DNA of 64,000 bases. Source: Podarcis vaucheri. Lineage: Eukaryota. The DNA lies in NCBI GenBank assembly GCA_965113315.1, contig OZ220376.1. The stretch is one strand, 5' to 3'. Shown one piece after another: positions 1-64,000 of this stretch. Both the position numbers and the translations under genes were made by a program. The notes beneath the pieces were generated by a model, which did not search any database, was not told where the DNA came from, and saw only the letters and a program-made list of their open reading frames with translations. How positions within the stretch are numbered: position 1 is the first letter of the stretch; the number at the start of each line of letters is the position of its first letter.

Positions 1-2619
1 GCCCTGTCATGCCACGAACTGTGAGGAGGACGTGCCCCTGGAGGGGGCCTGGCTGGCTAGCGGAACAAGTACAGGCTGTGAGCCTGATGCTGGTGACTAG
101 TCCCCAGTTCCTCATTTCCATGAAAGCTTGAAACACAGCTCAGTCTGTAAAGAAGTCATTTTCTTCTTGCTTTATTTTGTTTAACTTGCAATTTACCGGC
201 ACGGCCAGAAGCAATAATGCTTCTGAATACCAGTTTCTGGAAACCACAGGAGAAGGAAGATCTGGGGCAAAGCTTACTCTGTGCTGTAGCCAGCTAAGTC
301 CTGCGCAGAGTATACCTGTTGGAATCAATAGGACCAAGTTGTGTACATTAATTTCAATTAGCCTACTTTGAGTAGGACTAGCACTGGCTGCAGCCCTTTA
401 GTTCCTAAGTTTCTGACCAGACTGAGTTTCAGACTTCCATGCACATCAGGAGCTGGGAAATAGCCACCAACTTAAGCATCTCCCAGAAGCCCAGCCCTTG
501 GAACTGGAGCCAGGATGGAAAGGGCCATTGACTGGCTGAATTCTCACAGACCAGGCTGGGGAGCAGGAGAGAGCAGTCCCCCCCCCTTTATGCCAAGTGT
601 GCTCACACCAAGAAAAGTTACAGAGCATAGGCAGAAAAGGCTTTAGAGCATGACAGCCACCTTCTTCCACTGAAGAACAAACAGAATCCAACACTTTGTT
701 GTCACCTAACTTTTCAAAAGCTTAAATGGCTTTTTGGGGAGAGGAGAAGACTAGACAAATTTGTGGAATAGAAGGAGAGCTCTCTCAGGTCCTAAATGGA
801 GCCCCTATTTTCAGAGGCAGTCTACTTCTGAGTAGCAGGTGTGCAGGAGAAGCACCAGGGAAAGCCTTTGTGTTTATGACCTGCTTGAAAAAGTCCCCAA
901 AAGCTCTTGCCTGGCCATGCCACAGCTGGAAGCAAAACTGCTGGTGAACTATGGAGATGGGGGGGTCCTGCACCCATCTGGCTAGGTGACTCTTGGGGTC
1001 TTCTTTACTACTTGTGTATTTAATGAGTATGTAGGGAAGATAGCAGAGCATAACCAAAAGTCAAAGCTGGCACCACTTTTCTTGTGGGTGGTGGCGGTGG
1101 GAATAGATTTATTCAGAAACTAGTTATTTCAGACCCAACCCTCAAGCGGTTGGTTGTGGGAGGCTAGTGAATGGTTGGTGAGTCACTCCAGAATGTGACT
1201 TAGCAAAAACTCTGATGCAGCTGGATATAGGAAATGATAACAGGTTGCCTCCATGTTCTCTTACCTGCCTACTTCTATGCAAACGGATATCTTTAGCAAC
1301 TATCTACAATTTTCAGGTGCATTATGTCAGTGGTCCTAACCACCACCTTTTAAGGTAAATAAATATTATCCTCCCCAGAATGCTGATGGGGAGACTGATG
1401 TGCTTAAAACCTGGTGAGTTCATGACAGGGGTGAGATTTCACTAATTGTTTGCTTTATCAAGGGGCATGATGCCATTGAGAGATTCACAACCAAAAGGTT
1501 TCTGCAGCCAAGGAGCCTACATTCCAGAAAGATGCAGACTCCAAACCTTCAATAATATGCGCCAGCCCTGGCTAGCTATGGGTCCAGTTCTGTTCCCTAT
1601 GTGGGTGCTGAGTTAACTAAGCATGTTTAGCTCCCTGTAATTAATCCTACGACAGTGTCAGTGTTTTAAGCACCAGCACAAATTGTGGTTAGTGTCAAAC
1701 TTGGCAAGGCATGAGAGATCTATGATGGGAGCCCTTGGCATTTCCTTTGAAGAAAAATATTTGTGGTGGTGACAATGCTTGGATAAGAGCCACACTTTCA
1801 GAATAAAAAAAATGCTCACACCACACTGATTTTTTTAATTGATAAGAAATACATTGGAAACCAAAAAGAAACGACTCCTGTTATAAACCAAGCACTGCTA
1901 GAACACAAGTACTTTAAAATATGATCATGGGACATCCAGAAAGTATAAAACAATGCAGCTACACAAGTACATGCATCATTCCCAAAATATAATTATAAAC
2001 ATGCCTCTCACATATGTACCTTAAGTATGTGTACAAACTCAATGTGCATTTGCCAGGTAATCTCATTTATATCAGGTCCACTTTGAGACAAACTCTCCTC
2101 ATGAACACAATACTCTACTACACTGAAATGTTTCAAGGTTTCTTTGGTTTATTCCTGCCACACTTGCCACCCTCTCCTGTCACACCAGTGTGGCACACCA
2201 CCCCCTTTGAGAGCCACTGCCCTAACCCCTATGCTGTGCTCAGGATGAAGATGCATGAGTTACTAAGACACCTTATGGGTCAATTCTTGTGAGATGCTCC
2301 AAGGAAAGTTCTCTCTGCAGCAGAGAGATGGAGGGTTGGGTTAGAGAAAGGGTGTGGGGAGAGGGGAACGACAGTCCAATCCATTTGACCCCTCCTGGGC
2401 TTCCCTCCCCCCTTTGAGATCCAATCATAGCTCTCCTGCTATGTCACCTAGTTTAACCCTTTCTGTCTCTGTGAAGTTTTAGAATAGAATTGCTTTAATG
2501 TAATGATGGTTTTACTGTTTTACTCTCATTGTAAACTTCTCTGAATTGTTTTCTTTTTTTTTAACAATCAAGCAGTGTGTAAATTTTGTGAAATAAATAA
2601 ATAAAAATAAAATTTCCAC

Positions 2620-3420
2620 CATGAGCGCGGACTGCCTAGCAGCAAAGCCACACCAGGGCTAAAGCATTTTCAGGAGGAACAGAGATTGAGGGAGGGTCCC
2701 ACGCAGAAGGAGGCGGATGCGGGGATGCGGCAAGAGGAGCCGGGTGCTGTGCCCAGCGCTGCCTTTGCAGAGCCAGGGAGCCCGCTTGCTCGGGGTCAAT
2801 GGGAGAGAATGAAAAGGAAAAAGAAAAAAAAAAGCTCCCGGCCTTTAGCAGGCGAGGAGTTAACCCAGGCTGGGAGGCGGGTGGTCCTGCTGCAGGTCCG
2901 GCCTTCCGCAGAGGCGGCTCGGAGGGCTGGGCCAGGCTTGCTGCCAAGCCCATGGGAAAATCTGTCCCGTGGAGAGGATTTCTTCTTCTGACTCCTTGCT
3001 CTCGGACTAAGTCACACAAAAAGAGCGGCCTAGATCCTGGGCTAGACCCCCTCTTTCAGAGCAGGGGTGCAGAAGCTGGGGCGGGTCGCTTCGGGCGCTG
3101 TTGCCGCTGCACGGTTGGGTCTGAGGCCAGGATCGGGACCAGGAGACCCATTCTGAACCAGCAGGAACCGGGTTGAGGGACACAGGATGCTTGATCCCAG
3201 GCGGGGGGGGGCGGGGGGCATAAGAGCATAAGAGGCAGGAGCGGCTGCTGCCTCAAGCTCTGTGGCAGAGCAGGCCCCCCCCCAATCAATCCACCCAGGG
3301 ATAGGCGCCCCTGCAGGCGCTCCAGGCACCCTTAGAATAGAGGCAGAAGCAGCTTCGGGCAAGGGTGAATAAAGGTGTCATAAAAAAGGACAAAGGTCCC
3401 ACCCGAAAACAGGTAATCAG
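2620..3420. promoter_or_regulatory. Orphan GC/CpG-rich island
   Basis: Local CpG enrichment and GC box GGGGCGGGG at ~3207; no recognisable protein. Confidence 0.35.
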
Positions 3421-3759
3421 CCCAGCCGTGTTGGCTGGGAAAACACCAGCCAGACTTGGCACAGGTTTGCTTCCTGCAGCTCTCCATAAGCACTGGAGAG
3501 AGCGAAAGAGATGGGGTGCCCCCCCACCCCGTGTGCCAGTTCCAGTTGGCAGCCTTCCAAGCCCTCCTGTACTCCCAGCAAGGAGGGCTGGGCTTGAGGG
3601 GCAGGTGCTGGGAGTGGGCCTGATACCTAGGCTAGGCTTGGAAGTTGCACATCCTTTCTGGCAGTGCTGTCTCCAAGGTGGCGTAGTGTCACAGCCTTTC
3701 CTAGCCTGATGCCCTTCTGGTTATTTTAGACAGGCAGTGGCCAGGGACGATGGGAGTCT

Positions 3760-4603
3760 CATGACTGGAATGTAGTAAGTGAGGGGTATAACCTATAGGC
3801 CAAACAGGAAGGAGGGGGGTAGCATTATGTGGAAAGGTGGATCAGGGGTATGCTTTCAGTAAGGCTTTTGACAAAGTCTCCCATGATGTCCTTGCAGAGA
3901 AGCTGGCAATGTGTTATTGTTAGGTGGATTTGTAGCTGGTTGACTGACTGAACCCAAAGAGGGCTCACCAGCAGTTCTTTGTCATCCTACAAAATGACAA
4001 CTGGGGTGCTACAGGATTCTGTCCTGGGCCCAGAGTTGTTAAACATCTTTATGAATGACTTGGATGAAATAATTGAGGAGATGCTCCTCAAATTTGCAGA
4101 TGACACCAAACTGGGAGGAGTAGTTAATATCTCAGATGATAGAAACAGTACTGGCTCTATTCTGCCATGGGTCAGACCCCACCAGGAGTCCTGTGTCCAG
4201 GTCTGGGCACCACAGTTTAAGAGGGATATTGGCAAGCTGGAACATTATGCAGAGAAGGGTGAACAAGATGATAAAGGGTCTGGAAACCAAGTGCTATGAG
4301 GAATTATAGCCATCTTCAAATATCTGAAGGGTTGTCCCATGGAAGATTGAGCAGGTTTGTCTTCTGCTGCTGCAGGTTGTAGAACTCAAACCAATGGATT
4401 CAAATGACAAGAAAGGAGATTCTGACTAAACCTTAGGAAGAACTTTCTGACAGTAATTGCTGCTTGACCATGGAACACACTACCTCAGAAATGGTGGACT
4501 ATCCTCCACTGGAAGCCTTTAAATAGAGGTTGGATGGCCATGTGTCAGGGGTTCTTTAGCTGTAACTAGATGACCCTTGAGACACCATCCAATTCTATGA
4601 TTC
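3760..4603 (+). mobile_element. Internally deleted, degenerate CR1 LINE
   Basis: EN-like HDWNVVSEGYNL; RT FSKAFDKVSH and SVLGPELLNIFMNDLD...KFADDTKLGG; 3' ATTCTATGATTC tail. Confidence 0.9.
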
Positions 4604-4789
4604 CCAACATTTGAAGGCATTCGAGGGCACCAGGTTGGGGAAGGCTGACTGAGGACAAATCCAGACAGTGGCCAGATTCCCCATGCAGCACCTTTATTTG
4701 CTTGCTTGTTTAGATTTCTGTCCTAGTTCAACTTTAAAAAGTGACGCACATTGGGGCAAAACATCCTAATTTCACATAGATGTTTTGGG

Positions 4790-5050
4790 GGGTGACTGAC
4801 CAGAGGATCTTGGGGTCGTGGTGAAAGCTCAAAATGTCAACTTAGTGTGTGGCAGCTGTGGAGGGGAAAGCAGCAAAATACATAGGGGTCATTAAGACAG
4901 GGGCTGAAAATAAAACTGCTGGCGTCATAATGATGTTATACAAATTTATGCTACAAACACACTTGGAATACAGTTCTTGTTACTGCACTTTAAAAGAGAT
5001 ATTGTAGAGCTGGGAAAGGTTCAGAAAAGAGCAGCTAAAATGATGGTAGA
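4790..5050 (+). mobile_element. CR1 LINE ORF2 fragment
   Basis: GAGGATCTTGGGGTC...AAAGAGATATTGTAGAGCTGGGAAAGGTTCAGAAAAGAGCAGCTAAAATGAT (KDI..LE.VQKRA.KM-like). Confidence 0.75.
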
Positions 5051-5717
5051 TGTTGGACTTGGCCCCATGCTCATGGCCCTCCTCTTCCCGAAACCCCCAG
5101 CCCAGGCCACTCTAGGGCTCTCCTGCAAGGAGTGAGTGCTGCCTTCGCTTTCCTTGTTCAAGCAAAGCAGCTCCTTTCCTGGCAGCCCTGACTCAACATT
5201 CATCTGGGGCAAGCAGGAGGAAGGGAAAAACCCTCTTGAACCTCTTTTTCAGGACCTCCCCACTTTGCCAGGTCTGCTTCCCTATCTGTGCTTAGACCTT
5301 GCAGGGACACAGGATGCCTCCATTCTTCACACAAGGACCACAGCTCAGTGCCCACCCAGGTGCCTCTTCCAGGATTTCCCCCCTCTGCCTCTGGCTCCAT
5401 AGGGATCCAAGCCAGTCTGTCGGCTGACCGCTCTAGTGTTTCTCCCCCTTCCCTTCCCCCAGAGCTCCTTTTATAGAAGGATATGAGGCACTTGAGAATA
5501 TAGAACCTAAGAATAGCCCTGCTGGGTCAAGCTGTGGCCCATCTAGTCCAACATCCTGTCCTCTCAGTGGCCAACCAGATGTCCCGATGGGAAACCTGAA
5601 AGCAGGACATGCATGCATTCCCTTGCAGCTGCATATAACTCCAGCTGTTTGCTGTCAGGGATTTGCTCCCTGTAGAATGAGGCTCTGACTCTGCATCCAA
5701 GTAGGTGGGAAACATAG

Positions 5718-5835
5718 TGGGATATTCAACTGAGTTTTAGTCAGAGCAGACCCACTTCAGTGAATAATGCTAGGTTAGGTCCATTAATTTCAGCTCTAGC
5801 AGGTCTACCTGGAGAAAAACATAGTTGAATACCAC
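5718..5835. repeat. Palindromic MITE
   Basis: GTGGGATATTCAACT...AGTTGAATACCAC; related copy at ~283-397. Confidence 0.55.
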
Positions 5836-5898
5836 CCATAAGGGTGTAGCAGGGTGGTCCTTAGCAGCCCTTCCCTACAGGGATACAGCAAGTCCCCT

Positions 5899-6030
5899 AT
5901 AGAATCATTGAGCTGGAAGGGACCCTGAGGATCATGTGGTCCAGCCCCCTGCAATACAGCTGCCCCATACGGGGATTGAACCAGCAACCTTGCCATTATC
6001 AGCACCACGCTCTAACCTGCTGAGCTATCC
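5899..6030 (-). mobile_element. tRNA-Ile-like-headed SINE with CR1-type 3' tail
   Basis: GGATAGCTCAGCAGGTTAGAGCGTGGTGCTGATAATGGCAAGGTTGCTGGTTCAATCCCCGTA (A/B boxes) + GGTCCCTTCCAGCTC..ATGATTCTAT tail. Confidence 0.8.
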
Positions 6031-6084
6031 ATGAGGAAAGGCGCTGAGTGGTGTGGGGGAAAGTGAGCAGGGAGTTCTGAAAGC

Positions 6085-6457
6085 TGGAATCATGAAGCTG
6101 ATTCAGGACGGACAAAAAGGAAGGACTTCTTCACACAACATAGCGATGCTATGGAATTTCCTGTCAGAAAATGTAGTGATGGTCATCAACCAGGAAGGCT
6201 TTAAAATGAGATCAGAGGAATTCATGGAGGACAAAGCAATGCAGTGGCTACTAATCACGGTGGCTAGAAGCAGGAAGCCTCTGCATACCAGTTGCTGGGA
6301 ATTGCGTGTGAGGAGAGCTGCTCCTGTTGCACTCAGGTCCTGCTTGTGGGCTTCTTCTATTTGAGGCATCTGGTTGGCCATTGAGAAAACAGGATGCCGG
6401 ATTAGACTGGCCCCCTTTGACTTGACCCAGAAGCCAGCTCTTCTTATGCTCTTATGC
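6085..6457 (+). mobile_element. CR1-type LINE 3' end with (TTCTTATG)-like tail
   Basis: RTDK..FFTQ..WN.L..VV-like ORF2 end, then a 3'UTR GGCATCTGGTTGGCCA...CTTCTTATGCTCTTATG. Related tail copies at ~5500-5610, 6500-6780, 11395-11480, 18650-18840, 20660-20745, 25180-25300, 51895-52040 and 53830-53955. Confidence 0.75.
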
Positions 6458-9400
6458 ATCATAAAAACAAAATAATAATAGGTTCCTTAATGGTCTTAGA
6501 AGAGCCTGCTAAAACAGGCTAATAGCCCTGCGTCTAGCCCTGCATCCTGTTCTCACAGATGCCTGTGGGAAACCAACAAGCAGGAACTGAGCAGAAGTGC
6601 ACAAGCACATCCTGCAGCAACTGGGATTCAGAGAAGCATTGCTCCCTCCAACAGTGGAGGCAGAGCATAGCCATCATGGCTAGTAGCCACAGATAGCTCT
6701 CTCCTCTGTGAATTGGTCTAATGGTCTTCTAAAGCCATCCAAGTTGGTGGCCATCTCTGCCTCCTGTCGGAGCAAGTTCCACAGTCAGCAGCCTTTGCCC
6801 CACACTTAACACTTGCCAAGCCTGCAAGATAAGATGTTCATCAGGAGAGTATATATGTTCGTGATGCAGTTGATTATTGCTGCTGAATTGTTTTATGGGC
6901 TTCCTCAGGGTCACTGGCAAATCGGGAACCCACGAGGACAGACGGCTCAGGGGAAACAGCAGTTGAACTATGACGAGATGGTTGCTCATACCTGCTTGCA
7001 GCACTGATGAACCTGCGCCCTGCAAGGTGCCAAGAGAACAGTTGGCTATCCTGTTTAAGAAAAAGCAGCTCTTCCCCACTCTGGGACGTGTCCAGGGGGT
7101 TTGACTGCCTGTAAAAGGGCTTATCCTCTGCTTTGAACATTGCTCAATTGTCACCCTGGCTGATTCAGATCAGGAAGTGCTCAAAGTTTTTTTCCAGTCA
7201 TCCATCAATGCCCTGTTATAACAGCCTAACGAAATAAAATAATACAACGGGGAAACAATAGTTGGCAGCAAAAGGAGGGCACTTATGCCACCCCGACCTC
7301 AGTAAACAGCCAAAGGCGTCACAAGTCTGAGTGGCCCAAGCAGCTGCTGAGAATGGCCATAGCTACTGAGCTTGCATGCAGGAGGTCCCTGGTTCACTTC
7401 CCTTTAGCATCTCCATGTAGTAGGGAAAGGAAAGGACAATACTCAGCTGGATGAGCCATTGGTCTGGCTTGGTATAAGACAGCTTCCTCTGTTCCTCTGC
7501 TGACCATCAATTCTTACACATCACACCTAAGCAACTCAGAAGCTTCTGCATCCTGCAAGCTGCTCCAATGCATTCATGTTTACATTTTAAAATGTGCTCT
7601 AAGTTGCTCATAGGGCTTTGGGTAACAGGCAACTAATGAGTCAAACAAATTAATAAATAATCCCAAATACTAACTGGCCAAAATAGGAAGCACAACAGCT
7701 TCACATTTTCCAGTCCTGACAACCCTTCACATCCCATTTATCCACTCTGATTTACTTGAAGAATGAGCAAAATGAACCAACCTGCAGCTTCCTGAGGCAG
7801 AAGGGAGAGGTCTGTGTGAGATGACCAAGAAAAGGATCCTAACGTTCATTAGGTGGAAGAAGTCATGGCTTGTAAAGTGAAACCGACTTCCAAAGAGTAT
7901 CAAATTGGGTAACCTCCTGTGGGTGGAACGTCCCGCTATCGGACTTGCTGAGCTGGTTCTAGGAGTGCCACTGTGGTTTTGAGGAAAGGGAAGCTGATGG
8001 GTCTACGATGTGCCAAAACAAGATAACCACTGCCTCCACCCATCCATCCACCCACCCAGAGAGGCAGATGGGAAGGGAGCCCTATGCCCAGCAAGGGTTC
8101 CACCATTACCAGGGGCAGCAGAGAAGAATTAGGCAAGCATGGTGGTCACAGCCTGGAATAAGGGAGCCTTCTCTCTTCTCAGTCACAGGGTGGATGGGAG
8201 CAGCAAAAACAGCAAAGTATTGTGCCTCCTTAAAGACCAACAGATTTCTTACGGCACAAGCTTCAGTCTTCTGCAGTCCATGGAAGCTTATGCTAGAAGA
8301 AATGCTGGTCTTCAAGCGGAAAACAATATTGTTTTGTTACTATTTAGGAATATGACCCTCTTGTAGGATTGGGTGTTGGTCTGGATATTATTTTTGGGTC
8401 CCCTCCAAGCCTGTGGCTTGATATCTGTCAGATGGGATTCTGTAGAAGGAAGTTCTGAAGTGGTCAGACTAGTCTCTTTGTTAAAAAGCTGACAGCACTA
8501 GCCAAGTCTCTTAAGCATCTTTTTTACATGACAGAAGAGCTGGCCAAGTACAGGTGCTTTGTTGCCAGAAACACCCACCTAGCAGGGCTTCCACAAGGAG
8601 GGTGCAGACTCTCCCTCACTCGCTAGGACCACAGAGAGCAGGTTCAGGCCATAGTAAAAAAACCAAAAACGTTTGGACCCCCACAGCAAGGGCAGATTGG
8701 CTAAAAATCTTTACATGGGATATACAATAAATGTGTTCTCATTTTTATGTTAATAATAGATATAATAATATTCATACTTGCTAAGAATATTAAGATCCTA
8801 ATGATGCCAATAAAGTAAGCAGTCAAGACAATCATTGCTGAACCAGCAATGCACTTTAAATGTTTAACTTTTATGTGCAGCCCACCACAATGTGTATCAC
8901 ACAACAGCTTTGTTGTATTTGCACAGTGTTCACTAAGGAAAACATACTAACGATACTAGGCATAATACAATGAGACTGCAGTCATACTGTCAAAGCACAG
9001 CAATGAATGTTCATATAGAATCAGAAGTGCTTAGTTCACGACGTAAGTTTGCAAGCCATTATACAGAATTGTGCATGCATCAATCATGAAATATATGCTT
9101 CGTTAAGAATTCCATAAAACCAGTGCTATTTTTCTAGAAAAAGAGATGCTGGAGCTCATCACGAACTTTTCCTTTGTTAGAATGGCAATTGCGCCCACCT
9201 GAGAGGTGTTGGAGCTGAGCTCCAGCTTAAAAAAAAAAATCCCAGCATCAAACATAGGCAAGGTAGTTGGACCCTGGATCCCCTTTCCAGATCTCCAGCC
9301 CTGGTAATTTGTACCAGTTCCCACCCCACCACCACCACGCTTGTCACCTCTGCCATCACCTGGCTGGAGGACACTTCAGCCTAAGCATAGGGGAGCAACT

Positions 9401-12134
9401 GGTCAGAGGCCAGTCTTGGCTTGAACTGGGAAGGCACAGTGGCTTGACTGACTCTCTCTCTGCTGAAACCGAAGTGAGGACTTTGAGATCATCCTGGTAA
9501 CCTAGCAGGGGAGCAAAACCTGTTGGGGGCAGGGAATGCTGTGAGCCCTGCCATCTAATGCTCAGGATAGACATATGTGTAAATAAACCTGTATCTCACC
9601 AAGGCACTTCCTTCTCCGGTGACCTTTGTTCCTAGGAAACCTAATCCAAGGTGGGTGCTGGCAACCCTAAAGCCTCCCACCACTTGAAAAGATTTAGGAC
9701 GCTCACTTTGTTTTGTGTTTACTTTTCTCATAGATCAAGAGATGGGGTGTCAATGCTGTGTCACATGCTATATAATTGTTTTTCCCCCTGTAGTAGGTGA
9801 TGTGCCACCTCCTTGACTTTGCAAGCAAAGTTGGGGGAATCTTTCAGGGTGGGACAAAGCCTGGTGAGAAAGTGGGAGGGTGGTCCTGCTGGACAGCCCA
9901 TGGGCATGGTGTTCCTGTCCCTTGTTTCAAAGAGCTCACAAGCATCCTCCTTTACCTCTTTAGGACTTAAAAGACCAAGGGACAGAGCATCGTCCCCATA
10001 CTTTTCTTGAGCTTCAAAAACAGCCTCTCTGCAGCCTCAGGGGAGTGAAGTCCAGAGGCCTGGGCAGAAGCTTGCCCTAGAGACCTGCCAACAGTTAACT
10101 CTTCTGAGGCTAGATGACTCTTTCCCTTCCCCCTGGACACTCCACCCCAGCTGGCCACACACGAGTCCCCTTCCAGCTTCGGGTTTTCCCAGAAAGTTTC
10201 CCATATTTTATGCTTGTGGAAGTTTGTGCACAGCTGTTCTGCGCTGAAGGAAATTGCCTCACCCAAGTGACACAACAGATCACTTTCAAGAGGCCTCATC
10301 TGGGCTACCCTCTTCCTGCTGAGAACCATGGCCAAGGCACAGGGAAGGCAATGAGTCAGCCAAGCCAGGCAGTGTTTGAGGCTACAGCCAAGAAGCAAGG
10401 AGCAGGCGTGTGGGAACTAGTCCTCAGTGGCAACCAACCCTTATTTAATCCGCCTTGAGTTTGCACTGACACAGCATTCTGCTTGTCAGCTGCAGCAAAA
10501 ACAAGTCTCTTGCAGCACCTTATAAACAAGTGACAATAAAATAGCTTGTCTTGGAAGTGCCAAAAGGCTTTGCTTTTGCGATTGTGGCATTATGAGGGGA
10601 GGGCTGCCAAACCAATACACAGGCTTAATTGCCGCATACAGGGCTGCCACTTGGAAGAGGCTAGCTGGTACAGAGTACCACAGGCAGATTACTTATTGCC
10701 ACTGGCTGCTTGGAAATACATTGCACTGGCTTCAAAACAAATCCAAATTGGCTTCAGCTGTTTCCAGGCACAATTCCAGGTGCTGATTTTTGACCCCTAA
10801 AGCTCTGCATCGCTTGGGATGGATCTGAGCTCCCAGGAGAACCTGCCTGTTTGTTTAGAGTTCAGTCAGAGGCCTTGCCACAGGTGACCTTGGCTGCAGG
10901 TGTCGGATGAATGCATGACAACCAAAGACACCCCCCTAAGGCATTAAGCCCTCCCCCAACACACATCCCAGTAACACTTGCCCTGACATTCATATGATCA
11001 GCTTCCAGCCACCAGGCAGAGGTTTATTCTCCTAAGCTTTTAAGTGGAGCAGTCCATTTGGGGGGAGGGGGGAGCCTTTTTTGACGTTGCAATGGTTGAA
11101 GGGGTCAGAAAGCCTTTGCCAATCAAACACAAATCTCCCCAGAGAACTACAAGGAGATCCTCTCCTCTCCCTCCTGACTGCCCATGTCCTGAAGACATGC
11201 AGGCAGAAGCTCTGGCATAAGTTCTTCACTCCAACCACCCTTTAGAGAGAGATGCCCAGGGCAAAATTTGCTGCACTTCCAAAGGCTTCCTTTGCTTTGA
11301 AAGCTTATCCTAAAGGCGCCACCTTCTGGCAAAAGGTCAGTAAAGCAAAGGAAGAAAAAAGGGGGTTGTTCTCAAAGCCTGTCCAGTCAAGGAGCCTAAG
11401 AAGAACCTGCTTGTTTGGGCCAAAAGGGGCACATCTAGTGCAACGACCTCTCCCCATAGTGGCCAACCAGATACCCCAAAGAGAAGAAGCCCAAAAGCTG
11501 GTCCTGAGTGCAAGAGCAGCGTTTTCTCCATTTACGATTCCCAGCAGCAGACATTCAGGAGCATACATCCTGTTCCTTACAGAGGGGAAATAGGCATTGT
11601 GGCCAGGAAGGGCAAAATTAAGGGATGGGGGGGGGGCAGCTAATGAATGCTGACTTTTTAGCCCCCAGCCTAGCCTATGTTGCCATAAGGATTCAACCTT
11701 TCCACAACAATACACCATTAGGGGTCTACAGTGGCTTGGCTCATTGATGCAACAGTCTAGGAAATCTCCCCCACAACCACCTGGTGGTCTTTCTGGGCCC
11801 AGAGGAGATATATTTAGATCAGGATGGAGGGTGGTCGCAGTTGCCCAAGAAACAGCCAATGAAACAAACTTTCCCCAGACTCCCCCCACAGAAAGAGGCA
11901 GGCAGACTGGGGGGAAATGGAAATATTTTATTACAGAATGTATACAGAGCATTGAGCAGAGCTGAGGTTCTCTTACCAGGCCTTTCCCAGCTCCTGCCTA
12001 CTTAGCGCAGGCCCAGAGGCCAAATGGCAACTGTTTAGGACTTCCTCCACCAAGCTGCTGCTGCCCCCAAAGACAGCAGCTGAAGATTGCATCCTGTAGC
12101 CATCTTTTGGAAACATCCAGAAGGAATTGGTGAA

Positions 12135-12333
12135 GGGGCCGTAGCTCAGTGGTAGAACATCTGCTTTGAAATGCAGAAGGTCCCAGGTTCAATCCCTGGC
12201 AGCATCTCCAGGTAGGGCTGGGAATGCCCCTGCCTGAAACCCTGGAGAGCAGCTGCCAGTCAGTGTCACCAAAACTGAGCTAGATGGACCCAAGGGCTTG
12301 ACTCAATGTAAGGCAGTTTCCTGCGTTCCTATG
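12135..12333 (+). mobile_element. tRNA-derived SINE with CR1-like tail (abundant squamate family)
   Basis: GGGGCCGTAGCTCAGTGGTAGA (A box)...GGTTCAATCCC (B box)...CCTGGAGAGCAGCTGCCAGTC...CTAGATGGACC...GTTCCTATG. Other copies at ~7355-7498, 14320-14490, 31920-32093, 45095-45210, 47785-47950 and 57385-57530. Confidence 0.85.
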
Positions 12334-12599
12334 TACTTAAGGAAAGGCCTCCACCCACCTTTCATCTTGTACATACAGAGATATGACCAAACTCTACCAC
12401 CACAATCACGTGTAAATCTCTAGTGTGAAATGGGTAAGTTATTATGCTCTATGGACTGTTTTCAGTATTGATGAAACAACCATCAAGTTGTATTTTGTTA
12501 AATGTGTTTATTGGTTTCACACACAAAAAAAAGTTATTTACGAAATGGGTCAGCCTCCATCAATAAGGGTTATGTTCCATCTCTTGGTACAATATATGA

Positions 12600-13080
12600 C
12601 AAATCTATTCAGCTGGTCCAGAAGGATCAGACTGAAGAGTGGGCGATTATTTATGTATGCAATGACAGCAGCGCGGATACTATTGGCTCAGAGACGGAAA
12701 GAAGATGAAGTCCCGACCAGAGATGAATGGTTGATAAAGATGATGGACTACACCGAAATGGCGAAAATGACTGGGAAAATCAGGAAGATAGAAACGTTAA
12801 TAAGGAATGGGGGGAAATTACAACACTGTAAACAACTAAAAACTTTGGCAGAATTTGTGTAATGTGTGTAATGTATAAAAAACTAAGGTAAAAAATGGAC
12901 TATTTTAAGAAAAATAGAGAAAAAATAGGATGCAGCAGGAAAAGTTTGATAATGGAAACCATGGAGGAGTGGAGGGAAGTCTAAGGGTTCAAGGAATCCT
13001 AAATGTTGATGGTTATGATTAATCTTTGAATTCAAATGTACAGTGTAAAAGTGAATAAAAAAGTTTTTTTTAAAAAAGAA
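12600..13080 (+). mobile_element. 5'-truncated L1-clade LINE (ORF2 C-terminus + 3'UTR + A-rich tail)
   Basis: LFMYAMTAARILLAQRRKEDEVPTRDEWLIKMMDYTEMAKMTGKIR; AATAAA and A-rich end. Confidence 0.7.
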
Positions 13081-13678
13081 GAGTGGGCTGAGCATGGGCA
13101 GGAATACGGGAGAGAAGCAGAAGGAAGGAAGGTGTTGTCCAAGCACCAAATAAAAGCCCCATGAAGCTAAAACCTAGTCTGCCCCTCAAATCACCAGCAC
13201 ATGATGGTGAATCCCGCTGCTGCTCTGAGCAGGAAACAGTCCACTGAAAGGTAAGGCGTGTGGCACCAAATGAGAACACAAAGCAGAACTGGACCAGCCT
13301 TCTGCAGTTGGTACCACTAGCCATTCAAGCTGCTATGGTGACACAGCCATCGCCTGCTGCTTGCCCACAGCATTTGGTACTCAAGAGATGGAAGCTCCCT
13401 GTTCCAATAGCCTATTTCAGCACTGTGGCCAGAGACACTGACCAACCTGTCCTCCACACTTGTGGCTGGTCAAGCTACCTCTGCTGCTCCCGGTGGTTCT
13501 CCCACTGCTTGGTGCTCAGTGGCTGGTGGCCATCACTTTCTTTGGTCTTCCTGAAACTGCTACCAGTAATTTTTGGTATGCTGCTGAAGGGCTGAGGCTT
13601 TTGCTCCAGGGGCTGTGGCAGTGCCTGCCGTAGAAGAGCCCACAACTAGCCTGGGGTAACGTTTAAAAGTAAAATCTT

Positions 13679-13730
13679 CTGATCTGCCACCCTCAGGCAC
13701 CTCAGGCACTGATCTGCCACCCTCAGGCAC
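13679..13730. repeat. Local tandem duplication in the ARPIN 3'UTR
   Basis: CTGATCTGCCACCCTCAGGCAC twice at 30-bp spacing, with an extra CTCAGGCA between. Confidence 0.85.
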
Positions 13731-13912
13731 CCAGGAAGAATCATCAAGATTCAGGAAGGCTGCAGGAATCCCAGCCCTGCTGAGAGAGCACACACCACTC
13801 CCTCCCCACCCCCAAGTGTCCCCCTCCTTCCCCAGAAGCTTTGGAAACAGAAGAATAGAGAAGAGTCCAGGAGCAGCAGGGAGTTATTTGCGTCCTCTCA
13901 GTTCTTCTTGCC

Positions 13913-13921
13913 TCAGTCATC
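13913..13921 (-). CDS. ARPIN: ARPIN last exon, coding part (DD*)
   Basis: tctctgcag|GAT GAC TGA completes the EWDD* acidic tail. Confidence 0.88.
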   Translation of the reverse strand, partial: DD

Positions 13922-16900
13922 CTGCAGAGAACAGCAGCAGTTATTCCAAGGGACCCCTAGACAGGCTTTGTTCCCACCCAGGGCCCCAGGCACAGGCCCC
14001 TGAAGTCAGCCCCACCAGAACAGGGTCAGTCTGGCTCCTGGGCTGGAGAAAATCCATGAGTTTCCAAGTCTCAGCCCATACCAGAGAGAACCTCCTGCCC
14101 TGGCTGCTCAATCTAGAGTGGTCATCCACATACCCATTCGGCATCTTCCGCACCATCCCCATGCCCTCGGGGTTCATCAGATGGCTCCCCGTGATCCTTG
14201 AAAGCCAAGATGTTGTCTGTCCAGGAGGCCCCAGCTTGCTGGTCACCAGCAAAATTGCACTTGGTCACTGTCCCCACATCCAGCTTGGCTAAGGAGACTG
14301 GAAAGAATAAAAAAGTGGCAAGAGCTAAGTGGCAGCGCAGCTGCTTGGCATGGGGGTTCAATTCCCCATGGCACCTCCAGGTAGGGCTGGGCAAAAGTCC
14401 CCTGTGGAGAGCTGCTGCCAGCCAGTGTAGGCAGTACTGAGCTAGATGGACCAATGGCCTGATTCAGCTGCAGGCAGCCTCCTACGTCCCAGAAGTTTCT
14501 ACATGGAATACAGACTGGAGGAAGGAGTCTAGTCACACCAGGGTGTCCCCTTCCAGAAAGTGTTAATGCTTTGGCAAATCCAGGTCCTATCACGAGGAAG
14601 GCTCATTCCCCAGGCTGGCCCAGCAGGGATGGTAAATGGGTAAAGGGGTTGACCGGGGAAAAGAGGATTTGGGGCAGCAGCTCTGCCTGCAGCACTTACA
14701 GACAAAGGGTCCATCTCCCAGAGTCCTCAGGCGGATCTCCATCCCCACCTCCAGCTCCATCTTCTCCATCTCACTCTCACGCAGCCAGAAGGCCACAGCC
14801 TGGTTGGGTGTGTAGGGCTGCGTCACCTTCACCAACTCTGGCTTGGTCACCAGGTGCTCCAGCTCTTCTGGGGTCAGCCTGTCGGTCTTGCCCTTGGCCT
14901 CCACCTCTGTCCATCACAACACAGAAGGAAAAAAGACAGATGAGTACAGGGAGGGCCTTACCCAAAGGCCCAGGCACACACACAAAGGAGCCATCAACTC
15001 CCATCTCCTGGTTTTAGGCTGGGGACCACACCTGCCCTCCTTGAAAAAAGCCTTCTACACCCAAGCAGATCCTAGAGCAACCTTCACCAACTTGGTACCC
15101 TCCAAATATTTTGGGGCTACAGTTCTACAACCATGCTGGACAGCTTGTTCCACTGCTGAGACGCTCTCAATCTCCCCACCCCACATGGCAGGAGAAATTC
15201 ATGCGACAAGGAAAGGCAGATCACATGCTGAGACAACCCAGTTCACTACCCAGGAAAACAGGGCAACCTCCCAAGTCTGCTCTGCGGAAACACTACCCTC
15301 TGCTCTGCTAAGGCAGACCAAGGAGAGACTTCTGGGCAAAACTTACTGTAGGATGCCATGAGGAAGCCAGTATTGACCTTCCGAGTTTCGCTGAAGTTGG
15401 GCTCCAATTCCTTCCCCTTGGGGTCAAATTTGCGGCGATGAACAAGCCTTGGCCTGATGTATAGCACGAAGTAGCGCTCCTGGGGTTTGGGAAGGACAGA
15501 GAATCTGCTCACTCTGAGTCTTCAGAAAACACCATCACTTTTGACTGTTGTTACCACCTGCCAGTGCTATTGCCACTACATTTGCAACTCTGTATTACTG
15601 TGGATGTAAAAAAACTGGAGCATGTTGGCGTTCACCAGCCAGTGTTGACAATCCCCAGCACCAGCCATTGTCAACAATCATCATGAAGTAGACAGACACA
15701 AAAACGAAAACTGCTCATTTCTAGTTTCCAACAGTCACAGAACCAATGCAAAAATTACAGTGGGTTGCGCAAAAAAAATCACACTCACAACTAGCAAGAA
15801 TGAATTACTCTATATTTCTTCCTCTAGAACAATATGCAGGGTATCAGTGTCATACTGGATGAGGGTGAGCGAGCTGGAACTTGAACCAGACAAGGCAGAG
15901 CTGCTCCTGCAAAACTGAAAGTCAGATCAGGAGAGTTGGTTTTGCATGAGGCTGCACTTCCACTGAAAAAACATGGGGTTCCTTGCTTAGGGGCTGCTCC
16001 CTAGATTCTTTTCTAGATCCCCAGGTGTGCTTTTTACTCAGCTGAGGTTGGTGCATGGAGGTGTCAGCTCTGGCCCTGGTGAGACATGCCTTTGTTACAT
16101 CTTGTTTGGGTGACTGCTACATGGGTGACTCTACATGGAGCCGTCCCTCAAAGATTGTTCAGGAATTGCTTCTGGCAATTGCCCCCTGGACCTTGACAAG
16201 GGGTGAGAGAAGGCCTGGGACTCTAAGGTGACAACAGCTACCATTGCCTCCCAGACCATTTCCAGCACAATTCAATGTGCCAATTGTGACTTATAAATCC
16301 CTAAAAGGCTCAGGGATAGACTCCCTGAAGGGCACTCTACTGCACAGCCCTGATCTGGTATTGCGGTCTTCAAGAGAGGCCTTTCTATCTGTCCAGCCAA
16401 CATCTGATGCACACTGCTGGGAACTCGAGAAAAGAGTTTCCCCAGAGACTGCATCCAGAGGCAGGGGGAAGGCCATATAGTCCCCTTGAGGACGGACTCC
16501 ATTTAGCCAGGATAAACCATCTTCATTCAAACAGGTGTTTGGCTCACTAGGCTGGTTTGTTTGGCTCTGTTGCTGTGTTTAAATATGTACTTCTAAGTTA
16601 ACTATGCTTTCTATTAACTGCCTTTTTCTATATGCTTTTATCCAGTTTTATTGCCATGTTGTCTATAGACTGATCCTTTTTTATTGCGGATTTTATTACT
16701 GTTAATTACCTTGGACGAAGTACTGTTAGTTACCTTTTGATGGAAAGGCAGGATGTCAAGGTAACAAACAAATATCCAAGGAGAAACGTCAGCAATACAA
16801 TCTGGCTACATGACACAACCTTCAGGTTGTGTCAGTCCCCTCCCTTCTCTCCCCATCTGGCAAATAATCCAGTCCACCAGCAAGGAGGATCACCTGCTCA

Positions 16901-19505
16901 TCCTCTCAGGGTGGGGCAGGACAGGAGGCTTAGGACCCAAGGGCCTCTCCTGTTTTGAGGACAGACTCCAGTTCCTAATCTCCCCCACACACAAAAAACC
17001 CCTTGGATCTGCAGGTTATTCAATATTATCATCAAAATGTGCACTATGAAATATTCAAGGCAGCCTAAAATAAAAATAATATGCATTAATAGCCAAATCT
17101 GATGAAAGCAGCAGCAACAAAACCATCTTTTTTGGAAAAAGTCCACTGAAGCAACGCTGCCTTTACTGCCCTTCTAAAAGTGATGGGAAGCAATCTAGTC
17201 AGGCCAAGGAATTTCTGCAGGGAAGTTGTTTCAAATCTGGGTGCCACAACCACAAGGAACAGACTGGCTTTATTTCTGAAGACTGTGGGACTCCCAAAGC
17301 AGAGTCCCAGCAGAGGAATAAAGTTCTCAGACAGACTTGCATACAGGGAGGCATTTCTTGAGATATTCCAGTCCTGGGTGCTTTAGGGTTTGATGATGAT
17401 GATGATGATGATTTTTATTTATACCCTGCCCATCTGGCTGGGTTTCCCCAGCCACTCTGGGCAACTCTCAACAGAATATAAAAAAATGATAAAACATCAA
17501 ACATTACTGTAAAAACTTCCCTAAACAGGGCTGCCTTCAGATGTCCTCTAAACGTCAACTAGTTGTTTAGTTCCTTGACATCTGATGGGAGGGTGTTCCA
17601 CAGGGCAGGCACCACTACCGAGAAGGCCTTCTGCCTGGTTCCATGTAGCCTTACTTCTCGCAGTGAGGAACTGCCAGAAGGCCCTCGGAGCTGGACCTCA
17701 GTGTCCGGGCTGAATGATGGGGGTGGAGACGCTCCTTCAGGTATACTGGGTAGAGGCCATTTAGGGCTTAAAGGTCAGCACCAACACTTTGAATTGTGCT
17801 CGGAAACATGGAAGCAAGTGACAGTAAATGTAGATGGAATGAGACTGAAGTTAATTTGATCAGAATGACTGGCGCCATCAAAACCATAGCAGCTGCATTC
17901 TGAAGCTTCTGAAGGGTCTTCAAGGGCATCCCCACATACAGCACAGTGGTGCCTTGGTTTATGAACTTAATCAGTTCCGGAAGTCCGTTCTTAAACCAAA
18001 GCTGTTTTTAAACCGAGGCGCTCTTTCCCTAATGAGGCCTCCCACCACCAGTGCTCTTCCACCGTTTGGCTTCTGTTTGTAGACCGAGGTAAAGTTTGCT
18101 AACTGGAACACTACTTCTGATTTTACGGAGTTCTTATACCGAATAGTTTGTAAACAGGGCTGTTCTTAAACCGAGGTACCACTGTAGTGTAGTTTGGAGG
18201 TGACAAGACCAGCCTTGGTTTCTTAAGAAAAGAGCACAGCTGGCATTTAAGACACAGCTAGTAAAAGAAACCACTCCTGGCCACTGGTGCCACCTGGCCA
18301 TCTAGAAGCAAAGCCAAAGCCAGCTCTCCCAAACTGCTGTTTATTGCCCTCATCCTGCCTAAAACTGCTACTTAGCAGGACCCCATTATCTCTCCAATTC
18401 AAGGCACACAACCTCGACCTGCCAGGAATTGTGAGAACTGATATTTTTTTGTTATGGTAAAGGAGGTTATGTATCTTTTACTCCCACACCAGGATTCGCA
18501 GGTGGGATTATTGTATTTGTGGTGCAGACACACCCCTTCATTTCCCACAGCAAAGGCAGCATTCTGAGTGGTGCAGATGGCAAGGAGAGGGTCACACGAA
18601 CCGCTTCAATGCAAACTACCTCCCAGTGTAATGCCGTGAACAAGTGAGAACTAATTCATGGAGGATAACGCTATCAATAGCTTTTGGTCTTGATGGCTGT
18701 GTCAGACTTCCAGCACCAGAGCTTCAGAACAGGCTATGGCTTTCCTGCCCTGCACTTATGGGGCTTCTCAGAGGCACCTGCAGGGCAACGGGAGGCTGAG
18801 TGCTGGTCCAATCCAGCAGGATCGCTCTTCTGCTCTCATTAGAAGCCTCACCTTTTTGTCAGCATCATCCAAGATGAGATGGCGGGACACGTCCAAGAGC
18901 TGCCCCTCCACAATCACACCGTCACCACTGCAGGGGAGAAAAGTTAAGACACAGGGGAAGAACTCCAAGTGAAGAGTTTATGTCAATCGCCCCACAATCC
19001 CCTGGGGTTATATCATATCAGGGAATTTTGATGCCATAGAGGGGAAACTTATTTTTTTCACTTCTCCATCTATGCCATTCCCTCTCTGCCTGACCTACCT
19101 TACAGGGCTGTTGTGAGAATAGCATTAAAGGACCCCATAGGTCTCCATGATTCTGTTCTTGGGTGGTCCAACTTCCTAATTGTCCAATATTCAATGGGTG
19201 GGGGATTCATTCATTTCTCTCGCTCTTAAGGGGCCCCTCAAGGATTCATTCTTGGTGCTCAGCTCTTTTCCCTCCACACAAATGTCCCTGGGCGACCGCA
19301 TCAAACCCGACCCCTCGACGCTGCACCCCCTCAGCCTGCAAGGGCGGGAAGCGTCTCTGCGCACTCTGCACATGCTCAGAGGCCCCTCCCCGCTGAAGCG
19401 GCCCACCGCCTACCGCTGCCAGGAGGCGGGGTCCCAGCGGCCGCGCAGGCGCTCCGTGTGCACAGCCTTGGTGCTCAGGGCGCCCTGGTCGTAAATGCGG
19501 CTCAT
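13913..19505 (-). CDS. ARPIN: Arpin (Arp2/3 complex inhibitor), full gene span; join(19414-19505,18852-18927,15347-15479,14700-14906,14134-14297,13913-13921), 226 aa
   Basis: Six GT-AG exons of 92+76+133+207+164+9=681 nt give an open frame from MSRIYDQGALSTKAVH to PRGHGDGAEDAEWDD*. It has the acidic Trp C-terminal Arp2/3-binding motif and an RxxGDG tankyrase motif, and lies next to ZNF710/IDH2 as in human. Confidence 0.96.
14134..14297 (-). CDS. ARPIN: ARPIN exon 5
   Basis: SLAKLDVGTVTKCNFAGDQQAGASWTDNIL...GDGAEDAEW; CAG|...|GTATGT. Confidence 0.95.
14700..14906 (-). CDS. ARPIN: ARPIN exon 4
   Basis: KVEAKGKTDRLTPEEL...RLRTLGDGPFV; CAG|...|GTAAGT. Confidence 0.95.
15347..15479 (-). CDS. ARPIN: ARPIN exon 3
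   Basis: ERYFVLYIRPRLVHRRKFDPKGKELEPNFSETRKVNTGFLMASY; CAG|...|GTAAGT. Confidence 0.95.
15850..16690 (+). mobile_element. Degenerate L2 LINE 3' portion
   Basis: LNLNPDK-like (CTTGAACCAGACAAG), CAATTCAATGTGC..TATAAATCCCTAA, T-rich 3' end. Confidence 0.6.
17390..17815 (-). mobile_element. Younger L2 LINE 3' end with (ATC)n tail, nested in an older L2
   Basis: (GAT)7, then TTTATTTATACCC..CATCTGGCTGGGTTTCCCCAGCCACTCTGGGC...GGGAGGGTGTTCCACAGGGC...CACTTTGAATTGTGCTCGGAAAC. Confidence 0.75.
17944..18184. mobile_element. Tc1/mariner-pogo (Tigger-like) MITE
   Basis: TIR CAGTGGTGCCTTGGTTTA / TAAACCGAGGTACCACTG; TA on the right flank. Confidence 0.8.
18852..18927 (-). CDS. ARPIN: ARPIN exon 2
   Basis: CAG| acceptor; GDGVIVEGQLLDVSRHLILDDADKK; |GTGAGG donor. 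Confidence 0.93.
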
Positions 19506-20130
19506 GATGGCGGCGAACGCAGCAAGGCCGGGGGAGGTGGGGCTACGGGAGACAGCGGCTCCGCCCACACCCTCCCTGCACCTGCGCAGTAGCGGCAAAG
19601 GGGGAAAGAAACACCGCCAAGGACAGAACTGTGATCGCCACTTGAGCTGCGTCAGGGCTCCGAGTGTAGCTGCGGGAGGGAGAGTGGAAGGATAGAGGCG
19701 AGTCGCCGTCGCCGCGGGGTTGGCCGATTCCGAGCCAGGCATTGGTCCGCGGTTCGGCCGGTGAAGGCATTGATTGGGTGATTAAGAGGGAGGACGGATG
19801 GACGAATCCCCGCCCCCTGCACGCGAGAGGAGGAAAATGGCGGGAAAGAAAAGGGGGGAGGAAGACAGGGGCGACTACGCGCTTGCGCACTTTCACCTAC
19901 GCGTGTTTCCCGTGAGGCGAGGCACCCACAACGACCCTGCGAGGGAAGCCAGCTCAGGGGACGTTTCAAAGCACGCAGCTGAAAGCAGCTGCCTGAGGCA
20001 CCCCGTTGAGGCTGCCTGCCTGTGCCTCTCCTTGTAAGGCTGAAGCGCCCCAGGTGGGCCGTGGGAAGGGCCCCCCCCTTCTCTCTTGCCTTTTTGGTAA
20101 TCGAGGCCCTGTGGCCGCAGGTGAGAAGAG
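19230..20130. promoter_or_regulatory. ARPIN CpG-island promoter
   Basis: CpG-dense. CCAAT boxes (ATTGG at ~19741 and ~19773), GC box CCCCGCCCC at ~19808, YY1-like AAAATGGCGG at 19834-19843, NRF1-like GCGCTTGCGCA at ~19879. Confidence 0.8.
19414..19505 (-). CDS. ARPIN: ARPIN coding exon 1
   Basis: GCCGCCATC ATG start; MSRIYDQGALSTKAVHTERLRGRWDPASWQR; donor CG|GTAGGC. Confidence 0.93.
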
Positions 20131-22769
20131 CAAGGGGCTGAGAGGACTCAGAAAGTGGCTCTGTGTAGCCAGGAGGCTCAGCACTGCCAGGGCTTTTTGC
20201 TTCAAGCTCTCTGGCCTCCATAGTGAAAGTGAGCAGAGAGGAAGGGGAAGGAAGTGCTTCAGGAGCCTTTAAAACCTGGCAGGATGGCAGGTGCAGAGGT
20301 GCCATGCAGAGCACAGAAAAGCCACATAAGGATCCTTTTGGCACCCCCCACCCCCGAGCTCTACTATTAATACTGTTATTATTATGCACAATTTATTTAT
20401 ATCTCACCTCTTCCCCAAACTGGGATTCAAGGCGGCTTCCACAAATCAAAACGACACAGATTAGATACAAAACGCTAAAAATATACAAAAGGCAGTTGTT
20501 AAAAAGCAGTTAAACTCTAATAGAATTAAAACAATATGAAAAACAAAAATACTGTACACTGTTAAAACCTCTTTGGAAAAAAAGTTTCCAAAGGCCTCTT
20601 TGAACAAAACAGTCTTCACCTGCTGGCAGAAGGAAAATAAGGAGGGTCGTCCCTCCCCAGGAACCTAAGCAGAGCCTGCTGGTGAGCTGATGGTCCATCT
20701 GGTCTAGTATCCTGTTCTCACAGTGGCCAACTAGATGTTCTGGGGTCATTGTGGATCACTCCAAGGATATTGCCCCAGAGTCCTGTAGCAGTAGAAAAGT
20801 GAATTGAGTGGTAAGATGTGGGGAAAGCCTAGAAGCAAGGATCATGTTGCTCTTATGTCCATCCTTGGTGCCACTGCATCTAAAAAAAAAGAATATTGGG
20901 AAAATGGGAATTGCAACCAGAGGGGTCATCCCTTACTTTCTGTGGCAGCAGCCCCCTTAATGTAATGTTCTTAAAAAGTCATGGTGGGGGCAAATGTTTG
21001 ACTAAAATTGAGGGAAGTGGAGTGCAGATTGAGGATTTCATTAATGCAGTCTTTGCCAACCTGGTGCCCAGCAAGTCCAAAACAGCTAGAGGGTACTATG
21101 TTGGCAAAAGCTTAAGAGCCCATTAGCTCTACAATCACAACTACAATTCCTTTGTCGAGTTATGCCCACTGGATGGCAAGGAATCACTTCTAAAGCCCCT
21201 TGCACTACCAGAGGGCAACATTCTGCCAGCAGGGGAAAGTGGCACCCACATTAACGTCAATAGGGAGCCTCAGATGGCTGCCACTCTGGTCCTCCTCCCC
21301 CTGTTCCACCTCCCTTGCTGCAGTGCAGATCTCTGCATCCTCCATCCCTCATTACTGCTGGTGTGATGATCAATCTAAAACTTGGGACTGCATGAAGTGG
21401 AGAGTGGGAGCAGCAGGTTGGGTATGCAGCTGACCTGGGATAACAGCCAGCAGACAGTGGAAATAAAAATGAAGCTCTGTGGCTGTTTGAGATTAAGGGG
21501 GCTACACAAAATGAAAGCATCCTAAACCTGAATGTGATTATTGGGTCATAGGCCAATTACACAAGCTATTAGGCTACCTTGATCCAGATCAAGTGTTTTT
21601 TGCAGCTATTTTCCGTGGGAGTCCATAGCCAGGGTTTGAACTCAGGATCTCATGTGTGCTGAGTCTGCTTTTTCCAGCTTAGCTATGGCTACATGGAAAG
21701 CTAGTCTATGGGTCTGAAGGAGAAGAAAAGAGGGGGATACCCTAGGAAATTAATACAATTGCTCCATCATGGCACTTTCGTCTGTGTCCGGCTGCATGGA
21801 ACAAGGAGCAAGGCCTGTGGTCTTGCTGTGCCATCCTTTTCTCACCTAAAACTATTCTTCCCACCAGGGCCTCCAAAATAGGAGCTTTTAGATCTCCCTA
21901 ACGTCCAGGTCCTGTATCCTTTTTATTATGTTGCTACTAATCCCCACACAAGGTGGGTGGTGCCAACCATAGTCTTACCACTGTCAGTTCCATTATTCCC
22001 CCTTTTTGTGTGGTGTCCCTTATCCCCTGCAAAAGGCTGGTTCCAAACACTTTGTGCATGGCTGCTGCAGAGGAAGCATTCTTTTGCCGGCAGGGCTTAA
22101 ATCCTGCATGGGGCAGAGGGCTCTTTGCACAGGCTTCTTCTTATCCACAAGTACCTGGCTGGCTTGTGCAGGGAAAGACAATATAGCTTGTTCTGGTAGC
22201 ATGGCCAGGGTTGGGTAGCCCCACAAGGTCACCTGAATATTGCTATGCAGTGCTAGGAGCCTTCCTTGCCTGGCTGAAGATGTGTTGTTGGTGAGCATAA
22301 TCTTTGTGGTTGGTGGCAGAATTGCCAGGCCCGCTGTGGTGGGTGTGTCTATTCAGTGTTGCTGTTGACTCTGCTGCTGGTTCACCAGAGGAGGAGCGTG
22401 ACTGTGTTATGCTTGGCAGTAGCTGTGGCCTAGCAGCTGCTGGGGGAGCACAAGGGCCATCTGATGGCCCTGCGTTTGGAGCACTTCAGTGTAGAGGATT
22501 ATAAAACTATAAATGAGAAAAGCATGAATGGAGGGTAGTTTTTTCTTTTCTAGTAAACAGAACTTGCAGGGTCATCTATTGACAGTGATAACCAAGCAGG
22601 ATCAAGAGGCAAAGGCTTGTCTCTGGCTGCCTCACACACAGAACCCATTAGAAGTCTCACCTAACCCCAGACATGGGGGACAATTAGAGGAGCCCTTTTG
22701 GGCCGCCCCGCCTCACCTGTGCAAAGGCCTGGCTGGGTGCACTTGCACACCTCGCTAAGAGAGACTAGG

Positions 22770-24010
22770 GTGGGAGATGGGGGGGGATTCTGTGGTGCTG
22801 GGAAAGGAGGGCAGAGAAAGAGAGGGAGAAGCTCTGTGGGGAGGAGGGAGAGAAAAGGAAACTTGGCCAGGGCCGGAGAGAGAGGAAGTGCGAAAACAAA
22901 AGCGAGATAAAAGGGGCTGCTGCTGCTGCTGCTGCTCTCGCTCTCCCTCCTCTGCGCCTTTCTTTTTCTCTCTCCCTTTTTCTCAGAGCTGGGTTAGGAG
23001 GGGCTGTTTTGCATCCCTTCACGTCAGCCCTGCCTCATTCCCTTCTTCCTTCCTGCTAGAGAGCGAGAGAGAGAAAAGAGAAAGGGAACTGCGAGCAAGC
23101 GAGGAGCCGGCAGCACCCAGACGAGGATCTGCCCCAGAAGGAGAGGTGAAGCGGCCTCCCTTGCCTGCCTGCCCGTTACCCGCCCCCCTTGCCAAGCCTC
23201 TTCGGGAGTCCCAGGGTGAGTTCGCCTCAGCCCCAGCCAGCTGAGCCAAGCCCTCTCTTCCCGGGCCGGAGAGGAGGCGGGCGCCGAAAGCCCCGCGGGA
23301 GGCCCGGTGGGCTGCCCCAACCGCTGCCGCCTCTATCCATCCCGGCGCTCTAATGCCAGAGCAGGGAGAGAGAGAAAAGAGTGATGGCGTCTGGAGAAGG
23401 AGGGAGGGAAAGAAGGAAGGAAGGATAGAAAGAAGGGGGAGGAGGGGGAGGAGGACGCACAACTGGGCTTGGACTGCGGCGCTTCTTGCCTTGCTGGGGC
23501 TCGCAGCACGTGGGGGCTAACACTCGAGGAGCCTCCCCCACATCCTTGTTGCTCGCTTGCAACTTTCCCCTCTTCTTGCTGCTTTACAACACAAAGTTTT
23601 GCTCTGCAGGGAGCCGATCCGGGGAGGAGGGAGGGAAGCAGGCAGCGGCAACCGCGGGAGGGGAGTCTCGGGAGGTGCCGGCGTGGAGCTGATGGAGTGG
23701 ACCCCTCTTCGGTTGGTCGGCTTGCAGGAGGAGGCAGCCGGTGGGTTACCTGTTGCCGTCTCTGCTGTGCTTGGCCATAGGGGGACGAGGCCCTCGTTCT
23801 CGAACCGCCCCTGGAGAGGGAAGTGCCGGCTGGACTTTCCCATTCTGTGCCTGGCCGCGGTGAACTTTCCCTTTAACAATCCTCCGGATAGGATTGGAGG
23901 GGACGGAAAGAAACTGGAGGGGGACGGACCTGGTCCCTTGCATGTTGGCGGAGGCTCAGTAGTAGCGGGGTTCGCTCTCTAGGAAAGCGCGCCGCCTCAA
24001 ACTGCAGCCT
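22770..24010 (+). promoter_or_regulatory. ZNF710 promoter CpG island and probable non-coding exon 1 (donor after 23215)
   Basis: CpG-rich island with GA/CT tracts; consensus donor CAGG|GTGAGT at 23215/23216, 15.7 kb upstream of the 38888 acceptor. Confidence 0.65.
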
Positions 24011-25904
24011 GCGGATAGTGCCTGAAGCTTCTCTGCCTGCTGTTGGTTGGCCTTGCCAAAGAGCTAGGAAGCAGCTTTCCTGGAGCGGTGGCTGCAAAGG
24101 AAGGGGGGACTTTGCTCTTTGTCTGCCCAACCCCTGTGCCTTCCGTTAACTCTAACAGATGAGAATGTGTTTTTCCTTGACTGATTCTGTGGACTCGCAT
24201 GTGTTGGGATCTGCGCTGTTCAGTGGGAGTCATTCTGTGCAGCATCTTTGCTTTCTCTCTCCTTGACTGCCCTGCAGAGGTCTGTGTCATTGAGATGGTT
24301 CTTAAACATACTCAGAGGTGTTGCCCATAGAAGCTGCTCTTGCAGAGTGGGCTGGTCTGTGCTCTTGGGCACCTTTCTCAGCCCTGTCCATGTCCCTTCC
24401 TCTCCCACTTCCAGAACTATCTGAAGAATTTAGTACTATCTAGATACTTTGAGGAAATGAGTGGTGGGAAAGCAGCAGATGATTCTGTTGATGGACCTCT
24501 CCAATGATGATTCCCCCTGCCGCTGCTGCCCCCCCCCCAAAAAAAACCCACTAGCAACATAAAATGTTTATCTCAGAAATGCTTCAGCTACAGTTGTCTC
24601 CTTGAATGGAGGGTATGGTCCTTGCAGTATAGGCTAAACAGTGTGAACAACAAAAACTCACATCTAAATTCTAAAGTGTTATTGGCACTTGAGTATCAGG
24701 TATGCACTGTGTGGGGCACCCCAGATGGATTGCAGCAGGCAGCACAGAAAAGGTTGCTTGCTTGCCATCTTCCAAGGACTGTTTCAAAGCAACTCTGTCC
24801 TGGCAGAAAATCAAAGATTCACCTTTTAATCAATGCAACCTTAGACTTCCGATCTGCTTTTGGAATGGTGTCTGTAACTCTTTAAGCTACATTTGCAACT
24901 GGCTGTGACTGTAAAATGACTGCCTGGTGAAGATGGTGCCTCCTTCCTGACATAGCTTGAGAGGAAAACTCTAACAAGGGAGGGTGTTTCATAGGAAGGT
25001 AGTAATACCTATGGTATTAGATAAGTTATTAGATAATGTATACCTCTAAAGCAAGGATTTCATTTCCCCATATAGAGTATGTTACTGTTTTTGTTAATAA
25101 TCGTCATACTTGTATGGAACTGTTACTAAAGCACTTTCCATATATCAAGGGTGGGGAACCTGTGGATGTTCTGGTGTTAAGAACATAAGAAGAGCCTGGC
25201 TGCTGGATCAAGCCAATGATCCATCTAGTTGAGCACCTTGTTCTCACAGTGGCCATCCAGATGCCTCTGGGAAGCCCGCAAACAAGACCTAAGTGCAGCA
25301 GTGCTCTCCCAGCTCTGTACTCCCAACTCCCATCATATTTGTCCCTGCCAGCTGGAGCTGATGGGAGCTGCAACAACATCTGGAGGGTCACAGGTTCCCC
25401 ACCCCCGACATACATTATCTCAGTAATCATTACTCCCTTATGAAACTGAGGCTCAGAGAGAGTACCACGGGTCGGCCTCAAGAGGTCAGTGCCTTTTCCT
25501 TATGGAGCTCAGAGATGGTCTACTGTGTGGAATAGCTTGCTGTTTAATAGCTTTTCGTGTCATTGGAAGGTGACGTTCCTATGAGAAATGCTTAGAATCA
25601 TAGAACTGTAGAGTCGGAAGGGACCCAGTTGTCTAAAATGGTGCATCACTTTTCTAAAAGCATGCACATACCTTTCTCTCCTTTTAAAGTTTTCCTTTAT
25701 TCTTGCAGTAGAAACTTTATAATTGGAGTGTGTCTAATTAGAAAAGATGTCGAAAGTTCACTGGAGACTTTTGAAATGTTTTCTTTTTCTGTTTGGGGTG
25801 CTATAAAGTTTTCTTGGTGTAGAATTTAAGGTTAACCAGAAAAAAAGGAGAGAGAGATTGTTCAGGGCTAAGTTTTAGGGCAGTGGTTCTTGAACTGTGG
25901 TGGG

Positions 25905-26250
25905 GAAGGGCCATGCCTCAGTGGCAGAGCATCTGGATTGCATGCAGAAGGCCTCTGGTTCAATCCCCAGCATCTCCAGATAGGGCCAGGAAAAGACCAT
26001 CTGAAACTTTGAGAACTGCAAGTCATTGTAAATACTGAACTACATGAACCAGTTACCCGGCTCACTATAGTGAAAGGCTGTAGCTTACTGTATAACAACT
26101 GTTTTGCATGCAGAAGGTCCCAGGTGCCAGCATCTCCAGATAGAGCTACAAGAAAACCCTGCATGAAAGCCTGGAAAGTTGCTGCCTACCAGTGTAGAAA
26201 GTAGTGATCTAGATGGACCAATGTTCTCTCAGTATATGGCAGCTTCATAT
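25905..26250 (+). mobile_element. Tandem pair of the same tRNA-derived SINE
   Basis: Two successive TGCATGCAGAAGG...AGCATCTCCAGATAG units. Confidence 0.7.
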
Positions 26251-26801
26251 ACTTGGGTGGTGTGGAGAATGAAGTTCCAGGAGGAATAATAGAATTGTAG
26301 AGTTGGAAGAGATCCCGAGGGTCATCTAGTCCACACCCACCCACCTTGGTAATGCAGGAATCTCAACTAAAGCATACACGATAGATGGCCATCCAGCTTC
26401 TGCTTAAAAACCTCCAAGGAAGGAGAATCTACCACCTCCTGAGGCAGGCCGTTCCATGGAGCCCAATTAAACTTTTGAGTATACCTGCAGAGCATGAGTT
26501 CTCAAACTTTCTACCCCCAGAGCCCACTTGAGACATCTGAAAATTACTGAGACCCACCAGTCACAAAGTGGTAGGAGGTGGAAGCTGAGTTTGGCATAGC
26601 AGTTGCAGACATTTTCTGATAGCTAATCCTTATTTGGAAATTGCTAGATTCTATGCCATTGACATTTCCTCACGGCAAGGAGTTCCACAGCTCAGTTTTC
26701 CTTAAGCTAAGTACAGACATCTGCTCTGATGAGATTGTGAGGTCTTCTCTTTGTTTTTTAGGCAGAATATGCTAATCTAGAGGCTCTTAAATGCAGAATA
26801 C

Positions 26802-26871
26802 CTTTCCCTTTCCCTTTCCCTTTCCCTTTCCCTTTCCCTTTCCCTTTCCCTTTCCCTTTCCCTTTCCTTTC
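26802..26871. repeat. (TTTCCC)n hexanucleotide microsatellite
   Basis: About 11 perfect copies. Confidence 0.95.
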
Positions 26872-28935
26872 TCCTTCTGCCCTCACATGCCTCTCAGAGT
26901 ATTTTTACTCTTCTCCTGTAATTTTATCTTCCATTCTCCTGCCACACTCAACTTGAACCTTATTCCTTCCTCTCCCCCACAAAAAGTGCCATTTTTAATC
27001 TCTCCTCTCTAGCCCTGTTACATTCACTCTAACATTCCTTCTCCTACATTCTTCCTCTCTTATCCCCTTCCTTTCTATTCCCAGTTATCATCATCATCAG
27101 TAATATGTAATTTTGTAACAACATTTTATCTCACTAGCTAATTTCCTTCAACACCTCCTCCAGCCCTTTCCCATCAGAGGAAGTAAGCCTTCTTCCTTCC
27201 TCCCACCCCCCTCTCCTGACCACCTTTAATCAGCATATAAGAAGGTGCTGGTGCTGGTGCTGGTCCAGCCAATTACTATGGCATGGCTAGGTGGCAGAGG
27301 GAGGCCAGTCAGAAGACAGTGGGCAAGCTCTGGCTCTGAGGCCAACCTGGAAGTGCTCAGTGTAGCAAGAATGGCCTATGTATGGAAAGGGTTGACAGTC
27401 ACTGTTTCTTGCCTTGATACCATTATGCTAGGTTCTCCCAGGCAGGAGTTTCACTTTCTCTTGGTCCTCAAAGCAGCTACAGCTGCAGCTTCAAGCATCA
27501 GTTAAAGGTGGGGAACCGTTATCAAGAATTCAGGATGTGAAACTGTCTCATAGAATTCCACTGACTTAGCTTTTGGAGCAGAAACACACAAGCATGTGAT
27601 ATTGTAGTTGGTTTCCCAGCAAAACATTTAAAATGCTTTCAGTGTATCCAAGAAGGTACCGGTAATATTGGACCTATCAGTGAAGGTCTGGTCTGCAGTT
27701 TTGGTGGCTATCCCAAGTGATCAAATGCAGGAATGAAAAGGACGGAAGGAAGGAAGGAAGGAGGGAGTGCTAGAATTACAGAAGGAAGAATGCTAGCTTG
27801 TTCTAATTTTATCTTTCCTGTTTCGCTCTCTGTCTTGTGTTGCCTGTGCATGTACTCAAATATTTTACAGTATTCCTGCCACAGACACATTTTCTGTCTT
27901 TCTGTTATCTTCACAGATGCGTACTTTGGTGTAATTTCCTTCAAGTTGTATAGACACTAGGTCTTCTCAGTCCCATCAGCTTTGTAGCTGTTTTGCTCTG
28001 AGGTTTTCCTTCCTATCCCTTCCCCCTGCCTGTCCAGCTGAAAAATGTTGAGAACTGCTATACAACCCCCCCTCAGTTCCTTAGCCATGTCTGCAGTGTG
28101 TGGGGGGGGGGGAGTGTTTCCATGGGAGCTATTCCCCTCCCAGGATCCAGTGTGCCAGCTGTTCTGTGGATCTTCTTACAGCCCTTGAGATTAAAGGCAC
28201 TTTGGCTTCTGTGTGTTCCTGGGTAACAGCACTGAAATTAAAAGAAGTGAGCCTATGGGAGAACAGAGCAATGTTTCCCTTGCAGAGGTCTTTGTTCACT
28301 AAACTTACTCTGCTGCTTTCTTGTTCTCAAAAACTAAAATATGGATGTTTTCAAGCTTGCTGTCACATATGCACTCTGTTCTTTGGATGCTGAGTATTAT
28401 TCCCACCTCTGCTTCTTATCAGCCTTTTGAGTTAATCCCCCTGTCACACCTGTTCCTTTTTCTAATATCATCTTTTTGCCTGCCATTCTGTGGTCTGCAA
28501 CCACTGACCAATATTTAGACACATAAGCTCCAGAAGTATTCTGATCTCACATTTTGGTCTCAAGATCATCTCCGACTGGCTGCCCGTTGCATGTGAACTT
28601 CCCTTCATTTTGAAAAAGTTTGATAATAAAATCCAACTTGGGATGATGTGGAACAAGCAAAAAAAGTTTTATCAGAAATGTTCAAAAAAGTTTTTAACAA
28701 CCCAAGACAGAAGCTCTCCTACAGTTCATGGTTGTTGGTCATTGTGCTTCTGTTGTTTGAGCATAGTTCTTTAGTGCTTGCACAATAGAGTGTGAGCAGG
28801 TTGTGGTCTATTGGGGTTGCAGAACTATGCCCCAGATTGTGAAATCTGTGTCCCTGGAGGAATTTGGAACCTCAGGAAAGCCTTGTTGGATTAGACCAAG
28901 GATTCATCTTGTTCATCATCCTGTCTCCAGCAGAA

Positions 28936-29294
28936 AGGTACCCCTGTCCGTACGGGCCAGTCGTGTCCGACTCTGGGGTTGCGTGCTCATCTCGCTCTAG
29001 AGGCCGTGAGCCGGCGCCGTCCGAAGACACTTCCGGGTCACGTGGCCAGTGTGACGAAGCTGCAGCTGGCAAGCCAGCACCAGCGCAGCGCACGGAAACG
29101 CCATTACCTTCCCGCTAGAAAGCGGTCCCTATTTATCTACTTGCACTTAAGAGTGTTTTCGAACTGCTAGGTGGGCAGGAGCTGGGACTGAATGACGGGA
29201 GCTCACCCCGCCGTGGGGATTCGAACCGCCGACCATACGATCGGCAAGTCCTAGGCGCTGAGGTTTTTGTTTTACCCACAGTGCCACCCGCGTC
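28936..29294 (-). mobile_element. Sauria SINE with TSD
   Basis: 5' GACGCGGGTGGCACTGTGGG, B box GGTTCGAATCCCC, GCAAGTAGATAAATAGGGACC core, 3' GGGGTACCTTT; flanking direct repeat (GTC)TCCAGCAGAA. Confidence 0.9.
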
Positions 29295-32200
29295 TCCAGC
29301 AGAAGCCACTGCCAAACAGATGTTCCTGGGGAGCCCACAAGCCCAGGCATGAAGGAAAGAGACCGTTCCCACAGCTATGTGGACCCCTTGCCTCTTGAAC
29401 ATGGAGATACCAGTGGCTAATAACAGTTGATAGGCCTCTCTGCCATGAATTTGTCATTGCTACATCTTGAGACAGCAAAATCTGTGGATTAATTATGTGT
29501 TGTGAGAGGAGGTACTGCTTTCATCTATCCAGGCCCTACTGTCAATCAGTTTAATTGGTTCTAGTCTTGTGGGATGTTTTCCATGAAATTTCAAATTTTC
29601 CCACTCCCCTAAATCACTTGAGATCTGACCTGGCATGTTTATTGGTTCATATTTAGTAAACAAGTGAAAACAAAATGCCATGTTAATTTTGTGTACTGCA
29701 AGTACCTCCAACAGTCAAAAGTAGTTGAACTGAAATATAAGGGTGGGGTGAATCCATAAAACACACTTGCAGCACAATCCTATAATCAAGTTAGGCCAAA
29801 TGGGAGCTATAAGGTACAGTATAGTGGAAGCCCCACTGTCCTAGCATAACTTGAAGATAGTGTCTGTTGGACTGGAGATAACACCAACACACCTGCAGCA
29901 CCAGCAGAACTCTTGTAGCATAAGCTCAAAACAATGCTGAGATGTGGATGGAACTGGGGAGAAGCAGAATTATGCTGAACCTTGTAGTGCTTCAGATGTT
30001 TTTCCTGCCCCAAAGCCAGAAAAAAGTCCTGACCTCAACGCCAACTTCAGAACAGCTGTATGTGAAATATCACCCACTCAGTGGACTGGAGTAAGAACCA
30101 CTGTTCCCCATACCCTCCTGCCCTACTCAGGATGCCACAGAATCTAATTGCAGCACACCAATATCAGTGTCAAAATCCCAGGGAGAGAAAGACCACAACT
30201 CAAATGACGGGGCATGAGACTTTATTGCTCTGATCTCGTGTCATGCATATATAGAAAGAGCACATTGGTAACACTTCTTCCCCAGACCTCTTACAGGTAC
30301 TTTGTCTTGGGACATCAGGTCAAAACACTCTACTCCCTCTCTCAAACTGGGGAGGCCAGAACAAAGCATCCCTACAACAAGCTACTAAGTTTAAGTGTTG
30401 CAGCTGTCTTCATCACCTCTTGCTGGAAGCCTCTTTCCTCTGGACCAGCGAGGAGCAGCATCTCCCACCTAGGCAACGTGAGGGTCAGCATGCAGAAGTG
30501 TTCTCTGCTGGAGGGTGCTGATCCTGCCCAAGAACTCTTGCCTTGCAGGATCACAGCCTGGACATAGGGAACAGAACGAACAGCCGCTGCACACATGCTG
30601 CAAGCCCCCTGCAGGGGAAGGGGTGTGTATTGCCTACTTCTTAGGGGAGACTGAGGCAAGGGGGCTGGATGAGTGCTTAAGTGGCACCACTCCCTCTCTT
30701 GCTGTCACCCTCACAAGCACCTCTGCATCCAGGGCCCAGTTGTTCCAGTTGCTGATCACTGCTCATTACTCTCTGTGTGTCTCCCTTCACAGCTCTCTAA
30801 CAGAGGAAGAGGGCAAGAGGGCCTTCCTTATGCCCAGCTACATGCAGGCTTCCAGGAAAGCTGCACCTGCTGGGATTATCCTTTCTACACAGCTATGAAG
30901 CCTTGCCCACTTTCCCACCTGACCACCCCACACTTCCAGTTCTTCCTCTGTAAGCAGCACAATTCCTGCTACTCTGTTGTCTGTCATGCAACTTTCAAAG
31001 GCACAGGAGCCCAGCTGGGGCTACCAGTCTGAAAACAGGCCTATGTTTGTTTAGGCCTCTATCTCACCCCCCACTTCCCCAAAGGCTATTCAATAAAGGC
31101 TATAACTTTGCCATGTGTGGTATTTTTTTATTACTAAGGCTTCGCCATGTCCTCCCTATCTTAGTCATGTTAAGCTGGCCTCAGGACGGGAGAGGGACTA
31201 GGAAGCATGTTCCTGTGGATAGAGGATTTTAATGGATAGATTTTAATGGATAGAGCATATATTAATTGCAATTTATCTATCCAGGCGCCACATGTGTAGG
31301 TTGAACAGAGTTTCAAAATCCCGTCCTTGGCAGCAAAATTAAAAGCATAGGAATTAGGCTGCAATGTCTTGTTTTGGGCAAGTCCAGCTGGCTTCCCCCT
31401 TCTTACCCTGCTTAGCAAAGAATCAGCCAACAACTTGCAAAGTTTAAAAATATAATTTACTCACATAATCTTGCATTGGTTCACAGCAATGGCAGTAGTA
31501 AAAACTATGCAGGAAAAAGATATATATATACAGTACATTACAACGAGCTTCAGGCATGTGCCTAAAGCTGAAGGAAGCAAAGCCATGTCTGCATCCAATG
31601 CTGGTCAAAAGAAGAGAGGAGAGAGGAATAGGAAGCACTATATGCTCCTTCCTGTCCAGGAGACGAAGGGAAATGACACCAATTGTCCTGTCTACCAATT
31701 ATATTTCTATGGTCTGTATTGCCTATCAGCAATACAACTCTGTGGTATTCACTCCTCCTATTGCTAACTAGTAAGAATATGCATTTTTTTTAGGTTTGGC
31801 TGCTAATCTCCCACAGTTCCTGCAAGAGCTCAGGGCTAATGACCCTTTCCACTCTCTGTCTACTTAGACTCCAAGCATCATTAGGGTGGCAGACCTCTCA
31901 GACTCTACAGAGGTCATCAATCAGTGGTAGAGAATTCGCTTTGCATGCAGAATGTCTTAATCTTCAGTATCTCAAGGTAGTAATTGGAATGTCCCCTGTC
32001 TGAAACCCTGGAGAGCTGCTGCCAGTCAGTGTACACAACTCCAAGCTGAGTGGATCAAGGTTGTGACTCAATATAACACAGCTTCCTATGTTCCAACTTG
32101 GGTTGAGTGCTGCCACCGTGATGTATGAGACAGTCATAGAATCATAGAATCATAGAGGTGAAAGTTGAGGTGAAAGGACTGTGAGACCTGCTGGGATGCA

Positions 32201-33136
32201 AGCCAGAAAACTGGGTCTGTCAGAGAATCAGTATAGTGGCAGTTGCTTAGGTTGACATATTCATTCAAAATGCATATATTCTGCTTCATAGCCCTTAAGA
32301 GGCTCTCAAAGCAGTTTACAAAAGATCCCCTCATTCAAGTAAGTGTGGTACCCAGGAGCAGAACTAACATGTCCATGCAGACCCTGTATGATTCAGTATT
32401 TTGGCTAAGGGATGACAAATGTCCTGTGATGTCTGCTTTGTCATTCCTCCTGGTGCAGTTGGAAATCACACGTTTTCCAAATCCATACCATATGCCAGAG
32501 GTAACAAGTGCAGTATCCTCCAGAAGTTGAATGGCCAGTGGTCAGGGAAGAGTCCAGCAACGCCTGGAGGACACCATGTTGGCCAGGCCCAGGTGGAACT
32601 TGTCCTGTTAGAATAAAGTTATAAACTCAAACACAAAAAAAACCTGCTGGTCATTGGCGGAGGGCCCAGCCAGCTTAGCCCACTGTTACAACCACCCCAA
32701 CCTCAAGCCCTCCAGATGTTTTGGATGGCAACTCCCATCAGCCCCCAGAAGTTATGAACTGAAACTGCTATTAGCTCCCATCAGCTCCACCATGCTACAG
32801 TTGTGGTGGCTGGAGCTGAGATGGGAATTGTAGTTCAAACCATCTGGAGGGTACTGGGTTGGGGAAGGCTACTCTATTATGCATTTCTCAGTTTTCCAAA
32901 CTAAGCTTTTATGGATTCCTTGTAAAAAGATAAATTTTGATTACAGCAGATATAGGAAGTGTTAGTTTTTGCTCTTGGAAAGTCCATTGTGGTGGCTGCT
33001 CCAACCTGCTGAACTTGGCAAATCCTCTGTGTGATGGCTTAAGTTGTCGTGCAGACTCTTGCTGATTTGAAATGCATTCTTGACTCCTGTCTTTCTGCAG
33101 AGGGGTTGGTTCTTCAAGTTAGAGTGCATGCAATTA

Positions 33137-33305
33137 CCGTATTTTTTGCACCATAACACTCACTTTTTTCCTCCTAAAAAGTAAGGGGAAATGTCTGTGC
33201 GTGTTATGGAGGGAATGCCTACGGGTGGCATGCCTACGGATTTTCCTCCTCTAAAAACTATGTGCGTGTTATGGTCGGGTACGTGTTATAGAGTGAAAAA
33301 TACGG
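33137..33305. mobile_element. pogo/Tc2-type MITE
   Basis: TIR CCGTATTTTT / AAAAATACGG; TA TSDs; internal repeated TGTGCGTGTTATGG. Confidence 0.8.
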
Positions 33306-36300
33306 TAATTTTTAAGATTGGAACTTCAATCTCAGTGTTTTGCTAACTTCCATATCAATCAGTTACCTAGAAAAGCATTTGTGTGCTGGGGCTGATGCAG
33401 TTAACACTTACTGTATTATATTGCAATGGGTCAAACTGGGACAGTACACTCCAGCTCTAAAGCATTTTCTACTTATTCCTTCACCTTCTGTGTCGTGGAG
33501 CTTACCTGAAGAAGCTTGGATCTCCCTGTACTCCCCCCCACACACAACTCCTGTATTGGGTTTCACATTGTGCAGGGAGGAAGTCCACTGTTGTGAAAGG
33601 GGAGAGGCATTGTCTTTGCTGGTCCACAGCTGTGGCTGGTAGATCTGCCTTCAAATGGCATTCCTTTGCTGTGCATGTTTCTAACACTGTATCACAGAGA
33701 GTTCAGGTGTGGGAAATAAAGCTCAGACATTCACACTGGAACATCCACAGGAAGTTAAAATGATGATGTGCCTTGTAGGTCTGACCTGCTGCAGGTTAGG
33801 GCTGACACACCTGTCTGCCTTGAGAAGCATTGACAACAATGCTATGACTTAAATAGACAGCAGAGGGGTGGTTGTGTTGTGTGAACTTCATTCCCTCCCA
33901 GTCATTGTGTAGCATGCGGAGCAACTGAGCAAGGAAATCGCAGCCCTCAACAGACTAGCTTAGCAACGCTGTGTGTGTCAGAAATTACTTTTAAATGCTT
34001 TTGTAAACTTACATGGCCTTGTAAGCCAACCAATGATTTACTATTTCCTTTTAAAAACAAATCCTCAGTTGTCTTTAAAGATACTGCCTTCCAAGTGTGT
34101 AATTCTTCTGAGTTATGATTTCCATTACTTGAATTATGGACCCTTCCAAGACCCCATCCCTGCTATTCCCAAAAACCCAATGCTTTTTTATTCTGGTGCT
34201 CTGACTCTAGCAATTCTTGGATGGAAGATGAGCCCTGCCAGCATTAACCCACCTGTGAGGAAGGTGACGCAGAACCCTTCCAAAGTTGGCCAGTAGGCCA
34301 CAGTTTTCTTCCTATTGACCAACCAACACTTTGGTCCAGTTGCAATAAATCTAAAATGTTGAGAGGTTGTTGAAAAATATTTGAGCTGTTTTGGCTGCTT
34401 GGGGGTTTCAAGGTTTATTCTCATTCATTCTGTCTCTCTCTATGGCATGGGACCTTTAAGGACCAGGCAAAGGGTCTCATCTCCTCACCAACACACATGC
34501 CCAGACAGACACTCTTGTTGTCTAGTTTGGAGGTTCAATGGAAAGCAACTTGTTCTCTGCCAGCTCCAGGGCTGGGTGTTTCTGACAAGCAGGTCCCTGT
34601 TTCTGTTGCCTCTGAATATTTTCCCATAAGAGAGAGCCCTTCTCCTAATCTGTAGGAGGCTTTGTTAAAGCAGAAGCTTTCCTCTTAAAGAACCTATTTA
34701 TTTTTCATTGGATTGTGTGTGCTTTTTTTCAAACAAGGATTCTTACAAGTCGCTTCACCATCCATTTGGCCAGATTTATTTTCTGCTAGGTTGAGAATCA
34801 AGTCTCTTTCCCTCCGCCTCCACTGGAAAGAGGGAGAATGGAGGGGGGGTGAGAAAAAAAGACTTTTGCATTGTGGTGATTGGCACAGCCTGTGAATCAA
34901 GGGTCATTTTGTGTAGCTGTTTCTTTTCAAGCATTCTCTCTCTCTCTCTCTTTTTCTTTCTTTCTCTCTCTCTCTCTTCCCCCTTCCATGCACAATCTAT
35001 TCAGGCTGGAAGCATTCTTTCTTTTCAGAGTCTTTTCTGCCTCTCTCTCTCTTTTCCCCCTCCTTTATTTTTCATCTCTTTTCATTCTGTTTCCCTCCAC
35101 CACCCCCCTAGAGGCTCTTTTTTCCCCTTTCCTCATTCCTCTATTCAGTTCCCTTTTTTTTGGTTGCTTCTTTTAAAATAGCTTTTCTATTTTCAGAGAG
35201 GACAGGGAACATGTAGGAAGAGAAGTCGTTTCAGAAAGGAGGAACCTGAAAGTCTTTCTCCATTTATTTCAGCAAATGTTGTTTTTAAAGCAAGAGAACC
35301 AAGGGCGACAAAAAGAAACCCATCTTTATTTTGTTCCTGCCTCTTCTCCCACAAACACCCCCCCACAAATATTCATAAGTGATCACATCTCCAGTAATAT
35401 GCTAAAATACTGGCAGCTTTGCTTCTTTATTATGTTGCCCTGGGCATTTTGGTGCAGAGGCTAGAAACACAAGAGGCATGGCTGCTTTCCTGGATAGACC
35501 CCATTGATGCCCCTCTTTGCAACTTCTGACATCACCCATTTCTTTTAGCTCTGCACCAAGAGTTGTGGGCTGCAGGGCCCACTTGGGTGCTGGATGCTGC
35601 CTTTAGAACAATTTGTCCTTCATGGTGAACCTTCAGCAGGGAGCTTAGGAGATCTCCATGCTAATGCAGAGAACAATTTTGTGGAAAGCAGCAGTGAAGA
35701 CTTAAAGTTGTGTAATCTCAAGTTTGTAGATCTCTAGATGTGCATTGCTTAAAGCATTGACTAGCCCCCAATAGCCACATTAATCAGAATTTTTGTGCTC
35801 TGGCAGGATGCCACGAATACGGGCCCTTTGTTCATTACGACTTCCCAGCCTCTTATCTCCTGAATTTCATTGTTGAATTAGTGCCTTTTAGTAGTAATTG
35901 TCTTCTGTAGTATTGATAAACACTTTGCTTTGGGGAAAGAGTGTGAATTCTCCATTCCTGCTGGAGAGGATCAGGCTTGCAGGTGGTGGAAAGAGAGGTA
36001 TAGTCAAGGGCAGCAAACTGCAACTCAAATACTTCTTCCTGTGCCATTAGAGAGAAACCAAGTTCTTCTGTGAAAGTCTATGATACAAGAGTGCCTGGCC
36101 CTTTCTCAGATGGTTCTCCTATGGCAACCTTCCCTAAACCAGTGGCCTCCACATGCCACCGCCCATCAGCTCCAGCATCACATGGCTGGACTGGCCGGGG
36201 TTGCAGTCCTACGTCAATTCCTCAACAAGAGATGGTTGGTCAAGAAATGAAGACAGGAGTCATCCAGTAGACATGGATTTCCAAAGAGAGAAATGGAACA

Positions 36301-38918
36301 AGTCTTGGGAGCCAGAGTGCTGGGCTAGGTAAACCTCTGGCCCAGTCCAGCAAAAGCCAATTCTTAGGTGCTTATGCTTTCATTCATGTCAGGGCATAAA
36401 AAGTCTGAAGGGGGCTGATGTAGATGCTTGTTTTCTGTGATGGAGATGCTCTCAAAAGTAGGAGGGTTGAGAGAACCTGCTTCAAATGAAAGCAAAGGTA
36501 CAGATGACTAGGGAGCAGGGACACACCTGTCTGGAAGCCAAACCTGCACCTGGGTTGGTTGTATGGTGATGGTGATGTGCCTGCTTCTGTGGGAAGCAAT
36601 CCTGGCTGTCCCTACGTAGCAGTTGGATCTGGTTGGTTTCTTGAAGGTTGGCTTGGTGTGAAGAGTGTCCCCTTCAGGTAGGAAAGTGGGTCTTGGTGTG
36701 GGTGGTCAGCCCCACACTTTGGGGATTAAAGAGGGAGGTAGCCAATGAGAAGGGACCCCATCCAAAATCCATACACCTTGCAGAGCCTGGCTTTGAAAGT
36801 TTCTTCCACCCACCCACCGAAATATGTGATTCAGATCTAATGTCACCTGGAAGCTGAGATGGGACATTAGAGGAGATGGAGGTGGGTGAGAGAGTGGGGT
36901 TGGAATACAGAAGGAGATTAGGAGATTGATGAAAGTGAGAGAGAAAGAGAGAGGAGATAAGAGAGGCACACAGGACTGAACTATCAAGCTGAGAGAGGCG
37001 TTGCCAGGGTAACGGAAAGAATGAGGGAGAGAGAGAAAGATGGAGAGAAGAGGCAAGAATCAGAAATGGAAGGGAAGTGGGAGGGAGGGAGGGAGGGCAG
37101 GCAATGGATTTTAAAGGGTGAATGAGAGAAGCAGATGGATTTTAAAGACTGAAGTGGCTGGACAGGCTGACTCCCTCCCCCAACCAAAAAAAAAAAAAAG
37201 CTGCCTATGCCCACAATCAATAATTCTAGGTGGGCTCCCCTCTGGCACCTTTGCTCAGGATTGCTACCATTCTGTGCCCAGGACATGCTGGCTGGCACAG
37301 AAGTGGCTGCCATCATGGCCAGTCTCCAGCTTCAAGGCTGCCTCCTGTGAGGAGGGAATCAATACTGTTGTTCCCCTTTGCCTCTACAGCCCATTGACAT
37401 GAAAGTGTGCTTAACAGGGGCCCTCCTTTCATTGTGGTGCAGCTTGCATGCAAAATGGGTCAGGCACTGAGGCCAGCCTGCGGGTCACTACATGGCCTTC
37501 TCCTGCTTGTCTCTGGGTGACCTGATGGGCCCCTTCTTGGCCCTGCTGCGCTCATTGCCGCCTCTGCCTCCTCTAATCCTCCCCCATACCCAGCCTCCTT
37601 CCTTCCTTCTCTCTTCCTTTCTTCTCCGATGCCTGCCAGCCCCCTCTTCTCTTCTTCTTCCTCCTCTCTCCTTCCTGCCTCCTCCCCTCTCTCCTTTGTT
37701 TTGGCTGCCTCCATACACTGCTGTCTCCTTCCCCTCCTCCCCCCACCTGCCTCTTGCTATCTTTCCCCCCTCCATTTCCTCTTTTTGTCTTCCCTTGTTC
37801 ACATTTCTTTTCTCTGCACCAGCCATCCTCACCCGCACAGAGTTTAAGAGCATGCAGGCAGCTCTGGCGGAGAATGAGGTTCATTTATTTCCAGTGGTTC
37901 AAAAGTGGGAAGTTCTGAGGTTGTTCTGTCTAGCTGTTTCCTTTGCCTCAGGGTTAGTCCAAGCCTGGCTTGTCTTTCTGCTCTGCACCCAGGAAGACTG
38001 GCTTTGTATTTCAGGCGAGGAACAGTTATTCTGGCTCTTCTGGTCCTGCTAGTCCCATACTGGGGGAAGGAGCAGTATCCCCCCCCCCCATGCTCTCCTC
38101 TCTCTGGCTTGGCTTTCTGGTGCTTCGCAGTCACACAAAAAGCACACACTGAGAGGGGAGGTCCTAGGGTTCTAAGGGCTGCCTCCTAGGTGCGAGTCCT
38201 GCCTGGCCCTGCTTGCCACCTTCACAACCAAGGAGGCTGCTGTGCCCTTTCTTGTAGAAAGGAATCCAGCCCAACCTGGTGGGTGACAACATCCCAATAC
38301 CTGGGGAGGTGCAGTCATCAGACTACCTGCTCTTTCTAGAAGTGCAGAATTTGCCACATTTGGGGAGGCTCCTGACCTGGCATGCAGAAGCCTCCCCCCC
38401 CCCCCAGGTATCAGATAGAAGGCCACAAGATTTTGCTACACGCTGAGCCCTTTACAATAAAGAATAAACACAGCACAACTGAGCCATTGTACAGGGCTCT
38501 ATGGAATATATGTTTTCTGCTAGTCTTGGGAAATGGTAAGGAGACAAATGTCTGGCCTGTCATCTGGCCACTAGGCATTCCCACCACCACCATCCCTCAT
38601 CTTGCCAGTGAAGCACACCCATGTTTAGATTTCAGGTTTTGCTCCAGTTTCGGGAGTACAGAATATTTGTTTAGCTCCAAAACATGGGATGCTTTCAGGT
38701 TCTAAGCTCTGCCCTTTGGTGTTCCTTTCATTTTAAAGGCTATGTCCAGAGTAGATGCCACTTTCCATTGCCATGATTTTGGAGCTGCCAGCTAGGGCCC
38801 CTGCTGGCCAACTGGGTTCTCTCAGCCCACAGCCCTCTGCTTGGCCAACAGGGTAATGGCTTCTCTTTCTCCCTTTTGTTCCTGCAGACAACAGAAGCTG
38901 TGCTTGATGGTATGAGCC

Positions 38919-40343
38919 ATGGACCGCTTTGCCCACTCTGGAACACAGACAGATGCCGTGGTGGTGCTGTCTCTGGCCCAAGCAGCCGTCCTGGGCTTGG
39001 TGACTGAGAACGAGTTTTTTGGTGCCACCGTCAGCCCCGGAGGTTTCTTCTCCAGCTTCGCGGGCAGGCTCGACGGCATGTCCATGGTTGAGTTGAAGCA
39101 GCCGGAAAGCCATTGCCCTCTGGATAATGAAGGCCAAGGTCACATCGAGCCAGCGGAGGAGGATGAAGCAGCAGAGGCTTCCTTCGGGAAACATGCCAGG
39201 AGGAGGAAGCGCCCGCCTGTGAGGCTGGTGCCAAAAGTGAAGCCCGAGAAGGGGGAGTGGGGGCAGGAGGACGGCGCTTACGAAGCATCAGTAGCAAGTG
39301 AGGGCAAGGAGGAGCAGATGGGCAGCCACCCTGTGAGCCTGGAGGAGTCCCCCTGTGAGCAGACGGTGCAGAGCAGCACTACCAAGATGATAGATCTCAG
39401 CACGTTCAACAGGAAGCCTCGACGCCTGCGGCACCTGCGACAGCAAGCCCCAGAAGAGCTGTCCCTGGGCGGGTATGAGGAGAGGCTCCCAAGCACCCCA
39501 CAAGCCACCCTGGACAGCACTCCGGGGAGTGCAGAGGCCTTCTCCAGTGACTGCGGCTTCCAGGCTGGTGCTCCACCTCCCTTGATCAATCTGGAGCATC
39601 CTGTACCACACTCTCCTCCGGGGCAGGGCAAGAGTGAGCTGGGCTTTGTGTGGCAGGAGCCCCTGGAATTTGAGGCGGAGGCCCATGGCGAGCACAGCAA
39701 GAAGGTTCAGCTGGACCGCCTGGACATCAACGTCCAGATAGATGACTCCTACCTGGTGGAGAAGCGTTGGCNNNNNNNNNNNNNNNNNNNNNNNNNNNNN
39801 NNNNNNNNNNNNNNNNNNNNNNNNNNNNNNNNNNNNNNNNNNNNNNNNNNNNNNNNNNNNNNNNNNNNNNNNNNNNNNNNNNNNNNNNNNNNNNNNNNNN
39901 NNNCCCACCTGCTCACCCACCAGGGCACACGGCCCCACAAGTGCCAGGTGTGCCACAAGGCTTTCACCCAGACCAGCCACCTTAAGCGCCACATGCTGCT
40001 GCACTCCGACATCAAGCCCTACAGCTGCCGCTTCTGTGGCCGCGGCTTCGCCTACCCCAGCGAGCTGAAGGCCCACGAGGGCAAGCACGAGAACGGGCGC
40101 TGCCACGTCTGCGTTGAGTGCGGCCTGGACTTCTCCACCCTCACCCAGCTCAAGCGCCACCTGGCCACCCACCAGGGGCCCACCCTCTACCCCTGCCCAG
40201 AGTGCAACAAGTCCTTCCATTATCGCAGCCAGCTGCAGAACCACATGCTCAAGCACCAGAACGTGCGGCCTTTCGTCTGCACCGAGTGTGGCATGGAGTT
40301 CAGCCAGATCCATCACCTTAAGCAGCACTCGCTGACCCACAAG
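38919..40343 (+). CDS. ZNF710: ZNF710 first coding exon (acceptor at 38888; contains N-gap 39772-39903)
   Basis: Polypyrimidine tract + cctgcag|ACAAC; gagccATGG; ends HSLTHK|GTAGGC. Confidence 0.95.
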
Positions 40344-41959
40344 GTAGGCCAGGCAGCAGAGCACCAAGTTGAAGGGCATGAGGGGGGCTGTTGGATAACC
40401 AAAGCCTTTTCCCATCCGTGGCTCTAAGGGCTTTTATTAAGGAGTATGTGTGTGTCTACCTGCAGTGCCCTGAAGGGGTACCCAAAGGGTTTCACCTTAG
40501 CTGGCTTGCTGTTTTTGTTGTCCTCGGGTCACCACAGACCTGGATTCTGAAAAAGAGGCCTTGCCACAATTTGGGTTAAAACTGCTTCCATAGGAGGGAG
40601 GGAGTGGGGATCCAAAGTGCCCTGGTCTCTTCCCCCTTGCTCTGAAATCCCCCAAACACTACTGAGCATGAAATCACCGTGGTTAGCACTGTCCTCCTTG
40701 GCCAAGGTGGGATAGGGTGGTACCTCTTGGCTGCAATGAAGCCTTGTTACCTGCCTGCTGTTGTCTTCAGGGCGTGAAAGAGTTCAAGTGTGAAGTGTGC
40801 GGGCGAGAGTTCACGCTGCAGGCCAACATGAAGCGCCACATGCTGATCCACACCAGTGTGCGCCCCTACCAGTGCCACATCTGCTTCAAGACCTTTGTGC
40901 AGAAGCAGACACTCAAGACCCACATGATCGTCCACTCGCCCGTCAAGCCCTTCAAGTGCAAGGTAGGTGGCAGAAGTGCAAAGAGCAGAAGCTGCCATGG
41001 GTGGTGGACTATGAAGAGCCTGAGATCAGGGCAAAACGGAGTGGCAGAGGCTGCAAAGACAGGCCAGACTCAACTCCCAGAGTGGCAGTGGTCATTTCCA
41101 GAACAGACTTCCCACATAAGCAACATATCCACCCTCCTCTCAAGCACAGCTTAGTCATTCCGGTTTTGCCAGCTGCCTGGACTGAGCCCGGAAATTATTT
41201 TGCTGACGGCTTTCAGAGCTGAGTGTGGAGTGGATCCTGGTTCTTTGCCATTGGCCTGGAAGGGCAACTGGGGTGGATGCAGGCAGGTGAATCCCACCCC
41301 TGCTGCCCACAGTCCAAGCTGCCCCAGCCTCTGCCGACAGGTGATCATCTCCTTTTCCCACCCCACCTTCCGCAGGTGTGTGGGAAATCCTTCAACCGCA
41401 TGTACAACCTCCTGGGCCACATGCACTTGCACGCAGGCAGCAAACCCTTCAAGTGCCCTTACTGTTCCAGCAAGTTCAACCTGAAGGGCAACCTCAGCCG
41501 GCACATGAAGGTCAAGCATGGGGTGATGGACATCAGCCTGGACAGCCAAGGTAGGTGGAGTGGGGAGGGAGCTGGAGGGATGGGTCTAAGGCATCCTACC
41601 CCCCCCCCCCAAGCCCTGAAAGGCAGAGGCAGCCTTCTCATGCTGAAAGGCTGCACTGCAGCTCCCTCTGCAGGCTGTCTTGGCTTGCTGGCAAAGGAGG
41701 CTGTGGTGGCCAGTGCTGAATCCACATTGCCTGCCATTGCAGCACTACCGCCCAGGTGCTGCTCACTTCTTGTCCTGTTGTCCCCTCAGATCCGATGCTG
41801 GAGCTGGCAGGTGATCATGCAGAGCTGGACGGACAGCAGGAGATGGAGGACTACGAGGAGGAAAACTCGTATGACTATGGGGTGGTGGGGAACCCTGCCA
41901 ACGAGTCTGCCTTGACCGAACACGCCATGAAGGAAATGGCCTACTACAGCATGTTGTAG
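38919..41959 (+). CDS. ZNF710: Zinc finger protein 710; join(38919-40343,40771-40962,41376-41550,41790-41959), about 653 aa
   Basis: N-terminus SGTQTDAVVVLSLAQAAVLGLV, LDRLDINVQIDDSYLVE, a tandem C2H2 array, and C-terminus AMKEMAYYSML*. Splice sites are canonical and exon lengths 1425+192+175+170 stay in frame. Confidence 0.96.
39772..39903. other. Assembly gap (132 N) inside the ZNF710 zinc-finger exon
   Basis: Run of N; reading frame preserved across it. Confidence 0.99.
40771..40962 (+). CDS. ZNF710: ZNF710 coding exon 2
   Basis: ttcag|GVKEFKCEVCGREF...VKPFKCK|GTAGGT. Confidence 0.95.
41376..41550 (+). CDS. ZNF710: ZNF710 coding exon 3
   Basis: cgcag|VCGKSFNRMYNLLGHMHLH...MDISLDSQ G|GTAGGT. 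Confidence 0.95.
41790..41959 (+). CDS. ZNF710: ZNF710 last coding exon
   Basis: cctcag|(D)PMLELAGDHAELDGQQEMEDYEE...AYYSML*. Confidence 0.94.
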
Positions 41960-42593
41960 CCTGGGGCAGACTGAGTGAAGAAGGGGACAAGCAGCGGTTT
42001 CCACCCCCTCCGAAAAGCTCTGTTCGGGCAGCACGGAATTTGATACTCTTGTCCTCTTCAGCCGTTTAGTCCTGCACTGGATCTGTGGAAGTCTTGCTGC
42101 CACCAACCCTTGACTGGGCTCTGCTGCTGGACTGAGCTGGCAGTACTATTCTCTCCAGCTTGAAAGGACCAGGAGGGGGCAGCACTTGCCTTAGACTACC
42201 TCCCACAGCACCTTGCACCCAGCACAAAGAAGCAGAAGGCCTTGTAGTGGTGCTGATAGGCCAGGACCAGCTAGAGCTGAGTGCTACAGACACCAGGCTG
42301 TACTGCAGAGCCAAACTGGATCAGCTCCTGTATGTTTCTCTTACAAACTACCTCTGCCCTGCGCACAAAAAGAGGGGGACACAGAGCAGGGTCTCTGCCC
42401 CAAAACCAAATGGGTCTTGAGTGCCCCTTTGCCCATCCCCTATCCCTGGCAGAGCAGTTAAGCCAGCCTGCTGTGGAGAACATCCCTGTGCAGCCTGTGG
42501 CCATCTTAAATTATTATGTCATTTCCACAAGGTGGATTGTCCCACTTGTGCATAGATCTACTGTGTTTATTTTCTGTTCTGAAGAAGTTCAGC

Positions 42594-42741
42594 AATAAAG
42601 GAATACTCTTTGGAAGAAGAGCCAGATGAGTTGGTGCTGAAGCAAAAGACGGGGTGTGGGAGAGGTTCAAGGGGGGCTGAGACTTGCCTTTCCCCAGAAA
42701 AGAGTCACCATAACAGACAGTCAACACTGGGAATCAATAAA
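42594..42741 (+). terminator. ZNF710 candidate polyadenylation signals
   Basis: AATAAA at 42594-42599 and 42736-42741. Confidence 0.55.
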
Positions 42742-42769
42742 AACAACAAGCCATGTGTAAAAGCTATAA

Positions 42770-42775
42770 TTTAAT
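42770..42775 (-). terminator. IDH2 candidate polyadenylation signal
   Basis: ATTAAA on the minus strand about 340 nt after the stop, followed by a GT/T-rich tract (TTGTTGTTTTT). Confidence 0.6.
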
Positions 42776-43115
42776 AGCTCTATTTGGCACCACGAGGCCC
42801 AAACCACAGTACATAAATTACAGCACAAACCATTATGACCGCCTGGCAGGGGGTGGGGGGTCCAGCACTGAGACCTTCCCCCAAGCCAGCAGTAGCAGCA
42901 GGTGGGACATGTTATTGGAGCCCAAGTAGGGCGGCTAAAAAAGTTTTTAAAAAACTACCAGGTTACAAAAATGTCCCTGGTTGACAGTACAAACAGCCAT
43001 AATTTGTTCTGTTAAAAATGAGGCAATCCCCCTTCCTTCATCATGTGCCTCCATGCTATGCTGTGCCCTCCTCCACCCACTACCAGCACGTTCCAGCGCC
43101 CCCCTCCAGCTCCTC

Positions 43116-50839
<7,724 letters not shown>

Positions 50840-53800
50840 CGTGGCGGCGGACGGAGGAAGAGGAAATGGAGGACGTGCAGGCGGCAGTGGCGGCGGCGGC
50901 GGCGGCGGCAAAGAGAAGCCGAGCAGCCGAAGCGCGCCAGGCGGAGCAGATGAAGCGGCCGCCCGCCTGCCCTGCCCCCTAAGTCCCCGCGCTTTGGGAA
51001 CCTCCCCGTCGGGGCGGGGCGCCGAGGTCCGAAGCGGGCCACCCGGGAAATAGACACGCAGCGGCAGCAGCCATTGTTCTTTTACTGCCCCTTTGGTTCC
51101 CGCGAGTGCCACGCTCTTGCCCTCCCTTGGGCGACAGCATCTCCACTGCCTTTGTTGCCCGCCCGCCCCCCCCGCCCCCCCCCGCGTTACAAATGTGGCC
51201 TTCGCGGGGGCGCTGCGCGGTGGGGTGCCCTAGACGCCCAGCACGGAGGGCTACCCAGCTCACTCCCCACTGCTTCGCCTTGTGCTTGGGCAACAGTAGC
51301 TGCAACCGCCAGACAGGCGGGCGGGAGCGCCAAGGCCAGGTCTGGCTGCTGATAAAAGACATCCATCGAGACGAGAGGCGAAGGCCAGCTTCCCAGGATG
51401 CGCTCCTGTGCTGGACGTGGCCTGCCTGGGCCGCCGTCGGGGCTGAAGGGCATTGGTAGAGCCGGAGGGCATTGCGCCATTTGTTTGCACACAGACGACA
51501 GCCGCCGATCGCCACTAATCCAGGAGCTCGCAGCAAATAGCCCCGGGGAAGAGGGGCCGGAGCGGAGCAGATCAGGGTCCAGGCTGGGCTGGAAGGGCAA
51601 CCTTGGCTCCCCTGCCTTGCAGCGTGGTGCCCAAGAGAGAAGCCCCGTGGGGACTTCCTACGAGGGCCCCTCCTTCCATTCCGCCTGGAGGTGCAAGAAG
51701 CCCTCTTGACAACCCAGCCAAAGGGAGGAGGGAGCCCCTTTGGGAAGGCAGGCACTGGGCCTGGAGGGCTAGTACCCGTTGGCATGGTGGGAGTCGGAGC
51801 TGGCACTGAGCACAGTGCAATCCAAGCAGCCCTTGCTTTGCTCTTGGCTTGAACCACCCAGGGTCAGCACTGGCTGAGCTGTTAAGGTCAAAACACAAGA
51901 ACAGTCTGGCTGCTGGATCAGTCCAAAGAGGGGCCACCCAGAATCCTGTCCTCATGGTGGCCAACCAGATACCCCAGAAGGAAGGCCATGATCCCCTGCA
52001 GCTAGCATTTAGAGGCATCCTGCCTCCGGCAGTGGAGGTAGCGCAAAGCAATCTCTTCCTTGAATTTCTTTAATCCTTGTATCTGTGGTCAGCCTCAGTT
52101 GGAACACATCGCTGTTAAACATCTGTTAGTCTGCCCCTTATATAGAGACCCAAAAGATCGTTTTCTGAAACCTTTGTTCACAGAAGCAAGCAGGTGCATC
52201 CCGGCAGAAACGGTCCAGTTTCCTTTGGGTGACAATAATAGCTTTGTAACATACAGCGTGGCCCTCTATCCACCAGCTGCAAATAACTATCAGGAAAAGG
52301 GAGTTCGATAGAACACTATAAAGTTGTGGTGAGGTTTAATTTTAAATCAAACTGGATTTGAGTTTGTGGGTGTATCTGGCAACCTCTGTCTTACATCACT
52401 GATGTTGCCTCATATTATGGATGTATGATCTCTATTGTTTTATTGGGACTGTGGCTGCAGGTTTCTAGCCTTTGGCTAGAACAATAAACTTTGATTGACT
52501 GACACAGCCAGGACCTTGCATGCTCTCAGGGCAGAAACACAAGAAAGGAGTCACACAAACACACTCACCAGCAACACCACCAGTCAGGAAGCAGCCTGCC
52601 AAGACCACCCCAGCTTGAGTTTGGGGAGAGAGGAGGAGTTGCCCCTCTGCCCTCTTGGCTGCAAGGCCTCAGCCAGCAGAGCAGTTGAGCAATTTAGACT
52701 TTGGACTTAATTCAGTTTAATTCTGCCCATCACCCCCTTTAGAGTTGTGTGCTGACTGTGTATGGGGTGGCGTTGTCCTGCCCATTCTGCCAAGTGGGGG
52801 CTTCTGCCCCAAAGCTCTGCCTCAAGGGCACCATATAGCTGACCCCTACACCTACACGCATCAAAGTTCCAACTAAACGGGAGCTGGGTAGTCCAGCAGC
52901 ATGTAGAGGGCCAAAGGCTCGCCCCACTCCAGTCCTGGTGGAGATGCCACTAAGTTTGATTTACCAATGTTCTTGACTAGATCAGAGACAGCATGCATGG
53001 ACTGCAACTCCCATTAGCCCCAGGCATAATGAGGCAACAGTGAAGGATAATAGAAGTTATAGGCAAAGGTCTGCTTTAGAGCTTCCCCCTTACCCAGCCT
53101 TGCCTACCGAGTGGTTGGCCAGTTGGACATCCCCCTGGGGAAGAGAGGAGAGGGGGACAGGAAGGCTAGGGGGCACCAGGGCAGAGCCAGGGTTCCCTGT
53201 GTGTGAGAGAGAGGGAATCTCCAGGGCTGTAGGGGTCACTCAGTCTGGGCTGCACTGGCTCATGCTGAGTGTGAGCACTTGTGACAACAGAATATAACTG
53301 CTTCTTTCCTACATGCTCAAAATTCCTTGACCTTTTCATGCATGAACAGACCAGCCGTTTGTTCTGCGGCTTCTTTCAGTTCTCTGTAATGGATTCCCAT
53401 CCTTTACACTACCTATCTGTGAAATGGGTAGATGTCTTCTAGAATGACTGTGCATAAGACTGCACTGGACCTGCAGCTTGACATGCTATTTGCCACAGGG
53501 CTCACCAGCTGCTTGGGATACCTGCACTGGGCTCACTCATAGTTGCTACTCATGAGACAATTGGCATCTGAACTGTGTTGTGCTGCTTGGCCATTGGAGA
53601 TTAGAAAGCACATGTTTTTTGGCAAACTTCATCCTTGAAGCACCAGCCTCTGCTTCTTGCCTCCTGGGCATGGCTTGTTTGCCCTGAGCCACTGGGCTCC
53701 TCCCCTGGCAGCATGCTGGGCTCCAGGCTAGAGTTACTTGGCAAGAGTTGGCCGCTCTGGCCATGACTGGCTTCATCTTGGAGGAGGCCTCCTTGGTGCT

Positions 53801-55522
53801 GGACAGGCTTAGGCAATGGATCCAGGAGGGGAGAGGGCTCATGTGCTTGAATCCTGCTTTCAGGTTTCCCACAGCATCTGGCTGGCTGCTGTGAGTACAG
53901 GATGCAGGACTACATGAGCCCATTTGGCCTGATCTGGCAGTTTCTTCTTATGTTCCTAGTATTCTCTGATTGACTGAGCCAAGGAGACAGACCCAGAGGC
54001 ACTCCAAGAGGCCAGCCTGTTTACCTCCCCTCCTTAGGAAGAGGCTTGGTACTGCTCTCCTTCTCACTTGGGCCTCCTTGACTCTGCTTCCCACGGGGCA
54101 GGAAAGGGTGCCAGTTTGGCACCCTGGTGGTTGCAGGCAGGGTTGGGCACCCTTCCATGCAAACTCTGCATTTGCCCAGGATCCCTTTCAACAGCAGCTG
54201 TGATCTTCTGGAATTGCCAGCCTCGCCAACTTTCAGACAAGATCTTTTAATTGAGCACAGACTTGATGACTTAACAGACATTAAAGCACAAAGTTTCCTC
54301 ATAATTACGGCGTGTAAAATCTTCTCATGGGTTGCAAAAGTTGTCTTGTTGGATTTAGGCACCGCCTAGACTGTGGTCCTTTGCAGACCGCAATGTGCTT
54401 TTCAGGCAGGCCTGGAGAGACAATACGTGTCTCTCAGCTCCAAGATTAGGCATATTGCATGTTTAGGAGAGGGTGAGAATGGAGTTGCTCTGGCTGCAAA
54501 AAACAACTCACCCACCTCCTGTGCCTATACACAATGTGTGGCAATGCACAAGTGGCTCTTCTGACATCTCTCACAGAGTTAGAGTGAGAAAACAGAAAGA
54601 GAACTTGAGTGGAATCTACACACATATTAAAAAACCACTGTGAAAATGCTTTTTTAAAAAAACGTTTTGAAAAATACATTGAATTTGCCATAGCTCACTG
54701 TCACCATCTAGTGTCACACAACACACTTAAGATGTTTTATTTGCAGCTGTGCAGCTGGAGTCCTAGCTCTTGGCAGGGCCCCTATTGGAACAGGCTGCAT
54801 ACAAAACCCCTGCTTCTGGACAAACCGAAAACTCACAAGTGTCTAAATCTGAGGCCCGATTTGAGCTTGAGGACCCTGGGCAAATGGCCATCCTACCTGT
54901 CTGCCCCGCCCCCCATCGCCCTAATTGGCCCTGACTGTAAAAAGATGCAGCCACTCACCAGTAGCAATGACGGCTAGATTCTGGCATTTCTTCTTACCTT
55001 CTACTTACCTATGGTGCAAATATCTTCTGCACTGCATCAGGTACCCAGAGCCTGAGGTTGCATCTGCAGCATGGACAGATCCGCAGGGTCTGTAGGTCCA
55101 TGTGTGTTTATGGTACAGAAGCAAATACACTAGCTTAGATCCAATGAAGCCATGTTTGTCTCTTGGACAAGCGAGGCAAGATTGCAACTTTTTTATGTGC
55201 AGATATTTATAAAGATTCTCTCTCTCAAAAAAACCCCACCTATGCTGCTTGCTAAGGCTCATGCCCATATGGCAATGCTTTCAAAACCAGGATGGTTTAA
55301 ACAGAAATGTTTCAACTGGATTATAGAGGTTGGATGGCCTCCGGTCAGGGATTCTTTAGCTGTGATTCCTGCATTGCAAGGGGTTGGACTAGATGGCCCT
55401 TGGGGATCCCTTCCAACCCTACAATTCTATGAGTCTATGATCTGGGCTTGGAAAGTTCGGTTTTGGTCCCATTATATAAATGAACCAATTTATTTGGGAT
55501 TGGTCTTGGTGACCAAAAGTTT

Positions 55523-55979
55523 TTGGTTTTTTTTAATAAGATATTTATTTAGATTTTCAGAAAAATTACAGAATAAAAGGAAAAAGGAAAAATACAAAAT
55601 ACAAAATAAAAATAGTTAAAAAAAACCAGTTCAATCTTTCTATCACATATTTTTCATTTGCTTATTTCCCAGACCTCCTCACGCCTTCCTTTTCTGTATT
55701 CCAGTTCCAATTGTTAATTCAGCAAATCCCTCCCCTCTTCATTCATCTTAATCTTCAATTTTGAAATGTTTATAACATTAATTTTTTTTACCTATTAATA
55801 ACCATTTTCTCATATTCCCTTATAGCATTACAGCAAAAGACCACTTAGTTTCTATCCAACATCATTCTAACATTCATTAATTTTACAATGTTTCTGTAAA
55901 TAATCTTTGAACTTTTTCCAATCTTCTTCCACCGACTCTTCTCCCTGGTCTCGGATTCTGCCAGTCATTTCTGCCAGTT
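55523..55979 (-). mobile_element. 5'-truncated L1-clade LINE with 17-bp TSD
   Basis: TSD TTGGTGACCAAAAGTTT at 55506-55522 and 55980-55996; T-rich tail at left; AEMTGRIRD ORF2 end related to the 12.6-kb copy. Confidence 0.8.
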
Positions 55980-57882
55980 TTGGTGACCAAAAGTTTCTAG
56001 TCTGCATTAGAGTCCTCTTGTGGTTCTTACTGTGTCTTATTGCTGCATGGTGATTTTATTTAATTTTTGTCATTGGCATCTGTGTGTTCCAGACTGGAAG
56101 AGAGGTGGGAAGGAAAAGTCGCAAACAAGCAGAAATAATCTCAGAAGCTTCATGGGGGATATTGATCAGTGAGAACAAACAGGCACCCAAATGCAGAATA
56201 GCCAATGGTCAGGGGAGATGGGAATTGTCCAAAAACATCTGGAGACCCCCCACGGGATACCCCTTCCTACCCAAAGGGCTCCCCATACAGAAAGGAACAC
56301 CTGAAAAAAAGGAGAAATTAAATACTTAGTGGGATGGAATGGGACATAGCATCAGTTGGAGAGCAGAGCAGGAAAGAACAGCCCAGGAAACAAGCAAACA
56401 AAGCTAACCCATGACTTCTCTTGAACTTATAACACATGATAAGCTTCTAAGCTTGACCACTCAGACAGCAGTTAAATGAGGTCCAGGCAACTCTTAAACA
56501 AACTGCAAACATAGGAGATAGCACAGCTGAGCTGCAGAACAAAGTACACGATGCGTTGTAAAAATATAAATGAAGAGTATCTCAAACAAGAAGACCTTGA
56601 AAAAGATGGCCACCAAAAGCTTCATTTTCTGACTTTGCTAAAGCAGTAGGGGGTTCAGGCACAGAAATCTCCCTTGGAAGTTGACTTGGCCAGCTCCTGG
56701 AACTGGAAGAAATGGGCAAGGCCTCCATGCACTGAAGGTAAGTCCTGAGCAGGCTTGGAAGCTGGTGCCCCTGAGCCCTGACATGTCTGCGGCCTCCACA
56801 ATAAAGCATACACCATCTTTCTCCTCTCATGGAGAAGCAAAGATCCCAGTGGAGGGGACTTGCAAGATTTATGCACAATAAAACAAAGGAGACAATATTA
56901 GCTGAAGCCAGAAAAAAGTTGCTCACTCAAAGAATTGATTCTACAAACTCCTTATTCCTGAAAAATATTTTTATACCACCCTTCATTAATAATACCATGG
57001 TGGTTCAAAACAATGCAATTATATTAAAACTGGTACATTAAAATATATACAGTAATAAAATACATCACAGGCCAGCCAGATGTCACCCAAAAATGCCTTC
57101 TGGGTTGACTTCAGCAAGCAGGAAAAGCCCATCAACGCTGGTGCCTTATTTCAAAGGAGAGGCCATTCCAGAAGCTGGGTGCCACAACAGAAAAGTCCCT
57201 TATTTGGGTTGTTGCAGGAAGGATCTCAGCACATACGCAAGACAAGCTCATCCGAGGATCCTTGAATTGGGCTGGTGCATACAGGAGAAGGCCTTCCTTC
57301 AGGTTCTCTCACTTCATTTATACATCAAGAATAAGAAAGATAAGCACAATATTTAAGGAAACAGTTTTTTATCATCATCATCCATTTTGCATACAGAAGG
57401 TCCTAGGCCCAATTTCTGGTGGCATTTCCAGGTAAGGATGGGAGATAACCCTGCCTGAAACCCTGGAGAGCTTCTGCCAGTCCGTGTAGACAGTGCTAAG
57501 CTAGATGGAACAATAGTCTGCCTCTGGGAAGGACACTTGCTGTGTCTCTGTTACTTTTTCTCTCTCCGTTTTGTCTTTTGCTTCACAACCGGCCTGGAGA
57601 GGAGGCCTGGAGAACCTGGAATCTCCCTCCCTCCCTCCTGCCCTTTCTCTTAGTGAAGTGGTTGCTCTCTTGTGGTTTGGAGGTGTTCTCTTCCCTGCAA
57701 GAACCAATACAGCTCAGGACACATTTTGCTCTTTAACCTTCGTTTTCTTTGGCTGGTTTTCTTGGCATAATTCTTGGTGGGTTTGAGCTGGAAGCCAAAG
57801 ACAGTCAATGTTGCTTTCCTTTCTTCTGCTGCTGGCATTTCGCCAAGGAAGATCACTGGAACAGACACCTGTCCTTGTAGGG

Positions 57883-58760
57883 CATGGGTTGGCAAACTAA
57901 GGTCCGCGGGCCAGTTCAGGCCCAATTGCCTTTTAGATCCGGTCTGCGGACGGTCCGGGAATTCAGACAGTCAGAGTAGTGCGAGAGCGCGCATGATGGT
58001 TTTTGTGACTCAGCCAGGCTTGGGGGTCAAAAGTGAGGCTAGTGGCTGCTCAAGACAAGACCCTTCTTCGTCCTCATGCATGCGCAGCAACCATATCTTC
58101 CAGGATTGGGGGTGGGGAAGAGGGAAAAGGATCCAGAGTTTGGATTTCCACCATGGAGCTGCCGGCAATTGACCTCAGGAAGGGCAGTTGCGGCAGCAGG
58201 GGCTTGAAGGCGCCTCGGGAGCGATGCCCGCTGGTGTCTGTGGCGGCAGTGCTCCCCACCAAAGGAAGCAGGGAGCACCTGGGAGGCTGCACTCCAAAGC
58301 AGTTCTGCGCTCTGCTGGGGAGGCCGCTCGTTAGCTACACGGTGTGAGCCATGGAAAGGTAAATAGCCGTCGCCGCCTTGTCTTCCCTCACGCAGGGAAA
58401 AGAACATTTTTGCTTGAGCGGCACTGGCCTGACTTAGCGTGGCCAACGGCTTTTCCCTGCACACACATGCACACACGCTCTCCAGGGCTGACAGAAATGG
58501 CACACTTACCTCAGCCTCCCACCCTGCCTTATGAGAGAAATAATAACTGTCAACGATTAAAACGCAAATGAAGCAGTGTGGGTGTATGTGGGAACACCCC
58601 CCCAAAAAAAAAAATCACATTTGGGCAACGTTGGGGTTGGTCCCAATAAGGGTTTTTGCCAGAAATGTGGGTCATAATCATGGCGACATAGAGTCCGGCC
58701 CCCTACAAGGTCTGAGGGACAGTGGACTGGCCCCCTGCTGAAAATGTTTGTTGACCCCTG
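57883..58760. mobile_element. Non-autonomous hAT (Charlie-type) DNA transposon carrying captured host sequence (Pack-TIR)
   Basis: Imperfect TIRs CATGGGTTGGCAAACT / TGTTTGTTGACCCCTG; 8-bp TSD TTGTAGGG (57875-57882) / CTGTAGGG (58761-58768); GGCCC-type subterminal motifs; no transposase ORF. Confidence 0.85.
58153..58358 (+). pseudogene. CRPPA: Captured, decayed copy of CRPPA (ISPD, CDP-ribitol pyrophosphorylase) coding exon 1
   Basis: ccaccATGG...[41 protein letters not shown]|GTAAAT resembles vertebrate ISPD [41 protein letters not shown]. It has an in-frame TGA at 58345 and a phase-2 donor, and no downstream exons are in the window. Confidence 0.85.
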
Positions 58761-58946
58761 CTGTAGGGGCTTCTCTGGATGAACAAAGGCGCCCCTCCAG
58801 GTACCAACCGCCTTATAGGGCTCCATGCGCATCCCGCCATTGCCCGCCAGAGGCCGCTGCTTCCTCGCTCCGTGGCAGCGCCACTTGCTTTCACCTTCGG
58901 GAATCCCTTCGCTTAATTCCGCATTCTGGAAAATCCTCCCTGCAGG

Positions 58947-58963
58947 AGCGCCCCCTGGAGGGC
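58947..58963 (-). promoter_or_regulatory. Candidate CTCF site
   Basis: GCCCTCCAGGGGGCGCT on the minus strand. Confidence 0.5.
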
Positions 58964-58989
58964 ATTGATCGAGTTGCATAAGGAAATGG

Positions 58990-60340
58990 AAGGAGCGGTC
59001 TCTGCCCGCAAGCGGCTTACAATCATCCTAATAGGCAGCAGGGAATGCTATGGGCGGGGGAGGGGAAGGATTTGAACTCGACCCAACCTGGGAGCGGGGA
59101 GGAAGCCAAAATCGGGGGGCGGCGCTCCTGCTGCTGTCTTCAATGCAGCCCTGGGGGGTTGCCGCTGCTCCGAGCGGTGGTCAGAAGGGAATCCCGCTCC
59201 CCCCCTGCCAAGAATCAGACCCGCACCTCTCCCTCTTCCACTTCCCCTGACAGAGATTAACGCGCGCCTTGTCCGTTTCCTCCACTGATTTGGCCAGGAA
59301 CCGACAACGGGGGGCGCAGGGGGGGGGGTCTCTCTTGCTGTTTGAAAGGGACCTTATTTTGCAGCATCTTCGGCTGACCGGGGTGAGGGTCGTGCTTACC
59401 TGGCATAGGGATAGGAGGCGATTCTGTCCTGGGGGGCTGGGTGACATTTCGGGGTCCCGCCCCCTCCCCAACCTCCGAGCAGCCCGCCACACCCCCGCCT
59501 CTGCATTGTGTGGACCCCTCCCCGTATTCAACCCCCCCCATCGCCTCCCTTTCTTGATGTCACCAGTTGGTCTGGAAGCACCGCCCCGAACCCTCCCCCC
59601 ACCCCGACGGCGCCCCGCGATTCCGGCACAGACAGGGAGGGACGCACCACAAAGAAAGGCGACGGCGGGCCACGGCAGGAGAGGCTGGGGCCGGGGAGAA
59701 GGGGTCGCGTCTGTGCAGGAGGTGAGAGAGAGAGAGGCGGGCGGGCGGGCCGGGGGTGTCTCTGCCTACAAAGGCTGGCTCTGTGACGGGACTCAGCCCC
59801 GAGACCTGTTAGCAGGCAAGACAGACAGTGCCTCTGCCCATGTGCCGAGAGTCTTTTTCCCCGGCAGAGGCAGGACAGGCGGAGGGAAGCCCCTTTTCCC
59901 TGGCACAATAGCGCGCCAGGAATTTTGCCCCCCCCCCAAGAGAAAGCCCCTGCAGTTATCATCGAAATTTAGCGTGGGAGCGGCAAAGGCATTTTATATA
60001 GCTAAAGGGCTTCCGAGATTTGGGGTGTGTGTATGGCCGTCTGAATGGCTCTTTTCAACATTGGAGGGTCGCAGGTGATGGCCCCTCTGGCGCCCCCCCC
60101 CCCCAAGTTTAGCCTTAGGCTGGTGATGTGACAACCAACAGAGCTTGTAACGGAGCTGGGACTGACCCCTCCTGAACTCTGGGGTTCAGTCGTGGACCTT
60201 GGCAAGCGAAACAACCTGATGCCCACGTGCCCCACCCATCTCAGCAAGGCGCTGGACCAGACCCCCGGTCACCCCACAGCCAGCCCTCAAGGGCCACCCT
60301 GAGGCAAGGAGAGGAAGGCATCACAAGCGGGGTTCGAATG
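58990..60340. promoter_or_regulatory. Orphan CpG island, possibly the promoter of the next gene (SEMA4B by human synteny; no coding exon seen)
   Basis: CpG/GC-rich with GC boxes; donor-like sites on both strands (59400 minus, 59721 plus). Confidence 0.5.
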
Positions 60341-60834
60341 CCCCCCCACCATATCGCCTGCATTTGCAAAACCCTTCATCTGCTGTTCCCCCACACCAGG
60401 CTGTGCTGCCAATCTGGGCACCCATTAACAAATGTTTGTATCTGTCTTGGATAGAGCATGCTTGCCAACTCAGATTTTGCCACAGAAGCTGTGAACAAAA
60501 GTGCATTTCGGAAGGACTGTCTGCCACAGGGGGGTGGCGGAGAGAGAAAGAGAAAGGGAGGGAGGGAAAGAAAGAGAGAGACTGTCCCCCCAGAACCCTA
60601 GGAGAGCACCTGCTTTATAGGAACATAGTTTTTTTTATTGCTTTTATATTCAATCTTGTTCTCCAGTGAGTTCAAGGTATGGTTCACTCCTCCTCAATTA
60701 ATTCTCTCAAACCTGAGGCTCCATCTGTTGTTGTACTACAACTCCCACCATTCCTAGCTAGAGCACCTGTGGTCAGGGATGATGGAAGTTGTAGTCCAAC
60801 AACAGATGGGGACCCAAGTTTGAGAAACACTGGA

Positions 60835-60965
60835 TTAGTGTGTCAGACTAGGACCTGGGAAACCGGGGTTCAAATCCCCATGAAGCTCATTGGGCCAGGA
60901 TCCACATGCACACCACCTTGCGCTCCTTGGAGGAAAAGCTGGGATAGAAATGCAATAAACAAATA
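60835..60965 (+). mobile_element. Degenerate CORE/MIR-related (Squam3-like) SINE
   Basis: TGTCAGACTAGGACCTGGGAAACCGGGGTTCAAATCCCC head; GCTCCTTGGAGGAAAAGCTGGGATAGAAATGCAATAAA L2-like tail. Confidence 0.6.
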
Positions 60966-62791
60966 CCAACCATCCCCAAAACCTCTTTCCTGCTGCACAA
61001 GCTGCCCATGTTGCAGAGAACTTTGCAATTCCTGTCAGTGGACCATGACATCTTGAGAGCTTCAGGCTGGGGAAGGCTGAGATAGACTACATCTTTCAAC
61101 TATTCCAACTTGGTTGGGAATTTTCATATTTAAAACCTTATTTCCTTCTCCCCCTTTCCTAGGTCCATTCTGAAAGCCTCAGCTGACCTCAGCATTGCTG
61201 GCCTCCTGGCCAGGTGAAACTAGTTCCTTGCATCTTTGCACTCATGCCAGCTGCTCAGAGCTGAAGGAGGTGAGTGTGAGGACCCTCAGCTTGTCTTCCT
61301 TTATGAGATGAAGCCTTGACAAATGGGCAAAGAAGTCGAAGCAGCTGCCAGCCAAGAGGGTATTTGGCATCTTCTGGAAAAGGCTGGGCAATCAATGAGA
61401 GAACCTGCCTGCAAAAAAGGTTTTCCCCCCCTCCAATGAATTTGGGGCCTTCCTTGGCCAAGTGCCATTCTGTGAACCCCAGCCTACAATAGTGGGACCC
61501 ACCAGGGTTATTGGGGAGGGCTTCCCCTGGTGTCATGTGGTGGGAGGCAGCACACGGCCACATATCTTTCTTTCTGACAATATCCCGAGCTATTTAAGGA
61601 TAGTGTGTGTGTTGGGAGGGGGGAAGGGAGAAGGGATTGGGAGTCACCATGTTTTTAGGGTGGCAGACATTTCCTTCCTTCTTTCCAACCTCCCTACCAA
61701 AATGTTTGAGAACAACTCAACTTCCACCAGGGCATCAATGGAAATAAAGGAAGTAGCCTGAAACAGCCAGGTCAGAGTATTTTCCCCTTGGCTTTATTGG
61801 AAAGCTAGAAGCAGGGAGGAGTGTCTGTGGTGGTGATGATTTATTAATTTATATACTGCGTAGATGCCAAAATGGTTTCTAAGCAGTTTACAAAACCAAT
61901 ATGCAGAGTACACAGCGGCATCAAAACACCCTTAATTTGAATTTACAATGAAACAAACAATTTAGAAAGCATGACATTTCAATCAAGTTTGAAAAAAGCA
62001 GTGAAAACAATAAAACCACAAGTTCAAGGAAAGGCTTACCAAACAGGTGCGTAACCAGGTGGTGGCAGAATGCCAACAGCAATGGGGTGTCTCAAATTTC
62101 ATCAGGGAAGGCATTCCACAACACTGGTGCCACCAGCAAAAAAATTAAATAAAACCCAACCTCTCTGTTACCACAAGCCGATAATCATGAGATTGTGGGC
62201 CCTGCTGTGGTGCTGATGGCCTGGCATTTGCCCATGGGAGCTGCCTTACAGAATTGCTGTTTTGTTTTATGTGGCTGAATCTCTCCCTCCACCTGCCTTT
62301 GTTTCTGCCACCCTTGGTGCCCTCCAGGAAGCAGCAGCAGCCATGACTGTACAGCCCTCTGTGGGAATGCTGTGACCTTAGGGGGGCAGATTCCAACAAC
62401 AGTTGCAGTTGCAAAGAGGAACAGCCTCCCTGGAAGCCTGCTTGCACTGTTTGGAGTTATCAGTGGCCCTTGCTGGGTCTCTCTGCCCTGGGAGGAGGGC
62501 ACAGGGCAACTTGATTGAGTCAGCGTGGCTTAGGACATGGCTCCTCTGAGCTGCTCCCCACATGCATGCTGACAGTACTGGGCAAGGAAGAGGCAACCCA
62601 AGAAGGCACGCACTCATGTGTGTCCTAGCCAGCCTGGTTGGCAGTGACTGGGGAGAGTTCTTTCGCCCAGGGAGGAGAGGGGGCATCTGAAGGTCTACAT
62701 TGGGTCATCCGGCTGGACCAGTGGCTGGTTCTTGCTTCAGCATTGGCAGTGGGACAGCACCCACACTGCAGTGAGTCACACCCACCCCATA

Positions 62792-62909
62792 CACATTGAA
62801 AGTGCGAGGTTTCCCCCAAAGAATCCTGTAGTTTATCCTCAGAGAGCTACAATTCTCAGCACCCTTAAACTGTAGGATTCTTTCGGGAAAGTCATGCACT
62901 TTAAATGTG
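62792..62909. repeat. Palindromic hairpin MITE
   Basis: CACATTGAAAGTGC...AAAGAATCCTGTAGTTT / AAACTGTAGGATTCTTT...GCACTTTAAATGTG inverted arms. Confidence 0.65.
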
Positions 62910-64000
62910 GGAGAGTCCCTGAGGGCAGGCAGTGGTGGAGGCGGTGCTGCAGGTCATATGGCACATGGTGGTCTGTCTCCCAATACTTTGCAGGGGCTCA
63001 GTCTCCTCCACCCCCAACACAGCACCTGGATCCTATATGGGCGACAGGACATGGGCTTGCCCTTCCCTTGTCTGAAGGCTGAAAGGGCCAGTGCTGAGCT
63101 CCTACCCAGCCTCTACAGGCTGGTCTCCCAGCTGCCTGCCCCTGCCTGCAACCAGATCTGGGCCCTGCCCTGAGCTAGGAGATCAAATGACACCATTGAT
63201 TGTGTGCTTGATCAGCTGGCTTCCAAAAAGATCCCTTCCTCCCAAATCCCAGGGCACGACAATAGACCAGGGCCAAGCAAAGCTGGCTGGCTGCATTTTT
63301 CTCAGGCCCAGAGGTCTCCTGTGGGTGGGCAGCCAGCCAGCTAGCTAGCCACCTGGGCAGCCACCTGGAATCTCAGCCTCCAGGCTTCCCTTCCTAATGT
63401 CCGGAAGTGGAGGAGAGTCCAAGAGAAGGCTCAGCAGGGGACTAACTGCCTTTTCGATAGGGAAGAAGTGCATGCGCACTTTGACATTTGCCCTCCTGGC
63501 CACGTTGTTCCCCACAGGAGGCTCCCCAAGGTGCTAGTCCACAACAAGCAAGGAGCCCCAGCACGGGGGTGTGGCTGTGAGGTCTGTAGATGGAAGAAAG
63601 GAACCCAAATCCACAAGGGCACCTCCTTACTCCAGGCATGGGCTGCCAGTCCCCCCCCCCCCCCATTTATCCATTGCCTCTGCCCAGTTGAATTGACGCA
63701 TTTGTTTCAGTGGTGGTGTTGTGTAACGATAACGGTATTAGAAACCCACCTGCCACTGGAGATACCTGAGCACCTCTGCAGGCAAATTGCAGGATTGCAA
63801 AGGGAAGGGCAGAAGCGCTGGGAGAGCCCCCTCCTCTCTCCCAGCCACTGGCTGCCCTTGGAGAGCTTTGCTCCCTCCTTCCATCTCTCGGCCCAGGAAA
63901 GGGGAGGCCTGGGGTGAAATTGGCCTCTCTCCCAAGTTGCTTTTGTCCTGGCTGCCAGGGCTTTGCCTCCCTCCTTTTGCAATGGGTGCTGCTGCTGCCT

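Follow-up and report, generated by a model that had tools for sequence, protein, structure and literature searches.

The 878-bp insert at 57883-58760 is very likely a non-autonomous Buster/Charlie-type hAT transposon, which carries about 600 bp of the 5' end of CRPPA (ISPD), copied as DNA. The cargo consists of upstream sequence, the complete first coding exon with its donor, and some 230 bp beyond it, the latter being probably the start of intron 1. The window, that is, the whole stretch of DNA analysed, covers 64,000 nt of Podarcis vaucheri (GCA_965113315.1, contig OZ220376.1), and all coordinates refer to it. The insert is intergenic, with IDH2 on one side and the next plus-strand gene on the other. 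Its neighbours in the window are C2H2 zinc fingers (40.7-41.9 kb) and minus-strand IDH2 exons (44.5-49.2 kb). The features of the insert and its target site are as follows:

57875-57882, no strand: left target site duplication (TSD) TTGTAGGG, which fits nnnTAnnn and matches 58761-58768 at 7/8 positions; single-copy flank (bin 57640-57773, depth 34 in X1).
57883-57962, plus strand: left hAT end, with the TIR CATGGGTTGGCAAACT and a subterminal GC-rich palindromic motif (inverted repeat I5, 57902-17 / 57936-51).
57963-57995, plus strand: variable linker from the left end to the cargo, found in few copies (5-9 contigs at 57963).
57996-58152, plus strand: cargo part 1, homologous to the CRPPA 5' flank / 5'UTR ahead of the start codon; residues 7-54 of P0047 align to 58012-58152, and CpG observed/expected is 0.19.
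58153-58358, plus strand: cargo part 2, decayed CRPPA coding exon 1, with a Kozak ATG, an in-frame TGA (58345-58347), and its end at the donor AG/GT.
58359-58590, plus strand: cargo part 3, non-coding, after the donor GTAAAT and co-amplified with the exon (depth 1730-1975 in X1, as for the exon); no exon-2 match and no Pfam match.
58591-58687, plus strand: C-run/A-run and a 70-odd-bp segment, missing in many related copies (joints 58612-58615 to 58688-58720 in five single-depth X1 contigs).
58688-58760, plus strand: right hAT end, with the terminus ...TGTTTGTTGACCCCTG, from a MITE-like family of very high abundance (bin 58712-58845 has a summed depth about 26,000-fold that of the flank).
58761-58768, no strand: right TSD CTGTAGGG, followed by single-copy flank (depth 32.9 in X1 in the bins from 58846 on).

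Host-gene-derived, non-TE sequence lies between two TE ends, as in a Pack-TIR. As judged by sequence comparison, 57996-58359 derives from CRPPA. Residues 7-123 of Podarcis raffonei CRPPA (P0047) aligned to 58012-58359 with 69% identity in tblastn (E=3e-39), and human ISPD (4cvh_A) was matched with E=3.5e-7; the likeness to CRPPA/IspD exon 1 proposed in the initial annotation was thereby borne out. P0047 is an N-terminally extended model, and its MVF.. sits at 57996 in another frame. The start codon at 58153 has the context ccaccATGg. Its frame reads MELPAIDL...VSYTV, then TGA (58345-58347), then AMER, and is followed by the splice donor AG/GTAAAT at 58358/58359. The Kozak ATG frame ending at this donor had been described before and is present, with the stop codon in frame ahead of the donor. 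Searches with the ORF used the 64 codons ahead of the stop; the 4 codons behind it are too few for a search. The exon copy is identical to Podarcis CRPPA exon 1 at 55/69 positions, with no indels; lacertid CRPPA is nearest to it, and the CRPPA of other squamates shows indels. The Pfam IspD profile was matched at positions 1-35 of 221, with 14.1 bits vs a cut-off of 27. The glycine motif AGGSGER reads TKGSREH in the window copy, and the stop codon is a CGA>TGA change at CpG. No complete IspD + ISPD_C open frame is found, given the stop, the altered glycine motif, and the lack of further exons.

The good Kozak ATG, the 64-codon open frame, and the consensus donor might suggest the first exon of a true CRPPA gene or a processed CRPPA retrocopy, but these readings have practically no probability, and they are refuted by the absent downstream exons and the multicopy state. 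The frame is interrupted by TGA and its catalytic glycine motif is altered. Motifs of CRPPA exon 2 or later were found nowhere in the window, which agrees with the earlier view that this is not the true CRPPA gene. The window is not the CRPPA locus, because it carries the C2H2 zinc-finger gene and IDH2. On other contigs, Podarcis has a full-length CRPPA whose exon 1 is intact. The reptile CRPPAs proper continue with I(S/N)WISD directly after exon 1, and the Podarcis CRPPA has its intact exon 1 and then ISWISD.... The P0047 match stops at ..AMER, where exon 1 ends, whereas a retrocopy would run on into exon 2 and not into GTAAAT. Since the match ends at the exon-1 boundary, with GT next and exon 2 missing, DNA-level capture rather than retrocopying is indicated, as had been proposed. 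The segment 58359-58590 is then probably the start of CRPPA intron 1.

The termini of the insert, CATGGG... on the left and ...CCCCTG on the right, are of hAT type. Both have the short-TIR form (C/T)A(G/A)NG, with CATGG... at the left end and, read as the reverse complement, CAGGG... at the right end. The reverse complement of the right terminus TGTTTGTTGACCCCTG, CAGGGGTCAACAAACA, is identical to the left end CATGGGTTGGCAAACT at 11/16 positions. The extended end-to-end alignment is weak (score 28 vs 18.6 +/- 3.8 for shuffles), and the insert boundaries 57883 and 58760 are fixed independently of it. In the contigs of three related species, the flanks are single-copy up to 57882 and from 58761. 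In all three, the flank contigs end about 30 nt into the insert on either side (57911/57912 and 58729-58731), which is normal where k=31 assemblies run into a repeat. On the right, 232-292 contigs per genome diverge exactly after 58760; their flank consensus starts GTCTAGAG (GTC-TA-GAG), with TA at positions 4-5.

An 8-bp TSD, as in the hAT superfamily, lies at the repeat boundaries set by the three-species contigs, with a 7/8 match; it was read for the copy in this window, the Logan contigs breaking inside repeats. With the boundaries fixed, the chance of a 7/8 octamer match is about 4e-4. The TSD reads TTG-TA-GGG, which matches the Buster-clade target consensus nnnTAnnn. The ends of the insert may also resemble those of mammalian MER20/MER30-type Charlie MITEs. 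The target-site consensus of Buster-type hATs is nnnTAnnn, and the TIR of the insert is similar to that of the Buster-type Mar MITE, CAG(G/A)GGTAGGC (PMC3517528). The insert contains no transposase, because none of its ORFs, long spurious ones included, matches a Pfam family except for the sub-threshold IspD start. The initial annotation had reported an 878-bp hAT element with imperfect TIRs, an 8-bp TSD (7/8), and no transposase, and each of these points holds at the coordinates listed above.

The cargo is multicopy. Depth in X1 is 33-34 in the flanks vs 1200-1975 across the cargo. The cargo (57996-58603) is represented by 19-30 distinct contigs per site and genome (58132-58379; X1, X3, and X5, the three related species), and the hAT ends by thousands of occurrences. 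Within the window, no further copies of the cargo or of either hAT end were found, and an Rfam search over 56000-60500 matched no family. Paralogous contigs cross the exon-donor boundary and are 11-15% different from the window copy; those at 58299-58499 and 58408-58603 cover the cargo from the exon to part 3. In other copies, the left end is joined straight to 57996 (joints 57942/57947/57951 to 57996). The X15 data have a loose end behind 57962, and the loose ends before 58688 are T/C-rich. A segmental duplication is excluded by the single-copy flanks, in agreement with the previous reading.

Copies are also found in annotated proteins. A 69-aa "CRPPA" model of Podarcis lilfordi (P0001) lies on a 98-Mb contig; the contigs with the real Podarcis CRPPA are 61-64 Mb long. 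A V2R-like receptor model of Zootoca vivipara, XP_034992723.1 (P0002), contains the CRPPA-like exon in frame (residues 438-522), between the ANF_receptor and 7tm_3 domains. In the search for chimeric proteins, this Zootoca model was the one found. A repetitive 923-aa match on an ENA contig (P0003) was rejected as unrelated low-complexity noise. The first glycine of AGGSGER is replaced by K/R in each of the three extra copies, an indication that they go back to one founder. The suggestion of a multicopy squamate family is thus supported by tens of cargo-bearing copies in the three related species and by the copies in Podarcis lilfordi and Zootoca vivipara. No splice was found in the RNA-type run X15, either at the cargo donor 58358, which one contig passes unspliced, or at the left edge (57746) of a 617-nt contig.

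The assembly of these parts may be explained in different ways. It is rather improbable that the insert is a chance composite, in which a CRPPA fragment spread by another process (segmental duplication, a Helitron, or template switching unrelated to hAT) sits between unrelated MITE fragments and the unit was never mobile. The 11/16 complementarity of the ends and their roughly 20-fold difference in abundance would fit this explanation, as would the segments 57963-57995 and 58616-58687, which are absent from many relatives. However, a 7/8 TSD with the Buster TA core lies exactly at two independently set repeat boundaries, the contigs of other copies join the same left end to 57996, single-copy flank reaches the TSDs on both sides, and the cargo copies occur in at least three unrelated genomic contexts. 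The limited TIR match, the unequal abundance of the ends, and the empty-site comparison, in which the insert was present in all three related species (A, B, C) and no empty site was seen, count against a mobile hAT with CRPPA cargo.

The left-end depth is about 600 times the flank (bin 57908-58041), and the abundance of the two ends is about 20-fold apart at 80% likeness, so the ends may derive from different subfamilies. A variant of the preferred reading is a macrotransposon, in which two hAT MITEs of different subfamilies lay on either side of the CRPPA 5' end and their outer ends mobilised all between. The very unequal abundance of the ends, each with its own subterminal sequence, is consistent with such an origin, and hAT elements prefer the 5' ends of genes. 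Nevertheless, self-BLAST and a repeat search found no internal third hAT end in the window copy, and greater divergence of the left end could by itself account for the abundance gap at the 80% cut-off. The macrotransposon is regarded as an unlikely, though not negligible, variant.

For the hAT element with captured CRPPA 5' end, the following course may be proposed. A single capture event would have occurred in an ancestor of the lacertid lizards, either through template switching while DNA was repaired or replicated at a hAT, or because two hAT ends flanked the 5' part of CRPPA. An autonomous hAT transposase would then have acted in trans to move and multiply the composite. The window copy is an old, fixed, and neutrally decaying relic, with the CGA>TGA stop, the altered glycine motif, and CpG depletion, and is most likely without function. 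The element family is a portable cassette of start codon, exon, and donor; that such a cassette can be spliced into host transcripts is suggested by one Zootoca gene model.

The insert clearly exemplifies, in a vertebrate, the capture of a gene fragment by a transposon, a kind of capture that is already documented. In plants, new gene structures arise to a large extent from host gene fragments that cut-and-paste transposons have captured and spread; in animals, such capture has been thought marginal. A lizard family with tens of copies of a start-codon/exon/donor cassette shows that plant-like copy numbers are possible in an amniote. Such pseudo-exons also contaminate annotation, as in the 69-aa "CRPPA" of Podarcis lilfordi and the CRPPA-like exon of the Zootoca receptor model, and cargo copies could be taken wrongly for CRPPA paralogues. 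It is conceivable, although somewhat doubtful, that lacertids once had, or have to this day, a Buster-type hAT system by which promoter/first-exon/donor modules of different host genes were repeatedly captured, each amplified to tens of copies. If true, this would be a vertebrate counterpart of the rice Pack-MULEs at a scale unreported for animals, and it would scatter ready-made alternative first exons that host genes can splice in, an example being the Zootoca V2R-like model.

No account of a hAT capturing gene sequence in lizards came up in our literature search, and the main text of Tan et al. 2021 (Nat Commun, PMC8277862) does not mention squamates. The statement in the initial annotation that such capture is rarely described in vertebrates was overstated, since Tan et al., in the one systematic survey, reported 370 animal Pack-TIRs in 100 genomes, including 208 hAT elements; it is the multicopy state that is rare (4/370). 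The closest comparison is Pack-hAT-N8_XT of Xenopus tropicalis, which has three copies and carries 291 bp of the CAPSL 5'UTR (PMC8277862). Both are non-autonomous hAT elements with TIRs, an 8-bp TSD, and a few hundred bp of the 5' end of a host gene; the parental gene is elsewhere and the copies were spread by transposition in Xenopus, and probably so for the CRPPA element. Unlike the Xenopus element, the CRPPA element occurs at tens of copies, and its cargo holds a complete coding first exon with its donor.

The rice Pack-MULEs are described as TIR elements that capture and amplify host gene fragments, often GC-rich 5' parts, which are mostly decayed and sometimes transcribed as chimeras (PMC8277862, PMC5861414). 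The CRPPA element is similar, as a TIR element with an amplified host gene fragment. Whereas the Pack-MULEs are plant elements of the Mutator type with 9-10-bp TSDs and long TIRs, the CRPPA element is a vertebrate hAT with an 8-bp TSD and short TIRs. The Helitrons of vespertilionid bats reportedly carry promoters, 5'UTRs, and first exons at many copies, and are said to have seeded chimeric transcripts. Thomas et al. 2014 (PMC4224331) describe the amplification of captured host-gene sequence by these vertebrate DNA transposons. To that extent, the CRPPA element resembles them, as a vertebrate DNA transposon that amplifies the 5' parts of host genes. The bat Helitrons, however, are rolling-circle elements without TIRs or TSDs, whereas the CRPPA element has both TIRs and an 8-bp TSD.

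A hAT-ended unit with host cargo was found dispersed at tens of copies, one of which lies in the window. The initial annotation had described this copy as a Pack-hAT element bearing exon 1 of CRPPA (ISPD), and all of its coordinates and sequence strings for the insert were correct on re-reading the window:

57875-57882: left target-site duplication (TSD), TTGTAGGG
57883-58760: insert of 878 bp, first bases CATGGGTTGGCAAACT, last bases TGTTTGTTGACCCCTG
58761-58768: right TSD, CTGTAGGG

The hallmarks of hAT elements are an 8-bp TSD and TIRs beginning with CA(G/T)GG. The two insert ends are complementary at 11/16 positions, and their extended end-to-end alignment lies only about 2.5 SD above shuffles, so the TIRs by themselves are weak evidence. 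The ends presumably also resemble mammalian Charlie-type MITEs (MER20/MER30). The ORFs of the insert matched no transposase or any other Pfam family, and no Rfam families were found in 56000-60500. The TSD of the window copy (TTG-TA-GGG) and the family-level flank consensus (GTC-TA-GAG) both match nnnTAnnn, the consensus target site for hAT elements of the Buster clade (PMC3517528). Mar, a Buster-type MITE, has a similar TIR, CAG(G/A)GGTAGGC (PMC3517528). By these sequence features, the insert is a hAT element.

The cargo, the stretch between the two hAT ends, contains a 64-codon frame opened by ccaccATGg at 58153. A TGA (58345-58347) is followed by four codons (AMER), which end at the donor AG/GTAAAT (58358/58359). 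The 64-codon piece matched residues 6-41 of human ISPD/CRPPA (4cvh_A, E=3.5e-7) and positions 1-35 of Pfam IspD, the latter with a score under the cut-off; large protein collections yielded the true CRPPAs of reptiles and birds. A tblastn comparison of the window with P0047, an N-terminally extended Podarcis raffonei CRPPA model, gave one match only (residues 7-123 = 58012-58359, 69% identity, E=3e-39). This match takes in the coding exon and the extended N-terminus upstream of the conserved ATG (residues 7-54); the MVF.. of the model corresponds to 57996, in a different frame. The match ends exactly at ..AMER, and GTAAAT comes next in the window. In true reptile CRPPAs, the residues after AMER are I(S/N)WISD, and nothing similar to CRPPA exon 2 or later was found anywhere in the 64-kb window. 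Judged from these alignments, the cargo derives from the 5' end of CRPPA. Its stretch behind the donor, 58359-58590, is probably the beginning of CRPPA intron 1. The end of the match at the exon 1 boundary, the GTAAAT after it and the missing later exons indicate that genomic DNA was copied, and copying from mRNA is ruled out. The exon copy is nearest to lacertid CRPPA (55/69 identical, zero indels), while every other squamate requires indels, so the capture is assigned to lacertids on the basis of these protein comparisons.

Logan contigs of four public runs, the DNA runs X1, X3 and X5 (organisms A, B and C) and the RNA-type run X15 (organism C), were aligned to 56300-60300 at 80% likeness. 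X1 had the highest proportion of shared words and probably comes from the source species. The insert flanks were single-copy in 3/3 DNA runs (depth 33-34 in X1). Flank contigs stopped about 30 nt within the insert, at 57911/57912 and 58729-58731, as expected for a k=31 assembly entering a repeat bounded by 57883 and 58760. Divergence exactly past 58760 was seen in 232-292 contigs per genome, and the consensus downstream of 58760 across these contigs starts GTCTAGAG. Summed contig depth, which does not equal copy number, was distributed as follows:

57908-58041 (bin): left end, about 600x flank
58042-58577: 37-60x flank in X1, 51-69x in X3, 75-97x in X5
58712-58845 (bin): right end, about 26,000x flank

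The informative measure is the count of distinct contigs, which was 19-30 per site across 58132-58379 in each genome (X1, X3, X5). Paralogous contigs (58109-58369, 58170-58422, 58299-58499, 58408-58603 and 57996-58404) were 11-15% off the window copy and crossed the exon-donor boundary without interruption; in contigs of other copies, the left end (57942-57951) was fused directly to 57996. At the orthologous site, the insert was present in organisms A and B at both junctions, and in organism C at the right junction, with the left shown by an X15 contig over 57746-58333; no empty site was seen among the three organisms. A single capture of the CRPPA 5' end was probably followed by mobilisation of the composite in trans. 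The roughly 20-fold difference in abundance between the ends and their poor complementarity also allow a macrotransposon origin, with two different MITEs on either side of the CRPPA 5' end; however, no internal hAT end is visible in the window copy.

Other copies apparently produced two public protein annotations. P0001 (Podarcis lilfordi, 69 aa, annotated as 'D-ribitol-5-phosphate cytidylyltransferase') has 81% identity to the window copy, departs at 10/69 residues from exon 1 of the true Podarcis CRPPA, and has CGA (Arg) at the TGA position of the window copy. Its contig measures 98 Mb, while those carrying true CRPPA measure 61-64 Mb; this 'CRPPA' is the pseudo-exon only. P0002 (XP_034992723.1, Zootoca vivipara, 'extracellular calcium-sensing receptor-like') is a V2R-type computed gene model. 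Its residues 438-522 are the pseudo-exon of the element; they take in 16 codons ahead of the ATG, end in ..AMER and are spliced in frame in the model between ANF_receptor and the 7tm_3 domain. Pfam did not find the NCD3G cysteine-rich domain between these two in P0002, the sole chimeric protein found in protein searches. In all three extra copies, K/R replaces the first glycine of AGGSGER, the nucleotide-binding motif, a shared change that fits a single founder.

In the window copy, this motif is replaced by TKGSREH, the in-frame TGA derives from CGA at a CpG, and the upstream part of the cargo has a CpG observed/expected ratio of 0.19. Locus-specific X15 contigs (57746-58333 and 58305-58501) cross the left junction and are unspliced at the donor, which may reflect low read-through transcription; no use of the cargo's promoter or donor is evident at this locus. 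The neighbouring genes are as follows:

40717-41912, plus strand: C2H2 zinc-finger exon, consistent with ZNF710
44566-49171, minus strand: IDH2 exons, from protein motifs
59565-59721, plus strand: GC-rich first exon with donor AG/GTGAGA

The first two bear out the ZNF710 and IDH2 part of the proposed ARPIN-ZNF710-IDH2 synteny, and this content rules out the genuine CRPPA locus. The third, about 800 bp downstream of the insert, probably represents a non-coding first exon belonging to the next gene on the plus strand, presumably SEMA4B by synteny. A 1334-nt X15 contig starts there and exits the window at the donor, another indication that X15 is indeed RNA. Upstream of the insert, the AT-rich stretch 56968-57418 is covered by a 483-nt X15 contig (depth 46), which points to a transcript or UTR between IDH2 and SEMA4B that is not annotated. 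A second, unrelated, very abundant short repeat at 57372-57639 (core 57449-57509; summed depth about 2000x flank), with loose ends of hundreds of contigs at 57449/57450/57455 and 57492/57509, has no Rfam match and probably represents a fragment of a SINE or another TE. Beside the zinc-finger gene, 39772-39903 consists of 132 consecutive N, either an assembly gap or masked sequence.

No report of hAT gene capture in lizards was found in the literature. Pack-TIRs are documented in animals and are mainly hAT (208/370); the multicopy state is rare among them, with 4 cases, and the frog Pack-hAT shown as an example has three copies (Tan et al. 2021, PMC8277862). The CRPPA-bearing hAT is therefore of a kind already known in animals, of which it is a new and well-supported case, and its copy number makes it notable among animal Pack-TIRs, the frog element included.
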